Shown: positions 1 to 64,000 of the stretch, in pieces
Layout: every line of letters begins with the position of its first letter
How positions within the stretch are numbered: position 1 is the first letter of the stretch
Assembly (NCBI GenBank): GCA_013177895.1
Contig: JABLXV010000008.1
Coordinates: 18,205-82,204 of the forward strand
DNA from: Brevinematales bacterium
GTDB lineage: Bacteria > Spirochaetota > Brevinematia > Brevinematales > GWF1-51-8
DNA: 64,000 bases
Reading direction: 5' to 3'
Made by a program: the position numbers and the translations under genes
Notes under the pieces: model-generated
Databases searched by the model: none
The model's input: only the letters and a program-made list of their open reading frames with translations
Told to the model about the DNA's origin: nothing

Positions 1-46
1 TGAAAAATAGGAATTGTTTAACCGCTAATTAAAAATTCAGGTTTCA

Positions 47-70
47 TTTTCCGAAAAAGCATGGTATAAT
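47..70 (+). promoter_or_regulatory. candidate promoter with extended -10 (TGgTATAAT at 62-70)
   Basis: The string is ttttccgaaaaagcatggtataat. Almost the same 24-nt string recurs at 44557-44580 upstream of der. There is no good -35, so the call relies on the TG extension. Confidence 0.35.
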
Positions 71-249
71 AGCAAGGGCTTGTGGGGTAAGGATATCATT
101 GCGGGTTAATCCGGCGGGATTAGCGATGAAATCTATTAAACTATTACCCGGTCAATAGAACGGTTACCGGTGAATGCGGTAAAGTATCCCCGCAGGAAGG
201 GGAGTTCCCGCATCATTATATATACCCATAGAGTTAGGGGAGGAAATGA

Positions 250-783
250 ATGAAACGTTTACTGATGATAGCGGGGATAGTTTTATTAACAGCAGGCTTG
301 ACCTACCCGAAAAGCGCCATCGACTTCGGCGGGGGCGTTTGCCTCTTCGGGGACGCGATGGGCTTCTCCATCCAGGCGGGGTTCAAGCAGAGCCTCGGGG
401 GATGGATGTCGATGTTCGGGAGTCCTATGAACGGCGGTATCGCCGACGACCTGTTCGTATCGGTCGGACTTAACACCGACTTCGTGCCCGTCGAGTTCGG
501 GATTACCACAATCGAGCCGGGCATCTCCGGGAGCTACCGGATCAGGCTGTTCGAGGGATTATCGCTATATCCCGCAGTCGGGTTGGGCGTGCCGATAAAT
601 ATATTCACCCTCAAGGGCGTCGCGACCACCAGCGCGGGATTTATGCTCCGCGTCGGCGGGCGCGTGGGATACCAGATTATAGAATCGCTCGAAGCGGGTA
701 TCGGCGCGGATTACCGGATGAATCTCACAGGGGTCTTTATCGGCTCTGTCGGTATCTTTGCCTATGCGTCGTTGACCATATAA
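250..783 (+). CDS. small secreted, beta-barrel-like outer-membrane protein (hypothetical)
   Basis: RBS aggggagg lies just upstream. The N-terminal signal peptide is MKRLLMIAGIVLLTAGL. The mature part is Gly/aromatic-rich with an alternating pattern. It is the first gene of a 4-gene same-strand cluster with 9-13 nt gaps. Confidence 0.6.
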   Translation: MKRLLMIAGIVLLTAGLTYPKSAIDFGGGVCLFGDAMGFSIQAGFKQSLGGWMSMFGSPMNGGIADDLFVSVGLNTDFVPVEFGITTIEPGISGSYRIRLFEGLSLYPAVGLGVPINIFTLKGVATTSAGFMLRVGGRVGYQIIESLEAGIGADYRMNLTGVFIGSVGIFAYASLTI

Positions 784-796
784 TCCGGGGGGTATT

Positions 797-2290
797 ATGA
801 AACGCGTTCTACGTACCTTATTTTTCAGTATAATTTTCCCCGCGGCATTGTTCTATAACGCCTGCGCGGTGCAGGGGTCGTTATCATACGAACTGACGGT
901 TACCAATGTCGTCCAGCCGAACCTGAATATTACCAACTATTATACGGTTATCGAGCTTGTGAAATATACCAATGTAAGCATTATCACCAACCATGTGCAG
1001 ATCACTAACGACGGGTATGTCCTGCAGGGGAATATCTATATCACGAATACGTTCAACGAGCAGTGGGTACAGCCCACGTTCAAGATAATGGGGACTATCG
1101 ACGGGGATATCGTCAACTTTATTCCCGACGGGAGCGCGTCGTTAAACGTCACTGTCACCAATAGCGGGTTTATCACCAACGGGAAGGTATCCACCCCGTC
1201 GCCCGGATTGAAGGCGTGGGAGGCGGTCGTATTCCAGGAGACCGCGCCCTATATTTTCGTCAAGGTCTCCGCGAATCTGACCGGGATCGGTTCCTACTCG
1301 ATGGCGCTGAATTTCCATGTGAAGAACTCTCCTTATATCACCTACGATAAGTATTTCGACGGGATTGTCACGAATGTCGATACGCTGACACTGAGCGGAA
1401 AAAGTTATGTGACCGCGCCCGATACGATCACGAAAGTCCTTCTCGTACAGCTCGACGAGAACGGGGGTACGAATAATATTTATACCCCGACCCTCGGGCT
1501 GAATGTTACGGGGTGGACGAACACCGTCAACTCTAAGACATGGACGGACTTGATCTCTCTGACCTACGGTATGAATTATTTCTATCCCTACGCGATCTCG
1601 TCGGCGAGTATTACGAACAGTTACCCGTCGTTTATCATCAATAAAGCTCTGCTCGGGGTGGACGGGATAAAAGAAGCGTTATGGAATACCGCCCCGCTGA
1701 TGGGGCAGTCGGCTGCCGCGACTTACAACGGCTACAAACTCTCCGACTTTCGGATGACGAACGACGCGAATAACCTGTACTTCTGGATCGGCGCGGGGAA
1801 CCTTCCCGTACCGCCGTCCGACTATAACGGCGTCCGTATCGCGGTGACCCTCGACACCAAGCAGGACTCCGCCGGTATCTCGAAAGACGCGTGGGGCGGC
1901 GTATTCGTATTCAATCCGACGAACAACTTTCTGCCGGATTACCAGATACAGTTCCGCATTCAGACCGGCGGCGGCCAGGCGGTCTACCAGGCGTCCGGCA
2001 CGAACTGGATCAATATCGCGAATAACTGGAGCGATTCGATGCATGGGGTGCAGATGGCGGTCTATTATACCAACGGATTCGAGATCGCGGTGCCGTTATC
2101 GTTTATCAATCTCACGTCCGGGGGTGTCGTACGCGCGATTGTGACCCTGTCCGGTATCGACGGGAGCGCCGGGAATTCGCAGGCATGGGACGCTATCCCC
2201 GAATGTTCGCTGAACCCGACGGTGACGAACGAGAACCAGACCGCGCCCACCTACCTCGGCGCGTATTGTCCGTCTTACACGGTTCAATAG
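797..2290 (+). CDS. secreted protein/possible lipoprotein with C-terminal CBM9/DOMON-like putative carbohydrate-binding domain
   Basis: The signal peptide ends ..ALFYNAC. A Thr/Asn/Ile-rich beta-strand segment follows (TVTNVVQPNLNITNYYTV...). The C-terminal segment LGVDGIKEALWNTAP...NDANNLYFWIGAG resembles the xxDGxxD...W(D/N)xxxLY pattern that is repeated twice in the 1025-aa neighbour. Confidence 0.55.
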   Translation: MKRVLRTLFFSIIFPAALFYNACAVQGSLSYELTVTNVVQPNLNITNYYTVIELVKYTNVSIITNHVQITNDGYVLQGNIYITNTFNEQWVQPTFKIMGTIDGDIVNFIPDGSASLNVTVTNSGFITNGKVSTPSPGLKAWEAVVFQETAPYIFVKVSANLTGIGSYSMALNFHVKNSPYITYDKYFDGIVTNVDTLTLSGKSYVTAPDTITKVLLVQLDENGGTNNIYTPTLGLNVTGWTNTVNSKTWTDLISLTYGMNYFYPYAISSASITNSYPSFIINKALLGVDGIKEALWNTAPLMGQSAAATYNGYKLSDFRMTNDANNLYFWIGAGNLPVPPSDYNGVRIAVTLDTKQDSAGISKDAWGGVFVFNPTNNFLPDYQIQFRIQTGGGQAVYQASGTNWINIANNWSDSMHGVQMAVYYTNGFEIAVPLSFINLTSGGVVRAIVTLSGIDGSAGNSQAWDAIPECSLNPTVTNENQTAPTYLGAYCPSYTVQ

Positions 2291-2299
2291 GAGGCCGCA

Positions 2300-4870
2300 A
2301 TGAAAAAAATGAGCGTCTATTTACTGATATTGTCTTCTGTTATTCTCGCCCTTCAGTTGACCGACTGCACCCGCCTGCAGGATTTGGAAAACATTCTCGG
2401 CAACCCCTACCAGACGAACGTGGTCGTTATCTCCAATACGTCCGCGGTCAGGACAAACCTGATCTATGTGACCAATATCATAAAAATATCCGATACCTAC
2501 TACCAGACCAATATCGTGATCGCGACGAATATCACATGGTTGTCGACGAACTTTATCCAAAAGGAGATGGTTTATCAGCCGATACCCTCGTGGCTATGGG
2601 TCTATGTCGATTCCGGCCCGTACTCCGGGTGGACTCTCCCCACCGTGCATTGGTGGGATCAGGACGGGAATACCGGCGAGGCCTCCAAGCTGTCGAACGT
2701 CAGCGACGGGTATGTCACTTGGTGGGTTTTCCAGATCACGGGTATCGATATCCAGAAGCGGATCGGCGTCAAGGTGCATAACAATAACTGGGCGGATGTC
2801 GAGCCGATTAAGACCGAGAACGGCAATAAGTACGACCGTATTATCAAGATGCCTATCCTGACCAAGGTGGACGATTCGATGTACAGCACCACCACCACCA
2901 ACGGGACGAATATCTGCACGACGAATTACGTCACGACCCTCATATCGACCTACGATAAGGTGTTCGTATACCCGCCCGCGCAATGGTATCAATCGTTCCC
3001 GTACCTCCTCGAGACCGAGACGAACCTCTTCCGCGACCCGCCGGGGCAAAGCTCCGGGTGGCTGTGGGACCAGTACCTCGGCGCGAATTACTGGGGCGGC
3101 GGGGTGACCTGCTTCATGTTCTATGCCCCCAATGTCCGCAAGGTCATGGTCGAGGGGACTTTCTCGTCATGGAAGCCCGTGCCGATGTATCTGTCGACCG
3201 ATAAGACGTTCTGGTGGGCCATTCTGTCGAACACCCAGCCGGGCGACGCGTACAAGTTCGGGGTGGAGAAGTACGCCAACGAGTGGGGCGGGCCGTTTAC
3301 CGACTGGATCACCGATCCCGCCGCGAAGAAGAACAAACATACCGGGCCGTATAACGAGTCCTATATCGTCGATCAGGCCGCCTTCCAATGGGAGGACGGC
3401 TCGTGGAGTAAGCCCGGCTTCGAATATTACTCGATCTACCAGATGCACATGCGGACGTTCTATACCAACGGCGAAGGGAGTTACTGGGGCTGGGGGACGT
3501 TCTATACCGCGACGAATAAGCTGAACTATGTCAAGGATATGGGGTTCACGGCGGTCGAGCCGCTCCCGATACATGAGTTCGCGGGCGACCAGTCGTGGGG
3601 ATACAACTATGTCCTGTTCTATTCGCCTGAGACATCGTACTGCGCGTCCGAGAGCAGTCCCGACGCGTTCAAGGTGTTTGTCAACGAGTGCCATAAGCGC
3701 GGACTGGCGGTGGTCGCCGATCTCGTGTTCAACCATATGGGGGCGAGCGACGACGTGCTGGGATTTATCGACCCGGCGGTCGACTGGAACAGCCCGAACA
3801 CGTATTTTTATATGTATAAGACCGACTGGGGCCCGCGCTTCAACTACGCGAACCCGGTGATCGCGAAGTTCCTGACGGACAGCGCGGTCTACCTGATGCA
3901 GTACTACCATATCGACGGGTTCCGTTTCGACGCGACCTACTACATACACTGGAATAATTCCGCGAACGACGGCGGAAACTTCCTCTATAATATGACCCGC
4001 GCGATCAAGTCCCGCGCGGCGGGGATGCCCTGCGGCGCGAACGTTATCCTGATGGCGGAGAATCTGCCGAACGACCCGTGGATAACGGGCGACGGGGGAT
4101 TTAACTTCCAGTGGAACGCGGATATGGCGCACGAGCTGAAAAAGCTGTTCACCTCCGGGCCGAGCGCGGTCAGTATCGCAACGATAGCAGGGAATCTCAA
4201 CGCGGCGAGTATGGTGCAGTACGCCTGCTCGCACGACGAGGCCGCGAACGGGAAGGAGCGGATGGCCGCCGACCTGCACTACGTGCGCGGGTGGGAGAAC
4301 AACGAGTACAACGCGCAGTGCCAGATGGTGACCGCACTCGCCACGGTGCTGATGGGAAAGGGTGTGCCGATGATACTCATGGGTGACGAGACCCTCGAGG
4401 GTTTCTACGACGACCCGTACTGGGGGCCGCCTTATAACGCGCGATATTTCACGGATTCGAAGGCGCTGAGCTGGAATAACGATTATTATAACCGCACCGA
4501 CGGGTATCCTGTCAGAGTGCAGGCAGCATGGACAGCCGCGGCGATAAAAGACCTCGCGTGGGTACGCAAGAATAACGATGCAATTAAGTATTACGATATC
4601 AGCGTGTTCCACCAGAACGAGACGGGAAAAATCATCGCCTTCACGCGCGGCGGGAATATCCTCGTCGTTATCAACTATAACAAGCTATCCTACGGCGGAT
4701 ACTCTCTCTGGTTCCCCTCGGGGCAATGGGACCTGATATTCGCGCACCCGAGCGGAACTTACGGCAACTCGTGGGCGGACTCCTATTTCTCCGGGTATAT
4801 TTCCTCCGGCGGGGAGAATCACAGTATCGGGCTGCCCGAGTACGGCGTCCTTGTCTACAAGAAGCGGTAG
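2300..4870 (+). CDS. secreted/lipoprotein GH13 alpha-glucan-active enzyme (branching-enzyme/TreZ-like) with CBM48-like module
   Basis: GH13 conserved regions are visible: VADLVFNHMG (I), GFRFDATYY (II), ILMAENLP (III) and YACSHDEA (IV). A CBM48/E-set-like segment is present (GVTCFMFYAPNVRKVMVEGTFSSWKPVPM). The signal peptide ends LQLTDC and the RBS is aggagg. Confidence 0.85.
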   Translation: MKKMSVYLLILSSVILALQLTDCTRLQDLENILGNPYQTNVVVISNTSAVRTNLIYVTNIIKISDTYYQTNIVIATNITWLSTNFIQKEMVYQPIPSWLWVYVDSGPYSGWTLPTVHWWDQDGNTGEASKLSNVSDGYVTWWVFQITGIDIQKRIGVKVHNNNWADVEPIKTENGNKYDRIIKMPILTKVDDSMYSTTTTNGTNICTTNYVTTLISTYDKVFVYPPAQWYQSFPYLLETETNLFRDPPGQSSGWLWDQYLGANYWGGGVTCFMFYAPNVRKVMVEGTFSSWKPVPMYLSTDKTFWWAILSNTQPGDAYKFGVEKYANEWGGPFTDWITDPAAKKNKHTGPYNESYIVDQAAFQWEDGSWSKPGFEYYSIYQMHMRTFYTNGEGSYWGWGTFYTATNKLNYVKDMGFTAVEPLPIHEFAGDQSWGYNYVLFYSPETSYCASESSPDAFKVFVNECHKRGLAVVADLVFNHMGASDDVLGFIDPAVDWNSPNTYFYMYKTDWGPRFNYANPVIAKFLTDSAVYLMQYYHIDGFRFDATYYIHWNNSANDGGNFLYNMTRAIKSRAAGMPCGANVILMAENLPNDPWITGDGGFNFQWNADMAHELKKLFTSGPSAVSIATIAGNLNAASMVQYACSHDEAANGKERMAADLHYVRGWENNEYNAQCQMVTALATVLMGKGVPMILMGDETLEGFYDDPYWGPPYNARYFTDSKALSWNNDYYNRTDGYPVRVQAAWTAAAIKDLAWVRKNNDAIKYYDISVFHQNETGKIIAFTRGGNILVVINYNKLSYGGYSLWFPSGQWDLIFAHPSGTYGNSWADSYFSGYISSGGENHSIGLPEYGVLVYKKR

Positions 4871-4879
4871 GGGGCGGAT

Positions 4880-7800
4880 ATGAAAAACTATCGTCAATAT
4901 AAAATCGCCCTCGCGGCGTTATTCGCGGTAATAGTTATCTCCGGGTGCAGTTTCCGGGACAAGACTCTCGACGGCAATACCGAGCCGCCGGTCGATTGGG
5001 GCACCGCGATCATCCCGAAGATCACGTTCGCGGATCCCGCGCCGGGGGTGTCGATACAGACCCCTTATACGATGAAGATATCGATTACCGACGACGGGAT
5101 GATCACGAACGCGTACATCATCTTCGTCGGGCAGACCAACGCCCTCAACTTCAACACCACCAACGGGTATTACGAGTACGATATACAGTCGATGCCGGAC
5201 GGGCTGCATTCCGCGATAGCGGTCGCGGTGGACGACGACGGCAATATGGCGCGGAACGCGATGACGGTGATTGTCGCGAACCCGAGCGGCACCCCGTCCA
5301 TCCTGTGGACGAAGCCCGCGCAGAACGCGTGGATTACCTCCGGGGTGATCAACGGGACATACTATGTCAACAACGGGACGCTTCTCGCGGTAAACGCGGT
5401 ATCGGTGCTGACCAACGGGGTGTTCGCGGGATACGCGGCGTACGGGTCGGGCAACTGGAGCTATCCGCTCGACGTTTCCGCGATACCGGACAGCAATACG
5501 GTGTCGCTATCGGTGATCGCGGCCGCGAAGGGCGACAAGGCCGCGACCAACACGATATCAGTGAAGATAGATAACGAAACCCCGTCGGCGGCCCTGACTC
5601 TGCCCGCCGATCTGGCGAATGTCGCCAATACGGGATTCACGATCTCCGGGTCGTCCGCGGACGGGGTCAGCGGGATATCCTCCACAGTGGTCAGTATTCC
5701 CGGGATATGGCAGACCAACCTCGGCGCAGGCGCGTTCAGTTTCGCGTTCCCCGGGGTGCTCTACGGCGGGACGAACCGCCTGATTGTCACGGCGGCCGAT
5801 AAGGCGGGGCTGGTCAAATCGGTCACGAACCGCATTATCGCGGTGTATCTCCCGCAGTCGTCGCTCACGAACCCCGCGCCGGATAAGGTGTTTACCTCTT
5901 CATCGGCGGCATTCGCGGGGAAAGCGTCGATGACCGGCGGGTATACTCTCACCGGGCTGACAGTCAAGGCGTCGAATACTACGGTAATGATCATCAGTAA
6001 TAAATCCCTCAGCGGGACGTCGGCGAACTGGGCGCAATCGATCGATATATCGGCGCTCGCGGAAGGCGCGTTCTATGTTATGGCATACGCGTCCGCCAAC
6101 GGGACGAACAACGCCGCGTTCGCCTCATGGACGCGCTTCTATAAGGATACCCTCGCGCCGACGAACTTTATCAATACCGCGACTGTGGCGACGAACGCGA
6201 AAAACATCCTTTTTAGTATCAGCGGGTATTCCTACGACGGCGGGAGCGGTATCGACAGGGTGCTGGTGGTGGTATCGAATTACGCCGGGGTCGCGACCAA
6301 TACCCTGTTCGGGTTCGGGGTCAGTACGCTGAACTGGGACAAGGAAGTATTCGTGCGCCTCGGGACGAACCTGATCAAGGTCAGCACGGTGGATAAGGCG
6401 GCGAAAGTTTCGACTGTGATGCAGAAGAAAGTGGTCTGCAACCGCGCGATTACGATTGACGGCGCGAACGATTTCGACAATGTGAGCGAGAAATTCTCCA
6501 CCACCGCGGCGGACTACTATACGTATGTATCATGGAACGCGAACAACATCTACCTCGGGTTCGAGGGCGCGGATGTGGGCGCGAACGACGCGAGTAAGTG
6601 GATACTTATTTATATATCGACGAATACCAACGACGCGCTCGGCAACAAACAGGGCGTCGGGTATAATACCCAGACCCCGTATCTCCCGTTCAAGGCGCAG
6701 TACCACCTCGGTCTACAGCTCCTGAATACCGGCGGGGTTATCAACGAGAGTTACGGCGCGGGATGGGCGCAGTCGGGATGGTTTACCGAAGCCGGGCATC
6801 TCTACCGCACGGGGAATTACTTCGAGGTATGTATCCCGCTCTCCGATATCGGGGGGTACTCGAAATACTATGTTACCGCATTCATGGTAAACGAACTGGC
6901 GATGAGCGAGACGACATACGCGAAACTTTACGGCGATAATCTTGCCGACGGGTACGGCACGCATCTGACGAAATATATCGCGGTCAATATCCCGGATATT
7001 ACGACCGCACCCAACAGCGCGGGGTTCAAGAAGACCGGCGACCTGATTCCCCCCACAGTCAGTATTACCTCGCCCGCGGACGGGTCGAGCACCACGAACG
7101 TGAATGTCGCGGTCAGCGGGACGGCGGCGGACACCGGGAGTTCGGTGCAGTCGGTGTACCTGAATCTCGACGGCGGGACGTACAGGAAGGTGACCGGCAC
7201 GGCAAGCTGGAGCACGAACCTGACGGGGCTGTCTATCGGCACGCACACGAATAAGGTGTATGCGGTGGATACCGCCGGAAACTCCAGCGCGACGAATACG
7301 GCGATATTTACGGTGGTCGCGGGGTTCAATACCTATCATACGCTGATTATCGACGGCGACATCGATTTTTATCCGCAAAGTGAGTACCTCGGTACAAACG
7401 GGGTGGTGACAATTGGCGCGGAGATCACATGGGACGATACCTACTTATACATCGTGATATCGAATAAGAATTTTGCCGGGGACACTGCCGCCCGATTGAA
7501 CTTCTATCTATCGACGAACACCAACGCGGGAACGGCATATTGCTTCGATTATGACGGATTAAGCGGCGCACGCGCACACCCGCATGATATCAAAATGCAG
7601 TATAATGTCGAAGTTTATCATAACGGGTCATCCGGGTACGCGAAGCTGTTCCGCGACGACGGCGCGGGGTGGTGGAATTTCACCGATCTCGGGGTGAGCG
7701 ACGCCTATATCTCATGGGACGCCTCGCATACGACGAGCGAGGTCAAGATCGCATGGAGTAAGTTTAACCTGAGCGTGGGTAAACAATTCTGGATATATGG

Positions 7801-7957
7801 GTTTGTCGCGAACGGGGGGAACGATTTCGTGTATGCGGTTTGGCCGACGGTAAACACTTTAGGCGAGGATAGTGTGAACACCTCGGCGGACAAGTATTAC
7901 CAGTTCACGATTACGAACGGGGTGGCTCCGAACGCCGCTGGGAATATTAAGCCGTAG
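4880..7957 (+). CDS. large surface lipoprotein with Ig-like repeats and two CBM9-like modules
   Basis: The lipobox is VISGCS. Ig-like segments are repeated, e.g. PPTVSITSPADGSSTTNVNVAVSGTAADTGSSVQSVYLNLDGG. Two CBM9-like modules are present: ITIDGANDFDNVSEKF...SWNANNIYLGFEG and LIIDGDIDFYPQSE...ITWDDTYLYIVISN. Confidence 0.7.
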   Translation: MKNYRQYKIALAALFAVIVISGCSFRDKTLDGNTEPPVDWGTAIIPKITFADPAPGVSIQTPYTMKISITDDGMITNAYIIFVGQTNALNFNTTNGYYEYDIQSMPDGLHSAIAVAVDDDGNMARNAMTVIVANPSGTPSILWTKPAQNAWITSGVINGTYYVNNGTLLAVNAVSVLTNGVFAGYAAYGSGNWSYPLDVSAIPDSNTVSLSVIAAAKGDKAATNTISVKIDNETPSAALTLPADLANVANTGFTISGSSADGVSGISSTVVSIPGIWQTNLGAGAFSFAFPGVLYGGTNRLIVTAADKAGLVKSVTNRIIAVYLPQSSLTNPAPDKVFTSSSAAFAGKASMTGGYTLTGLTVKASNTTVMIISNKSLSGTSANWAQSIDISALAEGAFYVMAYASANGTNNAAFASWTRFYKDTLAPTNFINTATVATNAKNILFSISGYSYDGGSGIDRVLVVVSNYAGVATNTLFGFGVSTLNWDKEVFVRLGTNLIKVSTVDKAAKVSTVMQKKVVCNRAITIDGANDFDNVSEKFSTTAADYYTYVSWNANNIYLGFEGADVGANDASKWILIYISTNTNDALGNKQGVGYNTQTPYLPFKAQYHLGLQLLNTGGVINESYGAGWAQSGWFTEAGHLYRTGNYFEVCIPLSDIGGYSKYYVTAFMVNELAMSETTYAKLYGDNLADGYGTHLTKYIAVNIPDITTAPNSAGFKKTGDLIPPTVSITSPADGSSTTNVNVAVSGTAADTGSSVQSVYLNLDGGTYRKVTGTASWSTNLTGLSIGTHTNKVYAVDTAGNSSATNTAIFTVVAGFNTYHTLIIDGDIDFYPQSEYLGTNGVVTIGAEITWDDTYLYIVISNKNFAGDTAARLNFYLSTNTNAGTAYCFDYDGLSGARAHPHDIKMQYNVEVYHNGSSGYAKLFRDDGAGWWNFTDLGVSDAYISWDASHTTSEVKIAWSKFNLSVGKQFWIYGFVANGGNDFVYAVWPTVNTLGEDSVNTSADKYYQFTITNGVAPNAAGNIKP

Positions 7958-7962
7958 GGGCC

Positions 7963-7988
7963 GGTCATCGAGCGCAGTCGAGATGACC
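7963..7988. repeat. hairpin copy of the 20-nt YAYYGAGCGNAGYCGARRTG motif family
   Basis: ggtcatc-gagcgcagtcga-gatgacc forms a perfect 7-bp stem. It lies 6 nt after the stop of the 1025-aa gene, between convergent genes. Confidence 0.6.
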
Positions 7989-8014
7989 TATTAAATATGT
8001 CTCAGGATATTGAA

Positions 8015-9118
8015 TCACCACAGGTTATAGATCCGTTCGCCCATCCGGTCGAAGAATTTCGCCCGTTCGAGCGGGATATAGATCCGCATCTCCTGCCACT
8101 TCTCGACAGGATAGTCTAACGGGAGCTCTATCCCGAACAGTTCGCCCATCGCGAACTCGCTCGCGAACGCCTTCTCCGTAGGGCGTTCGATATACGCAAT
8201 CTTCTTATGCTCGTGTATCAGGTTCTCGATAATCGCGACCTTCCCGTCGATAGGGATGGAATCCCTGACCTCGGTTATCGAACATTCCCCGGGGCGGATA
8301 GTGAGCGAGTACCCGACACGCCCGTTAGTCGCAGTTTCCACCTCCTCCGCGCGCAGGAAATTCGTGGTCTTCTCGCCGATAAAAAGCGATACGAAGTAAC
8401 GCTTCGGGTTCTCGTAGAGGCTGGTATAGGTATCGGCCTGCTCGATACGCCCCTGATACATCACGGCGATCCGGTCGGCGACCTCGGCGATCTCGATCTG
8501 GTTATGCGAGACATAGATCGCGGTAACCCCGTGGTCCTTCACGAGCTTGCGGAGGGAATGGCGTATCTCGTTACGCAGGTTCTCCTCGACATTCGACAAC
8601 GGCTCGTCGAGCAGGATGAACTCCGGCAGTACCGATATGGCCTTGCCGATCGCGACGCGTTGGCGCTCGCCCCCGGAGATATATTTCGGGCGGCGGTCTA
8701 ACAGCTTCTCCTCGGTGATATGGAGGAGCGACGTGACCTCGCTCAGGCGCACTTCCGGCGATACGCCGAACTCTTCTTTCCTGAGGAACGGGAACAGTAT
8801 ATTTTTCCTGACCGACAGGTGCGGGTAAAGGACATAGTCCTGAAATACCATCGACATCCCGCGCTTGGAGGGCGGTGTCTTAGTAATATCCGTCCCTTCC
8901 TTCAGAACCTGCCCGTGCAGGGGCTGGATCAGCCCGGCAATCGCCTTGAGGAGCAGGGTTTTCCCGCACCCGGTGGGGCCGACTATCCCGAGGATTTCAC
9001 CCTTGGGGATGGACAGCTCGATATCGCGGACGACGTAGTCCCGAGGGAGGGCGGAGTCGACGCTGGATAACGGGACGCTCAGGCGACGAAGCTCGAGGAA
9101 CGGGGTTTCGGCGTTCAT
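8015..9118 (-). CDS. ABC transporter ATP-binding protein, MalK/UgpC/PotA-like, with C-terminal regulatory/TOBE-like extension
   Basis: Walker A is GPTGCGKT, the signature is ISGGERQRVAIGKA, and Walker B is ILLDEPLSN. Its ATG overlaps the mgtE stop (ATGA at 9115-9118). No permease or binding-protein gene is adjacent. Confidence 0.85.
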   Translation of the reverse strand: MNAETPFLELRRLSVPLSSVDSALPRDYVVRDIELSIPKGEILGIVGPTGCGKTLLLKAIAGLIQPLHGQVLKEGTDITKTPPSKRGMSMVFQDYVLYPHLSVRKNILFPFLRKEEFGVSPEVRLSEVTSLLHITEEKLLDRRPKYISGGERQRVAIGKAISVLPEFILLDEPLSNVEENLRNEIRHSLRKLVKDHGVTAIYVSHNQIEIAEVADRIAVMYQGRIEQADTYTSLYENPKRYFVSLFIGEKTTNFLRAEEVETATNGRVGYSLTIRPGECSITEVRDSIPIDGKVAIIENLIHEHKKIAYIERPTEKAFASEFAMGELFGIELPLDYPVEKWQEMRIYIPLERAKFFDRMGERIYNLW

Positions 9119-10548
9119 CCGAGAATCCCCAGAAACGCGCGGGCGATCTCGAAGTACAGCACGAGCCCTCCTACGTCGATGAGAGTCGTGATGAGCGGCG
9201 ACGATACCAGCGCGGGATCGATGCCGATTTTTTTAATGACCAGCGGGAGCATCGCGCCGAGGAAGTTCGCGAGAGTGGTCAACGCCGCGAGCGCGACCGC
9301 CACCACCCATTTTACCTCGGAACCCGTCCCGAAAATAAAGATACGCAATAATACGAATCCCGCGAGAATAACGCCCATTGTCGCGCCTACGGTGAGGGAA
9401 CGGAGAAGGAGACGCATCGTATCCTTTTTCGTTATCTCGCCGGTGGCAAGGCCGCGTATCACGAGGATCGAGGACTGCGAACCGATATTACCGCCGACGC
9501 CCACCAGGAGGGTGAAGAAGAACGACAACGCGATATGGTTACTGAGGAGGTCGCTGTACGCCTTGATGACGTCCTGTGTGACACTCGCGACGAACAGGAG
9601 GATGACGAGCCAGAGCGAACGGTTGAAGATCAGGCGGAAGAAGCCGCTCTTGAGGTATCCCTCGTCGGTCGGCTGGATACCCGCGATCAACTGGAAGTCC
9701 TCCGTGTTCTCCTCTTCCAATACGTCGATCACGTCGTCGACCGTCACGATACCCACCATGCGCCCGATCAGATCGACCACCGGAACCGCGAGAAGGTCGT
9801 AGTTCTTGATGACCTTCGCCACTTCTTCCTGCGGGGTCTCCGTCGTGACTTTTACCGGGTTATCGACCATGATGTCGGAAATCGGGGTATCGGAGGACGC
9901 GAGGATGATATTCTTCAGGGGCACCACGCCCACTAAGATGCCGCTTGCGTCCACAATATAGTTGGTATAGATCGTTTCTTTATCGGGGGCTTCCTTCTTG
10001 ATGACGCGAAGGGCCTGCGAGACGGTCAGTCCCCGGTCGAGGTCGACGTACTCCGGGGTCATTATTCTCCCGGCGGTGTCCTCCTTGAAGTTCAGGAGCT
10101 GGTTCGCGATAGTGCGTTCCTCGGGCGAGAGGAGTTTCAGGAGCTTCCGCACGACTATCGACGGGAGTTCCTCGAACAGGTCGGTACGGTCGTCGGGATG
10201 CATGTTCTCGAGAATCTGTTTCGCTTCCTGGTTGGTGAAATTGCCGAGGAACTCTTCCTGCTCGGGCGCCTCGAAGTATTCGAATATCTCGACAGCCTTA
10301 TCCTGCGGAAGCACCCGGAACGCGAGAATCTTCTCGGTACCGGTCATCCGGGATATTACGAGCGCTATATCTTTAGGTTCGAGCTTTATCAGGAGTGTGC
10401 GCGCGAGCTTGAGCTGGCCGTGATCGATTAGCTCGGCGAGAATCTCGCGAGTCCCTTCGATAACGCGGTCGTACGCCACATCGGTCTGCGCGCCCTCTTC
10501 CTGGATCGGGTCCTTCGGTTCGAGTTCGTTGTTCTGCATAACAATCAC
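9115..10548 (-). CDS. mgtE: magnesium transporter MgtE
   Basis: It has the MgtE N-domain (..EKILAFRVLPQDKAVEIFEYFE..), a CBS pair (..IMTPEYVDL.. / ..DIMVDNPVKV..) and a C-terminal 5-TM MgtE channel region. Confidence 0.9.
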   Translation of the reverse strand: MIVMQNNELEPKDPIQEEGAQTDVAYDRVIEGTREILAELIDHGQLKLARTLLIKLEPKDIALVISRMTGTEKILAFRVLPQDKAVEIFEYFEAPEQEEFLGNFTNQEAKQILENMHPDDRTDLFEELPSIVVRKLLKLLSPEERTIANQLLNFKEDTAGRIMTPEYVDLDRGLTVSQALRVIKKEAPDKETIYTNYIVDASGILVGVVPLKNIILASSDTPISDIMVDNPVKVTTETPQEEVAKVIKNYDLLAVPVVDLIGRMVGIVTVDDVIDVLEEENTEDFQLIAGIQPTDEGYLKSGFFRLIFNRSLWLVILLFVASVTQDVIKAYSDLLSNHIALSFFFTLLVGVGGNIGSQSSILVIRGLATGEITKKDTMRLLLRSLTVGATMGVILAGFVLLRIFIFGTGSEVKWVVAVALAALTTLANFLGAMLPLVIKKIGIDPALVSSPLITTLIDVGGLVLYFEIARAFLGILG

Positions 10549-10719
10549 CTCTTACTCGGATGAATATTTTAGCTTCCGGGACGAATAAAAACAAATTTAG
10601 GTAAAATATTTTTTAAATTTTTTTAGGAAAAAGCGCCCGAGATATGTATATATTATACGTAAAGGAAATTCCGTTAGAGCGGAATTCCATAACTTTCGGG
10701 GTTATATCCCGGTTAAGTT

Positions 10720-10790
10720 TAAAAAACGGGCAACTTTACCCAATCCGGCAACGGGAGGCAATTAAGGGTAATCTTGCCCGCTATTTTTTG
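10720..10790. promoter_or_regulatory. long GC-rich hairpin flanked by an A-run and a T-run (bidirectional terminator-like) inside the mgtE upstream region
   Basis: The sequence is aaaaaacgggcaa-ctttaccc...gggtaat-cttgcccgc-tatttttt. The outer stem is acgggcaa/ttgcccg(c/t) and the inner stem is ttaccc/gggtaa. No upstream gene on either strand needs terminating here. Confidence 0.4.
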
Positions 10791-10883
10791 TTGGACTCTT
10801 TTACGATTTTCATTATAATATAGGGCGTTCCCAATAAATGCTGCGGTACGGCGGTTATCGGAAGCGCCCTCCTGTTTGGGCAT

Positions 10884-11063
10884 GTTGACGAAGGTGGGAA
10901 TTTAACTATTTTCCGTCACTGCGATGAGCAAAGCGAAGAAGCAGTCAATCTAAGAATATACAATATAAACAAATAGATTGCTTCGGGTATGGTTCGGCAT
11001 CCCGTTGAATGCGGGACAAGTGCTCACCATGACGCCTCGCATTGACAAAAACAGTTCGTAACC
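10884..11063 (+). mobile_element. MITE-like palindromic repeat, copy A
   Basis: It aligns end to end with 60535-60693 (near-identical apart from a ~20-nt internal indel). It shares the framework gttgacgaa..ttccgtcactgcga..gaagcagtcaatct..atagattgcttcgg..ctcaccatgacgcctcgc..atgacaaaaacagttcgt. Confidence 0.75.
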
Positions 11064-11105
11064 AACCCTGTTCATTATGGGTTTATCAATGATAAAGGAA
11101 AGCGT

Positions 11106-11585
11106 ATGATATTCCGGGAGTTTTGCGCAAACGACCTTCCCGATGTGCTCTCGCTCTTCAAGGAACTGATCGCCCACCTGATGGAGGAAACCGGAGACCC
11201 GTATATGCAGATCGATCCCGACGCCGGCCTCGAGAACGGGCTGGAGTCCTACCTCCGCGAGACCTTGGAAGGACGGGATAAGACCACGATTATCGCGGAG
11301 GATGACGGGAAGATCGCGGGCTTTATCTGCGGCGAGATCCGCGACAGCTTCTTCCCCCCGTCGGTCGTGAAAAAAACGGGGTATATTTTCGGCGCGTACA
11401 CCCTTCCCGAATACCGGCGGCAGGGCGTGATGGCGCAGCTTGAGAAGATACTCACCGATTTTTTCCGTTCCCGTAAAATCAACTATATCGAACTGAGCTT
11501 TCTTTCCGGTAACTCGCTCGCCCGCAAGAGCTGGGAGGCGATGGGATACGGGGTGTTCCGCGAGCAGATGAGGAAAAACATATGA
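11106..11585 (+). CDS. GNAT-family N-acetyltransferase
   Basis: The acetyl-CoA motif region is YTLPEYRRQGVMAQLEKIL. The size (159 aa) and layout are typical of GNAT enzymes. Confidence 0.8.
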   Translation: MIFREFCANDLPDVLSLFKELIAHLMEETGDPYMQIDPDAGLENGLESYLRETLEGRDKTTIIAEDDGKIAGFICGEIRDSFFPPSVVKKTGYIFGAYTLPEYRRQGVMAQLEKILTDFFRSRKINYIELSFLSGNSLARKSWEAMGYGVFREQMRKNI

Positions 11586-11595
11586 GGGGTGAACT

Positions 11596-11847
11596 ATGAA
11601 TTGCAGTGCTGTGATGGTTGTCAGGATTGAGAAACGCGCGAAGGAAGCGGTCAAGGTGCAGGAAGCGCTGACCAGGTACGGGTGCAATATCAGCGCGCGT
11701 TTCGGTATCCATGAGACAGGCGACCAATGTTCCGATGCCGGGATGATTCTACTGTGTCTCGACGGCGCTCCCGGCGAGCTCGACGCGCTCGGGAAGGAAA
11801 TTTCCTCCATCCCCGGGGTGAAAGTCAACTCGATGAAGCTGGATTAA
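11596..11847 (+). CDS. small ACT/ferredoxin-fold protein resembling the TM1266 family (putative iron-only hydrogenase system regulator family)
   Basis: The 83-aa protein has the pattern ..VVRIEKRAKEAVKVQEALTRYGCNISARFGIHE...MILLCLDG..GELDALGKEISSIPGVKVNSMKL, which matches my recollection of TM1266-like proteins. It starts 11 nt after the GNAT stop. Confidence 0.4.
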   Translation: MNCSAVMVVRIEKRAKEAVKVQEALTRYGCNISARFGIHETGDQCSDAGMILLCLDGAPGELDALGKEISSIPGVKVNSMKLD

Positions 11848-12047
11848 CATACCGAAAGTATAGACCACGGCAACCGCCGGCTTAAGTCAGCGGTTACCGA
11901 GCGTAGTCGAGGTGCGGTTACCGACTTCCTACCACTTGAAACAATGCATCGCGACTACGGTATTCCCCGTCCGCCGAGACTGCGACGTTATCGCCGAATT
12001 AATCCGCCTCCGCGCCGGAAATACGTAACTTTTTATCCCCCTGAAAC

Positions 12048-12075
12048 TTGACTACTCCCGCCCGTCTATTAAAAT
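12048..12075 (+). promoter_or_regulatory. candidate sigma70 promoter for metF
   Basis: ttgact, 16-nt spacer, taaaat; the -10 ends about 20 nt upstream of the metF start. Confidence 0.4.
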
Positions 12076-12096
12076 AATGATTGCTAAAAACTTGAG

Positions 12097-12972
12097 GTGA
12101 GTATGAAAATACGTGATATACTGCGCGCCGGAAAAGGCGTGGCGTTCGAGTTCTTCCCGCCGAAGAGCGAGACGACCGAGGCCAGCCTTTTCGAGCATTT
12201 GAAACTTCTGGAAGAGATTGATCCGGCGTATGTGTCGGTGACCTACGGGGCGGGCGGGTCGTCACGGGAGAATACGAGACGGATTGTCCGGCGGATCGCG
12301 GAGGAGGAGAAGCTCACCGTGATGGCGCATCTCACCTGCGTGGGGCATACCCGCGCGGAAGTCTCCGGGATTGTCGCCGATTACGCGGATTGCGGTATCG
12401 AGAATATTATGGCGCTGCGGGGGGATACCCCGAGGGGCACGGATATAGACCCGTCGAAGGGCGAGCTGCCCCATGCGTCCGACCTGATCCGGCTGATACG
12501 CGCGGAGCACGGCGATAAATTCTCCATCGGCGGGGCGGTTTTCCCCGAGAAGCATCTGGAGTCCCCCGATTTGGAGCAGGATATCCGCGCTCTCAGGGAA
12601 AAAGTCGACGCCGGGATCGAATTCGCGGTATCGCAGATGTTTTTCGTAAACCGGTACTTTTTTACCCTGCTGGAACGCGCTGAACAAGCGGGGATAAAAA
12701 TTCCCATCGTCCCGGGGATTATGCCGTTTACGAACTATACCCAGATAGGGAAAATCGCGGAGCTATCCGGCGCGGAGATACCCAAGGATTTGGTGGAGAA
12801 ACTGAACGCGGCGGAGAGCGACGAGGAAATATACAAGATCGGGGTGGATTTTTCCACCCGCCAGTGCATGGAGCTGATCGACCACGGGTTCAAGTTTCTG
12901 CACTTTTTCACATTGAATAAATCCAACGCGACCCTGGACATATATAAGGCTATCCGTTCACGTTTGGAATAA
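12097..12972 (+). CDS. metF: 5,10-methylenetetrahydrofolate reductase
   Basis: Hallmark MetF segments are present: FEFFPPKSE, VSVTYGAGGSSRENT, MAHLTC, and ALRGD..RG. Confidence 0.9.
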   Translation: MSMKIRDILRAGKGVAFEFFPPKSETTEASLFEHLKLLEEIDPAYVSVTYGAGGSSRENTRRIVRRIAEEEKLTVMAHLTCVGHTRAEVSGIVADYADCGIENIMALRGDTPRGTDIDPSKGELPHASDLIRLIRAEHGDKFSIGGAVFPEKHLESPDLEQDIRALREKVDAGIEFAVSQMFFVNRYFFTLLERAEQAGIKIPIVPGIMPFTNYTQIGKIAELSGAEIPKDLVEKLNAAESDEEIYKIGVDFSTRQCMELIDHGFKFLHFFTLNKSNATLDIYKAIRSRLE

Positions 12973-12979
12973 GGGGAGA

Positions 12980-14263
12980 GTGGTGTTAATAAAAGGCGGA
13001 TTTGTATTCGATTACCGCAACCATCTGAACGGGCAGGTATTGGATATCCGAATCGAGGACGGCAGAATCGCCGATATGCGCCGCCAGATTAAACCTTCCG
13101 GCGGCGAGAAGGTGATCGACGCGGAAGGGCTATATGTTATGCCCGGCATCGTCGATATGCATTGCCATCTCCGTGAGCCCGGCGGCGAGCACAAGGAGAC
13201 GGTGAAAAGCGGTACGGCGGCGGCGGCGAAAGGCGGGATTACCACAATCCTCGCGATGCCGAACACTACCCCCGCGCTCGATAACCCCCATGTCCTTTAC
13301 CGCCTCCAATCGATAATCAGGAAAGACGCTAAGATAGAAGTGAAAGTGGCCTCGGCGATGACACGGAACCGCGAGGGGTTCGAGCCGGTCAATTTCGCGC
13401 AGAATAAGCAGGCGGGATTTACCGCGTTCTCGGACGACGGGGACGGGGTGGGGAAGGAGCACCTTCTCTACGACATCTGCTACCAGGCGAAAAACTGCGG
13501 CGCATTGCTGATAGAGCACCCTGAGGACGTGTTCCTCTCGAAGAAGGAACCGTGCAGCTACGGGAAGGTCGCGGATATTCTCAAAACGATGGGGCAGCCC
13601 GCCGAGTCGGAGAGTCTCGATATCCTGAAATTCGGCACGATTGCCGGGATGATCGGGGCGCGCGCGCATTTCACGCATATCTCCACCCGCAAATCGGTCG
13701 AGGCGATCCGCATGCTGAAACGGCTTTACCCGGGATTTATCACCGCCGACACGACCCCGCATCACCTCCGTTTGTCGGAGGACGATAATCTTCTGCTCGA
13801 CCCGAATATGAAGATGCATCCGCCGCTCCGCCCCGAAGACGACCGTATCGCGGTCGAACGCGGCGTGATATTCGGCACTATCGACGCGATCGCGTCCGAC
13901 CACGCCCCGCATTCGGTGCAGGAGAAGGAACTCGGGTATATGAAAGCCCCGTTCGGGGTGATCGGTTTCGAGACTATGCTCGCGGTTGTATTTACTCATC
14001 TGGTCAAACAGCACCGCACGTCGATGCTCGATATGGTCAAACTCCTCTGCGCGAACCCCGCGAAGATACTCCGGCTCGAAGAGGGCGGTACTATTCAGGA
14101 AGGTCATCGCGCGGACATCACGATATTCGACCCGGATAAACGTTGGACTGTCAAGCAGTCGGAGTTTGTATCGGCGTCGAAAAACAGCGCGTTTATCGAT
14201 AAAGAAGTATGGGGATGGGTACGGGCTACGGTTTCCAAGGGGGAAATCGTATATGAAGGCTAA
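12980..14263 (+). CDS. pyrC: dihydroorotase
   Basis: Amidohydrolase metal-binding motifs are present (VDMHCHLREPG, ..ASDHAPH..). The 427-aa length fits multifunctional-complex-type PyrC. The start is GTG. Confidence 0.85.
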   Translation: MVLIKGGFVFDYRNHLNGQVLDIRIEDGRIADMRRQIKPSGGEKVIDAEGLYVMPGIVDMHCHLREPGGEHKETVKSGTAAAAKGGITTILAMPNTTPALDNPHVLYRLQSIIRKDAKIEVKVASAMTRNREGFEPVNFAQNKQAGFTAFSDDGDGVGKEHLLYDICYQAKNCGALLIEHPEDVFLSKKEPCSYGKVADILKTMGQPAESESLDILKFGTIAGMIGARAHFTHISTRKSVEAIRMLKRLYPGFITADTTPHHLRLSEDDNLLLDPNMKMHPPLRPEDDRIAVERGVIFGTIDAIASDHAPHSVQEKELGYMKAPFGVIGFETMLAVVFTHLVKQHRTSMLDMVKLLCANPAKILRLEEGGTIQEGHRADITIFDPDKRWTVKQSEFVSASKNSAFIDKEVWGWVRATVSKGEIVYEG

Positions 14264-15260
14264 GGATACCCGCCCGAAGTATGAAAGTTTCTTTACCGTA
14301 TTCCTTCAGCGATTCAAAAAAAACCGTACCGGACAGATATCGTTCTATTTCGTCATATTTATGATCGCGCTTGCGGTCATGGCTCCGTTTATCGCGAACG
14401 ACGCCCCGGTGATGCTCGTCAGCGGCGGGAAGGTCACATTCCCCGGACTGTTCAATCCCAGCGAGTACCTCTCGACCGACTGGCGCAGTCCGGCGTTCCC
14501 CGTCGATTTCGCGGTCTGGCCGATCGTCCGTTACTCCCCCGTGAAATCCGACCTCACCAAGCGCGTAGCGCCCCCGTCATGGGATCACCCGTTCGGCACC
14601 GACGACCAGGGGATGGACGTATTCGCGCGCATCATATGGGGCACCCGCATCTCCATCAGTATCGGGGTCATCTCGGCGGGACTGACGTTCCTGATCGGTT
14701 CGCTGATCGGGGCGGCGGCGGGGTATTTCGGGGGCGCGGTCGACGTGGTTTTCTCGCGCATCATCGAAATCATGATGTGCTTCCCGACATTCTTTCTCAT
14801 CCTCTCGGTGCTGGCGTTCATGCCGCCGAGTTACTATAATATCATCATCGTTATCGGACTGACCGGGTGGACCAGTATCGCGCGGCTGGTACGCGGCGAG
14901 GTGCTCAAGGTCAAGACTCTCGACTATATCCGCGCGGCTAAGGTCAACGGGGTCAAACCGTTCAGGATTATCGCGCGGCATATCCTCCCGAACAGCATCA
15001 CCCCCGCGCTCATATCGGCGACATTCAACGTAGCAGGGGCGATACTGGTCGAGTCGACGTTGAGCTTCCTCGGGTTCGGCGTACAGCCCCCGACTCCGAG
15101 TTGGGGCGCGATCATCCGTGTCGCGTACTCGTATATCCAGTTCGACCAGGGATGGTGGTTATCGCTCTATCCCGCGCTTGCGATATTCCTGACAGTGACC
15201 GCGTATAACCTTCTCGGCCAGGCCATCCGCGACTCGGCCGATCCCCGCCTGATAGAATAA
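14253..15260 (+). CDS. ABC transporter permease, OppC/DppC family (orphan)
   Basis: An internal ATG at 14253 (MKAKDTRPKY...) overlaps the pyrC stop by 11 nt; the longer 13986 ORF lies inside pyrC. The OppC N-terminal region and the EAA-like loop (..YIRAAKVNGVKPFRIIARHILPN..) are present. Confidence 0.8.
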   Translation: MKAKDTRPKYESFFTVFLQRFKKNRTGQISFYFVIFMIALAVMAPFIANDAPVMLVSGGKVTFPGLFNPSEYLSTDWRSPAFPVDFAVWPIVRYSPVKSDLTKRVAPPSWDHPFGTDDQGMDVFARIIWGTRISISIGVISAGLTFLIGSLIGAAAGYFGGAVDVVFSRIIEIMMCFPTFFLILSVLAFMPPSYYNIIIVIGLTGWTSIARLVRGEVLKVKTLDYIRAAKVNGVKPFRIIARHILPNSITPALISATFNVAGAILVESTLSFLGFGVQPPTPSWGAIIRVAYSYIQFDQGWWLSLYPALAIFLTVTAYNLLGQAIRDSADPRLIE

Positions 15261-15538
15261 AGTACTGCGTACCCTTACCCCGATGTCAGGATTTTAACTG
15301 GCAGAGGCATACAGCCCGTGATGAGGGCGGGGATATACAAACATGACCACGGGCTATAATGATAAATTTGTCCCCGGATTGATATCGGGACTAGCGGCTG
15401 GCTTCTGCACTCCACCCATCTATGGGTGTCGCACGCAACAGTCGGGATTTGCCTGTATGCATTGCGTCCGGCTTGACCACGGGCTATTTTTATATACTTG
15501 ATTTAAGAATGATATCGGGATTAGTGTACGCAGTACAT

Positions 15539-15564
15539 AAAAAACCGCCCCGGGATGGGACGGT
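15539..15564 (-). terminator. rho-independent terminator downstream of tRNA-Val
   Basis: The minus strand reads accgtccc-atcc-cggggcggt followed by tttttt. Confidence 0.6.
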
Positions 15565-15617
15565 CTTATATATGTGTTTCTCTGGTGTTCGGGATTGTTC
15601 CCGTTATGGGAAGGGAT

Positions 15618-15692
15618 TGGGCGTTACAGGATTCGAACCTGTGACCCCCTGCTTGTAAGGCAGGTGCTCTGAACCAGCTGAGCTAAACGCCC
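15618..15692 (-). tRNA. tRNA-Val (anticodon UAC)
   Basis: The reverse complement folds as a cloverleaf. Its parts are: acceptor GGGCGTT/AACGCCC, D arm GCTC..GAGC, anticodon arm CCTGC-CTTACAA-GCAGG, T arm ACAGG-TTCGAAT-CCTGT, and discriminator A. No CCA is encoded. Confidence 0.95.
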
Positions 15693-15704
15693 TAGTGAGG
15701 AAAT

Positions 15705-15733
15705 ATTATAACGCGGGGGCGGAGATATGTCAA
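15705..15733 (-). promoter_or_regulatory. consensus sigma70 promoter for tRNA-Val
   Basis: The minus strand reads TTGACA, 17 nt, TATAAT. The -10 ends 12 nt before the mature tRNA 5' end. Confidence 0.7.
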
Positions 15734-15752
15734 AAAACTAACCGCGCATATA

Positions 15753-15781
15753 TTGCGAATTTTCTGTGTTTTTCCTATAAT
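15753..15781 (+). promoter_or_regulatory. sigma70 promoter for the ankyrin gene
   Basis: ttgcga, 17 nt, tataat; the -10 ends 35 nt upstream of the 15817 ATG. Confidence 0.6.
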
Positions 15782-15816
15782 GCAGGAAGGGAAAAACTAT
15801 ACTCGGGATATTTATC

Positions 15817-16851
15817 ATGCGTAGGTATATTATTCTTTTATTAGTAATTTTTAATTCTTTATCCTGCCAAGTGGATAAAAAAAACCAAGCGAATATAGAT
15901 TTGATGAACGCCGCCAAAAAGGGGGATATCATATTGGTTGAGACAGCTTTGACCAACGGGGCGGACGTGGATTATCAGGATGAAAATGGAGAGACCGCGT
16001 TGATTATCGCATCGAAAAAAGAATATTCGGAAATGGTGGTTTTATTAAAAAAAGCAAATGCATCTTCAAGCTTACAAGATAAAAAAGGATTGACAGCTAT
16101 TAAATGGGCAATAAAAAACGGTAATCAAAAAATAATTACCGTTCTGGAAAATAAAATATCTTGTGAAACCCTATCAATCGAAAACCTCTTTAATGCAATT
16201 GAACAAGGAGATTTAAAAACTATAAAGGATTTTATAAATTCTGGTGGTGATGTGAATACGATCAATGAATATAACGCAACTCTTTTAATTGAAGCTGCAA
16301 GAGACGGTAATATTGCTATAGTTTCATTCTTATTAAACAATTGTGCAAATATAAATAGAGTGAATGGGCTAGGTTTAACTGCCTTAATGGCTGCTTCTCA
16401 AGCTGGGAATTTTAATATTGTAAAGCAATTATTAAAATTTAATCCTGATTTGAATATTTCTTCTTCAGATGATAGTTGGACTGCGGTATTTCTTGCCGCT
16501 TATAGTGGACATTGGGAAATAGTGAAACTATTAATTGAATCGGGAGCTGACATTACGATAAAACCGTTTGAAGATTCTACAATTTTAGCTGAGGCTGCAA
16601 GACATGGAAACATCGAAATGATGCAGTATATGCTGGATAAAGGTGAAGACATAAACGAATTGTGTTTTTATAATGAAAACGCGCTTTTTTATGCGATCCG
16701 TGGAAAACAACTTGAAGCAGTAAAGTTTCTTGTTAATGAGGGGATTGAATATAGTATTACTAATTACGAGGGAATGACTCCACTATCTTTGGCTAAAGAA
16801 AAGAATAATACCAATATTGTAGATTACCTGAAGTCCAAGGGCGCGAAGTAA
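15817..16851 (+). CDS. secreted ankyrin-repeat protein (AT-rich gene)
   Basis: The signal peptide is MRRYIILLLVIFNSLSC. About nine ANK repeats are present (..GETALIIASKKEY.., ..NATLLIEAARDGNIAIVSFLLNNCANIN.., ..GLTALMAASQAGNFNIVKQLL..). G+C is visibly low: the 60-nt line at 16381 has 18 G+C. Confidence 0.85.
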   Translation: MRRYIILLLVIFNSLSCQVDKKNQANIDLMNAAKKGDIILVETALTNGADVDYQDENGETALIIASKKEYSEMVVLLKKANASSSLQDKKGLTAIKWAIKNGNQKIITVLENKISCETLSIENLFNAIEQGDLKTIKDFINSGGDVNTINEYNATLLIEAARDGNIAIVSFLLNNCANINRVNGLGLTALMAASQAGNFNIVKQLLKFNPDLNISSSDDSWTAVFLAAYSGHWEIVKLLIESGADITIKPFEDSTILAEAARHGNIEMMQYMLDKGEDINELCFYNENALFYAIRGKQLEAVKFLVNEGIEYSITNYEGMTPLSLAKEKNNTNIVDYLKSKGAK

Positions 16852-16871
16852 CACCTCGGCTTCGCTCGGTG
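16852..16871 (-). repeat. 20-nt motif copy (exact reverse complement of 27365-27384)
   Basis: The sequence is cacctcggcttcgctcggtg. It starts immediately after the ankyrin stop codon. Confidence 0.7.
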
Positions 16872-16952
16872 TCCGTCTATCGGCACACTCGCCATGACGG
16901 TTCCATGCCGTTTCTTTATACTTTATACTTTCCTCTTGTTACTTGTTACTGA

Positions 16953-17891
16953 TTATATCTCCCGCACCTTCACCTGATCCAGCATATCGATCACATCCTT
17001 GGGATAGCACAGCCCGGTGCCGGGAGTGAGCACGGACGCTGTTCCGCACGCGACCCCCATCTTCGCCGCCTCGAGGATAGGCTTCTCCTCCTCGACCAGA
17101 CTCATAATGAATCCCGCGACAAACGCGTCGCCCGCCCCGACAGTGGATACCGCGTCGACATTAGGCGCGGCCACATTATAGTACTTCCCGTCGTCGGTGT
17201 TGCGGATATAAATACCCTTATCCCCGGCGGAGATGATGGGGAACGGGACGCGTTCGCCGAGCTTCGCGAGAGCCGCGGCATAGTCGTCGTTCGTCTTCAG
17301 GGACATCCCGGTCAGGTTCTCGGTCTCCTTCTGGTTGGGTTTGATAAAATCGGGCGAGCAGAGCGCGAGGGTGTCCGAAAGGATATCGCCCTCGGTATCG
17401 AGCAGGATATTTTTTACATCGTTCTTGATAGCGTTAATAAAGTATGCGTAGATATCGGTGGGTGAATTCGGCGGGACAATGCCGGAGAACACGAAGGTCG
17501 TATCCTTCTTGGCATACGATTGAATAAGGTCGAGCATCTTTTCCAGTTCCTCGGTATCGAGAACCGGCCCGGGGTCGTTGAATTTCAGGGTGGATTTCTG
17601 CTTGCGGAGATTGACCGTGTAATTCATCCGGGTATTCCCGATTACCGGGACGAAATCGCTGTCGATCTGCTCCTCCTCGATGAACTGCGAGAGAAGTTTC
17701 CCCATCTGGCCGCCGCTGAAATACAGGGCGGTGTTCGGCACGCCGAAGCGTTTGAGCACGCGGGATACGTTGATACCCTTTCCGCCCGCCTCGTAGTTGA
17801 TTTCGGATAGCCGCATGATCTCATCGTGCTTCAGGTCGTCCGTCTCCCCGTACTTATCGATTGCGGGATTGAGCGTAACTGTGATTATCAT
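16953..17891 (-). CDS. PfkB-family sugar-phosphate kinase (1-phosphofructokinase/tagatose-6-P kinase-like)
   Basis: PfkB family signatures are present: MIITVTLNPAIDK, GGKGINVSRVL, and C-terminal GAGDAFVAGF. Confidence 0.8.
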   Translation of the reverse strand: MIITVTLNPAIDKYGETDDLKHDEIMRLSEINYEAGGKGINVSRVLKRFGVPNTALYFSGGQMGKLLSQFIEEEQIDSDFVPVIGNTRMNYTVNLRKQKSTLKFNDPGPVLDTEELEKMLDLIQSYAKKDTTFVFSGIVPPNSPTDIYAYFINAIKNDVKNILLDTEGDILSDTLALCSPDFIKPNQKETENLTGMSLKTNDDYAAALAKLGERVPFPIISAGDKGIYIRNTDDGKYYNVAAPNVDAVSTVGAGDAFVAGFIMSLVEEEKPILEAAKMGVACGTASVLTPGTGLCYPKDVIDMLDQVKVREI

Positions 17892-17903
17892 CCGGGGTTC
17901 CTC

Positions 17904-18725
17904 CTATGAACCGAACGCGAGCGAGAGGCTGATCTGGAATGTGACCCCTACCGCGAGATTGTATGAAAGGGATGTTCCCAACGCTGTCGGGAGATCGAAC
18001 AGAGTCCAATCCGTAATATCGGCGCCGAAATTGACGCTCCATCCCGTGTAGTCGATCGAAAAATCGCCGCCGAACAAGAGCGCGAACGATTTCGTGACCG
18101 GTACCGCGAGGCCTATTTTAATCGATTTTTCTATACCGTTGAGGTCGAACACGGGGTAGAACCGCGCCCATCCCATATCGAGCAGGAATCCCGTCTGGAC
18201 GAACGTGATATTCATATCGTTGCCGCCGCCCGTGATACCCCATGACAGCCACGGCGTCAGCGAGAGCGAGAACGTCAGGTTGACGCCGAATACCGGATAA
18301 GCCCCGTATTCCGCGATATTCTCCACCCCGATAAATCCGCCGAGCTTGAGCGTGATATTTTCGCGTTTCAGGAAATATCCCTGCACGCGCGCGGCCGCCG
18401 CGAACGGGAATATCATATGCTCGATCCCGGTATCGTCCACCGCGTTAAAACCCGGTACGAATATAAAATCGAGGCCGAAATCGATCGGGCGGATGAAACG
18501 GTAAAAATTGAACGAGTCCCGCATGATAAACTGCGAGATATAGGATGTGTCGAATTTCAGCACCTTGTTGTGGGCGTTCGCGAGCGACGGGTTCTCGAAG
18601 CAGTAGATACCGCCGATACCCTCCGCGTACGCGTCGCGCTGGTAGAAGAGTTCGGTTGAAAATAGGGTATGGCCTGCCGACGGGGTACTAATTAACCACA
18701 AGCACAGGATAACGGACAGTTTCAC
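17904..18725 (-). CDS. hypothetical outer-membrane beta-barrel-like protein
   Basis: I prefer the GTG at 18725 (VKLSVILCLWLISTPSAG.. gives a signal peptide, with RBS aggtgg upstream). The 18800 ATG would overlap the protease gene by 113 nt. The sequence is rich in alternating aromatic/Gly strands. Confidence 0.5.
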   Translation of the reverse strand: MKLSVILCLWLISTPSAGHTLFSTELFYQRDAYAEGIGGIYCFENPSLANAHNKVLKFDTSYISQFIMRDSFNFYRFIRPIDFGLDFIFVPGFNAVDDTGIEHMIFPFAAAARVQGYFLKRENITLKLGGFIGVENIAEYGAYPVFGVNLTFSLSLTPWLSWGITGGGNDMNITFVQTGFLLDMGWARFYPVFDLNGIEKSIKIGLAVPVTKSFALLFGGDFSIDYTGWSVNFGADITDWTLFDLPTALGTSLSYNLAVGVTFQISLSLAFGS

Positions 18726-20787
18726 CGTCCACCTGAACCATGATAAAATACACGCCCGCGGACACTTTTCTGCCTGTGATGTCGTTTCCGTCCCATTCAT
18801 ATTTGATTACCTCGACTCCGCTGATAGTAGTATCGCCTAAATTCTGTATCATATTTCCCGACTGGTCGTAGACCTTGATCGAGAGGTTTTTATTGATCTG
18901 CGACGAATTCGCCGTAAACTGCACGGTCGTGAAATTATCGGTCGCCTTGGAGAAATTAAGCACATTGTTGACCACTTTGGCGTTAAAGACCGGCGTCGAC
19001 GCGTCGGTCGTCAGAAGCTGGGCGAGGTTCGCCACCCCGTAACCGAACTTATTATCCCATGTGCCGGGGTCGGTCTTATACGGCGCGCTGGCCTTCGCGG
19101 TATTCGCGAGGAGCGTCCGTAATTGATCGACCGTCAGGGTAGGTTCCTTTTCCAGCAGTATCGCGATAATCCCGGTTACCACCGGCGCCGCCATACTGGT
19201 GCCCTGCTGTCCGAAGTAGTAATCGTTCACTTTTGTGTTGCCCGGCGGGGGCGCGTCGGTACGCGAGAGGGTGGAGATGATGTACGACCCCGGCGCCGAT
19301 ATATCGGGCTTCTGCTGTCCGTCGGCGGTCGGCCCCATACTGGAGTAGTACGCGATATCGTGAAGAGTCAGACTCGCGGACTCGTAATAATCCTGCATGT
19401 AATTGGTGAACCCTGTTTTGGTGACCATCGAACCGACTGCGATAGCGTCCTTCTGCGCGGAGAATGTCGAGACCGTACCGGAAGGATCCGGCAGTACGAA
19501 CTCGCTGTTCGGGTAGGAGGTAGTCAGATACCCGTTCACGGGGGTAGCCGCGCCGACCGCGCCGCTTTGGAACACGACCTTCCAATTCCCGGAGGCGACA
19601 TTATACAGGTCGATTTCCAGCATATAAATATTATCGTCGGTATATTTCATCTGGTTGTAGGAAATATTGATCCCGTAAGGGTTAGACCCGCTGGTGAACC
19701 CGATGTTTGTCGCTCCTCCGGGAGCGACCAGCGCGAACGGGACTATCGCGTTATTGGAATAGTAAAACACCATCTGTAAAAACGTATCCTGTACGTTGAC
19801 CGTGATAGCTGTACTCAATAATACTTTTATAGTGTCTGAGGCATGCATCGCCAAATCGCCTTCGTTACCGGCGGCCCATACGATAATGTTTCCGCTCTTC
19901 CCGTAGTTTGCGTCGCTCAGCAGGTTGTCGAGGTACTGGTTATACGGGTCGGTCGCGGTATGGGTGCCCCAGTGGAATCCGATACTGAGGTTGATGACGC
20001 AGGGTTTTCCGAGCTGCTGCGCGCGCCAGAAGATATAATTGACCGCGTCGAGGATACGCGTGCTGTTATAAAAATCGAGGCAGACGAAGACGATATTCGC
20101 CGACGGGGCGACTCCCTGGTAGTATCCCTGCGACATCGCGCCGTTACCCGCCGCGATGCCCGCGACATGGGTGCCGTGGAGAGCGGGGTCGGTAACATCG
20201 CACCTTCCGCCGTCTATATCGCTTTTCGTCCATTCCGTCCCGTAGTCGAATCCCTGCGGAGCCTTACCCGTGCTCGAGTTCTGATCCCAGATATAGAGGA
20301 TGCGCGACAGCCCGTAGGGGGAGAGGAAGTCCGGGTGCGCGATATCGATGCCGGTGTCCACTATCCCGACAATCACGTCGTTTCCGGTATAGCCCGCGTT
20401 ATGCGCCTGGTCGCCGTCGATAAACGGGCGGGCGGTGTTCATATAGGTCTGGACAGGGCTTCCGAGCAGGAGATTTTCCAGACCCGGTTCCGCGGCTATC
20501 GCGTCGATGGCATTCAGCGGGATGACCGCGGTGAAATATTCCCCGCTCTTGGACTGGACTTTCCCGCCCCATTTCTCGACCGCCGCCGGGTCGCCCTTCC
20601 CGAATACCGATACCTCTACGGGTAAAGTCCCCTCTTTAGAAAGCAGCTGAAATCCGGGCTTGCCCTTCGTCGGGACTTCTATCTTTCCCTGATTCATGGC
20701 GGATAGTTTCTTGAGGCCGAGATTGACCGAAGCGGGGAAGATGACCGATGGAAATATAAATAGGATGATGACAAGTATCGCTTTCAA
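18688..20787 (-). CDS. secreted subtilisin-like serine protease (S8) with C-terminal FlgD-Ig/T9SS-type sorting-domain-like tail
   Basis: The catalytic triad contexts are VGIVDTGID, HGTHVAGIAAG and GTSMAAPVVTG. The C-terminus is LSIKVYDQSGNMIQNL...YEWDGNDITGRKVSAGVYFIMVQV. A signal peptide is present. Confidence 0.85.
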   Translation of the reverse strand: MKAILVIILFIFPSVIFPASVNLGLKKLSAMNQGKIEVPTKGKPGFQLLSKEGTLPVEVSVFGKGDPAAVEKWGGKVQSKSGEYFTAVIPLNAIDAIAAEPGLENLLLGSPVQTYMNTARPFIDGDQAHNAGYTGNDVIVGIVDTGIDIAHPDFLSPYGLSRILYIWDQNSSTGKAPQGFDYGTEWTKSDIDGGRCDVTDPALHGTHVAGIAAGNGAMSQGYYQGVAPSANIVFVCLDFYNSTRILDAVNYIFWRAQQLGKPCVINLSIGFHWGTHTATDPYNQYLDNLLSDANYGKSGNIIVWAAGNEGDLAMHASDTIKVLLSTAITVNVQDTFLQMVFYYSNNAIVPFALVAPGGATNIGFTSGSNPYGINISYNQMKYTDDNIYMLEIDLYNVASGNWKVVFQSGAVGAATPVNGYLTTSYPNSEFVLPDPSGTVSTFSAQKDAIAVGSMVTKTGFTNYMQDYYESASLTLHDIAYYSSMGPTADGQQKPDISAPGSYIISTLSRTDAPPPGNTKVNDYYFGQQGTSMAAPVVTGIIAILLEKEPTLTVDQLRTLLANTAKASAPYKTDPGTWDNKFGYGVANLAQLLTTDASTPVFNAKVVNNVLNFSKATDNFTTVQFTANSSQINKNLSIKVYDQSGNMIQNLGDTTISGVEVIKYEWDGNDITGRKVSAGVYFIMVQVDGETVRYPVLVVN

Positions 20788-20806
20788 TAGACTCTCCTCA
20801 ATGATA

Positions 20807-21742
20807 TTATAACACGCCGGCCTCTTTTAGACAAATGAGAGTCTTTTCTTTACCGCGCGCGATGATCTTCAGGATGGATTTCTCATTCAGATCGTCCAAT
20901 CCGGGATTACATTCGGAATCGACGGTGACGAGCATATCCGGCGGGAATTGTTTTATCTTCACGGAGTAGTTCTCCAACGCCATAATATCCCATGCGCGCA
21001 GAAGAATCGCCGCCCAGTGCGATTCCACGCTCTGGAACTCGGTATCCTCCAGCCACGGGACGGCGCTAAAGACCGGGAGAGATTTGATAAAGTGGATGAG
21101 CGGTTTCCGGGTCTTCTTGATCTGGATATCCGCCGCTGGGGCGAGCGGCGCGGTAAGCGAGGACGCGAATATCAGCCCTTTCCAATGCTGGCGCAGGGTA
21201 TGCACCGGCAGGTTTTCCGTGATACCGCCGTCGACCAGGATGCGGTTGTTGATGATGACCGGCTCGAACACGGCGGGGACGGATACGCTCGCGCGCACCG
21301 CGAGGGGTACGTCACCCTCATGCAGCACCACAGCCTCGCCGGTCATAATATCGGTCGCTATTATATAGAGCGGAATCTTCATTTCGATGAAATGGTTGGG
21401 TTTGATATACTTACGCAGAAAGTCGATGACGGAACTTGCTTTCAGGAGGCCGCTTTTCGGCAGGACGGGATTTCCCAGAGTGAAGATGCTTCCCATATTG
21501 ATATGCGCGGCGAAATCGATGATTTCCTCGACCGGAATTCCCGCCGCATACGCGCACCCCGCTATCGCTCCGGCGCTGGTTCCCGCGATCATCCGTACCG
21601 GGATACCCGCCTCGTCGAGCGCCTGTAATACGCCGATATGAAAGAAGCCCTTCAGCCCGCCCGATCCTAACGCGACGGCCACGCCCTCGGTCAGAACCCT
21701 CTTACGGAACCGGTTTTTCCATAAATCGTTAATTAACCCCAT
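20807..21742 (-). CDS. patatin-like phospholipase
   Basis: It carries the GSGGLKG oxyanion motif, the GTSAGA nucleophile elbow, and the DGG catalytic Asp motif. Confidence 0.85.
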   Translation of the reverse strand: MGLINDLWKNRFRKRVLTEGVAVALGSGGLKGFFHIGVLQALDEAGIPVRMIAGTSAGAIAGCAYAAGIPVEEIIDFAAHINMGSIFTLGNPVLPKSGLLKASSVIDFLRKYIKPNHFIEMKIPLYIIATDIMTGEAVVLHEGDVPLAVRASVSVPAVFEPVIINNRILVDGGITENLPVHTLRQHWKGLIFASSLTAPLAPAADIQIKKTRKPLIHFIKSLPVFSAVPWLEDTEFQSVESHWAAILLRAWDIMALENYSVKIKQFPPDMLVTVDSECNPGLDDLNEKSILKIIARGKEKTLICLKEAGVL

Positions 21743-21775
21743 TCTTTTATCCGTACCTGAAAATAGATTATTATT

Positions 21776-22450
21776 CTATTTATGCCCGTGAATATCCTTC
21801 ATCCACCCCGCCGGGTCGGTATCGCTGAAGAACGCCGAACCGATCACGAGGAAATCCGCGCCCGCGTCGAGCAGGAGTTGGTAGTTATCGCGGGATACGC
21901 CGCCGTCGACCTGTATCGAAATTTCCCGTTCCCCGGTAATCTCCCGGAGGCGGCGGATTTTATCGAGCGATTCGGGCATAAATTTCTGCCCGGAGAACCC
22001 CGGCTCCACGCTCATTACCAGCACGAGGTCGATGAGGCCGAGATAGGGAGTCACCGCGTCCGCCGGGGTCGCGGGCTTGATGGAAATCCCGGCTTTTTTG
22101 CCCGCAGCGCGGATTGAGCCGAGCATCTCCCGGACTCGCGTATCGGCGGAGTTGCCATCGAACGCTTCAATATGTATGGTAATCAGGTCTACGGGAAGCG
22201 CGAGGTACGGTTCGATGCCCCGCGAGAGGTCGATCATCAGATGCGCGTCTCCGGGGAGACCGCTCTTTGCGGCGACGTCGGCGATAAACTTCGGGCCGAA
22301 CGAAATATTCGGGACGAAGCGGTTATCCATCACGTCGTAATGAATCCCGTCGGCGCCGGAGCGTTTAACCAGCCCGACTGCCTCGCTGATCGAGTAAAAG
22401 TCCGCCGCGAATATCGACGGAGATACTTTTATGTTCGATTCGGCTATCAA
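21776..22450 (-). CDS. rpe: ribulose-phosphate 3-epimerase
   Basis: Motifs SIFAADF, HYDVMDNRFVPNISFGP and MSVEPGFSGQKF are present. Confidence 0.9.
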   Translation of the reverse strand: MIAESNIKVSPSIFAADFYSISEAVGLVKRSGADGIHYDVMDNRFVPNISFGPKFIADVAAKSGLPGDAHLMIDLSRGIEPYLALPVDLITIHIEAFDGNSADTRVREMLGSIRAAGKKAGISIKPATPADAVTPYLGLIDLVLVMSVEPGFSGQKFMPESLDKIRRLREITGEREISIQVDGGVSRDNYQLLLDAGADFLVIGSAFFSDTDPAGWMKDIHGHK

Positions 22451-23517
22451 TACTTTTCCTCTCGGAGGAACGTGCTGTTCGCGGTCAGGTAGAGCGAGGT
22501 CTTCCCGAACGATTTAAAGGTGACCACGATCCAGTTATTGTACTCGATCGGCATATTCATAATTTCGCGTTCGCTGTTGAGTTCGTCGTCGACCGTAATC
22601 TTGATCTGCGCCGACGGCCCGGCCGATGCGCCTGTCCCGAGATCGGGCACGGAAGACTTGGTCAGGTAATACCGGAATATATGATAAGTGTACTTCGCTT
22701 TTTCCATATCGTCCTTACCGTAAACCCCGACCTTGAGGGTGACGGAGGAATTCTTCTTGATGACGGAGTTCGGCGGTATATCCTGCCCGAGCACAAGCCC
22801 GTCCTCTTCGGTCAGGTCGGTGACGACTTTTTCCAGCTTGGGAATGATGCCCGCGTCGAAAATATCCTTCACGGCGATCTCGAGGGGCTGTTTCGAGAAG
22901 TCGGCGACACGGTATTCGTCCTTCTTCACGTCGGAGTTGACGAGAAGCTGGAGTTTCACGAAACGCTCGACTTCCTGCCCGGCCTTGAGATCCTGGCTGA
23001 TGACCACATTCGTCTGGTACTCGCTGGCCTGGATGATCTTGACCGTATAGGTGATCTTATTCTGTTTGAGTATCGATTCCGCCTCGTTGCGGTTCATCCC
23101 GATCAGGTCGGGCACGATAAAGGTATCCTTACCCATACTGACGAGGATTTTGACCACGCGATCCTCGCGGACGGTGATACCGGGGCTGGGATACTGTTCC
23201 ACGACGATGAAACGGTCGATGGTTTTGTCGAACTTTTTGTCGATCTGCACGACCAGCCCGCGTTCCTCGAGCGCAAGCGCGGCGTCTACGACGTTCATCC
23301 CGATTACCGACGGGACTTTCGTCAACGGCGTACCGATACTTTTAATCGTCAGTACGGCGAATACGGTGATAATCGCGAGCGCGCCCGCGAGTACCGCGAA
23401 AAAGAGCATTTTCCGCAGAAAGCGGGTGTATATGTCCGTATGCTTGTTTTCCGTTGGGGACTTCAGTTTAATTAAAAGACGCTGGAAGAATCCGATTTTT
23501 TTCACATTACCCTGCAT
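22447..23517 (-). CDS. PASTA-domain membrane protein
   Basis: A single N-terminal TM is followed by repeated PASTA-like units (VPSVIGMNVVDAALALEERGLVV.., VPDLIGMNRNEAESILKQNKI..). Its stop overlaps the rpe start by 4 nt. Confidence 0.75.
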   Translation of the reverse strand: MQGNVKKIGFFQRLLIKLKSPTENKHTDIYTRFLRKMLFFAVLAGALAIITVFAVLTIKSIGTPLTKVPSVIGMNVVDAALALEERGLVVQIDKKFDKTIDRFIVVEQYPSPGITVREDRVVKILVSMGKDTFIVPDLIGMNRNEAESILKQNKITYTVKIIQASEYQTNVVISQDLKAGQEVERFVKLQLLVNSDVKKDEYRVADFSKQPLEIAVKDIFDAGIIPKLEKVVTDLTEEDGLVLGQDIPPNSVIKKNSSVTLKVGVYGKDDMEKAKYTYHIFRYYLTKSSVPDLGTGASAGPSAQIKITVDDELNSEREIMNMPIEYNNWIVVTFKSFGKTSLYLTANSTFLREEKY

Positions 23518-23529
23518 CTTGGGTCTCCT

Positions 23530-24471
23530 TTAAAATAATAAGCCGATACCCGGCCTGTAACCGTTCACGAAAGCGGCGGCGTTCATCTCGTTCTTTCCCG
23601 CCGGCTTGACCGTTTCCACCGAAATTGAATTTTCCTTACAGCCGATAATCAGGCCGTCTTTTCCGGCTTTTAGGACTGTTCCCGGTGCGCCCAATATTTT
23701 ATCATTAATTCCGATTTTCGTAAAAGAAACACGGATTAGTTTTCGGGATTTTTCATCGTGGAAGTCCGTATAGATACCCGGCCACGGGAAATACGCGCGG
23801 AATTTGTTCATAATATCCCCGGCGGTCTCGTCGGCGAAGCGGATATACCCGTCCTCGCGTCTGATGATAGAGCAGTAGGAGGCGAGCGAGTCGTCCTGCG
23901 GGGTACGGGAAACATTTCCATTCCCGATGCCTTCGACCGCGCGGAGCAGGAGCTTCGCGCCGCCTGCGGCGAGTTTCTCCGACAGGGCGGCGTAGGTGTC
24001 GTCCGGCTGTATGAGGGTCTCCTCCCGGAGGATAATATCGCCCTTGTCGAGTTCTTTAGTGATAAACTGCACCGTGTTCCCCGTGACTGTTTCGCCATGC
24101 AGGAGCGCGGACTGTATCGGCGACGCGCCCCGGTACTTCGGGAGCAGGGATGCGTGCAGGTTGACGGAATGGTGTTTCGGCAGATAGATCAGGTCTTCGG
24201 GGATAATCCTGCCGTAGGAAACAATGACCGACAGGTCGGGTGAAATCTCCGCGAGCGGGGTGTTCAGCGCGCCGTCCCTGAGCGTCGCGGGCTGGAGGCA
24301 CGGGATACCGTGCTCTATCGCGAAAGTTTTAACCGGGGTGGGGTGAAGTTCGCCGTGCCGTCCGACCGGCTTATCGGGGTTGGTCACTACCGCGGCGATC
24401 GTATGACTGCGGCTCAGGAGTTCGAGCGACGGGACTGAGAAACCGGAACTGCCCCAGAAGACAAGCCTCAT
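23530..24471 (-). CDS. fmt: methionyl-tRNA formyltransferase
   Basis: MRLVFWGSS.F.., SVNLHASLLPKYRGASPIQ and the C-terminal Fmt domain are present. It overlaps the def stop by 4 nt. Confidence 0.9.
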   Translation of the reverse strand: MRLVFWGSSGFSVPSLELLSRSHTIAAVVTNPDKPVGRHGELHPTPVKTFAIEHGIPCLQPATLRDGALNTPLAEISPDLSVIVSYGRIIPEDLIYLPKHHSVNLHASLLPKYRGASPIQSALLHGETVTGNTVQFITKELDKGDIILREETLIQPDDTYAALSEKLAAGGAKLLLRAVEGIGNGNVSRTPQDDSLASYCSIIRREDGYIRFADETAGDIMNKFRAYFPWPGIYTDFHDEKSRKLIRVSFTKIGINDKILGAPGTVLKAGKDGLIIGCKENSISVETVKPAGKNEMNAAAFVNGYRPGIGLLF

Positions 24472-25007
24472 ATCTGAATCCGGTCCAGTTTCTTCCGGTT
24501 CTTATCGATTATCTGGTCGATCAGATCCCTGTTTTTATCGAGCTCGCCTGTGCTGAGGTAGTCGATAAACAGGACTCCCTCGAGATGGTCGAATTCATGC
24601 TGGAGCGCGCGGGCATAGAGACCCTCGGCGCGGATTGTCACGATACGCCCGTTGGGAAGCATCCCCTTGATCTTGATCGATTCCGGACGGATGACGCTTC
24701 CCCATACCTCGGGGACGGACAGGCACCCTTCCTCGCGCTCGATCACGTTGGACGAACGGTCGATGATCTCCGGGTTGATGAGCGCGATGCGCTTATCTTC
24801 CTTCGACGGCCTGAGGTCGACGACGAAGATACGTTTGGGAATACCCACCTGGGGGGCGGCAAGCCCGATCCCGTTCTGCTTGCCAAGCGTGTCTTCCAGA
24901 TCGACAATATATTTCAGTATTTCATCGTTGAGTTCGGATACATCTTCCGCGCGCTTCCTGAGAACCGGGTCTCCATAAGTGCGCATCTTCAATACGGCCA
25001 TTTTCAC
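24468..25007 (-). CDS. def: peptide deformylase
   Basis: The three deformylase motifs are present: GIGLAAPQ, EGCLSVP and HEFDHL. Confidence 0.92.
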   Translation of the reverse strand: MKMAVLKMRTYGDPVLRKRAEDVSELNDEILKYIVDLEDTLGKQNGIGLAAPQVGIPKRIFVVDLRPSKEDKRIALINPEIIDRSSNVIEREEGCLSVPEVWGSVIRPESIKIKGMLPNGRIVTIRAEGLYARALQHEFDHLEGVLFIDYLSTGELDKNRDLIDQIIDKNRKKLDRIQI

Positions 25008-25405
25008 CCTCTGTAATTATTAGCCTATTATGGACGCTTTAATTAACCGCCGATGACCGGCGAAAGGAAGCGCCCATTGGGCAATTTTGATAGTAAATTA
25101 TATTAAATCTTATAAAATAAGGCACATAAATTTTTATAGCCCTTATTTTAATACAGGATGACGATTTAGCAAGTTTTCGCGGGGTTAATCCCATGTTAAT
25201 CCCTGTATATCGGTAATATAATCATTTTTCCGTGAAAAATCGAATCTAATAGTGGATTGCCTATGACTGATAAAAATATTTAAAATATTTCACTTTTTAA
25301 TGATTCGGACGGTAATATCGTTAGGATAAGTTTCTGTTTACTCCGCGCTGTTCGCGGGTGTATCCTGAAAAATCCTGACTATTTATTAATAATCATTCAA
25401 ATACT

Positions 25406-25434
25406 TTGACAAATTGGTCATCATATTTTATGTT
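25406..25434 (+). promoter_or_regulatory. candidate sigma70 promoter
   Basis: ttgaca, 17 nt, tatgtt; it lies upstream of the 25490 start. Confidence 0.35.
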
Positions 25435-25489
25435 TAGACGCGATATTATTGATGAATTAACTGTACTTATGTTAGAAATGGAGGTGGTT

Positions 25490-27331
25490 ATGAAAGGGGC
25501 TGTTTTATTGTTGGCGGGTCTGCTGTTATTCTCGTCATGCGCGTTATTCGACGAACTGTTAAATCCGGGGGATATTAATCATCTAATCATTTCCGCGAAC
25601 GATTTAATTGCACCGGTTGTCACGATCGTCTCACCGACTAACGGGCAGAGTGTAAACGAGGCTTGTTCGGTGACTTTAGATATATTAGAAGAGGGTTCCG
25701 GTGTTAATGAGGTCAATGTATCCAAGGATAAGGTATCATGGATAAAAGCCTCCCTCACTGGGAATTATTGGACCGGTATTCTCAATCTTCCCATCGGGTC
25801 GAATACGATCTATGTTTATGCAACCGATAAACGCGGTAATTGTTCGAGTACAAATTCAGTGGATGTTATTTCCGTTGGCCCGGCGGTCATCGCGATTTCT
25901 TATCCCGTCGAGGGGGAAATCTATTATAATCAGATCAGCGCGGTGCTTGGGAACGCGTTTCTCACCGCGCCGCAAAAAATTGTTGCAATAGACATCTCGG
26001 TAAACGGCGGGGGATTTGTCAATATCACGAACAATACCGGCACCAATTCGACCGCGTGGAGTTTTACCGCGGGTTCATTGGTATACGGAACAAACACGCT
26101 CCAGGCAAGGGTAGTTTCTAGCCTGGGGATAACCACTCTTTCGGAAATCAAAACATTTCTACTCGTTCATCAGGAAACGAATATATTTTATAATTTAAAC
26201 GCCGCCGGGGCCTGTGAACTGGGCTGGTCGATAGCTGTGACCCCCGACGGGAATACGATCGTCGCAGGCGCGCCTAGAGAAAACTCATATACTGGAGCCG
26301 TATACTATTACAATTGGAATGGAAGTACATGGATTACGAATAAGTTTATTTATGCAAACTTAGCAGATAATGATAGATTAGGCGTTTCAATATCCGTTTC
26401 ATCGGACGGAAACACCATTATTGCAGGAGCTACCGGTGATGATGGAAAAGGTGCAGTATACCGATTTTATTATGATGGGACAAAATGGATTTCCAATAAA
26501 TTTATTGCGTATGACGGTTTAAATGGTGATACATTTGGTGTTTCTGTCGCCGTTTCGTCAAACGGGAATACTTTTATAACCGGCGCTGTATATAAAAACG
26601 CTAATCAGGGCGCTGTTTACCGGTTTCATTGGACGGGTTCCAACTGGATTACAAATACTATTACAGCTTGTGACGCTTCTTCGGACGGTCATTTCGGGTG
26701 GGCGGTCGCGATTACACCCGACGGCGATACGTTTGCAGTAAGCGCTCCACTTGATGACGAAAACGGCGTAGATTCCGGGGCTGTCTATCGGTTCAAATGG
26801 AATGGAAGTGTTTGGCTGACGAATAAAATTATGGCGAATTCCGAATCGCCTGCCGATTATCTTGGCGTAGGTTCTTATGATAGTTTTCATGCATTATTTG
26901 CTTCTTCAACACCTCTTTTAATTTCGTCTGACGGAAATACTGTTATTGCCGGCGCAATCGGGAAGAACAGCTATCAGGGCGGGGTATACCGCTTCGTTTG
27001 GAACGGCTCTTCATTTGATGAAACTCAGTTTTCCGCTTATGACGGTGTTATAAATGATTATTTCGGCAGTTCTGTCGCCGCAACGCCGGACGGGAATAAT
27101 ATTATAGTGGGAGCTTATCAGGTAAATTCCCAGCAGGGCGCGGTTTACCATTTCAAATGGAACGGGGGTATGTGGACGACTAATAAAATAACGGTCGGAA
27201 CAGGCGGCGACTACTTCGGCAGTTCGGTGGCGGTATCGCCCGATGGGAATATCATCTACGCGGGCGCGCCGGGAACGGATGAGCCCGTAGGCGAAGCGGG
27301 CGCGGTGTACCAATTCATCAATTCGCAGTAA
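25490..27331 (+). CDS. lipoprotein with N-terminal Ig-like domains and a seven-repeat FG-GAP-like beta-propeller
   Basis: I prefer the start at 25490 (RBS ggaggtgg; MKGAVLLLAGLLLFSSC lipobox). There are seven ~50-60-aa repeats of the form (D)xFGxSVAxSxDGNTxxxGA....GAVYxFxWNGSxWxTNK. Confidence 0.75.
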   Translation: MKGAVLLLAGLLLFSSCALFDELLNPGDINHLIISANDLIAPVVTIVSPTNGQSVNEACSVTLDILEEGSGVNEVNVSKDKVSWIKASLTGNYWTGILNLPIGSNTIYVYATDKRGNCSSTNSVDVISVGPAVIAISYPVEGEIYYNQISAVLGNAFLTAPQKIVAIDISVNGGGFVNITNNTGTNSTAWSFTAGSLVYGTNTLQARVVSSLGITTLSEIKTFLLVHQETNIFYNLNAAGACELGWSIAVTPDGNTIVAGAPRENSYTGAVYYYNWNGSTWITNKFIYANLADNDRLGVSISVSSDGNTIIAGATGDDGKGAVYRFYYDGTKWISNKFIAYDGLNGDTFGVSVAVSSNGNTFITGAVYKNANQGAVYRFHWTGSNWITNTITACDASSDGHFGWAVAITPDGDTFAVSAPLDDENGVDSGAVYRFKWNGSVWLTNKIMANSESPADYLGVGSYDSFHALFASSTPLLISSDGNTVIAGAIGKNSYQGGVYRFVWNGSSFDETQFSAYDGVINDYFGSSVAATPDGNNIIVGAYQVNSQQGAVYHFKWNGGMWTTNKITVGTGGDYFGSSVAVSPDGNIIYAGAPGTDEPVGEAGAVYQFINSQ

Positions 27332-27364
27332 TATCACTAGGATCGCGGGGTGGTAGGCGCCGGG

Positions 27365-27384
27365 CACCGAGCGAAGCCGAGGTG
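27365..27384 (+). repeat. 20-nt motif copy caccgagcgaagccgaggtg
   Basis: It is an exact inverted copy of 16852-16871. It lies 33 nt after the stop of the FG-GAP gene. Confidence 0.7.
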
Positions 27385-27418
27385 CAGCCGAAATTGTTTA
27401 AAATTTCCCGCGCGGGAA

Positions 27419-27446
27419 TTGACATTCATATTCAGTATTCTATAAT
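27419..27446 (+). promoter_or_regulatory. consensus sigma70 promoter
   Basis: TTGACA, 16 nt, TATAAT. RBS aggagg is at 27461-27466 and the ATG at 27473. Confidence 0.65.
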
Positions 27447-27472
27447 ATAGAAGTACATGAAGGAGGCTTGTT

Positions 27473-28792
27473 ATGAGGAAAGGGATAATTATTTCGGTAT
27501 TATTACTTTTCATTTCTGCCACTCTGGGTTTTTCAGCCGCCGCGAAGATCAAACCCACCACTATCGCGGGGTTTGTGAATAAAGGCGGGGCTGCCGACGA
27601 CAAGATCAACGTTATGCTGACCAAGTCGCTCATCAACCTCCTTTCGAAGATTCCCAATGTCGTCATCACTCCCTACGAGGATGTCGAATCGGCGGTCAAG
27701 GATAACAAGCTCTGGACGGGGAAGTCCCTCGATGTCGAGAAATCCCTCGCGATGGGGCTTCTGTTCGAGACCAAGCAGGTCGTGGTCGGGGATTATCAGG
27801 TCGTCAATAATAAAGTCACTATCAACCTTTATATCTACGACGTGGTTACCGGGGAGCTCGCGCTCCAGCGGAGTTTCAAGGACCGTCCCGCCGGTGTGGA
27901 TATTTTTACTACGGTCGACGATGTTGTCAAGCAGGTATCCTACATCTTGATCGGTAAGGCGATCGCGCTCGGAAAGGTCATGGTGAATGTCAATGTGCCG
28001 GACAATCTCTATAAAGTGTACGTCAACGGGCGTTTCGAGAAGGAAATCAAGAAAGGCGACTCCTTTACGGGCGATATTATCGCGGGGGAACCTGTCGAGG
28101 TCTCTATCCGCCTGATGGTCGGTAATGACGAAAAGGAAGTATTCAAGAAAGCCGTCAATGTTAAAGAGGGCGAGACCGCAGAAGTACAGTACGAACCGTC
28201 GGGAGTCATCCTGATAAAAGCGATGGGCATGCCCGGCTCGAAGGTCTACCTCAACGGACAGGAGTACGGTAATACCGACGAGAACGGCGATTGCACAATC
28301 TATAACCTCCCCGTCGGAGTTGAGCAGAAGGTCAAGCTGGAAGTGAACGGTAAGGAATTCGGCGAGAAGACCGGGACGGTTAAAGAGGGCGATATGCTCC
28401 TGATGGTGTTCGGCGCGACCGAGAAAAAATTCCTGATCCCCGTGACAATCGGCAGGGGGCTCCTGCTCGGCGGATCAGTCGGATTCACCTATATGATCTC
28501 GCAGAACTTCTGGGCGGGAATTAATGTCGGTATGGGGTATCTCCCCAACGCCGCGCAGGCGGTGTTCATGTTCGATATCAACGTATTCTTCCCGATCATC
28601 CGCGCGGGCGACTTTATGTTCGGAGCGGGCGCGGCGGCGTTCGGGTTTATCCCCGGCGTGCTGACAATCGACCCGGAAATCGAGATTTCCGCGTCCTACG
28701 GGCCGTTCTTCCTCTCGATCGGTACACGTTACTCTCTCGCGGAATTTAACGGAGGGTTCAAGCCGATCATCGGACTAGGATTCAGGTTCTAA
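27473..28792 (+). CDS. secreted protein with PEGA-like domains and a C-terminal beta-barrel-like region
   Basis: A signal peptide is present. PEGA-like segments occur (KVMVNVNVPDNLYKVYVNGRF.., GSKVYLNGQEYGNTDENG..). The Gly/aromatic-rich C-terminal third ends in ..GLGFRF, and a terminal Phe is typical of OM barrels. Confidence 0.6.
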   Translation: MRKGIIISVLLLFISATLGFSAAAKIKPTTIAGFVNKGGAADDKINVMLTKSLINLLSKIPNVVITPYEDVESAVKDNKLWTGKSLDVEKSLAMGLLFETKQVVVGDYQVVNNKVTINLYIYDVVTGELALQRSFKDRPAGVDIFTTVDDVVKQVSYILIGKAIALGKVMVNVNVPDNLYKVYVNGRFEKEIKKGDSFTGDIIAGEPVEVSIRLMVGNDEKEVFKKAVNVKEGETAEVQYEPSGVILIKAMGMPGSKVYLNGQEYGNTDENGDCTIYNLPVGVEQKVKLEVNGKEFGEKTGTVKEGDMLLMVFGATEKKFLIPVTIGRGLLLGGSVGFTYMISQNFWAGINVGMGYLPNAAQAVFMFDINVFFPIIRAGDFMFGAGAAAFGFIPGVLTIDPEIEISASYGPFFLSIGTRYSLAEFNGGFKPIIGLGFRF

Positions 28793-28813
28793 TAAATAAC
28801 GTTCTATAAAATT

Positions 28814-28839
28814 AGCCGTCCTCAGGGGCGGCTTTTTTA
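28814..28839 (+). terminator. rho-independent terminator
   Basis: agccgtcc-tcag-gggcggct followed by tttttt. Confidence 0.7.
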
Positions 28840-28849
28840 TTCCCGGTAT

Positions 28850-28992
28850 GTTTTCATCCTGAGACATGGTAACCCTTCGACCATGCTCAGGGTGACGATA
28901 TTGTCCTGCTGAGCGTGCCGAAGCATAAGCCTGTTAAAGCATCAGGCGGAGCAGTACCGGAGCCCCCGGTCATTGAGCGAAGCCGAAATGGC
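28850..28992. repeat. cluster of 3-4 short palindromic repeat units between convergent genes
   Basis: The units are tcatcctgagac.., ccttcgaccatgctcagggtgacg, gtcctgctgagcgtgccgaagcataagcc and gtcattgagcgaagccgaaatggc. The last unit is a member of the 20-nt motif family. Confidence 0.55.
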
Positions 28993-28993
28993 A

Positions 28994-30067
28994 TCAAGCA
29001 AATAATTCTACTTGGGATATCTGCCCAGCCGCATAGATATAGTCGTCTTTATAAAACACGGCGAACTGCCCCGGCGCGATTATTTCATACGGTTCGTCCA
29101 GTTCGACATGTGCCGTCCCGTCGTCGATTTGCACCTTACCGCGCGCGATCCTGGACTGGTAACGCACCTGAATGTCGTATTCCCCGTCCGTAAACTCCGG
29201 CGTGAAGATATTCAGTTCCCCCGTGTCGAACTCCCGCGATATCGGAACCTCCCCCAGTATGAGGCGATTATTCTCCAGATCGAACTCCCGCACGAATACC
29301 CTGCGCCCGGCGGCGACCCCGTGACCGCGGCGCTGGCCGTAGGAATAGAACGGTATCCCGTGATGCGCGCCCGCGACTTTCCCGTCGAGGATAAAATCTC
29401 CGGGGGTTTCGGTGATCCCGTTCCTGCGGAGGAAGTCGCGGTAATCGCCCTGCACGAAGCAGATATCCTGGCTCTCCCCCGAGGGCGGCGGCACGGGGAG
29501 GCCGGCGTCCTCGGCTATTTTACGGACATCCGGCTTGATATAACTACCCAGCGGGAAAAGGATTTTATCGAGGCGTGAACTTTCGACATAGGAGAGGAAA
29601 TACGACTGGTCCTTCGAACCGTCCGCGCCCCGCATCAGCATCCTGTTTCCGCCGCGTTCCCCGGTACGCACGTAATGCCCGGTCGCGAGGAAGTCCGCGC
29701 CGCGCGATAACGCGTAATCCATCAATGCGCCGAACTTGATAGTACGGTTGCAGAGGACGCAGGGGTTGGGGGTCAGACCCTTCGGGTAGGCGTCGAGGAA
29801 GTACCGCACGACCTTCGACTGGAACTCATGCCCGAGGCGGACAATGTGGTGCGGGATACCGAGATGGCGGCAGACCTTCGCGGCCTCGTCGGCGCCGGGG
29901 AGGTCGCTTTTCGGGGGGTTTTGGATATCGTGGTGGCATCTCCGGCAGCGGATACAGAATCCGGTGTCGAACGTCACCCCCTCGACATGGTAGCCGTCCT
30001 TTTGAAGCAGGTACGCGGCGGTGGAACTGTCGACTCCCCCGCTCATCCCTATCAGAACTTTTGGCAT
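28994..30067 (-). CDS. mnmA: tRNA-specific 2-thiouridylase
   Basis: It has the PP-loop VLIGMSGGVDSS, the conserved Cys context NPCVLCN, and a C-terminal barrel domain. Confidence 0.88.
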   Translation of the reverse strand: MPKVLIGMSGGVDSSTAAYLLQKDGYHVEGVTFDTGFCIRCRRCHHDIQNPPKSDLPGADEAAKVCRHLGIPHHIVRLGHEFQSKVVRYFLDAYPKGLTPNPCVLCNRTIKFGALMDYALSRGADFLATGHYVRTGERGGNRMLMRGADGSKDQSYFLSYVESSRLDKILFPLGSYIKPDVRKIAEDAGLPVPPPSGESQDICFVQGDYRDFLRRNGITETPGDFILDGKVAGAHHGIPFYSYGQRRGHGVAAGRRVFVREFDLENNRLILGEVPISREFDTGELNIFTPEFTDGEYDIQVRYQSRIARGKVQIDDGTAHVELDEPYEIIAPGQFAVFYKDDYIYAAGQISQVELFA

Positions 30068-30068
30068 C

Positions 30069-30644
30069 TTAGAGTTTTTTCAGCTTATCCTTCTGCTGGC
30101 GCATGAAATCGATCTTATCGACCTTTTTGCCCTGCGGGAAGAAGCTGAGGATATCCATAAATTTTGTTTCTTTAGGCTTGAGCTTTTCGCGGTTCAGCTC
30201 GATAAAGTCGATGGTCTCTTTATCCTCGATCTTATCGACCAGCTTGATGCCGTCGCCCGCGAGACTGAAAAGGTAGTACGCGACGCCGATCTTCACGATC
30301 TGGAGGTAGGCGGACATGCCCATCGATTTGGTGAGGATGATGTCGACGAGCTGCTTATCCTCGGAGACCGGGAGGGCGTTTTTCGATACGATCAGGCGCA
30401 CGACAAAATAGGCGATCACCCCGAAGATGGCGGTATAGAAGATGATCTTGACCGTGCTCCAGAACGGCGAATACTCGTCGCCCTGCGCGGCCTGATTATT
30501 GGTTGCTCCGCTGTAGAACTCCGCGAGGAACGCGTTGGTTCCGGTATTGGTTTTATTGGTGTTGGTCGCGGGAATTGCCGCGCCGGTGGCGACGCCCATC
30601 AGGACGAGCGATAACGCCGCTATTTTGACGGTTTTTCTCAACAT
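30069..30644 (-). CDS. membrane protein, FliO/FliZ-like topology (tentative)
   Basis: I prefer the start at 30644 (RBS ggagggg; MLRKTVKIAALSLVLMG signal). It has one internal TM (IIFYTAIFGVIAYFVVRLIV). The segment LVDIILTKSMGMSAYLQIVKIGVAYYLFSLAGDGIKLVDKIEDKE resembles FliO family cores. Confidence 0.45.
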   Translation of the reverse strand: MLRKTVKIAALSLVLMGVATGAAIPATNTNKTNTGTNAFLAEFYSGATNNQAAQGDEYSPFWSTVKIIFYTAIFGVIAYFVVRLIVSKNALPVSEDKQLVDIILTKSMGMSAYLQIVKIGVAYYLFSLAGDGIKLVDKIEDKETIDFIELNREKLKPKETKFMDILSFFPQGKKVDKIDFMRQQKDKLKKL

Positions 30645-30775
30645 GTTCCCCTCCGTATCCGTTAGAGTATTATAGCGGAAACCCCGTGGTCTGTCAAAAA
30701 TGACCGCACAACGCTGTATATTTGCATTTTCAGCGAATTCCATTATGATATGGGTAACCCATTTCGGAGGCGAAT

Positions 30776-31252
30776 ATGACGGCCCGAGCCTTTCTGGTAC
30801 TATTAGCGTTAGCATTGACATTATCTCCGTCGCCCGCGAAGGAGTTCGTAACGGGTAAGAAACGTTCGGATAAGCCCGATGCGCTGGTCAAGAAGGCGGG
30901 GAAACTCCTCCTGATATGCAACGGGATTTTCACGGCGAATATTTCCGGCCTTGAAACCGCGGCGGACGCGAAGGATGTCGTTAAGAATATTGCCCTGACC
31001 GACGAACAGTTACGGAATGCTATACTCGCCGAAGCCGGTACGCTGAATGCTATCGACGCGGGATTGAATAACGAGGCATGGGATCAACTGAAAAAGGAAA
31101 TCGATCTGCTGATATTTTCATCGGTAACCTATCAGAAGAAGGTCGAGGAATTAATGGAAAAGTTCAAGGATGATACGAAGGGGCTTGAACTGATTAACGA
31201 GGCTTATAAGAAAATGAACGAATGGACGCACGGATACTATAAGGAAGAGTAA
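30776..31252 (+). CDS. small secreted helical protein, distant member of the lipoprotein family at 57.6-60.5 kb
   Basis: The signal peptide is MTARAFLVLLALALTLSPSPA. Motifs ETAADAKDVVKNI and EKFKDDTKGLELINEAY are present. Confidence 0.6.
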   Translation: MTARAFLVLLALALTLSPSPAKEFVTGKKRSDKPDALVKKAGKLLLICNGIFTANISGLETAADAKDVVKNIALTDEQLRNAILAEAGTLNAIDAGLNNEAWDQLKKEIDLLIFSSVTYQKKVEELMEKFKDDTKGLELINEAYKKMNEWTHGYYKEE

Positions 31253-31298
31253 TGATCGGAAATTATAGCGGACTGCTCTGGGCAATTCGATAGAAATG

Positions 31299-32027
31299 TC
31301 ATTTTCCGCCCTGTCTCTTTCTCAGGAAAATCTCCCGGAGTATACCCACGGCCTTCTCGAAACCCTCGCGGTCGGCGGCGGTGGGCTTATCGTCGTTTAC
31401 CGCGTTCGACCCGCAGATCAGCGGGAATAGTTCTTTATGTTCGGACAGGTCCTTCCTGACACCCGCCGCCTTCAGCATGAGCTCGGCCGCATGGTAACGG
31501 GTCAGGTAATCGTCGTCGCGCACCGCCGCGAGCACGGTATCCGCCAGCTCCGGGGTAAGCACCTCCTCCAGCAGGCTGTGCTTTCCGCTCGACGCTATCG
31601 CCGACTTGAGGTTGACGAGGGTATCGACCTGCGTGTACCAGTCGGAACCCTCGCGGATCATCCTCCTGAACATCTCCACCGCTTTCGCGCTCGGCCCGAG
31701 TTCGAGGATATTCCGCGCTATATTCGCCGCGTCGTAAAAACTTACCGGGCGGTCGAGGGTACGCTCGAGCGCGGATTTTAATTGTTCGCGCGCGTTGTCG
31801 TCCTTCCCTAGCTCGACCACTGCGTACCCGAGGTACACGGTGTAGCCTCCAGCGTCGAGCCTGCGTATCAGCATCTCCGCCGCGCGCGGGCGTTCGTCCA
31901 GTGTGAGCGCGGTGGCCGCAACCGATACCGACGAATAATCCGGCCCGTCGTGCCATTCCATATAGCCGTTACGTTCCTCGTCGATCGCGGATTCGAGACG
32001 CTTGACGCCGCCGGAAAATTCTTCCAT
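31299..32027 (-). CDS. hypothetical cytoplasmic helical-repeat protein
   Basis: I prefer the start at 32027 (MEEFSGGVKR..). The sequence is Leu/Ala/Glu/Arg-rich and HEAT-like by eye. I see no catalytic motif. Confidence 0.5.
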   Translation of the reverse strand: MEEFSGGVKRLESAIDEERNGYMEWHDGPDYSSVSVAATALTLDERPRAAEMLIRRLDAGGYTVYLGYAVVELGKDDNAREQLKSALERTLDRPVSFYDAANIARNILELGPSAKAVEMFRRMIREGSDWYTQVDTLVNLKSAIASSGKHSLLEEVLTPELADTVLAAVRDDDYLTRYHAAELMLKAAGVRKDLSEHKELFPLICGSNAVNDDKPTAADREGFEKAVGILREIFLRKRQGGK

Positions 32028-32228
32028 AGCCGTACCTTTTTCGATTTTTACGAGTGTAGTATGGAATGGAGCATTTGTCAAGCGGAGGGAAAATATTCGA
32101 TCAGCGGATATAACCGCGCTCTTTTTCTTGCAATTTACCCGCCGTTCGCTAAAATATCCCCGTAAATAAAGTAATGTCCGCACGGGTAATTATGTCTCTA
32201 CCGGATACCCCGGGGAGCGGAGGATGCA

Positions 32229-32675
32229 ATGAAACGACAGGTTATTTTGGTGACTACCATGCTCCTTCTTTCATCGATGGTAATCGGCGGGCAGGCGGGC
32301 GTGAATATTTCGGAGCATCGTCTGGTCGCGAAGGTAAAGAATCTGCTGAATCAGTGTATTAAGATTACCAAATCCGCCGGGGAAAAAATTACCGCTCCGA
32401 CGCAGCCCGCTTTGGCCGAGAAGGTTCTCAAATCCGCGTCCTCCGCGATAAAAACTCCCGCGAAAAAGCTCTACGGGATACTCTCCGCCCTCGACGAACC
32501 GGTGTTAAAAAGCGTTCAGTCGACGCTGGAGAAACAATTCAAGGACTATTTTAACGAATTGATGGAGCTCGATATGACAATCTACGAAATATATAAAAAT
32601 AACATGTTTTCCGATGCCGGTAAGGCGCTCGATCAGGCGAATACGGAGTTTAAACGCCTCGCGAAAGGACAATAA
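32229..32675 (+). CDS. small secreted helical protein (weak family member)
   Basis: RBS ggagga and a signal peptide (MKRQVILVTTMLLLSSMVIGG) are present. The mature part is helical and K/A/E/L-rich. Confidence 0.55.
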   Translation: MKRQVILVTTMLLLSSMVIGGQAGVNISEHRLVAKVKNLLNQCIKITKSAGEKITAPTQPALAEKVLKSASSAIKTPAKKLYGILSALDEPVLKSVQSTLEKQFKDYFNELMELDMTIYEIYKNNMFSDAGKALDQANTEFKRLAKGQ

Positions 32676-32682
32676 TAAAGGA

Positions 32683-33642
32683 ATGGATATGATAAAACTA
32701 GGCATTATCGGCGCGGGGCGGATTGTCACCGAAACCCATCTGCCTGTTATCGAATCGTTGCGGGACAGGATTGCAATCGCGGGAGTATATTCCCCGTCGG
32801 GCGAAAGCGCGGCGCGCACCGGGTATCCGGCGTACCCGTCCCCCGAGGCCGCGCTCGCGGACAGCACGGACGCGCTCCTGATCGCGGCTCCGATTCTTTA
32901 TAACTCCGGGTGGATCATACGCGGCCTCCGCGCGGGAAAGACCGTGCTCTGCGAGAAGCCCGCTATCGCGGCGCTTGCGGAGCGGGATATTTTCAATTCC
33001 CTGCCGCCGGAGCTTGCGGGACGCTGCATGATCGCGGAGAACCAGCTCTTTTTCGACTTTTTTACCGATCTGAAAAAACGTCTGGACGGCGGCGAATACG
33101 GAAGCCCGCGCGGGTTTTCCTACTGCGTCGAACGGAATTACCTGCCGGGCGAAGTCCCGTACCTCGACGCGGAATGGCGGCGGAAACCGTCGCATACCGG
33201 GGGCTTCCTGTACGACTGGGGCGTGCATCATTTTTCGATGATCGCCCGACTGTTCCCGGGACTGCGGATGCAACGGGGCAAACTTTCCGGCGGGGCCGAG
33301 GATGGATGCCCGTCGCGCGCGGAATGGGAGCTCGGGGATTGCGGCCTCATGGGCACGTTTGTGATCGATTACCGTTCGCCCGACAAGACGGACAAATTCA
33401 CCCTGACGACCGATATCGGCGCGCTCGATATCACGCGGGAGCGGACGAGGTTCATCCCCATATCGGGCGAGAGTGTCGAGTATGAATATCCCGCGAACCG
33501 TCTCGAGGATTCGTTCGTCCGGCAATGGGAGATGTTTATACGTTTCGCGGAGGGCGGGAGCGCGAACCCGCATCCGTTGGCGGAGGGTCTCGACGAGGCG
33601 GTGCGGTTTTTGGAATGTTACGCCGGATCGCAATTCGCGTAG
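32683..33642 (+). CDS. Gfo/Idh/MocA-family oxidoreductase
   Basis: The Rossmann N-terminus is KLGIIGAGRIV and the family motif VLCEKPA is present. I prefer the start at 32683, 8 nt after the preceding stop. Confidence 0.8.
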   Translation: MDMIKLGIIGAGRIVTETHLPVIESLRDRIAIAGVYSPSGESAARTGYPAYPSPEAALADSTDALLIAAPILYNSGWIIRGLRAGKTVLCEKPAIAALAERDIFNSLPPELAGRCMIAENQLFFDFFTDLKKRLDGGEYGSPRGFSYCVERNYLPGEVPYLDAEWRRKPSHTGGFLYDWGVHHFSMIARLFPGLRMQRGKLSGGAEDGCPSRAEWELGDCGLMGTFVIDYRSPDKTDKFTLTTDIGALDITRERTRFIPISGESVEYEYPANRLEDSFVRQWEMFIRFAEGGSANPHPLAEGLDEAVRFLECYAGSQFA

Positions 33643-33803
33643 ATAATAAATGCTTCGGGGAAGGAGGGTAGGAGTGATTACAGCATTCAGGGATAAACTT
33701 TCCGCGCTGATTAACATAGAAGAACTTTGACCCATCGGCCGCGGCAGCCGGTACGCTTTCCAATTTAATCATTTCCCTCAGATAAAAAATAAGGAGTGAG
33801 ACG

Positions 33804-34259
33804 ATGGATTTCAGGAAAACTTTAATGATTTGCGGTCTGATCATGGCGCTATCGGGGATTACATTCGCCGCCGAAAAACATACCCGCACGGCAAAGAATT
33901 CCACTAAGGATACCTTGTCAACGATTGTATTTATTATGCAGGGTATGTCGGAAGCGCTGAAAACGGGTAATGATAAACTTATGGAATGTCCGGATAAGAA
34001 AGCGGCAACCGAGGTTATCCGTGAAACCGCGTCGAAATGTAATGATAGTATTTTAAAGATGATGGAAATAATAACCCAATCCCCGGAACTTGCCGGGGAT
34101 AAGGATTTTACCGATAAGGCGCAATCGAGTGTGAAGGATGTAGAGGACAAGTTGGCGGATTTCAAGAATGCGATCGAGGAATGGTCGGACGCGCACGGGT
34201 TGAGCGAGAAAGAGAAAAACGACCTCAAGGCGATTATTGAAAAAGCGTTCAGTAATTAA
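33804..34259 (+). CDS. small secreted helical protein, distant family member
   Basis: A signal peptide is present. Motifs CPDKKAATEVIRETASKCNDSILKMMEI and AGDKDFTDKAQSSV are present. Confidence 0.6.
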   Translation: MDFRKTLMICGLIMALSGITFAAEKHTRTAKNSTKDTLSTIVFIMQGMSEALKTGNDKLMECPDKKAATEVIRETASKCNDSILKMMEIITQSPELAGDKDFTDKAQSSVKDVEDKLADFKNAIEEWSDAHGLSEKEKNDLKAIIEKAFSN

Positions 34260-34296
34260 CCCGCGCCGCATCGGGTAAAACTACTTAGGAGAAGAG

Positions 34297-35064
34297 GTGA
34301 CTATGGATATTCGCCTGAAATGGGTCGGCGGCGCGACATGGGTAATGGATATCGGGAATTTTAAAATCGCGTGCGACCCCGTCCTGTGCGCCAAAGGCAC
34401 GGTGCACGACTACCGCTTCTTTAAATCCGAACGGTTGGAGAATCCCGTTTATACGCGGGACGATTTCAGGGGCGTGGATTTCTGGCTGATCACCCATCTC
34501 CATGAAGACCATCTCGATATGCGGGGGCTTGCGATGACCGGGGACGCGCCGGTAATCAGCCCCGCCCAGATAGGAAAAAAGCTCACGACCGTGCTGAAAC
34601 GGGGCGATACGCATCGGATGGATATCCCCGGCAAGGGAAGCGTCGTTATCACCGCGATTCCCGCGATTCACTCGATCCGTCCGCTTCTCGGCGGGATGGT
34701 CGGTAACGGCAACGGGTATCTGCTGGGGTACGGTGACGGAAACGAATCATGCAGTATCTATGTCTCCGGGGATACGCTGATTCACCGGAGGGTCGTCCGC
34801 GCCCTCGTGGGAAAGCCCCTCGATCTCGCTATCCTCAATACGGGTAACGCGGTACTGGGCGGCGGACTGCTTTCGGGGATCGCGGGGCGTATCACGATGA
34901 ATATGAAGGACGTCGCGAAGTTCGACAGGCTTTTTCATCCGAAGACGATAGTCCCCGTGCATTGGGGAACTTTTTCACATTACCGGGAACGGGTGGACTC
35001 CGCCGGGGACTTGCCCGCAAGCGTAAAAATTATACATCCGGGAGAGACGTTGACACTCGGGTAA
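34297..35064 (+). CDS. MBL-fold metallo-hydrolase
   Basis: The HxHxDH motif (THLHEDHLD) is present and the later His/Asp positions fit (..VSGDT.., ..VPVHWGTF). Confidence 0.75.
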   Translation: MTMDIRLKWVGGATWVMDIGNFKIACDPVLCAKGTVHDYRFFKSERLENPVYTRDDFRGVDFWLITHLHEDHLDMRGLAMTGDAPVISPAQIGKKLTTVLKRGDTHRMDIPGKGSVVITAIPAIHSIRPLLGGMVGNGNGYLLGYGDGNESCSIYVSGDTLIHRRVVRALVGKPLDLAILNTGNAVLGGGLLSGIAGRITMNMKDVAKFDRLFHPKTIVPVHWGTFSHYRERVDSAGDLPASVKIIHPGETLTLG

Positions 35065-35147
35065 TCAGTTATCAGGGGTATCGGGGCGTAAAATATGCTA
35101 TGGAAACGGATGAATGATACCTCATATGAAATAGTATGGAGACGGAA

Positions 35148-35621
35148 ATGAGAGTTTTTATAAAAATAGTCCTGTTATCGGCGCTGATTTTTTCGGGCGT
35201 GTCCGCGGATGATTATAGCGCGCGGACTCGTTCCGGCGGGGCGGTCGGTATTATTAAGGCAAAGATATTTCTTATTAACGGTCTCTCCCATGTCGTCGAT
35301 GTATTGAACGAAGCCTCCGCCGAAGTGAAAAAAGCCCAGACCGCGCAGGAGTTGTCGGATATCATCTTGTATACCGGGAAAAAGTTCAAGGATATCATGG
35401 GACTGATGAAAAAAACAGTAAAACCATACGAGAATATCATAGAAAACGATAAGGATTTTATGGAAGCCGGGCAGACGTTAGCCGGACAGATGATGACCGC
35501 CTATACGAAGTTTCAGGATGCCGTAATGAAGTGGCGCGAGGGGAAGACTCTTTCCCCGCAGGACGAGGCGTTACTTCTCGCGGCGGTAAAGGCTCTGAGC
35601 GAATTCGGGGATGACGAATGA
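35148..35621 (+). CDS. small secreted helical protein, distant family member
   Basis: I prefer the start at 35148 (RBS ggag; MRVFIKIVLLSALIFSGVSA). Motifs AQTAQELSDIILYTGKKFKDIMGLMKK and ENDKDFMEAGQTL are present. Confidence 0.6.
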   Translation: MRVFIKIVLLSALIFSGVSADDYSARTRSGGAVGIIKAKIFLINGLSHVVDVLNEASAEVKKAQTAQELSDIILYTGKKFKDIMGLMKKTVKPYENIIENDKDFMEAGQTLAGQMMTAYTKFQDAVMKWREGKTLSPQDEALLLAAVKALSEFGDDE

Positions 35622-35630
35622 ATTTATAGA

Positions 35631-36452
35631 TTACTTCGCTTCCGCCTTCCCCGCGCCCCTGACGCTGACCATGCTGATCAGGATTACTCCCGCCAATGTC
35701 CCCGCCGCCCCGATCCATTGGAATGCGTTCATCGTCTCGCTGAAGCATACCACTCCCCCGATAATCGGCACCACGATTGCGCTGGCCGCGAACGCCGGCA
35801 GGATGTGGATGGCCTTCCCCTTCCCGTAGGCTAACTGTAATACCCCGAACGAGATCAGGCTGAGCGCGACCCAGACGTAGAAGAACGGGTTCTCGAACAT
35901 GGTGGCCGCGCCGACCGTATTGGAGGTGGTCACTTTCTGGAACAGTGTGACAAATCCGCCGATTCCGCCCGCGAGGCTCCCGATCAGTATCCCGACGATG
36001 GCCGTTTTATTGCGGAATATGAGACTCATCATCGTGAGAGCGCCCGCAAGCGCGCCGCAGTAGATATAGAGGCGCGTGAAGTCGATCACCGACTCCTTGC
36101 CCGCGCCGCCGGAGAACGCGCCGATCAGTATCGACGATGCGAGTATAATGCCGACCCCGATAAATTCGCCCGGACCGCTTTTTTCCTTCATAACGAATAT
36201 AGAGAATAATGTTAGCGCCGCGAGCCCTGTTCCGAACATCGCGCCGACCAGGGACGCCCCGCCGAGCGAGGTCGCGTGCTGGAGGAGCATGGTCGCCCCG
36301 AACATCATCGGCAGTCCCAACCCCCAGACGACCCACTTCAGGACGGGTTTTTCCTTTGGGAACGACAGCCCCCATTTCTGGAAGCCCTGCCCGAGATTGA
36401 GAAGCGAACTTCCCCCGAACGCGATCAGCACCGACCAGAATTGATTACTCAT
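35631..36452 (-). CDS. polytopic membrane protein, DMT superfamily / NIPA-like (possible Mg2+ transporter family)
   Basis: It has about 9 hydrophobic helices. The N-terminus SVLIAFGGSSLLNLGQGFQKWGL resembles the NIPA/DUF803 start. Confidence 0.5.
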   Translation of the reverse strand: MSNQFWSVLIAFGGSSLLNLGQGFQKWGLSFPKEKPVLKWVVWGLGLPMMFGATMLLQHATSLGGASLVGAMFGTGLAALTLFSIFVMKEKSGPGEFIGVGIILASSILIGAFSGGAGKESVIDFTRLYIYCGALAGALTMMSLIFRNKTAIVGILIGSLAGGIGGFVTLFQKVTTSNTVGAATMFENPFFYVWVALSLISFGVLQLAYGKGKAIHILPAFAASAIVVPIIGGVVCFSETMNAFQWIGAAGTLAGVILISMVSVRGAGKAEAK

Positions 36453-36536
36453 ATTTTACCTCGATATTTTTTATCATAGGGTGTTAACTATTTGGAAAAT
36501 TATTATCAAAGAATATTGGATATTAATAAAAAATAG

Positions 36537-37202
36537 TTATTTTTTAGTGTTTTTTGAATCAGGTTTACTTTGTTCTTTGTATTCAATGACTTCAATGCTG
36601 ATAATTGACTTTTTTGGAATATAAACAAAAGGTAAAAATCTTGATTTTAATGGGGTTGCTAGATGATCGGTTAATAAAACATTCGAAAGATATAATTGGT
36701 AATCTTTATCGTCATGGTCATAAAAGTATTCTTTTAATAAACCAAAATACGCTTGATTGTTTTCAATCTTTACTAATACCCAATATTTCCCCTCAATATC
36801 TTCCACCATTTTATTTAATAAACTGATAGGATTTGTAAATAAAGCCCGAAAAATCCTTGGAAAAAGTTTTTCACTACCTCCAATATTTCGAAAAATTCGA
36901 TTTTTTATATAATGAAGAAATCTTAAAAACTGACCATAGCAGAATGAAAAAAGGAATAGAATAAAAATAAATATTGGGTCAATAGTTTTTAAATGTTGAA
37001 ATGTTAAGTATTTTGAGTCAAATATACCAAAAATTAATGTTACTAAAGCTATCAAAACTAAACTATTAAATAAAACATATCCTAAATATTGATACTGTTC
37101 TTTTTTTTTATTTGGATATTTTGAATAATATATTGATGAAGAAATAAAACCTGGCAGAAAATAAATAATATACAGACCTATTTCTTTTAAATCTATTTGC
37201 AT
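36537..37202 (-). CDS. hypothetical membrane protein (3-4 N-terminal TM helices plus soluble C-terminal domain), AT-rich islet gene
   Basis: It is a 221-aa ORF in very AT-rich DNA (14 G+C in the 60-nt line at 36901). The N-terminus is IGLYIIYFLPGFISSSIYY.., vaguely like DUF6338-type proteins as I recall them. The C-terminus (..KYWVLVKIENNQAYFGLLKEYFYD..) is unassigned. Confidence 0.55.
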   Translation of the reverse strand: MQIDLKEIGLYIIYFLPGFISSSIYYSKYPNKKKEQYQYLGYVLFNSLVLIALVTLIFGIFDSKYLTFQHLKTIDPIFIFILFLFSFCYGQFLRFLHYIKNRIFRNIGGSEKLFPRIFRALFTNPISLLNKMVEDIEGKYWVLVKIENNQAYFGLLKEYFYDHDDKDYQLYLSNVLLTDHLATPLKSRFLPFVYIPKKSIISIEVIEYKEQSKPDSKNTKK

Positions 37203-37210
37203 TTTATTTT

Positions 37211-37399
37211 CTATTCATTATTTTGAGAACTTTTTAAAGCCTCAAGTTTTTGAGGAGAAATAGGTGCATAATTAACCATCTGATCATATATACTTTTATC
37301 TGTAGAAGGAGCTGCAGAAACAACTGTTGCTACAGTTATAACAGTTTGCTGGTCTACGCCTTCTTTTAAGATTCGTGTTACGAAGTTTTTTACAGCCAT
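37211..37399 (-). CDS. hypothetical 62-aa protein, first gene of the AT-rich islet
   Basis: RBS aggagg lies 5-10 nt upstream. It ends 8 nt before the 221-aa ORF. I recognise no motif. Confidence 0.45.
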   Translation of the reverse strand: MAVKNFVTRILKEGVDQQTVITVATVVSAAPSTDKSIYDQMVNYAPISPQKLEALKSSQNNE

Positions 37400-37419
37400 T
37401 TCTTCCTCCTAGTAATAAT

Positions 37420-37448
37420 AATTTAACATAAAAATCATTATGTGTCAA
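37420..37448 (-). promoter_or_regulatory. sigma70 promoter of the AT-rich islet
   Basis: The minus strand reads TTGACA, 17 nt, TAAATT. A second TTGACA lies 12 nt further upstream. Confidence 0.5.
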
Positions 37449-37512
37449 TACAAATGTCAATGTATATTATATAAGTCCATTAATAGCATTATGTTCTTTG
37501 CTATAAAATAGG

Positions 37513-38238
37513 TTATTCCGCCAGCCGGAACACAACCGTCTTCACCATCTTGACGCCCGTCGTCAGTCCTTCCATATTCGTATATAGCCCGGCGTCCGCG
37601 CCCGACGGACTGCTGTGCCCGGCCATCACGAGCGTCGCCCAGTTCGTCCCGTCGGCGGGGGTGATGATCGCTTTATACACTATCGACGGCTGGCCTCCGT
37701 CCCCGCCCGCCCCGGAATAATACGGGCTATCCTTGGGGAGTCCGTCCTTGTAGGTATCGTTGAAGTCGAGGGAGTTGTTGAACTCCGCGAGCACCGCGAA
37801 CGATTCCAACGGTTTGGTAGCGACGCTCTTGAGGACGAAGCTCCCCTCCGGGGACGCCGAGGTTACCGTGTCGGGCATCGGGGTATATTTCGTGGGGGCA
37901 TAGGGGGCTTTCGCGCCGCCGCCCGCCATTTTGAATCCCCAGTACGGGACACTCGACACGCGGGTCGCCGCGCCGAACCATGTCCCTTTACCGTATTTCG
38001 CGGTGACATACAGGGTTTCCACCATATTGCCGTCCAAATCCTCGATCCATACCGCGATCTGGGGCGTGGTGCTGATCACCCCCATCATCATATGATTCCA
38101 TTCCGAGCCCTTTTCGACACTCAGCACGACCTTCTTTCCCGCCGCGCCGGATTTTGTCTCGATCAGCGACACTTTATCCGACGAGCAGGATACCGCCGCC
38201 ATCAGGAAAAGGCCCAATATGAATATGCGAGTTTTCAT
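37513..38238 (-). CDS. lipoprotein of unknown function (AVWIED motif, DUF2271-like by recollection)
   Basis: The lipobox is LMAAVSCSS. The segment PQIAVWIEDLDGNMVETLYVT is present. Confidence 0.55.
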   Translation of the reverse strand: MKTRIFILGLFLMAAVSCSSDKVSLIETKSGAAGKKVVLSVEKGSEWNHMMMGVISTTPQIAVWIEDLDGNMVETLYVTAKYGKGTWFGAATRVSSVPYWGFKMAGGGAKAPYAPTKYTPMPDTVTSASPEGSFVLKSVATKPLESFAVLAEFNNSLDFNDTYKDGLPKDSPYYSGAGGDGGQPSIVYKAIITPADGTNWATLVMAGHSSPSGADAGLYTNMEGLTTGVKMVKTVVFRLAE

Positions 38239-38252
38239 CTATTTCTCCTTCG

Positions 38253-39131
38253 CTATTTATGTATCTTTTCGGAAACTGTAACCCGGAGATCGTTGCCGCC
38301 CGGGCAGGTCAGCAGGAATGTCCGGGTGCGGGTGAAATTTTCCCCGAACTCGAACGGCAGCGCGTCATCTCCGCCGGGGGATCGGATAACGCAGAAAAAT
38401 CCGCCGGGCCGCAGGACCCGTTCGAGCTCGGTGAAGTTTCGGACTACTTCGTCGAGATAGGTCGCCTCGTCGCGGAATCCCGACTTCCATTCCGGCCATA
38501 ACAGCGTCAGCGCGTCGAAACCGTCCCCGTCGGCGCGGGTTCGCGCCATATACGGGAACAGGATCATATCCGCCGAGATCAGCCCGATTTCGGTGACATG
38601 CGCGTAATGCTGGAAATCCGGCGATACCTGTGCGTCCTGGTATGCGTGGTCGAGAATCCCCGCGTTCTTATCGCAGACGGCGCGGAATTTCCCGATAGAG
38701 CCGGATTCCATCGCCTCGCTCGCGCAGACCCTGAAAAAGTTCGCGATACCCCCGTCGGTGATCGTATCGATAGAGCGTTTCAATTCCATAGGGGAGACCG
38801 CATGCTCCGGGAAACGCGCCAGTTCCGCGCGGAGGATATCCCCCGTTAGCGGGTTCAGCCGGACTCGCGCGATCAGCTCCTCGAGAGGATTGCCCCCGAT
38901 ACCGCAGGCCGAGCGTCCGAGGAAAACAGCCTCCGCGAGCGCCGCGCCGCATCCCATATTCGGGTCGAGCACGAGCTCGCCGGGGTCGCTGTAACGCTCG
39001 ATCAGGTATGCGGCGGCCGCGCTGTCGACATCCTCGCCGCATGGGTGTATCCCGCGCAGGAGCGCCGCCCCGGTATCGGGACGTTTTTCCAGCGCGATCG
39101 TTTTTACGGTTCTATTGTCAGCAAGTTTCAT
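38253..39131 (-). CDS. SAM-dependent methyltransferase-like protein, permuted N6/N4-MTase architecture with degenerate motif IV
   Basis: SAM motif I is in its typical context: HPCGEDVD..LIERYSDPGELVLDPNMGCGAALAEAVFLGRSACGIGGNP. Later come ADMILFPYM, where (D/N/S)PPY is expected, and the ERVLRPGGFFCVI motif. Confidence 0.55.
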   Translation of the reverse strand: MKLADNRTVKTIALEKRPDTGAALLRGIHPCGEDVDSAAAAYLIERYSDPGELVLDPNMGCGAALAEAVFLGRSACGIGGNPLEELIARVRLNPLTGDILRAELARFPEHAVSPMELKRSIDTITDGGIANFFRVCASEAMESGSIGKFRAVCDKNAGILDHAYQDAQVSPDFQHYAHVTEIGLISADMILFPYMARTRADGDGFDALTLLWPEWKSGFRDEATYLDEVVRNFTELERVLRPGGFFCVIRSPGGDDALPFEFGENFTRTRTFLLTCPGGNDLRVTVSEKIHK

Positions 39132-39216
39132 CGGACGGTTCCAATAAAATCTCTGTATTCAAGAAATATTCCTATATGATAAAATACACCCTGATAACGC
39201 AATATTGATGATTAAC

Positions 39217-39350
39217 CTGTTTTGTCATTGCTTCCCGAATCCTAAGGATTCGGGAAGCAATCTATTCCATAATTTCATAAACGTCTTTATAGACTGCTTC
39301 ACCCCGCGCATCGAAATGATATTGCAGCGCGGAGTTCGCAGTGACGGAAA
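39217..39350 (-). mobile_element. MITE-like repeat, copy D (inverted orientation, variant internal hairpins)
   Basis: The reverse complement reads tttccgtcactgcga..gaagcagtctat..atagattgcttc..gcaatgacaaaacag. This is the same framework as copies A-C with different inserted stems. Confidence 0.6.
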
Positions 39351-39388
39351 TACCGGGAAATGCTCATTTGTTCAATAGTCAGTCCCCG

Positions 39389-40852
39389 TTAGAAATTGAA
39401 CACCCACCATTCGTCGCACCCGGCGCATAACGGGGGCTTTCCGTAGTCGCCGCCCCACTGCGCGAGGTAAGCCGCGTTCATTTTCTCCCAGCACGCCTCG
39501 ATTCCGCCGTCGAGGATATTCCCCATCGGGTTGGCATGGCTGAAATCCTCGCGGCAGAGCTGGACTCTACCGTCCGCGCGGATAAACATATCGTGCTTGA
39601 GATGCAGACATGGGTGTCGCTCGATAGGCGAGAGGTCGACCACCCGCAGGCTGTCGAGGGTGCCGCCGAAGGTGTCGGGCTTGCGGACGATAATCCGGTC
39701 GCCGTAGTCCTTCCACACGTCGTAGAAGCGCATGAGGTCTTTTTCGTTATCGGCGGTACGGGTGAACTGCGGGTAGATACGCGTCCTGGGTTCGAGGGCT
39801 TTTATCGAGTCGGTTAATTTTTGGTAATCGGGCGGGGGAAGGAGCGGATCGCGGGGCTTCTTCCGCGCGGCGAACCCCGATGGGTCGGACGCGCTGATGT
39901 CGAAAATGACCTCCGTGTTGGGGAGCGCGAGCGCCTGAGCGGCGGGCGCGAAATTGGTCAGTATCCCCCGGCTTTCGAACAGGAAGCGCATTCCCGGGAA
40001 CCCGCGCAGGATTTCGACAATTTCGCCGAACGCGCTATGCAGGAACGGTTCGCCGTAGAGGCCGAACACGACTACCGGGGAATGCGAAAATCCCCCGATG
40101 GAAGTCAGTACTTTTTTTAAATCGGCGGGTGTCATTTCGCCGCCGTCCGCGCCGTCGGGGAAGAACGCGGTCTCGCGTTCGCCGGTCAGCTCTATCTCGA
40201 AATAAGTGGGGCGTTTCCGTATCAGCCCGGGGTTCCGCGCTATGAGCGCTTCGAGCGCGGCGATATCCATCCCGGCGCCGTGCTTTTCGACAATCTCCCT
40301 TGTAATGAGGTAATCGTTGAGGTTATCCGGGATAAAATGCACCCGGTATTTGATGAGTTTCGAGGGGTTGATGAAGATATTGGTATCGTAGGAACTGACG
40401 TCGCTCTCGAACAACTCCCGGAAATTGGAACGCGGCAAGGGGGCGTTCGCGGGGATTGTTTCGCGGATGAAGCGCGCGACGTCGGCGGACAGCACCTCGG
40501 GAAGGAGGCCCTGCGGCAGGTTCTCCGGGTAGGTGTAGTCGAACGCGAGCTTGCGGTGCTCGTCGAGCATCTCCGCGAGCGACTTGACGTCGAGAAGCGG
40601 GGAGTACGCGTTGAGGAGAAGCACCTCCGTCTTGGGGAACTCTTTCGTGAGGAAATCGAGGAAATCGCGAGCCGTCCCGAACCCGATGTTTTTTACACCG
40701 TCGGCCTTCTTATCCGACAGGAAATAGATGTCGCCGGTGAATTTTTTCAGTTTATCGACGGTGGCCTTTAAAAAGGAATCCACCGGTGACGAATCCGGAA
40801 TATTCTTGTTATCGAAAAGTACGGCGGCGGTTTTCATATCGCTTCTCTCCAC
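39389..40852 (-). CDS. spiro-SPASM-like protein (radical-SAM-fold remnant without the CxxxCxxC motif, plus C-terminal SPASM domain)
   Basis: All five Cys lie in the last ~75 aa (HPCLHLKHDMFIRADGRVQLC...EAC...PLCAGCDEW), a SPASM-like pattern. The position where radical SAM enzymes carry CxxxCxxC reads YFEIELTGERETAFF. The N-terminal ~200 aa looks nucleotidyltransferase-like. Confidence 0.55.
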   Translation of the reverse strand: MERSDMKTAAVLFDNKNIPDSSPVDSFLKATVDKLKKFTGDIYFLSDKKADGVKNIGFGTARDFLDFLTKEFPKTEVLLLNAYSPLLDVKSLAEMLDEHRKLAFDYTYPENLPQGLLPEVLSADVARFIRETIPANAPLPRSNFRELFESDVSSYDTNIFINPSKLIKYRVHFIPDNLNDYLITREIVEKHGAGMDIAALEALIARNPGLIRKRPTYFEIELTGERETAFFPDGADGGEMTPADLKKVLTSIGGFSHSPVVVFGLYGEPFLHSAFGEIVEILRGFPGMRFLFESRGILTNFAPAAQALALPNTEVIFDISASDPSGFAARKKPRDPLLPPPDYQKLTDSIKALEPRTRIYPQFTRTADNEKDLMRFYDVWKDYGDRIIVRKPDTFGGTLDSLRVVDLSPIERHPCLHLKHDMFIRADGRVQLCREDFSHANPMGNILDGGIEACWEKMNAAYLAQWGGDYGKPPLCAGCDEWWVFNF

Positions 40853-40908
40853 GGACGATTTATTCTCAGCGGATTAGTTTAGCATTAATAAGACGAAATC
40901 GCAAAAGT

Positions 40909-42510
40909 TCATGGAATTCCTTTAACCGCGAGGAAATCCGCGACGTCGTAATGGAAGTTATCGAGCGCGATCTGCATGAGCGTCCTGCCCGATGCGTCCT
41001 TATATAACGTGTCCGCGCCCGATAGCGCCAGGTATTCCACCATCGTAAGATTCCCGAACTCGACCGCAATCTCCAGCGCGGTTTCGCCGAGCTTGGTCTT
41101 GTCGTTCAGCGTCGCGCCGTGCGATACAAGGAAATTCGCCATCGCGATATTTCCCTTGAACGCCGCGCAGTGCAGGGGAGTCCATTTCCCGAAGTCCGAC
41201 GCGTTGACGTCCGCGCCCCGTTCGAGCAGGTATTCCGCCATCTCCAAATCTCCCGCGATAGCCGCCTTGTGCAGGAGGGTATGTCCCCACGAGTCCTGCT
41301 CCGCGATAGACGCGCCGGATTTGAGCAGAGCGTCTACTATGTCGAGATGCCCGAACGCCCCGGCGATCATAAGCGGCGACCATCCGTACTTGTTCTTGGT
41401 ATTCATCTTTGCGCCGTGGGCGAGCAGGAAAAGTACCGTAGCGGTATGCCCGCGTTTCGCGGCGAGGTAGAGCGGGGTATCCCCGCGCATATTCAAATCG
41501 TTGACCTTGCACCCCTTCGACAGGAGAAACTCCGTCATCGCGGTCTGTCCCCATGCGGCGGCATGGTGCAGGGCGGTATGTCCGCTCCCGTCCTTAATCA
41601 GGTATATGTTCTTCTTCGCGTCGAGAAGCATCCCGGCGATGGGGATATTCCCCACCGCGGCGGCTATATGAAACGGGGTTTCGCCGTCGGCGTTCTTGTC
41701 GTCCGGCTTCGCGCCCTTCGATAGCAGGAACCGCGCCGATTGAAGGTCTCCCGCGAGACATGCGAGATGGAGCGGGGTTGCCTTGGACGCGTTCTTCGGC
41801 GCGGGCTTGGCCTTCGCGTCGAGCAGGAGTTTCACGATATCGGGATGCCCCTTGGCGGCGGCGAAATGAAGCGGGGTATCGCCGTTAGTGGTCGCGGCGT
41901 TCACATCGGCGCCGTGGCCGATCAGGAGCGACGCCGTAGCGGGATCCCCGTTATCGCACGCGAAATGCAGGGGCGTGAGTTTCTGGGAGTTGTTTTCCTT
42001 TGCCGCCGCGCCGGATTTTAACAGTTCCCCGGCAGCGATCGAATGCCCGCCCCATGCCGCCATCATCAGCGGCGAGAAGCCGGTCATTCCCTTCTGCCAT
42101 ACCGGGGATTGTCCGCGGTCGAGCAGGAGCCGCACGGTCGCAAGGTCTCCGTTATAGCACGCGAGCTGGAACGGGGTATAACGCTGCGAACCATCCGCCC
42201 CTCCGGCAGTCTGCGCGAGCGATGCGCCGTGGTCGAGCAGGTACTGTGCCGCTCCGCTCTGTCCGTTGAGGACGGCGATATGCAGGGGGGACGCGTCGAG
42301 AAGAGTGATATTCCTGTATTGGTAGTAACTGGTGGTATGAACGAGGAGGGGCTCTTCGGAGACGATTTCCTTGAGTCCGGCGATATCGCCTTCGACGCTC
42401 GCGATCAGGATATCGATCTCAGGGTGCGGGATTTCGGGACGGGTCTGGTTGCCGCAGGATGCGGCGGATAGGAACAGGAGCGCCGAAATGGCAAGCCGCC
42501 GGATATTCAC
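40909..42510 (-). CDS. ankyrin-repeat lipoprotein (about 14-15 ANK repeats, GC-rich)
   Basis: The lipobox is LFLSAASCGN. The repeats follow TPLH.AA..GH..IV.LLL..GA..N. Its start abuts the dCMP deaminase stop. Confidence 0.85.
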   Translation of the reverse strand: MNIRRLAISALLFLSAASCGNQTRPEIPHPEIDILIASVEGDIAGLKEIVSEEPLLVHTTSYYQYRNITLLDASPLHIAVLNGQSGAAQYLLDHGASLAQTAGGADGSQRYTPFQLACYNGDLATVRLLLDRGQSPVWQKGMTGFSPLMMAAWGGHSIAAGELLKSGAAAKENNSQKLTPLHFACDNGDPATASLLIGHGADVNAATTNGDTPLHFAAAKGHPDIVKLLLDAKAKPAPKNASKATPLHLACLAGDLQSARFLLSKGAKPDDKNADGETPFHIAAAVGNIPIAGMLLDAKKNIYLIKDGSGHTALHHAAAWGQTAMTEFLLSKGCKVNDLNMRGDTPLYLAAKRGHTATVLFLLAHGAKMNTKNKYGWSPLMIAGAFGHLDIVDALLKSGASIAEQDSWGHTLLHKAAIAGDLEMAEYLLERGADVNASDFGKWTPLHCAAFKGNIAMANFLVSHGATLNDKTKLGETALEIAVEFGNLTMVEYLALSGADTLYKDASGRTLMQIALDNFHYDVADFLAVKGIP

Positions 42511-42933
42511 CTATGCCTCCGGCCCGGTCCATTTGACGACTTCCACCCCGCATTTGCGGAGAATATCGATGGGTTCGGCGATACGGTATTCCTCGCCGTA
42601 CACCACCCGTTTGACGCCCGACATGATGATAAACTTACTGCAATCGAAGCACGGGGATTGGGTGACATAGAGAGTCGCGCCGTCGATACTCACGGTCGAA
42701 CGGGCGGCTTTCGCGATAGCGTTCGCCTCGGCGTGCATGACGGTGGGGAGCGTGTCCCCTTCGATATCCTCGCAGGAGTTCGTCAGCCCCGGCAGGTTGC
42801 CGTTAAAGCCGAACGAGACGATATTGCCGTCCTTGACGACGATCGCCCCGACCTGCAGGCGTTTGCAGTAGCTGAGCTGTGCGGTCTCTTTCGCGATCTG
42901 CATATAGAAATTATCGGACTTGCTCTGATCCAT
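42511..42933 (-). CDS. dCMP deaminase / ComEB-type cytidine-deoxycytidylate deaminase
   Basis: The zinc motifs HAEANAI and PCFDCSK are present. The protein is 140 aa. Confidence 0.85.
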   Translation of the reverse strand: MDQSKSDNFYMQIAKETAQLSYCKRLQVGAIVVKDGNIVSFGFNGNLPGLTNSCEDIEGDTLPTVMHAEANAIAKAARSTVSIDGATLYVTQSPCFDCSKFIIMSGVKRVVYGEEYRIAEPIDILRKCGVEVVKWTGPEA

Positions 42934-43302
42934 ACTTGCTCCGTGTGATTCGGTGCATTATTTTAACGCGCCCGCCGATAAAACGCAACCCCTTGAAGGG
43001 GGACTAAACCCGGTATAAAAGTGGTTTCCGGTAGCCTCGATACATCCCGCGCTTCACGCGGGACTCCTCGCATCCTGCGAGTCGCACACTAAATTTCTTT
43101 GCCTCTTTCTTTTCCCTGTTTTTACATTTTGTCGTTTTCCCCGCGCTTTAAAGCGCTTCTTACTTCCGGGGAAACCGACAAAGGGCGTTTGTTCGACGCA
43201 GAACTCGTTTGGTTTTTTCGAGGGGTAATCGTGCGAGTTACGCCCGACTCGGATTCCCCGGCTCTTCTCCTAAGCTTTATCCGGCGGGGCAGGCTTTCTT
43301 TG

Positions 43303-43336
43303 GATACTTTCTTTCCCCTGCCGGAAAGAAAGTATC
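43303..43336. repeat. perfect 14-bp inverted repeat with 6-nt loop
   Basis: gatactttctttcc-cctgcc-ggaaagaaagtatc. No U-run follows on either strand. Confidence 0.7.
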
Positions 43337-43417
43337 ATACTCCCCGACGAACTCCTTCGGGAAATTGAACTTCATATTATTGGTGGGATGATGCGGTGAA
43401 GCGGTGTTTCAGTAAAA

Positions 43418-44371
43418 CTATTCTACCAATCCCAGACGCATGAGTATCCGCAGCGTGTAGAGCGTCAGCGTGGGCGAGGGCTGTTTCTTATCGGCGAAAT
43501 CCCGTCCCTTGTACGCCATATACACGCTTTCCGGGGTAAACCGCATCTCCGTGTCGGCCTTCGATAGCACGATATCCGCCATCTCCCGGACACGTTTATC
43601 CTCACGGTACGCGGGATAGTTACCGAATGCCTCGAGCATATGCAGGATATTGTACCAGACGAACGGGAATTTCAGCTTCTGGAAATCGGTACCGATGCCG
43701 AAGAGAAAGTACTTCTTCTGGCCGCGCTCGACCCACAAGCGAAGGAGAGTTTCGGCCGCGAGCTTCGCGGCAGGGGATTCCATCGCGGAGGAGTCCTCGC
43801 CCATCGCCTTCAGCGCGATCAGGTTCGCGTAGGGGCATATCGATGTTTTCGAGCCCGGCCCCCGGAACTTCGGGATCGACCCCACGCAGCGGTATCCGTC
43901 GACATCGGTCAATTCTATTAGTTTCGCCATCGCCCTCGCGGTGACATTGTTCCGAACCCCCATCTTCAGGAGCGCGTACAGTACGGTCGGGAAGTTCGTC
44001 ATCACCCAGTCGTACGCCTGCTCGCCTGTGCCTCCGAACGCGGGCGGGATACGCATCAGTACGAGCGGGATACCGTCGGGAGAGACGTGCGCGAGCACTA
44101 TGTCGATAATCTCCGCCATACCGGGAAAGTCCTTGGTGACCCCGAGATCGGCGAGGAGCGCGAGACGGTGCAGGGGCAGGTCGGACTTATCGTGCCGTTC
44201 GATGGGGGATTCGTTCCATTTTTGCACGGCGGCGATATTTTCGGCGATAAAGTCGTCCTGTCCGAGCAGGGCGGGGTCGGGAGTTCCGCCGAACAGAAGC
44301 GCGGAGTTATAACGGACATACGGTATCGGCGAACTTGTAAGCCAGTCTTTCGTGGATTGCGGGATGAGCAT
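43418..44371 (-). CDS. hypothetical cytoplasmic protein (helical repeat, possibly alpha/alpha-toroid-like)
   Basis: It is a 317-aa ORF with host-like composition. I recognise no catalytic motif. Confidence 0.5.
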   Translation of the reverse strand: MLIPQSTKDWLTSSPIPYVRYNSALLFGGTPDPALLGQDDFIAENIAAVQKWNESPIERHDKSDLPLHRLALLADLGVTKDFPGMAEIIDIVLAHVSPDGIPLVLMRIPPAFGGTGEQAYDWVMTNFPTVLYALLKMGVRNNVTARAMAKLIELTDVDGYRCVGSIPKFRGPGSKTSICPYANLIALKAMGEDSSAMESPAAKLAAETLLRLWVERGQKKYFLFGIGTDFQKLKFPFVWYNILHMLEAFGNYPAYREDKRVREMADIVLSKADTEMRFTPESVYMAYKGRDFADKKQPSPTLTLYTLRILMRLGLVE

Positions 44372-44556
44372 GAGATACCCCCTTTATAAATCCATAGTAA
44401 AATGATAAAAGATTTATCCTTAAAGTCAAGGTGTTTTCGTTCAAAACGAAGTCCAATCGGTAATATTTAACGACAGGAGGGGGATTCCGGTACAGTTTTG
44501 GGCATAGAATTGACGATTTACCCATTGATTTTGAAAATTCATTCGACAATATTCCG

Positions 44557-44580
44557 TTTTTCCGAAAAGTATGTTATAAT
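44557..44580 (+). promoter_or_regulatory. candidate der promoter with extended -10 (TGtTATAAT)
   Basis: The string is tttttccgaaaagtatgttataat. It is nearly identical to 47-70. Confidence 0.45.
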
Positions 44581-44612
44581 CCATCCGGTGAGAATTTCGA
44601 CGAAGGAAAAAT

Positions 44613-45962
44613 GTGAAAGGCGCGTTACCAACTATCGCTATTATAGGGCGGCCGAATGTCGGCAAGTCCTCCCTGTTCAATCTGCTGATCAAGGAGCGGA
44701 AGTCCATTGTGGACGAGATGGAGGGAGTGACCCGCGATATCAATATCGGGGAATTCAAGACGCTGCGGGGACGCGCGTTCCGAATCTACGATACGGCCGG
44801 GTATCTCGAAAAGGGCGACCAATTTAATAAACTGGTGCAGGAGAAGGTCAAGCAGGCGATCGCCTATGCCGACCTCATCCTGTTTATGGTTGACGGGCGG
44901 GAGTACCACCCGATAGACGAGGAACTCGGGCGGTTTCTCCGCAAGCAGAAGAAGCCCGTGATCGTGATCGCGAACAAGCTCGACCATAAGAAGTTCGACG
45001 ACGATCTCTACGAGTTCTATAACCTCGGCTTCGAGGAGATAGTGCCGTTCTCGGTGATCCATAAACGCGGGGTGTCCGACCTCATGGACACGTTCGAGGA
45101 CATGTTCCCCGAGGGCGCGGACAGCGACGATGTTTCCGGCGAGATATGTGTCTCGATAGTCGGGCGGCCGAATGTCGGCAAGTCGATGCTCGTGAACACC
45201 CTCCTCGGCTACGAGCGCAGTATCGTGTCCGAAGTGCCCGGCACGACGCGGGATTCGCTCGACGATGTGCTGGACTGGAAGGGGAAGAAGATTCGCCTGA
45301 TCGATACCGCCGGATTGCGGCGGACGTCGCGGGTCGAGGACGATATCGAGTATTACAGCGCGGTACGTACCGCGCAGGCGATAGAGCGCAGCCATATAGT
45401 GATACAGCTTCTCGAGGCGAACGAGCCGATCTCGCATCAGGATAAGCATATCAGCGAGATGGTGATCGAGAAGGGACGCGGGCTCATATTCGCGTATAAT
45501 AAATGGGACCTGATGGGTCTCGAGGAAGACGGCGAGGAGAACTACCGCCGGATGCAGGATTTCAGGAAGACGACCCTGAAGGAATATCCGACGTTCGATT
45601 ATATCCCGGTCGAGTTTATCTCGGCGAGGGATAATTATAAGGTCGCCCGCCTGATGGAATTGGTATTCACCGTATACGAGGAATATAATAAAAGGGTGCC
45701 GACCCCGGAACTCAACGAATGGCTGAAAGTGACGATCCGTGAGACCGATCTCGATAAACCGAAGTCTAATCTCAAGATCTATTACGCGACCCAGCCGTTG
45801 ACGGCTCCCCCGAAGTTCATTGTTTTCGTGAACAAGCGCGAACATATGCGCAAGGATTTCCCCCGTTATATGGAAAAACGGATACGGGCGGAATTCGGAT
45901 TTTCCGGGGTGCCTGTTCGGCTGTATTTCAAACAAAGGGAACGTGAAAAGAAAAATACATGA
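44613..45962 (+). CDS. der: ribosome-associated GTPase Der/EngA
   Basis: There are two G domains (IAIIGRPNVGKSSLFN and VSIVGRPNVGKSMLVN, each with DTAG and NKxD) and a C-terminal KH-like domain. The start is GTG. Confidence 0.92.
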   Translation: MKGALPTIAIIGRPNVGKSSLFNLLIKERKSIVDEMEGVTRDINIGEFKTLRGRAFRIYDTAGYLEKGDQFNKLVQEKVKQAIAYADLILFMVDGREYHPIDEELGRFLRKQKKPVIVIANKLDHKKFDDDLYEFYNLGFEEIVPFSVIHKRGVSDLMDTFEDMFPEGADSDDVSGEICVSIVGRPNVGKSMLVNTLLGYERSIVSEVPGTTRDSLDDVLDWKGKKIRLIDTAGLRRTSRVEDDIEYYSAVRTAQAIERSHIVIQLLEANEPISHQDKHISEMVIEKGRGLIFAYNKWDLMGLEEDGEENYRRMQDFRKTTLKEYPTFDYIPVEFISARDNYKVARLMELVFTVYEEYNKRVPTPELNEWLKVTIRETDLDKPKSNLKIYYATQPLTAPPKFIVFVNKREHMRKDFPRYMEKRIRAEFGFSGVPVRLYFKQREREKKNT

Positions 45963-45972
45963 GGAGCGTCCT

Positions 45973-46152
45973 ATGGCAGCATCAAAGAACGAAATGCCCA
46001 AGAAACCTAACATGGAGAACTACCTCAAGGAAATTGAAGTAAAAGCGTACCAAATTTATCAGGAAAGAAAGAAGAATAATATTCCCGGCGATCAGTTTAC
46101 GGACTGGGTTCAGGCCGAGAACGAGATTAAGTCGAAGTACAATATCGGGTAA
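45973..46152 (+). CDS. DUF2934-like small protein
   Basis: The segment EVKAYQIYQERKKNNIPGDQFTDWVQAENEI matches the A-Y..Y..RG...G....DW..AE pattern. The start is uncertain (45943, 45973 or a later Met). Confidence 0.5.
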   Translation: MAASKNEMPKKPNMENYLKEIEVKAYQIYQERKKNNIPGDQFTDWVQAENEIKSKYNIG

Positions 46153-46367
46153 CCGGAACCGTTCATTTTCAGAACCCGGTTTATATCAGGGACTTTTGCC
46201 GCTTCTCAAATCATTTTCGGAAGCGACGAGTGGGCGATTTTTCAATTGACGCGAAAAATAGCGTATGCTGATTTTGTCGTGGATTTATCAACGCCCTTTT
46301 TACCCGATATGAAACCCGCATACAACGCGGAATATTTTATCACCCTACTAATAGAGAGGAGAAGGCG

Positions 46368-47369
46368 ATGTCTGAAAAAGTTGTGGCTGTAGTCGGCGCG
46401 ACCGGCGCGGTCGGGCGTGAGATGATCCGCACTCTGGAACGCAGGAATTTCCCAGTGAAGGGAATCCGTTTCTTCGCATCACAGCGTTCGGCGGGTAAGT
46501 ATCTCAAGTTTCAGGGAGAAGACGTCATTGTCGAGGAACTTACCGAGAAAGCGTTCGATAACCAGGGTATCGAAATCGCGCTGTTTTCAGCCGGCGGAGA
46601 TACCAGTAAGCAGTACGCCCCGATAGTCGCCAAAGCCGGAGCCGTCGTGATCGACAACTCGAGCGCGTGGCGTATGAATCCCGAGGTGCCGCTTGTGGTG
46701 CCCGAGGTCAACCCCGAGGACGTCAAGTACAATAAGGGTATTATCGCGAACCCCAACTGTTCCACTATCCAGATGGTCGTGGCGCTGAAGCCGCTGCACG
46801 ATTTCGGCAAAATCCGCCGTATCGTGGTATCGACCTATCAGTCGGTTTCCGGCGCGGGACAGAAGGGTATCGACGAGCTTTGGGAGCAGACTAAGAATCT
46901 GGTCAACGGCAAGCCGATTACGTCCAATAAATTTCCCAAGCAGATCGCGTTTAACGTGATCCCGCAGATAGACGTGTTCCTCGATAACTTCTTCACTAAA
47001 GAAGAGATGAAGATGGTCAACGAGACCCGCAAGATCATGCACGACGAACATATCCAGACCACCGCGACCTGCGTGCGCGTCCCCGTGCTTCGCGGGCATA
47101 GCGAATCGGTCTATATCGAGACCGAGAAGAAGATCACCCGCGAGAAGGCGATCGAGCTCCTGTCGAAGGCTCCCGGCATCGTGGTGATGGATGACCCGCA
47201 GAAGGGCGTATATCCCGTACCGACCGAGACCGCCGACCTGTTCGACACATTTGTCGGGCGTATCCGCGAGGATCTGAATATCGAGACCGGGCTGAACTTC
47301 TGGTGCGTCTCGGACAACCTGCTGAAGGGCGCGGCGTCCAACGCCGTCCAGATCGCGGAGATACTTTAG
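46368..47369 (+). CDS. asd: aspartate-semialdehyde dehydrogenase
   Basis: VAVVGATGAVGRE, the active-site context IANPNCSTIQ, and ..VRVPVLRGHSESV.. are present. Confidence 0.92.
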   Translation: MSEKVVAVVGATGAVGREMIRTLERRNFPVKGIRFFASQRSAGKYLKFQGEDVIVEELTEKAFDNQGIEIALFSAGGDTSKQYAPIVAKAGAVVIDNSSAWRMNPEVPLVVPEVNPEDVKYNKGIIANPNCSTIQMVVALKPLHDFGKIRRIVVSTYQSVSGAGQKGIDELWEQTKNLVNGKPITSNKFPKQIAFNVIPQIDVFLDNFFTKEEMKMVNETRKIMHDEHIQTTATCVRVPVLRGHSESVYIETEKKITREKAIELLSKAPGIVVMDDPQKGVYPVPTETADLFDTFVGRIREDLNIETGLNFWCVSDNLLKGAASNAVQIAEIL

Positions 47370-47385
47370 AATATTAAAACTATAT

Positions 47386-47415
47386 AAAAAGACCGTCCAA
47401 AAGGACGGTCTTTTT
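47386..47415 (+). terminator. rho-independent terminator of asd
   Basis: aaaaagaccgtcc-aaaa-ggacggtcttttt. Confidence 0.8.
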
Positions 47416-47432
47416 CATTAGAGGAGAATCAG

Positions 47433-47990
47433 ATGAGAGCGGTATGTATTATCGGGAGTCCAAGATTATCAGGAAATACAGCGTACATCACAGGAATGAC
47501 TATCGAAGGAATGAGAGAGGCGGGAATCGAAATTGAAACTATTAACCTCGGTTCGATGAATATTCATTATTGTCAAGGATGTGGAGTTTGTGAGAAAACG
47601 AGGCAGTGTGTACAACGGGATGATATGGACACTATTATTAAATCTATGATGGATGCAAATATAATCCTTATTGCTTCACCCTCATATTGGGGAGATATAA
47701 CCGGTCAGCTAAAAGTATTTTTTGACAGGAGTACCCCACTATGTAATGCAAAGGATGGTACGACTCCATTTCCGAAGGGAAAGATCGGTATTGCAATAGC
47801 ATTAAGAAAAGGGAACTCCCCGGGTGAAAATCTGCATATTATTGAATCAATCCAGCACTATTTTAGCCATTTGTATATCGTACCGAAAGCGAGATACACG
47901 ATTGAGGGGATTGGTAGTGTGGAAGATATTCTCAAGCAACAGGATAAAATTGACGAGGCATATCGCATAGGGTTAAATATTCTACGGTAA
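47433..47990 (+). CDS. flavodoxin-fold NAD(P)H-dependent FMN reductase / iron-sulfur flavoprotein (Isf-like)
   Basis: The N-terminus is MRAVCIIGSPRLSGNT. The compact Cys motif is CQGCGVCEKTRQC (CX2CX2CX5C). Confidence 0.7.
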   Translation: MRAVCIIGSPRLSGNTAYITGMTIEGMREAGIEIETINLGSMNIHYCQGCGVCEKTRQCVQRDDMDTIIKSMMDANIILIASPSYWGDITGQLKVFFDRSTPLCNAKDGTTPFPKGKIGIAIALRKGNSPGENLHIIESIQHYFSHLYIVPKARYTIEGIGSVEDILKQQDKIDEAYRIGLNILR

Positions 47991-48044
47991 CAATTATTGC
48001 ACCTAAAAAATCAAATAACCTACACCCTTCATAAAATTTTCCCC

Positions 48045-48072
48045 TTGACAAATAATAATCCTATGTTATATT
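48045..48072 (+). promoter_or_regulatory. sigma70 promoter of CAP-domain paralog 1
   Basis: TTGACA, 16 nt, TATATT. The whole ~60-nt upstream block is duplicated at 49552-49612. Confidence 0.6.
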
Positions 48073-48097
48073 TACACCATGATGTACCGGAGGGCTT

Positions 48098-49483
48098 ATG
48101 AATAAGGCGTTGTTTTTTATCCTGTTACTCATCCCTGTATTTCTCTTTCCGAAGGTCACCAAGGTCACCATCCGTAACGGGAGCGGGTACGGAATTGCGG
48201 AGCTTTATATTGTTCCGTCAAAGGGATTTAAAGGTAAATGGGGAAAAGACCTGATGAAGAACAAGTCAAAATGGGAATACTCGGACTTTGCGGGGCATGA
48301 GGTCACGGTAAAATATACTGCAAAAGACGGCGCTCTTTATCATGTAAAATTCAAGGATTTTTATAACGATTGGGGGGAGCTCGAATCGGTCGATCTCAGC
48401 AAGCACAATCCTCTGATTTTCAAAATGCACGCCGCCTACAATACAAACTATATCCCGAAAAACCCGGGGCTCGGCTACTTCGAGAAGAACCCGTGGGGGA
48501 TCAAGTACGACAACTCCAAAGATACCCTTAAACCATACCATTCAAAGCTGGAAATCTATAATTACTTCCTCAAACTTCCCCGAAGCGCGCTGGAAAATGA
48601 AATATTTGTGGAAAATGCGGTTTATTTTTATGTCGATGATTATAAGATGAATGCGGGGACGCTTCCGGCTAAATCGCTCAATCAGGGCTTGGTCTGGCTG
48701 AACTATCTTCGTTGGCTCGCAGGGGTGAACAGTGATATTCAGTATACCGACAAGCTGAACAATATTGCACAGCATGGAGCTTTTATTCTCGCGGCGAATA
48801 CCGGTGACGGGATAACTGTCCATCCCAAGAAGCCTTATGGGGTTACCGACGAGCAGTTCGAATTGGGTTATGAAGCATGCAGTCATGCGAATATCGCAGA
48901 GGGTTGCGGGCTGAGTAGTTTCCCGGCAGCCCTTCGACTGTGGATCGGGTATGTGAACGCCTGTACTTCGTCGACGGTGGGCGACCGCGAATGGATCATT
49001 TCGCCCTCGCTGGGGAATGTCGGTTTCGGTTTTAACGGTTCGTTCGCCCTACTGTACCTTGGGGATGTCCCAAATCCCAACCCGAAGTTCGAGCAAAAGG
49101 CTATCTGTTGGCCCGCGCCGGGGCATTTCCCTAATGAGTTCCTCGCGGGCTATAAATCCGGTGAACCGTGGACGGTTACGGTCAATCCTAAGTATTACAA
49201 GACTCCCGATATTAATAAGGTTACTGTGAAAATGACGCGCCTGATCGATAATACGGTGATCGTGCTGGACGTGTCCCACAACAAGGCAAGTGCTTGCGGG
49301 CCGTACCTGAACGTCAAACTCAACGTCGGCGGGATGCCGAACAGCATCATGTTCCGGCCGGACTACTCACTGGCAAACTACTCAGACGGGCAGGTATACC
49401 GGGTGGAGATTTCCGGGCTTGAAGACCTGAGCGGAAACCCGGCTGAGATGAGCTATACCGTGGAATTTTTCAATCTGCAATAG
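48098..49483 (+). CDS. secreted CAP/SCP (PR-1-like) domain protein, paralog 1
   Basis: A signal peptide is present. The central segment is GLVWLNYLRWLAGVNSDIQYTDKLNNIAQHGAFILAAN...H...ANIAEG...VGDREWIISPSLGNVGFG, a CAP-like pattern. It also has a small N-terminal beta domain and a C-terminal Ig-like domain. Confidence 0.65.
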   Translation: MNKALFFILLLIPVFLFPKVTKVTIRNGSGYGIAELYIVPSKGFKGKWGKDLMKNKSKWEYSDFAGHEVTVKYTAKDGALYHVKFKDFYNDWGELESVDLSKHNPLIFKMHAAYNTNYIPKNPGLGYFEKNPWGIKYDNSKDTLKPYHSKLEIYNYFLKLPRSALENEIFVENAVYFYVDDYKMNAGTLPAKSLNQGLVWLNYLRWLAGVNSDIQYTDKLNNIAQHGAFILAANTGDGITVHPKKPYGVTDEQFELGYEACSHANIAEGCGLSSFPAALRLWIGYVNACTSSTVGDREWIISPSLGNVGFGFNGSFALLYLGDVPNPNPKFEQKAICWPAPGHFPNEFLAGYKSGEPWTVTVNPKYYKTPDINKVTVKMTRLIDNTVIVLDVSHNKASACGPYLNVKLNVGGMPNSIMFRPDYSLANYSDGQVYRVEISGLEDLSGNPAEMSYTVEFFNLQ

Positions 49484-49556
49484 TCCGTTTTCATTCATCT
49501 ACCGCTCGAACAGGGATTTATTGCTGAATAATCACCCTGCGTCTAAAAATTCCCCC

Positions 49557-49584
49557 TTGACAAATAATAATCCTATGTTATATT
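49557..49584 (+). promoter_or_regulatory. sigma70 promoter of CAP-domain paralog 2
   Basis: TTGACA, 16 nt, TATATT; identical core to 48045-48072. Confidence 0.6.
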
Positions 49585-49609
49585 AACTCCATGATGTACC
49601 GGAGGGCTT

Positions 49610-50975
49610 ATGAAGCGCGTATTATTCCTGATCCTGCTGGCGATTCCCGCGGCGGTTTTCCCGAAAACCGTCCCGTTCTCGCTGGTAAATAACAGTAAAT
49701 GGGGCGTTGAGGAACTGTATATCGTTCCCGCCAAGGGATTCCAAGGGAAAATGGGGAAAGAACCTGATTACCCCGAATGTGATTTACGGGTGGGAGGGCG
49801 CGACGGTCAAGTACAGTATCAAGAGCGGCGCGCTTTATCATGTGAAGTTTAAGGATTTCTTCGGGCAATGGGGTTCGGTCGAATCGGTCGAACTGGGCAA
49901 GTACAACCCGCTGAAGGTCGCATGCCATGCCGCGTATAATACGAACTATATCCCGCAGAACCCGGGTCTCGGCTATTTCGAGAAAAACCCGTGGGGTATC
50001 AAGTATGATACGTCGAAGGATACCCTACAGCCCCTGCATACTAAGATCGATATTTACAACTATTACCAGAAACTCCCCAAGCGGGCTGAAACGACCACAT
50101 GGTTCGACGTGCAGCCGGAGGTCTATGTGAAAAACGGGTTTAACCTGAACCCCGGTAAAATCGCGAAAAAATCCTTTGAGGACGGATTGGTCTGGATCAA
50201 TTATTACCGTTGGCTCGTCGGTCTGAACAGCGATATCCAGTGCTCGGATAAGCAGAATAACCTCGCCCAGCATGGGGCGTTTATCCTGCAATATGCCAAC
50301 GATGTAACCTCTACCAAGCCGAAAAAAGCCCCCCAGATCACGGACGAGCAGTATGAGATGGGTTTACAGGGACTTGCGCATGCGAATGTCGCATACGGGT
50401 GTTCGCTCGAGGATTTTGTGACATCCCTGCGGTGGTGGATCGGGTACTACAACCAATGTTCGTCGGAAACGGTCGGCGACCGCGAATGGATTATCTCGCC
50501 GTACCTGGGCGAGGTCGGGTTCGGGATGGCGGGAAGCTATTCCGTACTGAGCTTCGGAGAATCCAATCCCGGCGCGAAATTCGAGCAGAAGGCGGTGTGT
50601 TTCCCCGCGCCGGGGCTATTCCCCCATGAATTCCTGATCGGGTATAAGGAGGGCGAACCGTGGACGGTCACGGTCAACCCGAAATACTACAAGACCCCCA
50701 ATATCAATCAGGTCACCGTGAAGCTGACGCGTCTCTACGATAATATGGTGATTGTGCTGGATAAGTCCCACAACAAGGCAAGTGCTTGCGGGCCGTACCT
50801 GAACGTCAAACTCAACTTCGGGGGGATGCCGAACAGCATCATGTTCCGGCCGGACTTCACGCAGGCGAACTATGCCGACGGTCAGGTATACCGTGTGGAG
50901 ATTTCCGGGCTGGAGGGTGCCGACGGGACTCCCGAGACGCTCAGTTATACGGTGGAGTTTTTTAACCTCGATTAA
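49610..50975 (+). pseudogene. CAP/SCP-domain protein paralog 2, reading frame interrupted by a 1-nt insertion (or assembly error)
   Basis: The ORF at 49610 (signal peptide ..AKGFQGK) and the ORF at 49707 (..KGKWGKNLITPNV..) both align to paralog 1 (SKGFKGKWGKDLMKNK). The frames join at the run gggAAAAtgggg (49748-49751), where paralog 1 has ggtAAAtgggg. Confidence 0.65.
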
Positions 50976-50997
50976 GCCGCGCCTCGTATGACTGGAA

Positions 50998-52893
50998 TCA
51001 GATTACATCCGGCAGCGACCGCTGACGCTTGGTCAGCAGGATAACCGACCGCAGTTCCTTTTCCGTCTTCGCGCTCATCCAGTTTTTCTGGAAATCCGGG
51101 TCCTGTAAAATCTGCGCGATTGCCATCAGCGCCCGGAGATGGAAGTTGCGTTCGTCCCGCGACCCGATAAGAAAGAACGCGGTATAGACCACATCTCCCT
51201 TTTCGTTCCAGTCGATCCCGTGTTTGTCGCGGACAAGGACGATATCGAAACGGTGCTCGCCTTCGATGATGATATGCGGGATCGCGTGCGGAACCGCCAC
51301 CCCCGGGTAAATCAGGGTCGAGGCTTCCTCCTCGCGGCGGTCGAGTTTCAGCTTAATCCACGCCGGGTCGGTGTTCCAACGCTTTGCGCCTACCTCCGCG
51401 ACCATCCTGAACAGTTCGTCGCGGGTGACCGTGCGGTTGATATCGAGTATACTTGCGTCGCGGATAATCTTATCGAAACGATCCTCGTGGATGTCCTTCA
51501 TATCCATCAGGATATCCAGTAGCTCGTCCTCGAGTTCCGTCCCCCCGGTCTTCAATTCGGGGTCGACGATATTTTCCACCATGTGTACGAACGCCGATTT
51601 ACGCTTGACCCGTTTTCGCGCGTAGACGAAGTACCATCCGACCGACAGCGCGAGGAATCCCGCCGCCGCCGCGAACAATTCCCACCCCATCTCGATAATC
51701 AGGAAAATGTACCCGATTATTCCTATTATCTGGAGCACCGGGAAAAGCGGCGCATGGAACGAGGGCTTATAGGTGGAAATTTTCGAGAAACGGATGACGA
51801 TAACTGAGAGATTGACAATGATGAACACGAGCAGCATGAAGAGCGAGGCCACCTTCGCGAGCTGTTCGATATTCAGCAGGAGGATGACGAGGAGCATGAC
51901 CGCGGAAGTGATGATAACCGAGATATAGGGGATTTTCTTCTTCTTCGATACTTTAGCGAAAAGTTCCGGGAGCAGGCTGTCGCGGCTCATCGCCATCGGG
52001 TTCCGGGACGCGGTCATAATACCCGCGTTGGCGGTAGTAATGAACGCGAGCACCGCGGCGAGCGCGGTGATGATGAGCTCGATGCGCGAGAGAATCGGGG
52101 TCTCGAAAAACTCCTGCCCCGCGACCGACAGCGGCGTAAGGGTCTGGGATAACTCCATAGCCGGAAGAACGCCGATTAGAACGAGGATGATCAGCAGATA
52201 CATGATTTCCACTATCCCGAATGCCAGCAGGGTGCTGAGGATAAGCGATTTCCGGGGATTTTTAACTTCTTCAGCGACACTAGCTATATTCGTTAATCCG
52301 CCGTAGGAAATAAAAACCATCCCTGTCACAAGGAATACGTCATTCCATTTGAACTCGAATACTTTTGATAAATGCGAGAAATCCATTACACGGTAGCCGA
52401 AAAGCACAAACTGTATCAGGATAAGCAGTAATATAGCGACAAGAAATACTTGTAATTTTCCGGAAGATTTAACGCTTACGAGATTGATGACAGTAAAAAA
52501 TAAACAAAATGAACCGGCGACGATTTTTATTTCCCATTCGGTGAGGTTTGGGAAAATCAGGGTCGCGAACGCGCCGATCCCCACGAGGGCGAACGCGCTT
52601 TTGAGGGTGATGGTAAACCAATTGGCGAACCCTGTAAATGTCCCGGCGGCAGAACCGAGGATACGTTCCGCGAAGAAGTAGCTGCCTCCCGCCTTTGGGA
52701 TGGCAGTCGCGAGTTCGAGTTGCGACAATAGAGCAGGGAGCATGAGCACCCCGGCGAAAAAATACGATATGAGAATGGCCGGCCCCGCGATCTTAAATAC
52801 GACGGCCGGCAGGACGAAGATACCCGTGCTGATCATCGCGCCGGATGCCAGGCTGAACACGTCGATACCGTTGAGTTGTTTTTTTAACGCCAT
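50998..52893 (-). CDS. APC-superfamily amino-acid permease fused to a C-terminal PTS EIIA(Ntr/Fru-type)-like domain
   Basis: About 12 TM helices start from MALKKQLNGIDVFSLASGAMIS. The C-terminal ~150 aa contain ..REEEASTLIYPGVAVPHAIP.. and ..VYTAFFLIGSRDERNFHLRALMAIAQIL... I prefer the start at 52893 (RBS aaagggagg). Confidence 0.75.
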   Translation of the reverse strand: MALKKQLNGIDVFSLASGAMISTGIFVLPAVVFKIAGPAILISYFFAGVLMLPALLSQLELATAIPKAGGSYFFAERILGSAAGTFTGFANWFTITLKSAFALVGIGAFATLIFPNLTEWEIKIVAGSFCLFFTVINLVSVKSSGKLQVFLVAILLLILIQFVLFGYRVMDFSHLSKVFEFKWNDVFLVTGMVFISYGGLTNIASVAEEVKNPRKSLILSTLLAFGIVEIMYLLIILVLIGVLPAMELSQTLTPLSVAGQEFFETPILSRIELIITALAAVLAFITTANAGIMTASRNPMAMSRDSLLPELFAKVSKKKKIPYISVIITSAVMLLVILLLNIEQLAKVASLFMLLVFIIVNLSVIVIRFSKISTYKPSFHAPLFPVLQIIGIIGYIFLIIEMGWELFAAAAGFLALSVGWYFVYARKRVKRKSAFVHMVENIVDPELKTGGTELEDELLDILMDMKDIHEDRFDKIIRDASILDINRTVTRDELFRMVAEVGAKRWNTDPAWIKLKLDRREEEASTLIYPGVAVPHAIPHIIIEGEHRFDIVLVRDKHGIDWNEKGDVVYTAFFLIGSRDERNFHLRALMAIAQILQDPDFQKNWMSAKTEKELRSVILLTKRQRSLPDVI

Positions 52894-53016
52894 GATGCCT
52901 CCCTTTAATAGAAGTAACGAGGACATGCTGAAAGTCCGCAGCCTGTCTCTCTTGTTCCATTATCTTACGGATTAGCGTGAATATGCGGGATACTTATGAT
53001 CCGCGCGCCGTTTTCT

Positions 53017-54036
53017 CTATGACGAAGCCGCCGGGGCGACCGTGAACCGTTCGATCAACGCGGGCTGTAAAATGATTTTTTCTTTCTTATTGATGCCGGA
53101 ATCGATCTCCGCCTTCAGGAGTTCGATGCCGAGTTGGGATGCGATACTCAGCGGCTGCGACATCGTGGAAAGCCCGATATAATCGCTGAAGTCCATATTA
53201 TCGTAGCCGAGGATAGAAAGGTCCTCCGGTACGCGGAATCCCATCTCGCGCGCGGTTTCGAGCGCGCCCACCGCCTGCAGGTCGCTGACGCAGAAAATCG
53301 CGGTAGGCGGTTCCTTCATACCCATCAGTTTCTTCGTAATCAGGTTAGCCCCGATGCGGCTCCAATCGTTGATCTGGATATATTTGTCGTTGATCGGGAT
53401 ACTCGCCATCGACAGCCCCATCTTATATCCCTTGAGGCGTTCGCTCGCGACAGTGAAATGGAACGGGTCTTCTATCGCGCCGCTGATAATCGCGATCCGT
53501 TTATGCCCGAGCCCGGTGAGGTACTCGACCGCCTTATACGCGCCGTAGGTGTTATCGAAGCAGACGGAACTGTACGACGGGTGCATGGTGTCGATCAGCG
53601 CTATCGGGAAACGCGCCTTACGGAGGTTGATCTCCTCGTCGGTGCGCACCGGGAGCGAGACCACGACCAGCCCGTCGAGCTTATTCTCGCCGACCACCTT
53701 GGCGATCAGTTTCTTCTTCTGCTCGGGCGTGGTAGCGTCGTAGAGGATCAGGTCGAAGTCGTGGAGTTCCTTCGCGATACCGTCGAGGAGCTTCAGGAAA
53801 AATTCGCCGAAGAAGAACGGAACCAGTACGCCGATTTCCTGCGATTTACGTTTGGACAGCCCCGATGCGATGGGCGAGGGATAGTAATTCAAATCCTCGA
53901 TCGCCTGCATGACGATTTCTTTCGTCTGCGCGGACACATTATCCTTCCCGTTGATGACACGGGACACCGTAGCGATCGTGACATTCGCGCGTTTCGCGAC
54001 ATCGTAGATAGTGATTTTTTTTGTTAAATCCGCCAT
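53017..54036 (-). CDS. LacI-family transcriptional regulator
   Basis: The HTH is ITIYDVAKRANVTIATVSRVINGKDNVS. A periplasmic-binding-protein-like effector domain follows. Confidence 0.88.
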   Translation of the reverse strand: MADLTKKITIYDVAKRANVTIATVSRVINGKDNVSAQTKEIVMQAIEDLNYYPSPIASGLSKRKSQEIGVLVPFFFGEFFLKLLDGIAKELHDFDLILYDATTPEQKKKLIAKVVGENKLDGLVVVSLPVRTDEEINLRKARFPIALIDTMHPSYSSVCFDNTYGAYKAVEYLTGLGHKRIAIISGAIEDPFHFTVASERLKGYKMGLSMASIPINDKYIQINDWSRIGANLITKKLMGMKEPPTAIFCVSDLQAVGALETAREMGFRVPEDLSILGYDNMDFSDYIGLSTMSQPLSIASQLGIELLKAEIDSGINKKEKIILQPALIERFTVAPAASS

Positions 54037-54057
54037 TTTACCTTTCCATATCTATCT

Positions 54058-54333
54058 TTAAAAACGGACGTCGAACGAAAGGAACGGGCACTTATCCACC
54101 GGTTCGGCCGAATACTCCACATCGGTAACATCCGACATGGGCGGGCCTTTCCGCAGTTCTTCGATCAGCGCCGAGACTTGTTCATCGCTGCCGCACGCTT
54201 CGATCTGGACATCCCCGGAATAAAGGTTCTTCACCCATCCGGTCAGGCCGATATTTTCCGCTCTCCGCTGAACGAAATACCTGAACCCCACCCCCTGTAC
54301 GCGCCCTCTGACGATAGCCCTGAGCATCAGCAT
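54058..54333 (-). CDS. acyP: acylphosphatase
   Basis: The motifs are VRGRVQGVGFRYF and GWVKN..SGDVQI. The protein is 91 aa. Confidence 0.88.
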   Translation of the reverse strand: MLMLRAIVRGRVQGVGFRYFVQRRAENIGLTGWVKNLYSGDVQIEACGSDEQVSALIEELRKGPPMSDVTDVEYSAEPVDKCPFLSFDVRF

Positions 54334-54342
54334 CTCTTCCTC

Positions 54343-54840
54343 CTATTGCACCTCTGCGGTCAGCTTGCCGATATTCGAGACGGATAGCGGAAGCGGGAGA
54401 AATAGCGTATCGAATTCGTTCTGGCGGAGTTCCAATAGTACGTTGGTCGTGAGAACGAATTCTTTATTCGATAGCGTCAGATTCCTGACAACCCACAGGT
54501 TTGTGGCGGTGTTTTCGAGAAAGAGGCTCAGCCCGTACTTGGCCTTGTCCTGCACCAGACGCACCACCAGCTTATTACCGTTACTGAAATTGAATTCCTT
54601 TTTCTTGGTCTCGGGCTGGCCGAACATAAACGCCAGCCACATGCCGACAGCGAGGATAATATAAAATATAAACATCCGCGCGGTGGTCTTATTTCCGCCG
54701 AATACCCGAGTGAGAAACTTCTGCGGTTTCGCCGATTGCACCGGATGATGGCTTAACGCGGTGCGTTCCGCCCGTGAGTAGTGATAAACATATTCCGGGT
54801 TTTTCAGTTCGTCGAACGTGGGAGCCGTCTTCTTTTTCAT
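54343..54840 (-). CDS. hypothetical single-pass membrane protein
   Basis: It has one TM (MFIFYIILAVGMWLAFMF). I recognise no motif. Confidence 0.5.
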   Translation of the reverse strand: MKKKTAPTFDELKNPEYVYHYSRAERTALSHHPVQSAKPQKFLTRVFGGNKTTARMFIFYIILAVGMWLAFMFGQPETKKKEFNFSNGNKLVVRLVQDKAKYGLSLFLENTATNLWVVRNLTLSNKEFVLTTNVLLELRQNEFDTLFLPLPLSVSNIGKLTAEVQ

Positions 54841-55055
54841 TGTCCTCTCAAACCGCTTTCAAATAAGGGCAAATTTATTACCGGGTTTTTGTTAAATAGC
54901 GTAAAACACTCGATTTTAACCTATAAAATTGCCCAATGGCCGCTCCACTGCCGCCGTGAAAACGGCGGTAAATGAAAGCGACCATATCTTACAATAGAAA
55001 ATGGGTTTTATCAATTATTTTTCCATCATTTTCAGAACATTGCGGTAGTAACGGG

Positions 55056-55697
55056 TTATTTCCATTGGAACTGCGTACCGAATTGAACGCTGATCGCGAC
55101 CCCTTTCAACGGGTGGGAATAGTTGTAGGAAAACTCATACGCCATGCTGTTCTTCCAGTGAAACGCGCCTTTCTGGCCTTTTACCCATGAGTCGTAAAAT
55201 ATCGAGAATAGCTTGGTGTTCTTCCCTTCCGTGTTGATGAGGAATATATTGAAATAGGGGATATTTTTATCGTAGATATAGGACTTACCGGCGGAGTATA
55301 TCCGGTACTGGATAGGCATCATCTGGTAAAACCCGGCCTCGACCTGCACGGCAGTCCACCCGATAAAATCGATCTGACTGATGGACATCAAATCGATTTT
55401 CGCGGTAACCGTCTGGTTGGTAACTTTATTGGTGATATAGAGCGTGAAGTTCGTCGTGTACTCGTAGGTTCCCTTCAGCAGGGTATTCGGCGAGACCAGA
55501 ACCTGCACATAGGAATGATAGGTCTGGATTACGGATGAGTTTGTTTTCGTGGGAGCCTGCATGGACGTCTCGTTGAACTGGACCTCCGGGTCCGAAGGGC
55601 CGGGCACCGACGGCTCGATAGGCTGCGCGGACAATATCCCCGGGAGAACGAGCGGAAGCGCGAGTCTAATGCACATACGGGTGATAGCAGTATACAT
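55056..55697 (-). CDS. hypothetical secreted beta-rich protein
   Basis: I prefer the start at 55697 (RBS ggagga; signal peptide [24 protein letters not shown]). A Thr/Asn-rich strand segment is present (YEYTTNFTLYITNKVTNQTVTAKI). Confidence 0.5.
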   Translation of the reverse strand: MYTAITRMCIRLALPLVLPGILSAQPIEPSVPGPSDPEVQFNETSMQAPTKTNSSVIQTYHSYVQVLVSPNTLLKGTYEYTTNFTLYITNKVTNQTVTAKIDLMSISQIDFIGWTAVQVEAGFYQMMPIQYRIYSAGKSYIYDKNIPYFNIFLINTEGKNTKLFSIFYDSWVKGQKGAFHWKNSMAYEFSYNYSHPLKGVAISVQFGTQFQWK

Positions 55698-56592
55698 AAT
55701 GATTCTCCTCCAACAGCGTGGCTTCGGGGAAACTTGCTTTGCATTGCCCGTCGGCGGCTGGGCACCGGGAATAGAACGGGCATCCGTCGACAGTCTCCTC
55801 GCGTTCGATAGGGTCGTGCTGTACCACAATATCGCGGGCGGACTGGAGCAGGAGATGCGTGTAGGGGTTCGCCGGGCGTTCGAATATCGAGAGCTTGCCG
55901 CCCGATTCGAGCACCTTGCCGCGGTAGATGATCAGGATAGTCTGCGAGAGAAACCGCACGGTCGCGAGGTCGTGGGATATGAATATATAGGATAGATCGA
56001 ACTTTGTCTTGAGGTCGGACAGGAGATTGAGGATCTGCGCGCGGATGGATACGTCGAGCGACGATACCGGCTCGTCGAGGATAATCAGCTCGGGATGGGA
56101 AATGAGCGCGCGGGCGATCGATACCCGCTGGCGCTGCCCGCCGGAGAACTCGTGCGGATAACGGAACATCGCGGACGCCTCGATACCGACTGTTTCGAGC
56201 GCCTCGCCCACCTTGACGCGGAGTTTCTCCTTATCGATATTTTTCTCGATACGGAGGTAGGGTTCGGCGATAGAGTTGAGGATATTCATACGGGGGTTCA
56301 AAGAACTGTAGGGGTTCTGGAATACCGCCTGTATCTTCCCGGAGAACCACGACTGGCGCACGTCGCCGCCGAGGAAGCTCATACTGCCCGCGGTGGGAGG
56401 GTACAGCCCGAGCACGGCGTTACCGAGGGTGGTCTTGCCGGAACCGGATTCGCCGATGATGGAGAGAACCTCGCCCTTTTTCAGCTCGAACGAGACCCCG
56501 TCGACAGCCTTCACCTCTCCCGACACGCGCCGGAAGATTCCTTTATATATCGGAAAATGCACTTCTATTCCGCTCGCTTCCAGGAACTTCAT
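55666..56592 (-). CDS. ABC transporter ATP-binding protein, OppF/DppF-like (orphan)
   Basis: Walker A is GESGSGKTT, the signature is [15 protein letters not shown], and Walker B is [11 protein letters not shown]. The oligopeptide-type C-terminal extension has NPYT and a Cys-rich tail. I prefer the start at 56592 ([11 protein letters not shown]). Confidence 0.85.
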
Positions 56593-56611
56593 TTTTACCT
56601 CACGGATTATT

Positions 56612-56656
56612 CTATGGATCACTTCTAAATACTTATGCAAGGAAGTGACCATCGGG
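56612..56656. repeat. 45-nt hairpin-containing direct repeat, copy 1
   Basis: The sequence is tatggatcacttctaaatacttatgcaaggaagtgaccatcgggc. The stem is tcacttc/gaagtga. Confidence 0.65.
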
Positions 56657-56736
56657 CGTCTTTTAAAGATATATCATTAATAATGTTATAAATGTAAATA
56701 GTTTTTGCGTCAGTCCCCGCAAGGGGGGAACCGCCC

Positions 56737-56781
56737 TATAGATCACTTCTAAATAATCATGTAAGGAAGTGACCGCCGGGC
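56737..56781. repeat. 45-nt hairpin-containing direct repeat, copy 2
   Basis: The sequence is tatagatcacttctaaataatcatgtaaggaagtgaccgccgggc. Both stem and loop sequence are conserved relative to copy 1. Confidence 0.65.
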
Positions 56782-56850
56782 TGTTTATATTCAATTATGT
56801 CTTAGATTATTAAAAAACTCAAGGTTTTTAGAACCGCCCGATAAGGGCTT

Positions 56851-57036
56851 GATGACGAACAAGGGAATTGTGGAATTTCCTGTCACTGCGAGACGCAATG
56901 TCTTATATGGAGGTAAAATAGATTGCCCCGGCTATGGTTCGACTGGCTCACCATGACGCCTCGCCTGTCGTCCATCTACTATCGAAGATGGAAGACGGTT
57001 AGAAAGCAGGCAATGACATAAAACAGTCTGTCGACA
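56851..57036 (+). mobile_element. MITE-like repeat, copy C (divergent)
   Basis: The sequence reads gatgacgaac..ttcctgtcactgcgag..atagattgcc..ctcaccatgacgcctcgc..caatgacataaaacagtctgtcgac. Framework and orientation match copies A and B. Confidence 0.6.
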
Positions 57037-57164
57037 AGCCTTATTCAGAGGAGCGGAGAGTTAAACAAATTCGACCGGATATTGCCGGCATTGGATTTTT
57101 TTTACCACTTGCATTACAATTTTGGTAACGAAACAGGTTTTATCCGTTATTTGAGGAGAAAGCT

Positions 57165-57650
57165 ATGCAGAAAATCGGGGTCTATCCCGGTACGTTCGAC
57201 CCTCCCACCAACGGGCATATCGATGTCGCGATCAGGGCGTCTCATTTCTTCGATAAACTCATCATAGGGGTAGGAAACAACCCCGGTAAAAATCCGCTGT
57301 TTTCCGCGGACGAACGGGTGGCGATGCTTCAGGAGATATTCAAGGATAGCCCGAATATCGAAATCCGCGCGTTCTCGAACCTGCTGATCAACTTTGTGAG
57401 CGATTGCGGGGCGATGGCGCTGGTACGCGGACTGCGGGCTGTGTCCGATTTCGAATACGAGCTCCAGCTCGCGTCGTTTAACTATCACCTGAACGATACG
57501 GTCGATACGGTGTTTTTTATGGCGCGCGAGGAGAACCTGTTCGTCAGTTCGTCGATTATCCGCGAGATAGCGCAGTACGGCGGGGATGTTTCCGACCGGG
57601 TGCCGCCGGTCGTATGGAAGAAACTGCGCGCGGTGTACCCGATTAAGTGA
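57165..57650 (+). CDS. coaD: phosphopantetheine adenylyltransferase
   Basis: GVYPGTFDPPTNGHIDV (the T/HxGH motif) is present. The protein is 161 aa. Confidence 0.92.
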   Translation: MQKIGVYPGTFDPPTNGHIDVAIRASHFFDKLIIGVGNNPGKNPLFSADERVAMLQEIFKDSPNIEIRAFSNLLINFVSDCGAMALVRGLRAVSDFEYELQLASFNYHLNDTVDTVFFMAREENLFVSSSIIREIAQYGGDVSDRVPPVVWKKLRAVYPIK

Positions 57651-58069
57651 TGAAGTATATGATAGGTATATTTGTGCTCACCCTGTTATCCTGCTCGGAG
57701 TATGCTCAGGTTAAAACAACTTCCGATATAGGCGAATATTATCAAAGAATGGCGAATGTTTGGATAAATGCTTCTGATCAGGTTTCTTCAGCAAAAAATC
57801 CGCAGACTGTATGCGATGCGCTCAAGGATGCGGATAGGGTGTTTTCAGTTTTATTCGAAGAAATGGAAATGAATAAGCAAGTGTTGTTTCTGAATGAAGC
57901 AATGAAGACCGAGTATATGAAGCGGGAATCGGCATATCAGACTGATTTAAATATGGCGATGATGAAAGCCCGGCTGGAGACCGAAAACGCGATGAAACGG
58001 TTTGCGGATGATATCACGGGAGTAAAAATGATCGGGGAAGTATATAAGTCTAGTAAGCTATTCCCCTGA
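57647..58069 (+). CDS. paralogous lipoprotein family, array member 1
   Basis: The lipobox is TLLSC. Motifs AKNPQTVCDALKDADRVFSVLFEEMEM and KRFADDITGVKMIGEVY are present. The start is GTG 57647 or ATG 57650, overlapping the coaD stop. Confidence 0.65.
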   Translation: MMKYMIGIFVLTLLSCSEYAQVKTTSDIGEYYQRMANVWINASDQVSSAKNPQTVCDALKDADRVFSVLFEEMEMNKQVLFLNEAMKTEYMKRESAYQTDLNMAMMKARLETENAMKRFADDITGVKMIGEVYKSSKLFP

Positions 58070-58119
58070 TTTCAGCCTAGTTTATGGAGCGGAAACTTTT
58101 GGTTTTTAAAGGATGTTTA

Positions 58120-58557
58120 ATGAAAAAATTATTTTTATTATTCGGCATAATCGGAATAAGTACGATGCTCCTATCCTGCGGAGCCGATCTGAGCAAGGCG
58201 GCGGACGAGATACGCCCGTCGATACAGCGAATGGCCGCGGTGATCGATAACGCCTCCCAGCGGATGACGGGTGTGCAGGACGCGGACGAGGCCTCCGCGA
58301 TCATGAAAGAAACCGCCGCTAAAATGAAACAAATCATTATCGAGATGAAGGATACCGAGAAAAAATATAATCTGACTCCTGAAGAATCGAAGAAACTGGT
58401 TAATATATTGAAAACCGATTACAATGCGGTGGGGAAAGTTCTCGTTACGCTGAACAGTAATATCAACATGGTTTTGGACAAGTATAAGGACGATCCTAAG
58501 ATGGCGGAGAAACTGATGGATGCGCTCCTAAGCCTTCGGGAAATCGGGAGTATGTAG
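58120..58557 (+). CDS. paralogous lipoprotein family, array member 2
   Basis: The start is MKKLFLLFGIIGISTMLLSC. Motifs VQDADEASAIMKETAAKMKQIIIEMKDTEKKYNL and DKYKDDPKMAEKLMDAL are present. Confidence 0.7.
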   Translation: MKKLFLLFGIIGISTMLLSCGADLSKAADEIRPSIQRMAAVIDNASQRMTGVQDADEASAIMKETAAKMKQIIIEMKDTEKKYNLTPEESKKLVNILKTDYNAVGKVLVTLNSNINMVLDKYKDDPKMAEKLMDALLSLREIGSM

Positions 58558-58611
58558 CCCGGCGGGCGGCAGAAGTTTTCATGTGGAAATTATTTATAAG
58601 GAGTGTGAAAT

Positions 58612-59055
58612 ATGAAAAAGCTATTAGGTTTCGGGGTTGTAATGGGATTGGCGATGATGGTTCTTTCATGCGCCGGTACGGATATGAAGAAAGTCGAGAA
58701 CGAAGCCCGCGCAGCGATGAAAAATATGGTCGCATCGATGAACGATATCGCGGGAAAGTTGAGCGCGACGGAATCGCCCGAAGAAGCGATCAAGCTGATA
58801 AAAAAATCGGGAGAACTGTTCAAGGACTTCAATAAGGAACTGACCGGGATATCGGATAAGTATAAACTGAGCGTCGCGCAGGATGACGAGCTTCAGGCGA
58901 GTCTGAGCGATGTCTATGAGGATTTGGGCGCCGCGAGCGAAACACTGAAAGCCTCGTTCGACGCCGCCGCCATAAAATTCGCCGATGACGCGGATTTTAT
59001 GGAACAGATGAAGACCACCATGGAGGATATTGTAGAAGCGAGCCAGATGGAGTAA
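58612..59055 (+). CDS. paralogous lipoprotein family, array member 3
   Basis: The RBS is aaggag and the lipobox is MVLSC. Motifs TESPEEAIKLIKKSGELFKDFNKELTGISDKYKL and IKFADDADFMEQMKTTM are present. Confidence 0.7.
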   Translation: MKKLLGFGVVMGLAMMVLSCAGTDMKKVENEARAAMKNMVASMNDIAGKLSATESPEEAIKLIKKSGELFKDFNKELTGISDKYKLSVAQDDELQASLSDVYEDLGAASETLKASFDAAAIKFADDADFMEQMKTTMEDIVEASQME

Positions 59056-59092
59056 TTCCCGGGCATGACTATTATATAGAAGGAGAAGTATT

Positions 59093-59530
59093 ATGAAGAA
59101 GAATCTCGGATTTGGATTGTTGATGGGATTGATTATGATGACGATTTCCTGCGGCGCGGCGGATTTGAACAAGGTACAGGCCGAGATGACGCCGCCGTTA
59201 AATAAACTGACCGTACTGCTGAACGGGACGATCGATACTATCGGGACTATGACCAACGCGGATGAGATTGTTGCGGCATTGAACAAAACCACCGGGGAAG
59301 CCGCCGCGATCGTATCCGAATTGAAGCTGATTGAAGGGAAGTACAACCTGAACGAAGCCGATGCGGCGAAACTTCTTAAACTGATGGCAAAACCCGCCGA
59401 CGAGCTGACGAAAGCGGGGGAGAAGCTGGGTAAGACGGTCGACGGTATTCTGCTGAAGTTCGACGACGAGGAAGTGAAAGATAAAATTCACCAGGCGCGC
59501 ATGAATCTCGCCTACAGTTTGAGTATGTAG
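59093..59530 (+). CDS. paralogous lipoprotein family, array member 4
   Basis: The RBS is gaaggag and the lipobox is MTISC. Motifs MTNADEIVAALNKTTGEAAAIVSELKLIEGKYNL and LKFDDEEVKDKIHQARM are present. Confidence 0.7.
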   Translation: MKKNLGFGLLMGLIMMTISCGAADLNKVQAEMTPPLNKLTVLLNGTIDTIGTMTNADEIVAALNKTTGEAAAIVSELKLIEGKYNLNEADAAKLLKLMAKPADELTKAGEKLGKTVDGILLKFDDEEVKDKIHQARMNLAYSLSM

Positions 59531-59572
59531 CCCGGTAAGGACTGCGATAAATAATATTACGGAGCGTACCTC

Positions 59573-60010
59573 TTGAAGGTTATCCTGAAATTCGCGGCGT
59601 TCGGTCTTTTACTGTCGCTCGCGTCCTGCGGTACGGATATTAATCTAGCCGCCGGGAAATATAGTACAGTATTGGATAAGTGGATCGCCGTAGTCGATTC
59701 CGCGGTCGAGGAGACGTCGTCGGCAAAGGATGCAACCCAGGCGATAACCGCCGCCGATAAGGCCACTGCGGAGGCCAACGCGCTCCTTTCGGAGATGAAC
59801 GCGATCGACGACGAGTACCCTGTTTCCGGGAAAGACGCGGATATGCTGAGGGCGATGCTCCGGGAGAAGTACGACAAGCTCGCGGACTTATCGCAGACCC
59901 TCGGGGAAACCGTCGGCGGACTGCTGGCGCGTTACGCGGGAGACCCGTCGGCCACAGAGCGTCTGACCAAGGCCTTCGACCCGCTCATGATCCTTATTCC
60001 GCAGGAATAA
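59573..60010 (+). CDS. paralogous lipoprotein family, array member 5
   Basis: The start is TTG with RBS ggag, and the lipobox is SLASC. Motifs AKDATQAITAADKATAEANALLSEMNAIDDEYPV and ARYAGDPSATERLTKAF are present. Confidence 0.65.
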   Translation: MKVILKFAAFGLLLSLASCGTDINLAAGKYSTVLDKWIAVVDSAVEETSSAKDATQAITAADKATAEANALLSEMNAIDDEYPVSGKDADMLRAMLREKYDKLADLSQTLGETVGGLLARYAGDPSATERLTKAFDPLMILIPQE

Positions 60011-60046
60011 TTCCGCGGGAGTAATAATATTGGAGGAATGACCGTT

Positions 60047-60505
60047 ATGAAAAGACGAATGATGATTGTTACGGTGTTTACGGCGGTATTTACCGCGTTT
60101 TTAACGCTCGGTTCCTGCGCGGGCGGGAGCTCCGATTTCAGCAAGGCTAAGGCGGAGCTCGACGAGTTAATCACGTCTACCTGCAAGGTTCAGAACGAGG
60201 CGGTCAAGACGATCAACTCGTCGACGAATATCGAAGAGATTTTAGGTATTATTAAAACGGTAACCGACGCAAAGAAGGGTATCGATCCTGGAATCGACCG
60301 GATATCGAAAAAATACCCCAATCTGAATCAGGAAGAGGTGGATCAGATTCTTGTATTTATGGGTGAAAAAGTGCTCGAGTTCACGCTTTCGAGCGACGAA
60401 TTTGTCCAGGCGGTGGATGGCGCGATCCGTACCAATCTGGCGGATCAGGAGAAGACTAAACCGCTGATTCTCGCCCTTCAGGAATACCAGTCGTTAGGTC
60501 AATAA
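60047..60505 (+). CDS. paralogous lipoprotein family, array member 6
   Basis: I prefer the ATG at 60047 over 60038 because of RBS ggagg spacing. The lipobox is TLGSC. The motif STNIEEILGIIKTVTDAKKGIDPGIDRISKKYPNL is present. Confidence 0.65.
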   Translation: MKRRMMIVTVFTAVFTAFLTLGSCAGGSSDFSKAKAELDELITSTCKVQNEAVKTINSSTNIEEILGIIKTVTDAKKGIDPGIDRISKKYPNLNQEEVDQILVFMGEKVLEFTLSSDEFVQAVDGAIRTNLADQEKTKPLILALQEYQSLGQ

Positions 60506-60534
60506 ACGAAATATCGCGGCCCGCTTCGGGGCCT

Positions 60535-60693
60535 GTTGACGAAGACGGAGATTTAACTATTTTCCGTCACTGCGATGAGCAAAGCGAAGAAGCAGTCAAT
60601 CTAACAATATACACTATAAACAGATAGATTGCTTCGGCTATGGTTCGGCAAGCTCACCATGACGCCTCGCAATGACAAAAACAGTTCGTCAAC
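60535..60693 (+). mobile_element. MITE-like repeat, copy B, with 9-nt terminal inverted repeats
   Basis: It starts gttgacgaa and ends ttcgtcaac. The interior is nested palindromes (gtcactgcga../..tcgcaatgac; gaagcagtcaatct/agattgcttc). GC-rich hairpin-like strings flank it, with ttttttatt on the right side. Confidence 0.75.
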
Positions 60694-60733
60694 ACGCCCT
60701 TCGGCGGGGCTTTTTTATTGAACCCATGAAATC

Positions 60734-60762
60734 TTGTCATTTTCCATTCCCTATTTTATAAT
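60734..60762 (+). promoter_or_regulatory. sigma70 promoter for lysC
   Basis: ttgtca, 17 nt, tataat; the -10 ends about 30 nt upstream of the GTG start. Confidence 0.55.
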
Positions 60763-60791
60763 CAAGGTCTTGAATTTTCAGGAGGGCAATT

Positions 60792-62006
60792 GTGGCGCTG
60801 ATTGTGCAGAAATTCGGCGGTACTTCGGTCGGCAACCCCGAACGTATTAAAAATGTAGCGCGTACCGTCATCAAAGAAAAGCTCGCGGGCAATCAGGTCG
60901 TTGTCGTCGTATCCGCGATGAGCGGGCAGACCGACGCCTTAATCAGCCTGTGCAGGCAGGTCTCGGATAATCCCTCCAAGCGTGAAATGGATATGATGGT
61001 GTCGACCGGCGAACAGGTCACTATCGCGCTTCTCGCGATGGCGCTGATCGATCAGGGGCATGACGCTATCTCGTACAACGGCTGGCAGGTGGGTATCCGT
61101 ACCACCGCCGAGTACTCCAAGGCGAAAATCCTCGATATCGATACCAAGCTCATGCGGGAATCTCTCGACGCCGGGAATATTCTGGTGGTGGCGGGATTCC
61201 AAGGTATCGACCAGAAGAATAATATCACCACACTCGGACGCGGCGGAAGCGATACGACTGCGGTGGCGGTCGCGGCCGCGCTCAAGGCCGACCGCTGCGA
61301 TATCTATACCGACGTCGACGGCGTATATACCGCCGACCCCCGCGTAGTCCCCGGCGCGCGCCGTCTCGATAAAATCTCCCACGATGAAATGCTCGAACTC
61401 GCGTCGATGGGGTCGAAAGTCCTCCACGACCGTTCCGTCATTTTCGCTATGAAATATAACGTCCCTCTCCGGGTGGTTTCCTCCTTCGCGGAAGGCCCCG
61501 GCACTTTAATAGTAAAGGAGTCTAACGATATGGAAGATGTATTAATCAGCGGTATTGCTAAAAAAGACAACGAAGTCCGTGTCAATATAGCGGGTATTCC
61601 CGATAAACCCGGCGTGGCGTCCACTATCTTCAAACAGCTTGCCGACGCGAGCATCAATGTCAATATGATTGTCCAGAGCGTCGGGAAGGAAGGGCATAGC
61701 CAGATATCGTTCACGGTGATGAACACCGACCTCGACGAAGCGAAGAAGGTGATGACGAAGCTCCAGGCCGAGCTCGGCGCGGAAAGTGTGACCTACGACG
61801 CGGATATCGCGATCGTATCGGTAGTCGGGGTGGGGATGAAGGTCTACGCGGGCGTCGCGGCGGCCGTGTTCGACGAGCTCGCGAAGAACAGTATCAACAT
61901 CGATATGATATCGACCTCGGAGATCAAGATTTCCGTGGTTATCCGAAAGTCCGACGCGGAGAAGACCGTGCAGGCGCTGCACCGCAGATTTTTCATGCAG
62001 GCGTAG
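60792..62006 (+). CDS. lysC: aspartate kinase with two C-terminal ACT domains
   Basis: The N-terminus is ALIVQKFGGTSVG. Motifs ..VVVVSAMSGQTD.. and ..GRGGSDTTAVA.. are present, with an ACT pair at the C-terminus. Confidence 0.92.
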   Translation: MALIVQKFGGTSVGNPERIKNVARTVIKEKLAGNQVVVVVSAMSGQTDALISLCRQVSDNPSKREMDMMVSTGEQVTIALLAMALIDQGHDAISYNGWQVGIRTTAEYSKAKILDIDTKLMRESLDAGNILVVAGFQGIDQKNNITTLGRGGSDTTAVAVAAALKADRCDIYTDVDGVYTADPRVVPGARRLDKISHDEMLELASMGSKVLHDRSVIFAMKYNVPLRVVSSFAEGPGTLIVKESNDMEDVLISGIAKKDNEVRVNIAGIPDKPGVASTIFKQLADASINVNMIVQSVGKEGHSQISFTVMNTDLDEAKKVMTKLQAELGAESVTYDADIAIVSVVGVGMKVYAGVAAAVFDELAKNSINIDMISTSEIKISVVIRKSDAEKTVQALHRRFFMQA

Positions 62007-62040
62007 AGAAACCCCGGCGGGCGTTTTATAGGACGGCGCT

Positions 62041-62802
62041 TTAATCCTCTCCGTTTATCTCCGAGATATAAACTTTTTCGCCGTTCTCAGGGTCGAGATG
62101 AAGCATGAGATACTCCATCTTTTTAGCGACCAGCTCGGGAGGTATCGGTTTCTCCAAATCGCGTTTGATGCGCAGGAAATATAAAAGACGTTCGCCCAAA
62201 CCCCGCCGTTTTAATACTTCGTTCCGCATATCGGTATTCATGATGCTTGGAGCGATGGATATTATTTTTACGGCGTTCTTATCCTTCATCTTTTCCTTTC
62301 CGACACATTTTGTAAAATAATCGATTGCGGCTTTCGCGGAAAAGTAACATGCCCAATCGGCGCGGGGTTCCCTGACTGTCGCGGTGATATTCAGGATCAT
62401 TTTTCGCCTGCCGAAATCCCGGCATAAATCGATGAATCTCGCCCCCAGCACCATGGGAGCCGCGATATTCACCTGAACGCTCTTTTGGATATCCGGGCTG
62501 CTTGCTTTTTCCACCGGACCCAGAGGCTGAATCACCCCCGCATTGTTGATAAGATAGATACCTTCCGCGTCTTGCTTGTTGATTTTTTGGAAAATCATAT
62601 TCATCAGGGTGTCGATTTGTAGAATATTATTCAGGTCGTAAAGAAGCCACTCGATTACACCGCCTTTTTCCTGAGCTTCGCGAATAAGAGCATCATCGCG
62701 GGTACGTGAGATACAAAAGATGGTGTTTTCCGGTTTTGCGAGAACCTTCACCAGCGCCGCGCCAAGACCCCTCGATGCCCCGGAAATAATAAAATATCTC
62801 AA
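62041..62802 (-). CDS. short-chain dehydrogenase/reductase (SDR)
   Basis: The cofactor motif is ISGASRGLGAA, NNAG is present, and the catalytic YxxxK is in CYFSAKAA. Confidence 0.85.
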   Translation of the reverse strand: MRYFIISGASRGLGAALVKVLAKPENTIFCISRTRDDALIREAQEKGGVIEWLLYDLNNILQIDTLMNMIFQKINKQDAEGIYLINNAGVIQPLGPVEKASSPDIQKSVQVNIAAPMVLGARFIDLCRDFGRRKMILNITATVREPRADWACYFSAKAAIDYFTKCVGKEKMKDKNAVKIISIAPSIMNTDMRNEVLKRRGLGERLLYFLRIKRDLEKPIPPELVAKKMEYLMLHLDPENGEKVYISEINGED

Positions 62803-62855
62803 TGCGCCTCCAACAGATAGTCGTTCTGAAAAACGGTGATTATTTTTTGGCGGGA

Positions 62856-63230
62856 TTATTTTCCGTTGTTGACGAAGCCCGTCGTGCGCTCGAAAAACGC
62901 GACGCCCTCGTCGACGGTGTCCACGAATTTCATAATCCGGTCGACGTTCGCGACCGAAAATACACGCTTGACATGCGGCTGATTGCAGATGACGCAGACT
63001 AAAGTCTCTTTTTTCATAGCGTTGGTAGCGAGGCGGATGATAACACCAATACCGGACGAATCAATATAACTAATCTCGTCGAGGTCGACGATGAAACGGT
63101 AGATTCCCAATTTTAAATAAGCCATCACTTCTTTCTGAAAGATGTCGAAATCTTCGTCAAAAATACTTAATTCGCCGGAGAGGGTGCATATAACAAGAGC
63201 CTCGCTAAGAACAGCAATTTTTATTTTCAA
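62856..63230 (-). CDS. STAS-domain anti-sigma-factor antagonist (SpoIIAA/RsbV-like)
   Basis: The conserved phosphorylatable-Ser context is ISYIDSSGIGVII. The protein is 124 aa. Confidence 0.8.
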   Translation of the reverse strand: MKIKIAVLSEALVICTLSGELSIFDEDFDIFQKEVMAYLKLGIYRFIVDLDEISYIDSSGIGVIIRLATNAMKKETLVCVICNQPHVKRVFSVANVDRIMKFVDTVDEGVAFFERTTGFVNNGK

Positions 63231-63247
63231 AGCGGTCTCCGGAACAG

Positions 63248-63703
63248 TTATACGGATACGTTTAAAATCTGGTCGTCGAAGCCGGAAAGTTTCTTCTTCA
63301 TATAGGTGACATTTCCGCTTTTCCCGTCGTAACGGATATTAAACTCGTCCATGATCTTGCTGATCATATATATCCCGCGTTTACGCATCTGGAAACGGTC
63401 GATTTTCTCGGGCGGTTCCAACGGCGCCTTGATCGCGGGCCCGTTATCCTTAATCTGTATCTCGAGGACTTTATCTTTCTTCTCGTCGCTGCCGGTAACG
63501 ATCAGTTTTATATCGATAGGGATGTCTTTTTTCCAATGATAGGAATGCTGGAGAATATTCAGGATTGCCTCGTGAATACAAAAATGAATCTCATGAGCGA
63601 CCATATCCTGATCGCTGGTGATACGTGTCAGTATTTCGAGTAATTCCCGTTCGAACTGGACGATTTCGTCCTCGGTTCCAGATACTTTGAAATTGAAAAT
63701 CAT
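63248..63703 (-). CDS. anti-sigma regulatory factor, HATPase-type Ser kinase (RsbW/SpoIIAB-like)
   Basis: The N-box is HEAILNILQHS, the D-box is IKDNGPA, and ..KRGIYMISKI.. is present. The protein is 151 aa. Confidence 0.75.
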   Translation of the reverse strand: MIFNFKVSGTEDEIVQFERELLEILTRITSDQDMVAHEIHFCIHEAILNILQHSYHWKKDIPIDIKLIVTGSDEKKDKVLEIQIKDNGPAIKAPLEPPEKIDRFQMRKRGIYMISKIMDEFNIRYDGKSGNVTYMKKKLSGFDDQILNVSV

Positions 63704-63907
63704 TTCCTTTCTCCTAAGCGCTTCTCAGAGAAGAGAAAAACCCCATTCAATATCATATCAAAGTTTTCATTGAAACACAAAGAAAACGATGAAATATTTT
63801 TAAAAATTTTCATATAAAAATAAAAATTACGGAGTTTGCGGTAACCGTTATTTTTATATATAATAATGCAAAAAAATATTTCGTCAAGCATTATTTTGGA
63901 GGGGAAG

Positions 63908-64000
63908 ATGGAAGTTAAGAAAAAAAAGTACCTTTTTGTTACCGGAGGCGTATGTTCGTCGCTGGGTAAGGGAATCGCGGCCTCCACGCTTGGCGCATTA
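63908..64000 (+). CDS. pyrG: CTP synthase, 5' end only (runs off the window)
   Basis: The translation MEVKKKKYLFVTGGVCSSLGKGIAASTLGAL matches the invariant PyrG N-terminus (..FVTGGV.SSLGKGI.A.S.G..). Confidence 0.85.
   Translation, partial: MEVKKKKYLFVTGGVCSSLGKGIAASTLGAL

What the first reader, a model, noticed from the sequence alone, without database searches (positions are those of the whole stretch)
57647..60505. Tandem array of six divergent ~145-aa paralogous lipoproteins with no family I can name
Six consecutive same-strand ORFs of 140-152 aa are separated by only 27-54 nt, most with a visible RBS (the first instead overlaps the coaD stop). All six begin with a signal peptide ending in a lipobox Cys (LLSC, LLSC, VLSC, TISC, LASC, LGSC). 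The mature parts align by eye over their whole length. Several begin with G(A/T)D(L/M/I)xK after the Cys. All have a central block, e.g. VQDADEASAIMKETAAKMKQIIIEMKD / TESPEEAIKLIKKSGELFKDFNKEL / MTNADEIVAALNKTTGEAAAIVSEL. Most have a KY(N/K)L motif and a C-terminal (K/R)(F/Y)xDD-type motif (DKYKDDPKMAEKLMDAL, IKFADDADFMEQMKTTM, LKFDDEEVKDKIHQARM, KRFADDITGVKMIGEVY). Composition (A/E/K/L-rich, few Pro/Gly) suggests a helical bundle, and there are no catalytic motifs. Divergence between neighbours is high, so this is an old or diversifying expansion rather than a recent duplication. Two same-orientation copies of the MITE-like element (56851-57036 and 60535-60693) bracket coaD plus the array. 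One hypothesis is a surface or periplasmic lipoprotein multigene family for ligand binding or antigenic diversity. Another is an array of orphan periplasmic immunity proteins against interbacterial toxins, since tandem arrays of divergent small lipoproteins are the typical architecture of such arrays.
Basis: partly seen in the sequence, partly recalled or inferred. Interest (0 to 1): 0.7.

Follow-up and report, generated by a model that had tools for sequence, protein, structure and literature searches.

The report
Conserved operon of helical-bundle lipoprotein paralogs
Six neighbouring genes in an uncultured Brevinematales spirochaete encode small membrane-anchored four-helix-bundle lipoproteins of a family no database names; the cluster is old, stable and selectively maintained rather than a toxin-immunity or antigen-variation array, and its function is still unknown.

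Summary
Six same-strand genes (57650-60505) follow coaD with gaps of -1 to 54 nt. Each has a ribosome-binding site and a lipoprotein signal peptide. P2-P6 are clearly paralogous (mature parts, z 10-18 against shuffles). P1 is a very divergent member, supported by a profile score, a positional orthologue and a predicted fold.

AlphaFold2 predicts a four-helix bundle for both members modelled (P2 pLDDT 92, P1 88). Pfam, NCBIfam, PADLOC, PDB sequences and Foldseek against PDB give no significant match.

The proteins belong to a wider unnamed family of about 140-aa lipoproteins in uncultured Spirochaetota and Aminicenantes/Acidobacteriota (hhalign probability 99.6%).

The coaD-array-aspartate kinase arrangement is syntenic in five other Brevinematales loci (two probably one lineage). 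Orthologues match one-to-one in the same order, with dN/dS of 0.10-0.33. There are no toxin, secretion-system or mobile genes nearby. The flanking MITE-like repeats are absent from relatives.

This argues against an orphan-immunity array and against antigenic variation. It favours an ancient, co-transcribed set of subfunctionalised envelope lipoproteins, probably periplasmic binding or scaffold modules. Function remains inferred.

Two to four more dispersed, non-lipidated relatives lie at 30.8-35.6 kb. Interest is modest.

The parts
57165..57650 (+). coaD (phosphopantetheine adenylyltransferase), first gene of the putative operon. Its stop overlaps the P1 start.
   Evidence: ORF. The orthologues carry PF01467 CTP_transf_like. 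coaD lies immediately upstream of the array in every Brevinematales locus that reaches that far (L001, L010, L011, L013).
57650..58069 (+). P1, a very divergent family member (139 aa from the ATG; lipobox LLSC).
   Evidence: It scores 15.8 bits against an HMM built without it, and 0 of 5000 shuffles reach that. Positional orthologue L013:5618-6046, E 7e-12. AF2 model has four helices, pLDDT 87.7. Absent in L001, L010 and L015.
58120..58557 (+). P2 lipoprotein (145 aa; LLSC).
   Evidence: AF2 four-helix bundle, pLDDT 92.3. Orthologues P0004, P0012 and others at 71-90% identity. dN/dS 0.15-0.17.
58612..59055 (+). P3 lipoprotein (147 aa; VLSC).
   Evidence: Orthologues P0007 and P0013. dN/dS 0.24-0.33.
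59093..59530 (+). P4 lipoprotein (145 aa; TISC).
   Evidence: It links P6 to the rest of the array (z 14.9). dN/dS 0.10-0.13.
59573..60010 (+). P5 lipoprotein (145 aa; TTG start; LASC).
   Evidence: dN/dS 0.20.
60047..60505 (+). P6 lipoprotein (152 aa from MKRRMM; LGSC). This is the most conserved and most widespread type.
   Evidence: Orthologues occur in all Brevinematales species representatives that were found, including a single-copy locus, L004. dN/dS 0.10-0.12.
60696..60720 (+). Terminator-like hairpin plus T-run that would close the coaD-P6 transcription unit. A strong promoter-like site for aspartate kinase follows at 60734-60762.
   Evidence: consensus scan only.
56851..57036 (+). 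MITE-like repeat copy upstream of coaD (partial, rearranged).
   Evidence: Absent from relatives.
60520..60708 (+). MITE-like repeat copy downstream of P6, with 24-nt terminal inverted repeats. A third copy lies at 10878-11064.
   Evidence: Absent from relatives.
30776..31252 (+). X1, a dispersed secreted relative without a lipobox (158 aa; MEKFKDDTKGLELI motif).
   Evidence: 33.4 bits against the mature-only family HMM; the best of 3000 shuffles is 9.6.
35136..35621 (+). X4, a dispersed secreted relative without a lipobox (161 aa).
   Evidence: 34.8 bits against the mature-only HMM; the best shuffle is 11.2. Related to X3 (E 2e-8).
33804..34259 (+). X3, a probable distant relative (151 aa), supported mainly through X4.
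   Evidence: 17.1 bits against 13.9 for the best shuffle. BLASTP against X4 gives E 5e-8.
32229..32675 (+). X2, a marginal candidate relative (148 aa).
   Evidence: 15.4 bits against 13.2 for the best shuffle. Inconclusive.

Best explanation
The region is an ancient, vertically inherited operon (coaD plus six genes) in a Brevinematales spirochaete. It encodes paralogous small lipoproteins of an undescribed family.

Shown:
- Each protein has a Sec/SPII-type signal peptide with a lipobox Cys.
- AlphaFold2 models of P2 and P1 give a mature part (~125 aa) that is a single up-down four-helix bundle starting one to four residues after the lipid anchor; the other four are assumed alike by homology.
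- The duplications predate the split of the Brevinematales lineages sampled.
- Five paralogues (P2-P6) have one-to-one orthologues in the same order, and each is under purifying selection.
- The part that differs most between paralogues (helix 4 and the C-terminal tail) is the part best conserved within each orthologue group.

Inferred:
- The proteins are acylated and held flat against a membrane facing the periplasm. The reasons are the very short tether and the Asp at +3/+4, judged by Borrelia sorting rules.
- They act as non-enzymatic binding or scaffold modules.
- Each paralogue recognises its own partner, or its own neighbour in a mixed assembly, through its paralogue-specific helix 4 and tail surface.
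- They are co-expressed from one transcript.

No catalytic or metal/haem-binding residues are conserved. The confidence given (0.5) is for the whole statement: the shown (descriptive) part I hold at about 0.85, the inferred mechanism at about 0.3.
For: - Gene structure, ribosome-binding sites and lipoboxes.
- Paralogy statistics.
- Fold.
- No named family or solved structure matches.
- Wider family: 67 representative clusters; hhalign probability 99.6% to the Aminicenantes/Spirochaetota lipoprotein group.
- Conserved synteny coaD-array-ask in L001, L010, L011, L013 and L015, with L014 as a partial copy of the L013 arrangement.
- Orthologue groups in the tree.
- dN/dS is 0.10-0.33, against 0.04-0.10 for the flanking coaD and ask.
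- Helix 4 and the tail are the most paralogue-divergent segment (4.06 distinct residues among 5 paralogues) yet the most invariant helix within orthologue groups (0.72). Loop 1 is the most variable (0.44).
- There is one weak terminator-like hairpin inside the array, within the P6 signal-peptide coding region. A terminator-like site lies after P6 and a promoter-like site lies before ask.
- No His is conserved; P2 has none.
- Independent tandem arrays of 5 and 3 genes occur in another metagenome, among housekeeping genes.
Against: - No partner, ligand or phenotype is known.
- No conserved neighbouring gene exists outside Brevinematales.
- Localisation (periplasmic or surface) rests on rules from Borrelia and was not tested.
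- Co-transcription rests on spacing and consensus scans only.
- dN is 3-10 times higher than in the flanking genes, so constraint is moderate.
- P1 is present here and in the distant L013 but missing in the closer L001, L010 and L015, so array content is not perfectly fixed.
- The four-helix bundle is a generic fold and by itself predicts nothing.
Confidence: 0.5

Rival explanations
1. The paralogues are subunits of one hetero-oligomeric envelope assembly (a mixed ring, lattice or bundle-of-bundles). It would have evolved from a homo-oligomeric single-copy ancestor such as the P6 type.
For: - Fixed set and order of five co-transcribed paralogues across species.
- Single-copy state in L004 and in other phyla.
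- Paralogue-specific but orthologue-conserved helix 4 and tail surfaces.
Against: - No oligomer prediction or co-evolution test could be run.
- L013 has an unrelated TerB-like gene inserted and a different member set.
- P1 is dispensable in three relatives.
- Other genomes carry 1, 3 or 5 copies, so the stoichiometry is not conserved.
Confidence: 0.15
2. The array is a set of orphan periplasmic immunity lipoproteins that neutralise cell-wall or membrane-targeting toxins delivered by competitors.
For: - The architecture fits: a tandem array of divergent small lipoproteins with periplasmic targeting.
- The proteins evolve faster than the flanking genes.
- There are noise-level hits to the helical immunity protein Tai4 (4hff_B and 4j30_B, E 0.36-0.38).
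Against: - No effector, T6SS, Rhs, CDI or integrase genes occur in the 64-kb window or in any syntenic locus.
- The array lies between coaD and aspartate kinase in all lineages, with one-to-one orthologues and a stable order.
- dN/dS is well below 1 and there is no hypervariable patch beyond one loop.
- Family members are single-copy among housekeeping genes in other phyla.
- Foldseek finds no immunity protein.
Confidence: 0.1
3. The proteins are a surface-exposed multigene family used for antigenic or phase variation, or as variable adhesins, like the Borrelia paralogous lipoprotein families.
For: - The host is a spirochaete, and the proteins are helical lipoproteins in multiple paralogous copies.
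- There are very weak hits to the Borrelia P35/BBA64 antigen (E 0.035-0.046).
Against: - The MAGs come from free-living environmental settings such as a deep mine and groundwater (record titles).
- The genes are chromosomal, syntenic and one-to-one orthologous, and under purifying selection.
- Paralogues share about 22-27% identity with no sign of gene conversion.
- The operon-like spacing implies co-expression.
- The very short tether argues against surface display under Borrelia rules (general knowledge).
- No Pfam match to Mlp, PFam54 or Erp passes its threshold.
Confidence: 0.07
4. The similarity is an artefact: unrelated small ORFs that share only a signal peptide and low-complexity helical composition.
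For: - P1 is weakly similar pairwise (z no higher than 4.3).
- Profile hits to giant repetitive helical proteins show that the composition attracts spurious matches.
Against: - Mature-part z-scores are 10-18.
- Motif columns K-Y-x-L and K-Y-x-x-D-P are conserved across 54 sequences.
- hhalign probability is 99.6%.
- Orthologues are conserved with dN/dS below 0.35.
- The AF2 models are confident.
Confidence: 0.02

Closest known systems
Paralogous helical lipoprotein families of Borrelia (Mlp, PFam54/CspA, P35/BBA64)
   Same: The host phylum is Spirochaetota. The proteins are small lipoproteins, all-alpha, present as several divergent paralogues, and have no enzymatic motifs.
   Different: - No significant sequence or fold match. 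The best is the P35 antigen at E 0.035, obtained with the profile of the wider family. No Pfam hit passes its threshold.
- The genes are chromosomal and syntenic rather than plasmid-borne.
- The host is environmental and free-living.
- The fold is a 125-aa four-helix bundle with a very short tether.
Orphan immunity-gene arrays against T6SS or other periplasm-acting toxins (for example Tai4-type helical immunity proteins)
   Same: Tandem array of divergent small proteins targeted to the periplasm, with a helical fold.
   Different: - No effector, secretion-system or mobile context.
- Stable one-to-one orthology across species.
- Housekeeping flanks.
- Tai4 match only at E 0.38.
- No Foldseek match.
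Periplasmic four-helix-bundle modules (4HB_MCP/TarH/PilJ sensor domains, cytochrome b562, LemA)
   Same: An up-down four-helix bundle of about 120-150 residues located outside the cytoplasm. Weak recurrent hits: LemA in 7 of 60 members, PilJ in 4 of 60, cytochrome b562 in 3 of 60.
   Different: - All hits fall below the curated cut-offs.
- Foldseek TM-scores normalised to the query are at most 0.55 and E is at least 0.18.
- There are no transmembrane or signalling domains.
- No His/Met haem ligands are conserved.
- The anchor is a lipid rather than a transmembrane helix.
The unnamed family of about 140-aa 'GKY...KYPEL...KYxxDP' lipoproteins in Aminicenantes/Acidobacteriota/Spirochaetota MAGs (all deposited as hypothetical proteins)
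   Same: True homologues: hhalign probability 99.6%, the same motifs, length and lipobox.
   Different: Those are mostly single-copy. The Brevinematales proteins form a distinct subgroup, expanded into a conserved five- or six-gene operon.

Membership tests
Bacterial lipoproteins (SPII-processed, PROSITE PS51257 type) | N-terminal signal peptide with a positively charged n-region, an uncharged h-region and a lipobox [LIVMFWSTAG](2)-[LIVMFYSTAGCQ]-[AGS]-C within the first ~35 residues. | tested here: met
   All six match, with Cys at residues 15-24. The Cys is nearly invariant across the 60-member alignment. Acylation itself was not tested.
Undescribed 'KY-x-L / KY-x-x-DP' four-helix-bundle lipoprotein family (this work) | Profile-level homology across the mature domain, with conserved K-Y-x-L (helix 2-3 loop) and K-[YF]-x-x-D-P (helix 3-4 loop). 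| tested here: met
   P2-P6 score 1e-33 to 1e-37 against the family HMM, which included them and P1. P1 scores 15.8 bits against an HMM built without it, above all 5000 shuffles. Motif columns are 59-83% conserved. hhalign probability 99.6%.
Orphan or poly-immunity arrays | Linkage to an effector, a secretion-system gene or a mobile element, now or as remnants. | tested here: not met
   Pfam scans of the neighbours and of the large ORFs in the window show only housekeeping-type or metabolic genes. The same is true of the syntenic loci.
Orphan or poly-immunity arrays | Homology or fold similarity to a known immunity protein. | tested here: not met
   Tai4 chains score E 0.36-0.38. Foldseek against PDB finds no immunity protein among the top hits. 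PADLOC gives nothing.
Orphan or poly-immunity arrays | Strain-to-strain variability of copy number and content. | tested here: not met
   Five orthologous members occur in the same order in L001, L010, L011 and L015. Only P1 varies.
Borrelia Mlp / PFam54 / Erp lipoprotein families | A match to the family profile above its gathering threshold. | tested here: not met
   No such match for the six proteins or for 60 relatives. Erp_C and CRASP-2 appear only as sub-threshold hits in one distant relative.
Antigenic-variation multigene families | Diversifying selection or recombination among copies. | tested here: not met
   Orthologue dN/dS is 0.10-0.33. Paralogues share about 22-27% identity without mosaic blocks.
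Antigenic-variation multigene families | Mutually exclusive expression of the copies. | not testable with these tools
   No expression data are available. The operon-like spacing and ribosome-binding sites suggest co-expression.
Cytochrome b562-type haem four-helix bundles | Conserved Met/His axial ligands. | tested here: not met
   There is no His in P1, P2, P3, P5 or P6. No conserved His or Met column exists.
Braun lipoprotein (Lpp)-like tethers | A short trimeric coiled coil with a C-terminal Lys for peptidoglycan attachment. | tested here: not met
   The fold is a four-helix bundle of about 125 aa. None of the six ends in Lys.

The most novel reading that the evidence does not exclude
The five or six conserved paralogues assemble into a previously unknown hetero-oligomeric lipoprotein structure of the spirochaetal cell envelope. 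Alternatively, they are a new class of envelope-protective or immunity lipoproteins. Either way they would be founding members of a new protein family spread across uncultured Spirochaetota and Aminicenantes.
Probability: 0.15. Interest if true: 0.55.

Novelty: new member of a known kind. Interest (0 to 1): 0.3.

Why it matters
This defines a protein family that Pfam, NCBIfam and the PDB do not cover. Its features are about 140 aa, a lipobox, a four-helix bundle, and K-Y-x-L and K-Y-x-x-D-P loop motifs. The family has at least 67 clusters at 50% identity, in lineages known almost only from metagenomes.

It is a clean example of an old paralogue array kept intact by selection. The paralogue-specific C-terminal surfaces make it a tractable case of subfunctionalisation in envelope proteins.

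Practically, it could be curated as a new DUF-type family. It also cautions against reading every tandem array of small lipoproteins as an immunity array.

It does not address any long-standing open question, and no function is in sight.

Tried and rejected
- Named families. Pfam, NCBIfam and PADLOC scans of the six proteins, and a Pfam scan of 60 relatives, gave only sub-threshold hits to assorted helical families.
- Solved structures, by sequence. PDB searches with two profiles found only designed helical bundles and noise.
- Solved structures, by fold. Foldseek against PDB with both AF2 models found nothing below E 0.18.
- Giant repetitive proteins among the profile hits (P0026, P0031, P0033, P0036) were checked. 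I set them aside as repeated-helix artefacts.
- A first genome scan with too diverse an alignment failed. The narrower one found only four Brevinematales MAG species.
- I looked for a conserved neighbour in nine unrelated loci of the wider family and found none.
- I considered a conserved membrane-distal tip as the binding site and rejected it. Within the array's orthologue groups, that loop is the most variable segment.
- Met-richness of P1-P3 as a copper-binding hint was rejected because P6 has a single Met.
- An Rfam scan of the region found nothing above noise.
- Literature searches found no description of the family.

Full report
**1. What is in the sequence**

My preferred start codons give these genes:

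| Gene | Coordinates | Note |
|---|---|---|
| P1 | 57650-58069 | ATG overlaps the coaD stop in TGATG |
| P2 | 58120-58557 | |
| P3 | 58612-59055 | |
| P4 | 59093-59530 | |
| P5 | 59573-60010 | TTG start |
| P6 | 60047-60505 | |

- Gaps between genes are -1, 50, 54, 37, 42 and 36 nt. P2-P6 are each preceded by a GGA/GGAG-type ribosome-binding site.
- A consensus scan reports one weak terminator-like hairpin inside the array (60083-60096, within the P6 signal-peptide coding region). It also reports a hairpin plus T-run at 60696-60720, and an 11/12 promoter-like site at 60734-60762 in front of aspartate kinase.
- The simplest reading is one transcription unit, coaD-P1...P6. This rests on spacing and consensus scans only.
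- All six proteins satisfy a PROSITE PS51257-type lipoprotein rule: lipobox Cys at residues 15-24, 1-3 Lys/Arg in the first eight residues, and no acidic residue before the Cys.

**2. Is the similarity more than composition?**

Yes. I compared mature parts, from the Cys onward.

- Smith-Waterman scores exceed 300 shuffles with z of 10.5-18.6 for all pairs among P2-P5, and z of 14.9 for P4-P6. BLASTP with composition correction aligns them end to end at 22-27% identity.
- P1 is the outlier, with z no higher than 4.3 in pairwise comparison. Four lines of evidence place it in the family:
  - It scores 15.8 bits against an HMM built only from P2-P6 orthologues. None of 5000 shuffles of P1 reaches that score; the best is 13.7.
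  - In the more distant genome L013, the gene directly after coaD is its homologue (24% identity over 136 residues, pairwise E 7e-12).
  - AlphaFold2 gives it the same four-helix layout, with pLDDT 87.7.
  - It carries the KRFADD motif at the same position.

**3. Fold and database status**

- The AF2 model of mature P2 has pLDDT 92.3 and pTM 0.83. It has four long helices (residues 5-30, 36-63, 68-102 with a kink, and 107-124). Helix 1 starts four residues after the lipidated Cys.
- No match reaches a curated threshold in Pfam or NCBIfam, and PADLOC gives only two weak hits.
- Scanning 60 family members individually against Pfam gives only scattered sub-threshold hits to helical families: LemA in 7 of 60, PilJ in 4 of 60, cytochrome b562 in 3 of 60.
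- PDB sequence searches with two profiles give nothing meaningful. The best natural hits include the Borrelia P35 antigen at E 0.035 and the immunity protein Tai4 at E 0.38.
- Foldseek against PDB with both models gives no hit below E 0.18, and query-normalised TM-scores of at most 0.55, all generic helical bundles.
- No His is conserved, so a haem or metal site of the b562 type is excluded.

**4. Who has it, and in what context**

- The window comes from a Brevinematales MAG; the proteins are HPY53_03550-03575. The order belongs to the phylum Spirochaetota.
- An exhaustive profile search of 1.84 billion representatives found 67 clusters at E <= 1e-3, and 17 at E <= 1e-10.
- Beyond the Brevinematales proteins, most hits are 135-150-aa lipoproteins with the signature C-G-G-x-G-K-Y...K-Y-P-E-L...K-Y-x-x-D-P. 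They come from MAGs labelled Aminicenantes, Acidobacteriota, Spirochaetaceae and Spirochaetota. All are deposited as 'hypothetical protein' without Pfam domains.
- Profile-profile comparison links the two groups with probability 99.6%.
- A few giant repetitive proteins among the hits are repeated-helix artefacts.

Synteny within Brevinematales:

- The arrangement ABC ATPase (divergent) - coaD - array - aspartate kinase - (SDR) - STAS - anti-sigma kinase is conserved in L001 (DeMMO6_14), L010 and L013. L011 and L015 (GWF1_49_6) are shorter contigs that carry the five-gene array. L014 (GWF1_51_8, apparently the same lineage as L013) is a contig end holding only the last two array genes and the downstream genes.
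- L001, L010, L011 and L015 carry five genes that are one-to-one orthologues of P2-P6, in the same order.
- L013 carries a P1-type, a P4/P5-type, an inserted unrelated TerB-like gene, a P3-type and a P6-type.
- A further Brevinematales MAG (L004) has a single P6-type gene between rnpA and aspS.
- The duplications therefore predate the divergence of these lineages, and P6 is the most widespread type.
- P1 is present in the window and in L013 but absent from the closer L001, L010 and L015. That implies repeated loss or re-acquisition.

Outside Brevinematales:

- Members are single genes among unrelated housekeeping genes (L008/L009, L019, L020, L021, L022).
- They can also form independent tandem arrays: five plus one in L007 and three in L023, both from the same metagenome.
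- No neighbouring gene recurs.

**5. Selection**

Nei-Gojobori estimates for window against L010, window against L001, and L010 against L001:

| Genes | dN/dS |
|---|---|
| Five array genes (P2-P6) | 0.10-0.33 |
| coaD | 0.04-0.10 |
| Aspartate kinase | 0.04-0.08 |

- dN in the array genes is 3-10 times higher than in the flanking genes. The genes are functional, moderately constrained, and not under pervasive positive selection.
- Across three genomes, predicted core positions are invariant within orthologue groups at 79% of sites, and exposed positions at 60%.
- Helix 4 plus the C-terminal tail differs most between paralogues (4.06 distinct residues among five). It is also the helix best conserved within each orthologue group (0.72); the tails EKLMDALLSLREIGSM, KIHQARMNLAYSL and LTKAFDPLMILIP are invariant.
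- The helix 1-2 loop is the fastest-evolving segment, at 0.44.
- This pattern is what subfunctionalised paralogues with paralogue-specific interaction surfaces would show.

**6. The flanking repeat**

- The MITE-like element is real. It has three copies in the window: 10878-11064, 56851-57036 (rearranged) and about 60520-60708. The last has 24-nt terminal inverted repeats.
- Its core is absent from all 21 loci fetched by then, including every syntenic locus.
- It is therefore a recent insertion in this genome into two intergenic regions. It is not a boundary of a mobile 'coaD + array' unit.

**7. Interpretation**

It does not support the two specific hypotheses.

- *Immunity array.* These features were tested and not met: linkage to effectors, secretion systems or mobile elements (and the locus tables), similarity to known immunity proteins, and variable content between genomes.
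- *Antigenic or ligand diversity.* This is contradicted by one-to-one orthology, purifying selection, operon organisation, and the free-living environmental origin of the MAGs.

The best-supported account is an ancient, co-transcribed set of subfunctionalised four-helix-bundle lipoproteins anchored to the membrane.

- The very short tether, with Asp at +3/+4, would favour periplasmic retention under the sorting rules worked out in Borrelia. This is my own knowledge and was not tested here.
- The most likely mode of action is non-enzymatic binding or scaffolding. Specificity would be carried by helix 4 and the tail, directed either towards distinct partners or towards each other in a mixed assembly.
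- These mechanistic steps are inference. No ligand, partner or phenotype is indicated by any result.

**8. Extension beyond the reported coordinates**

The family HMM also detects dispersed + strand genes at 30.8-35.6 kb. These have ordinary (non-lipobox) signal peptides.

- X1 (30776-31252) scores 33.4 bits and X4 (35136-35621) scores 34.8 bits against a mature-only HMM. Both are far above shuffles.
- X3 (33804-34259) is related to X4 (E 5e-8).
- X2 (32229-32675) is marginal.
- The family in this genome is therefore larger than the six-gene array, and it includes soluble secreted members.

**9. Verdict**

- The feature is a real, conserved gene cluster of an undescribed lipoprotein family with a generic fold and unknown function.
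- It is worth curating as a new family and is a good case of paralogue subfunctionalisation. It would not surprise a specialist, and it does not make an open question testable.
- Interest 0.3. Novelty: new member of a known kind, namely the paralogous lipoprotein clusters of spirochaetes and other diderms.

Noticed in passing
window 30776-31252, 32229-32675, 33804-34259, 35136-35621 (+ strand): Four dispersed ORFs of about 150-160 aa have ordinary signal peptides and no lipobox, and they alternate with unrelated genes. X1 and X4 are clear distant relatives of the array family (33-35 bits against a mature-only HMM). X3 is related to X4. X2 is marginal.
   Followed up: partly
window 10878-11064, 56851-57036, 60520-60708: A MITE-like repeat of about 185 nt is present in three intergenic copies. 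The third has 24-nt terminal inverted repeats, and its 3' end supplies the terminator-like hairpin after P6. It is absent from the syntenic loci of all relatives and has no Rfam match.
   Followed up: partly
window 48032-50975: Two adjacent genes (48098-49483, 461 aa; 49707-50975, 422 aa) form a tandem duplication. The copies are 72-85% identical at the DNA level, including an 85%-identical upstream region containing TTGACA. Neither protein has a Pfam match.
   Followed up: no
L013 7071-7451: In the GWF1_51_8-like relative, an unrelated 126-aa cytoplasmic protein with no signal peptide is inserted in the middle of the lipoprotein array. It looks TerB-like by eye only.
   Followed up: no
window 57650-58069 versus L001, L010, L015: P1 is present in this genome and in the distant L013, but it is cleanly absent (20-40 nt coaD-P2 gap) in the three closer relatives. 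That implies repeated loss or re-acquisition.
   Followed up: partly
window 40909-42510 (- strand) and 25406-27331 (+ strand): The first is a 533-aa protein made almost entirely of ankyrin repeats. The second is a 641-aa FG-GAP-repeat protein whose internal DNA repeats show up as repeat family D3.
   Followed up: no
L007 6593-8950 and 15069-15515; L023 5060-6435; L022 6001-6447 (metagenome ERZ21878447): One metagenome, possibly one organism, carries at least ten family members in arrays of 5, 3, 1 and 1 at different housekeeping loci. Tandem expansion of this family has therefore happened independently of the Brevinematales array.
   Followed up: partly
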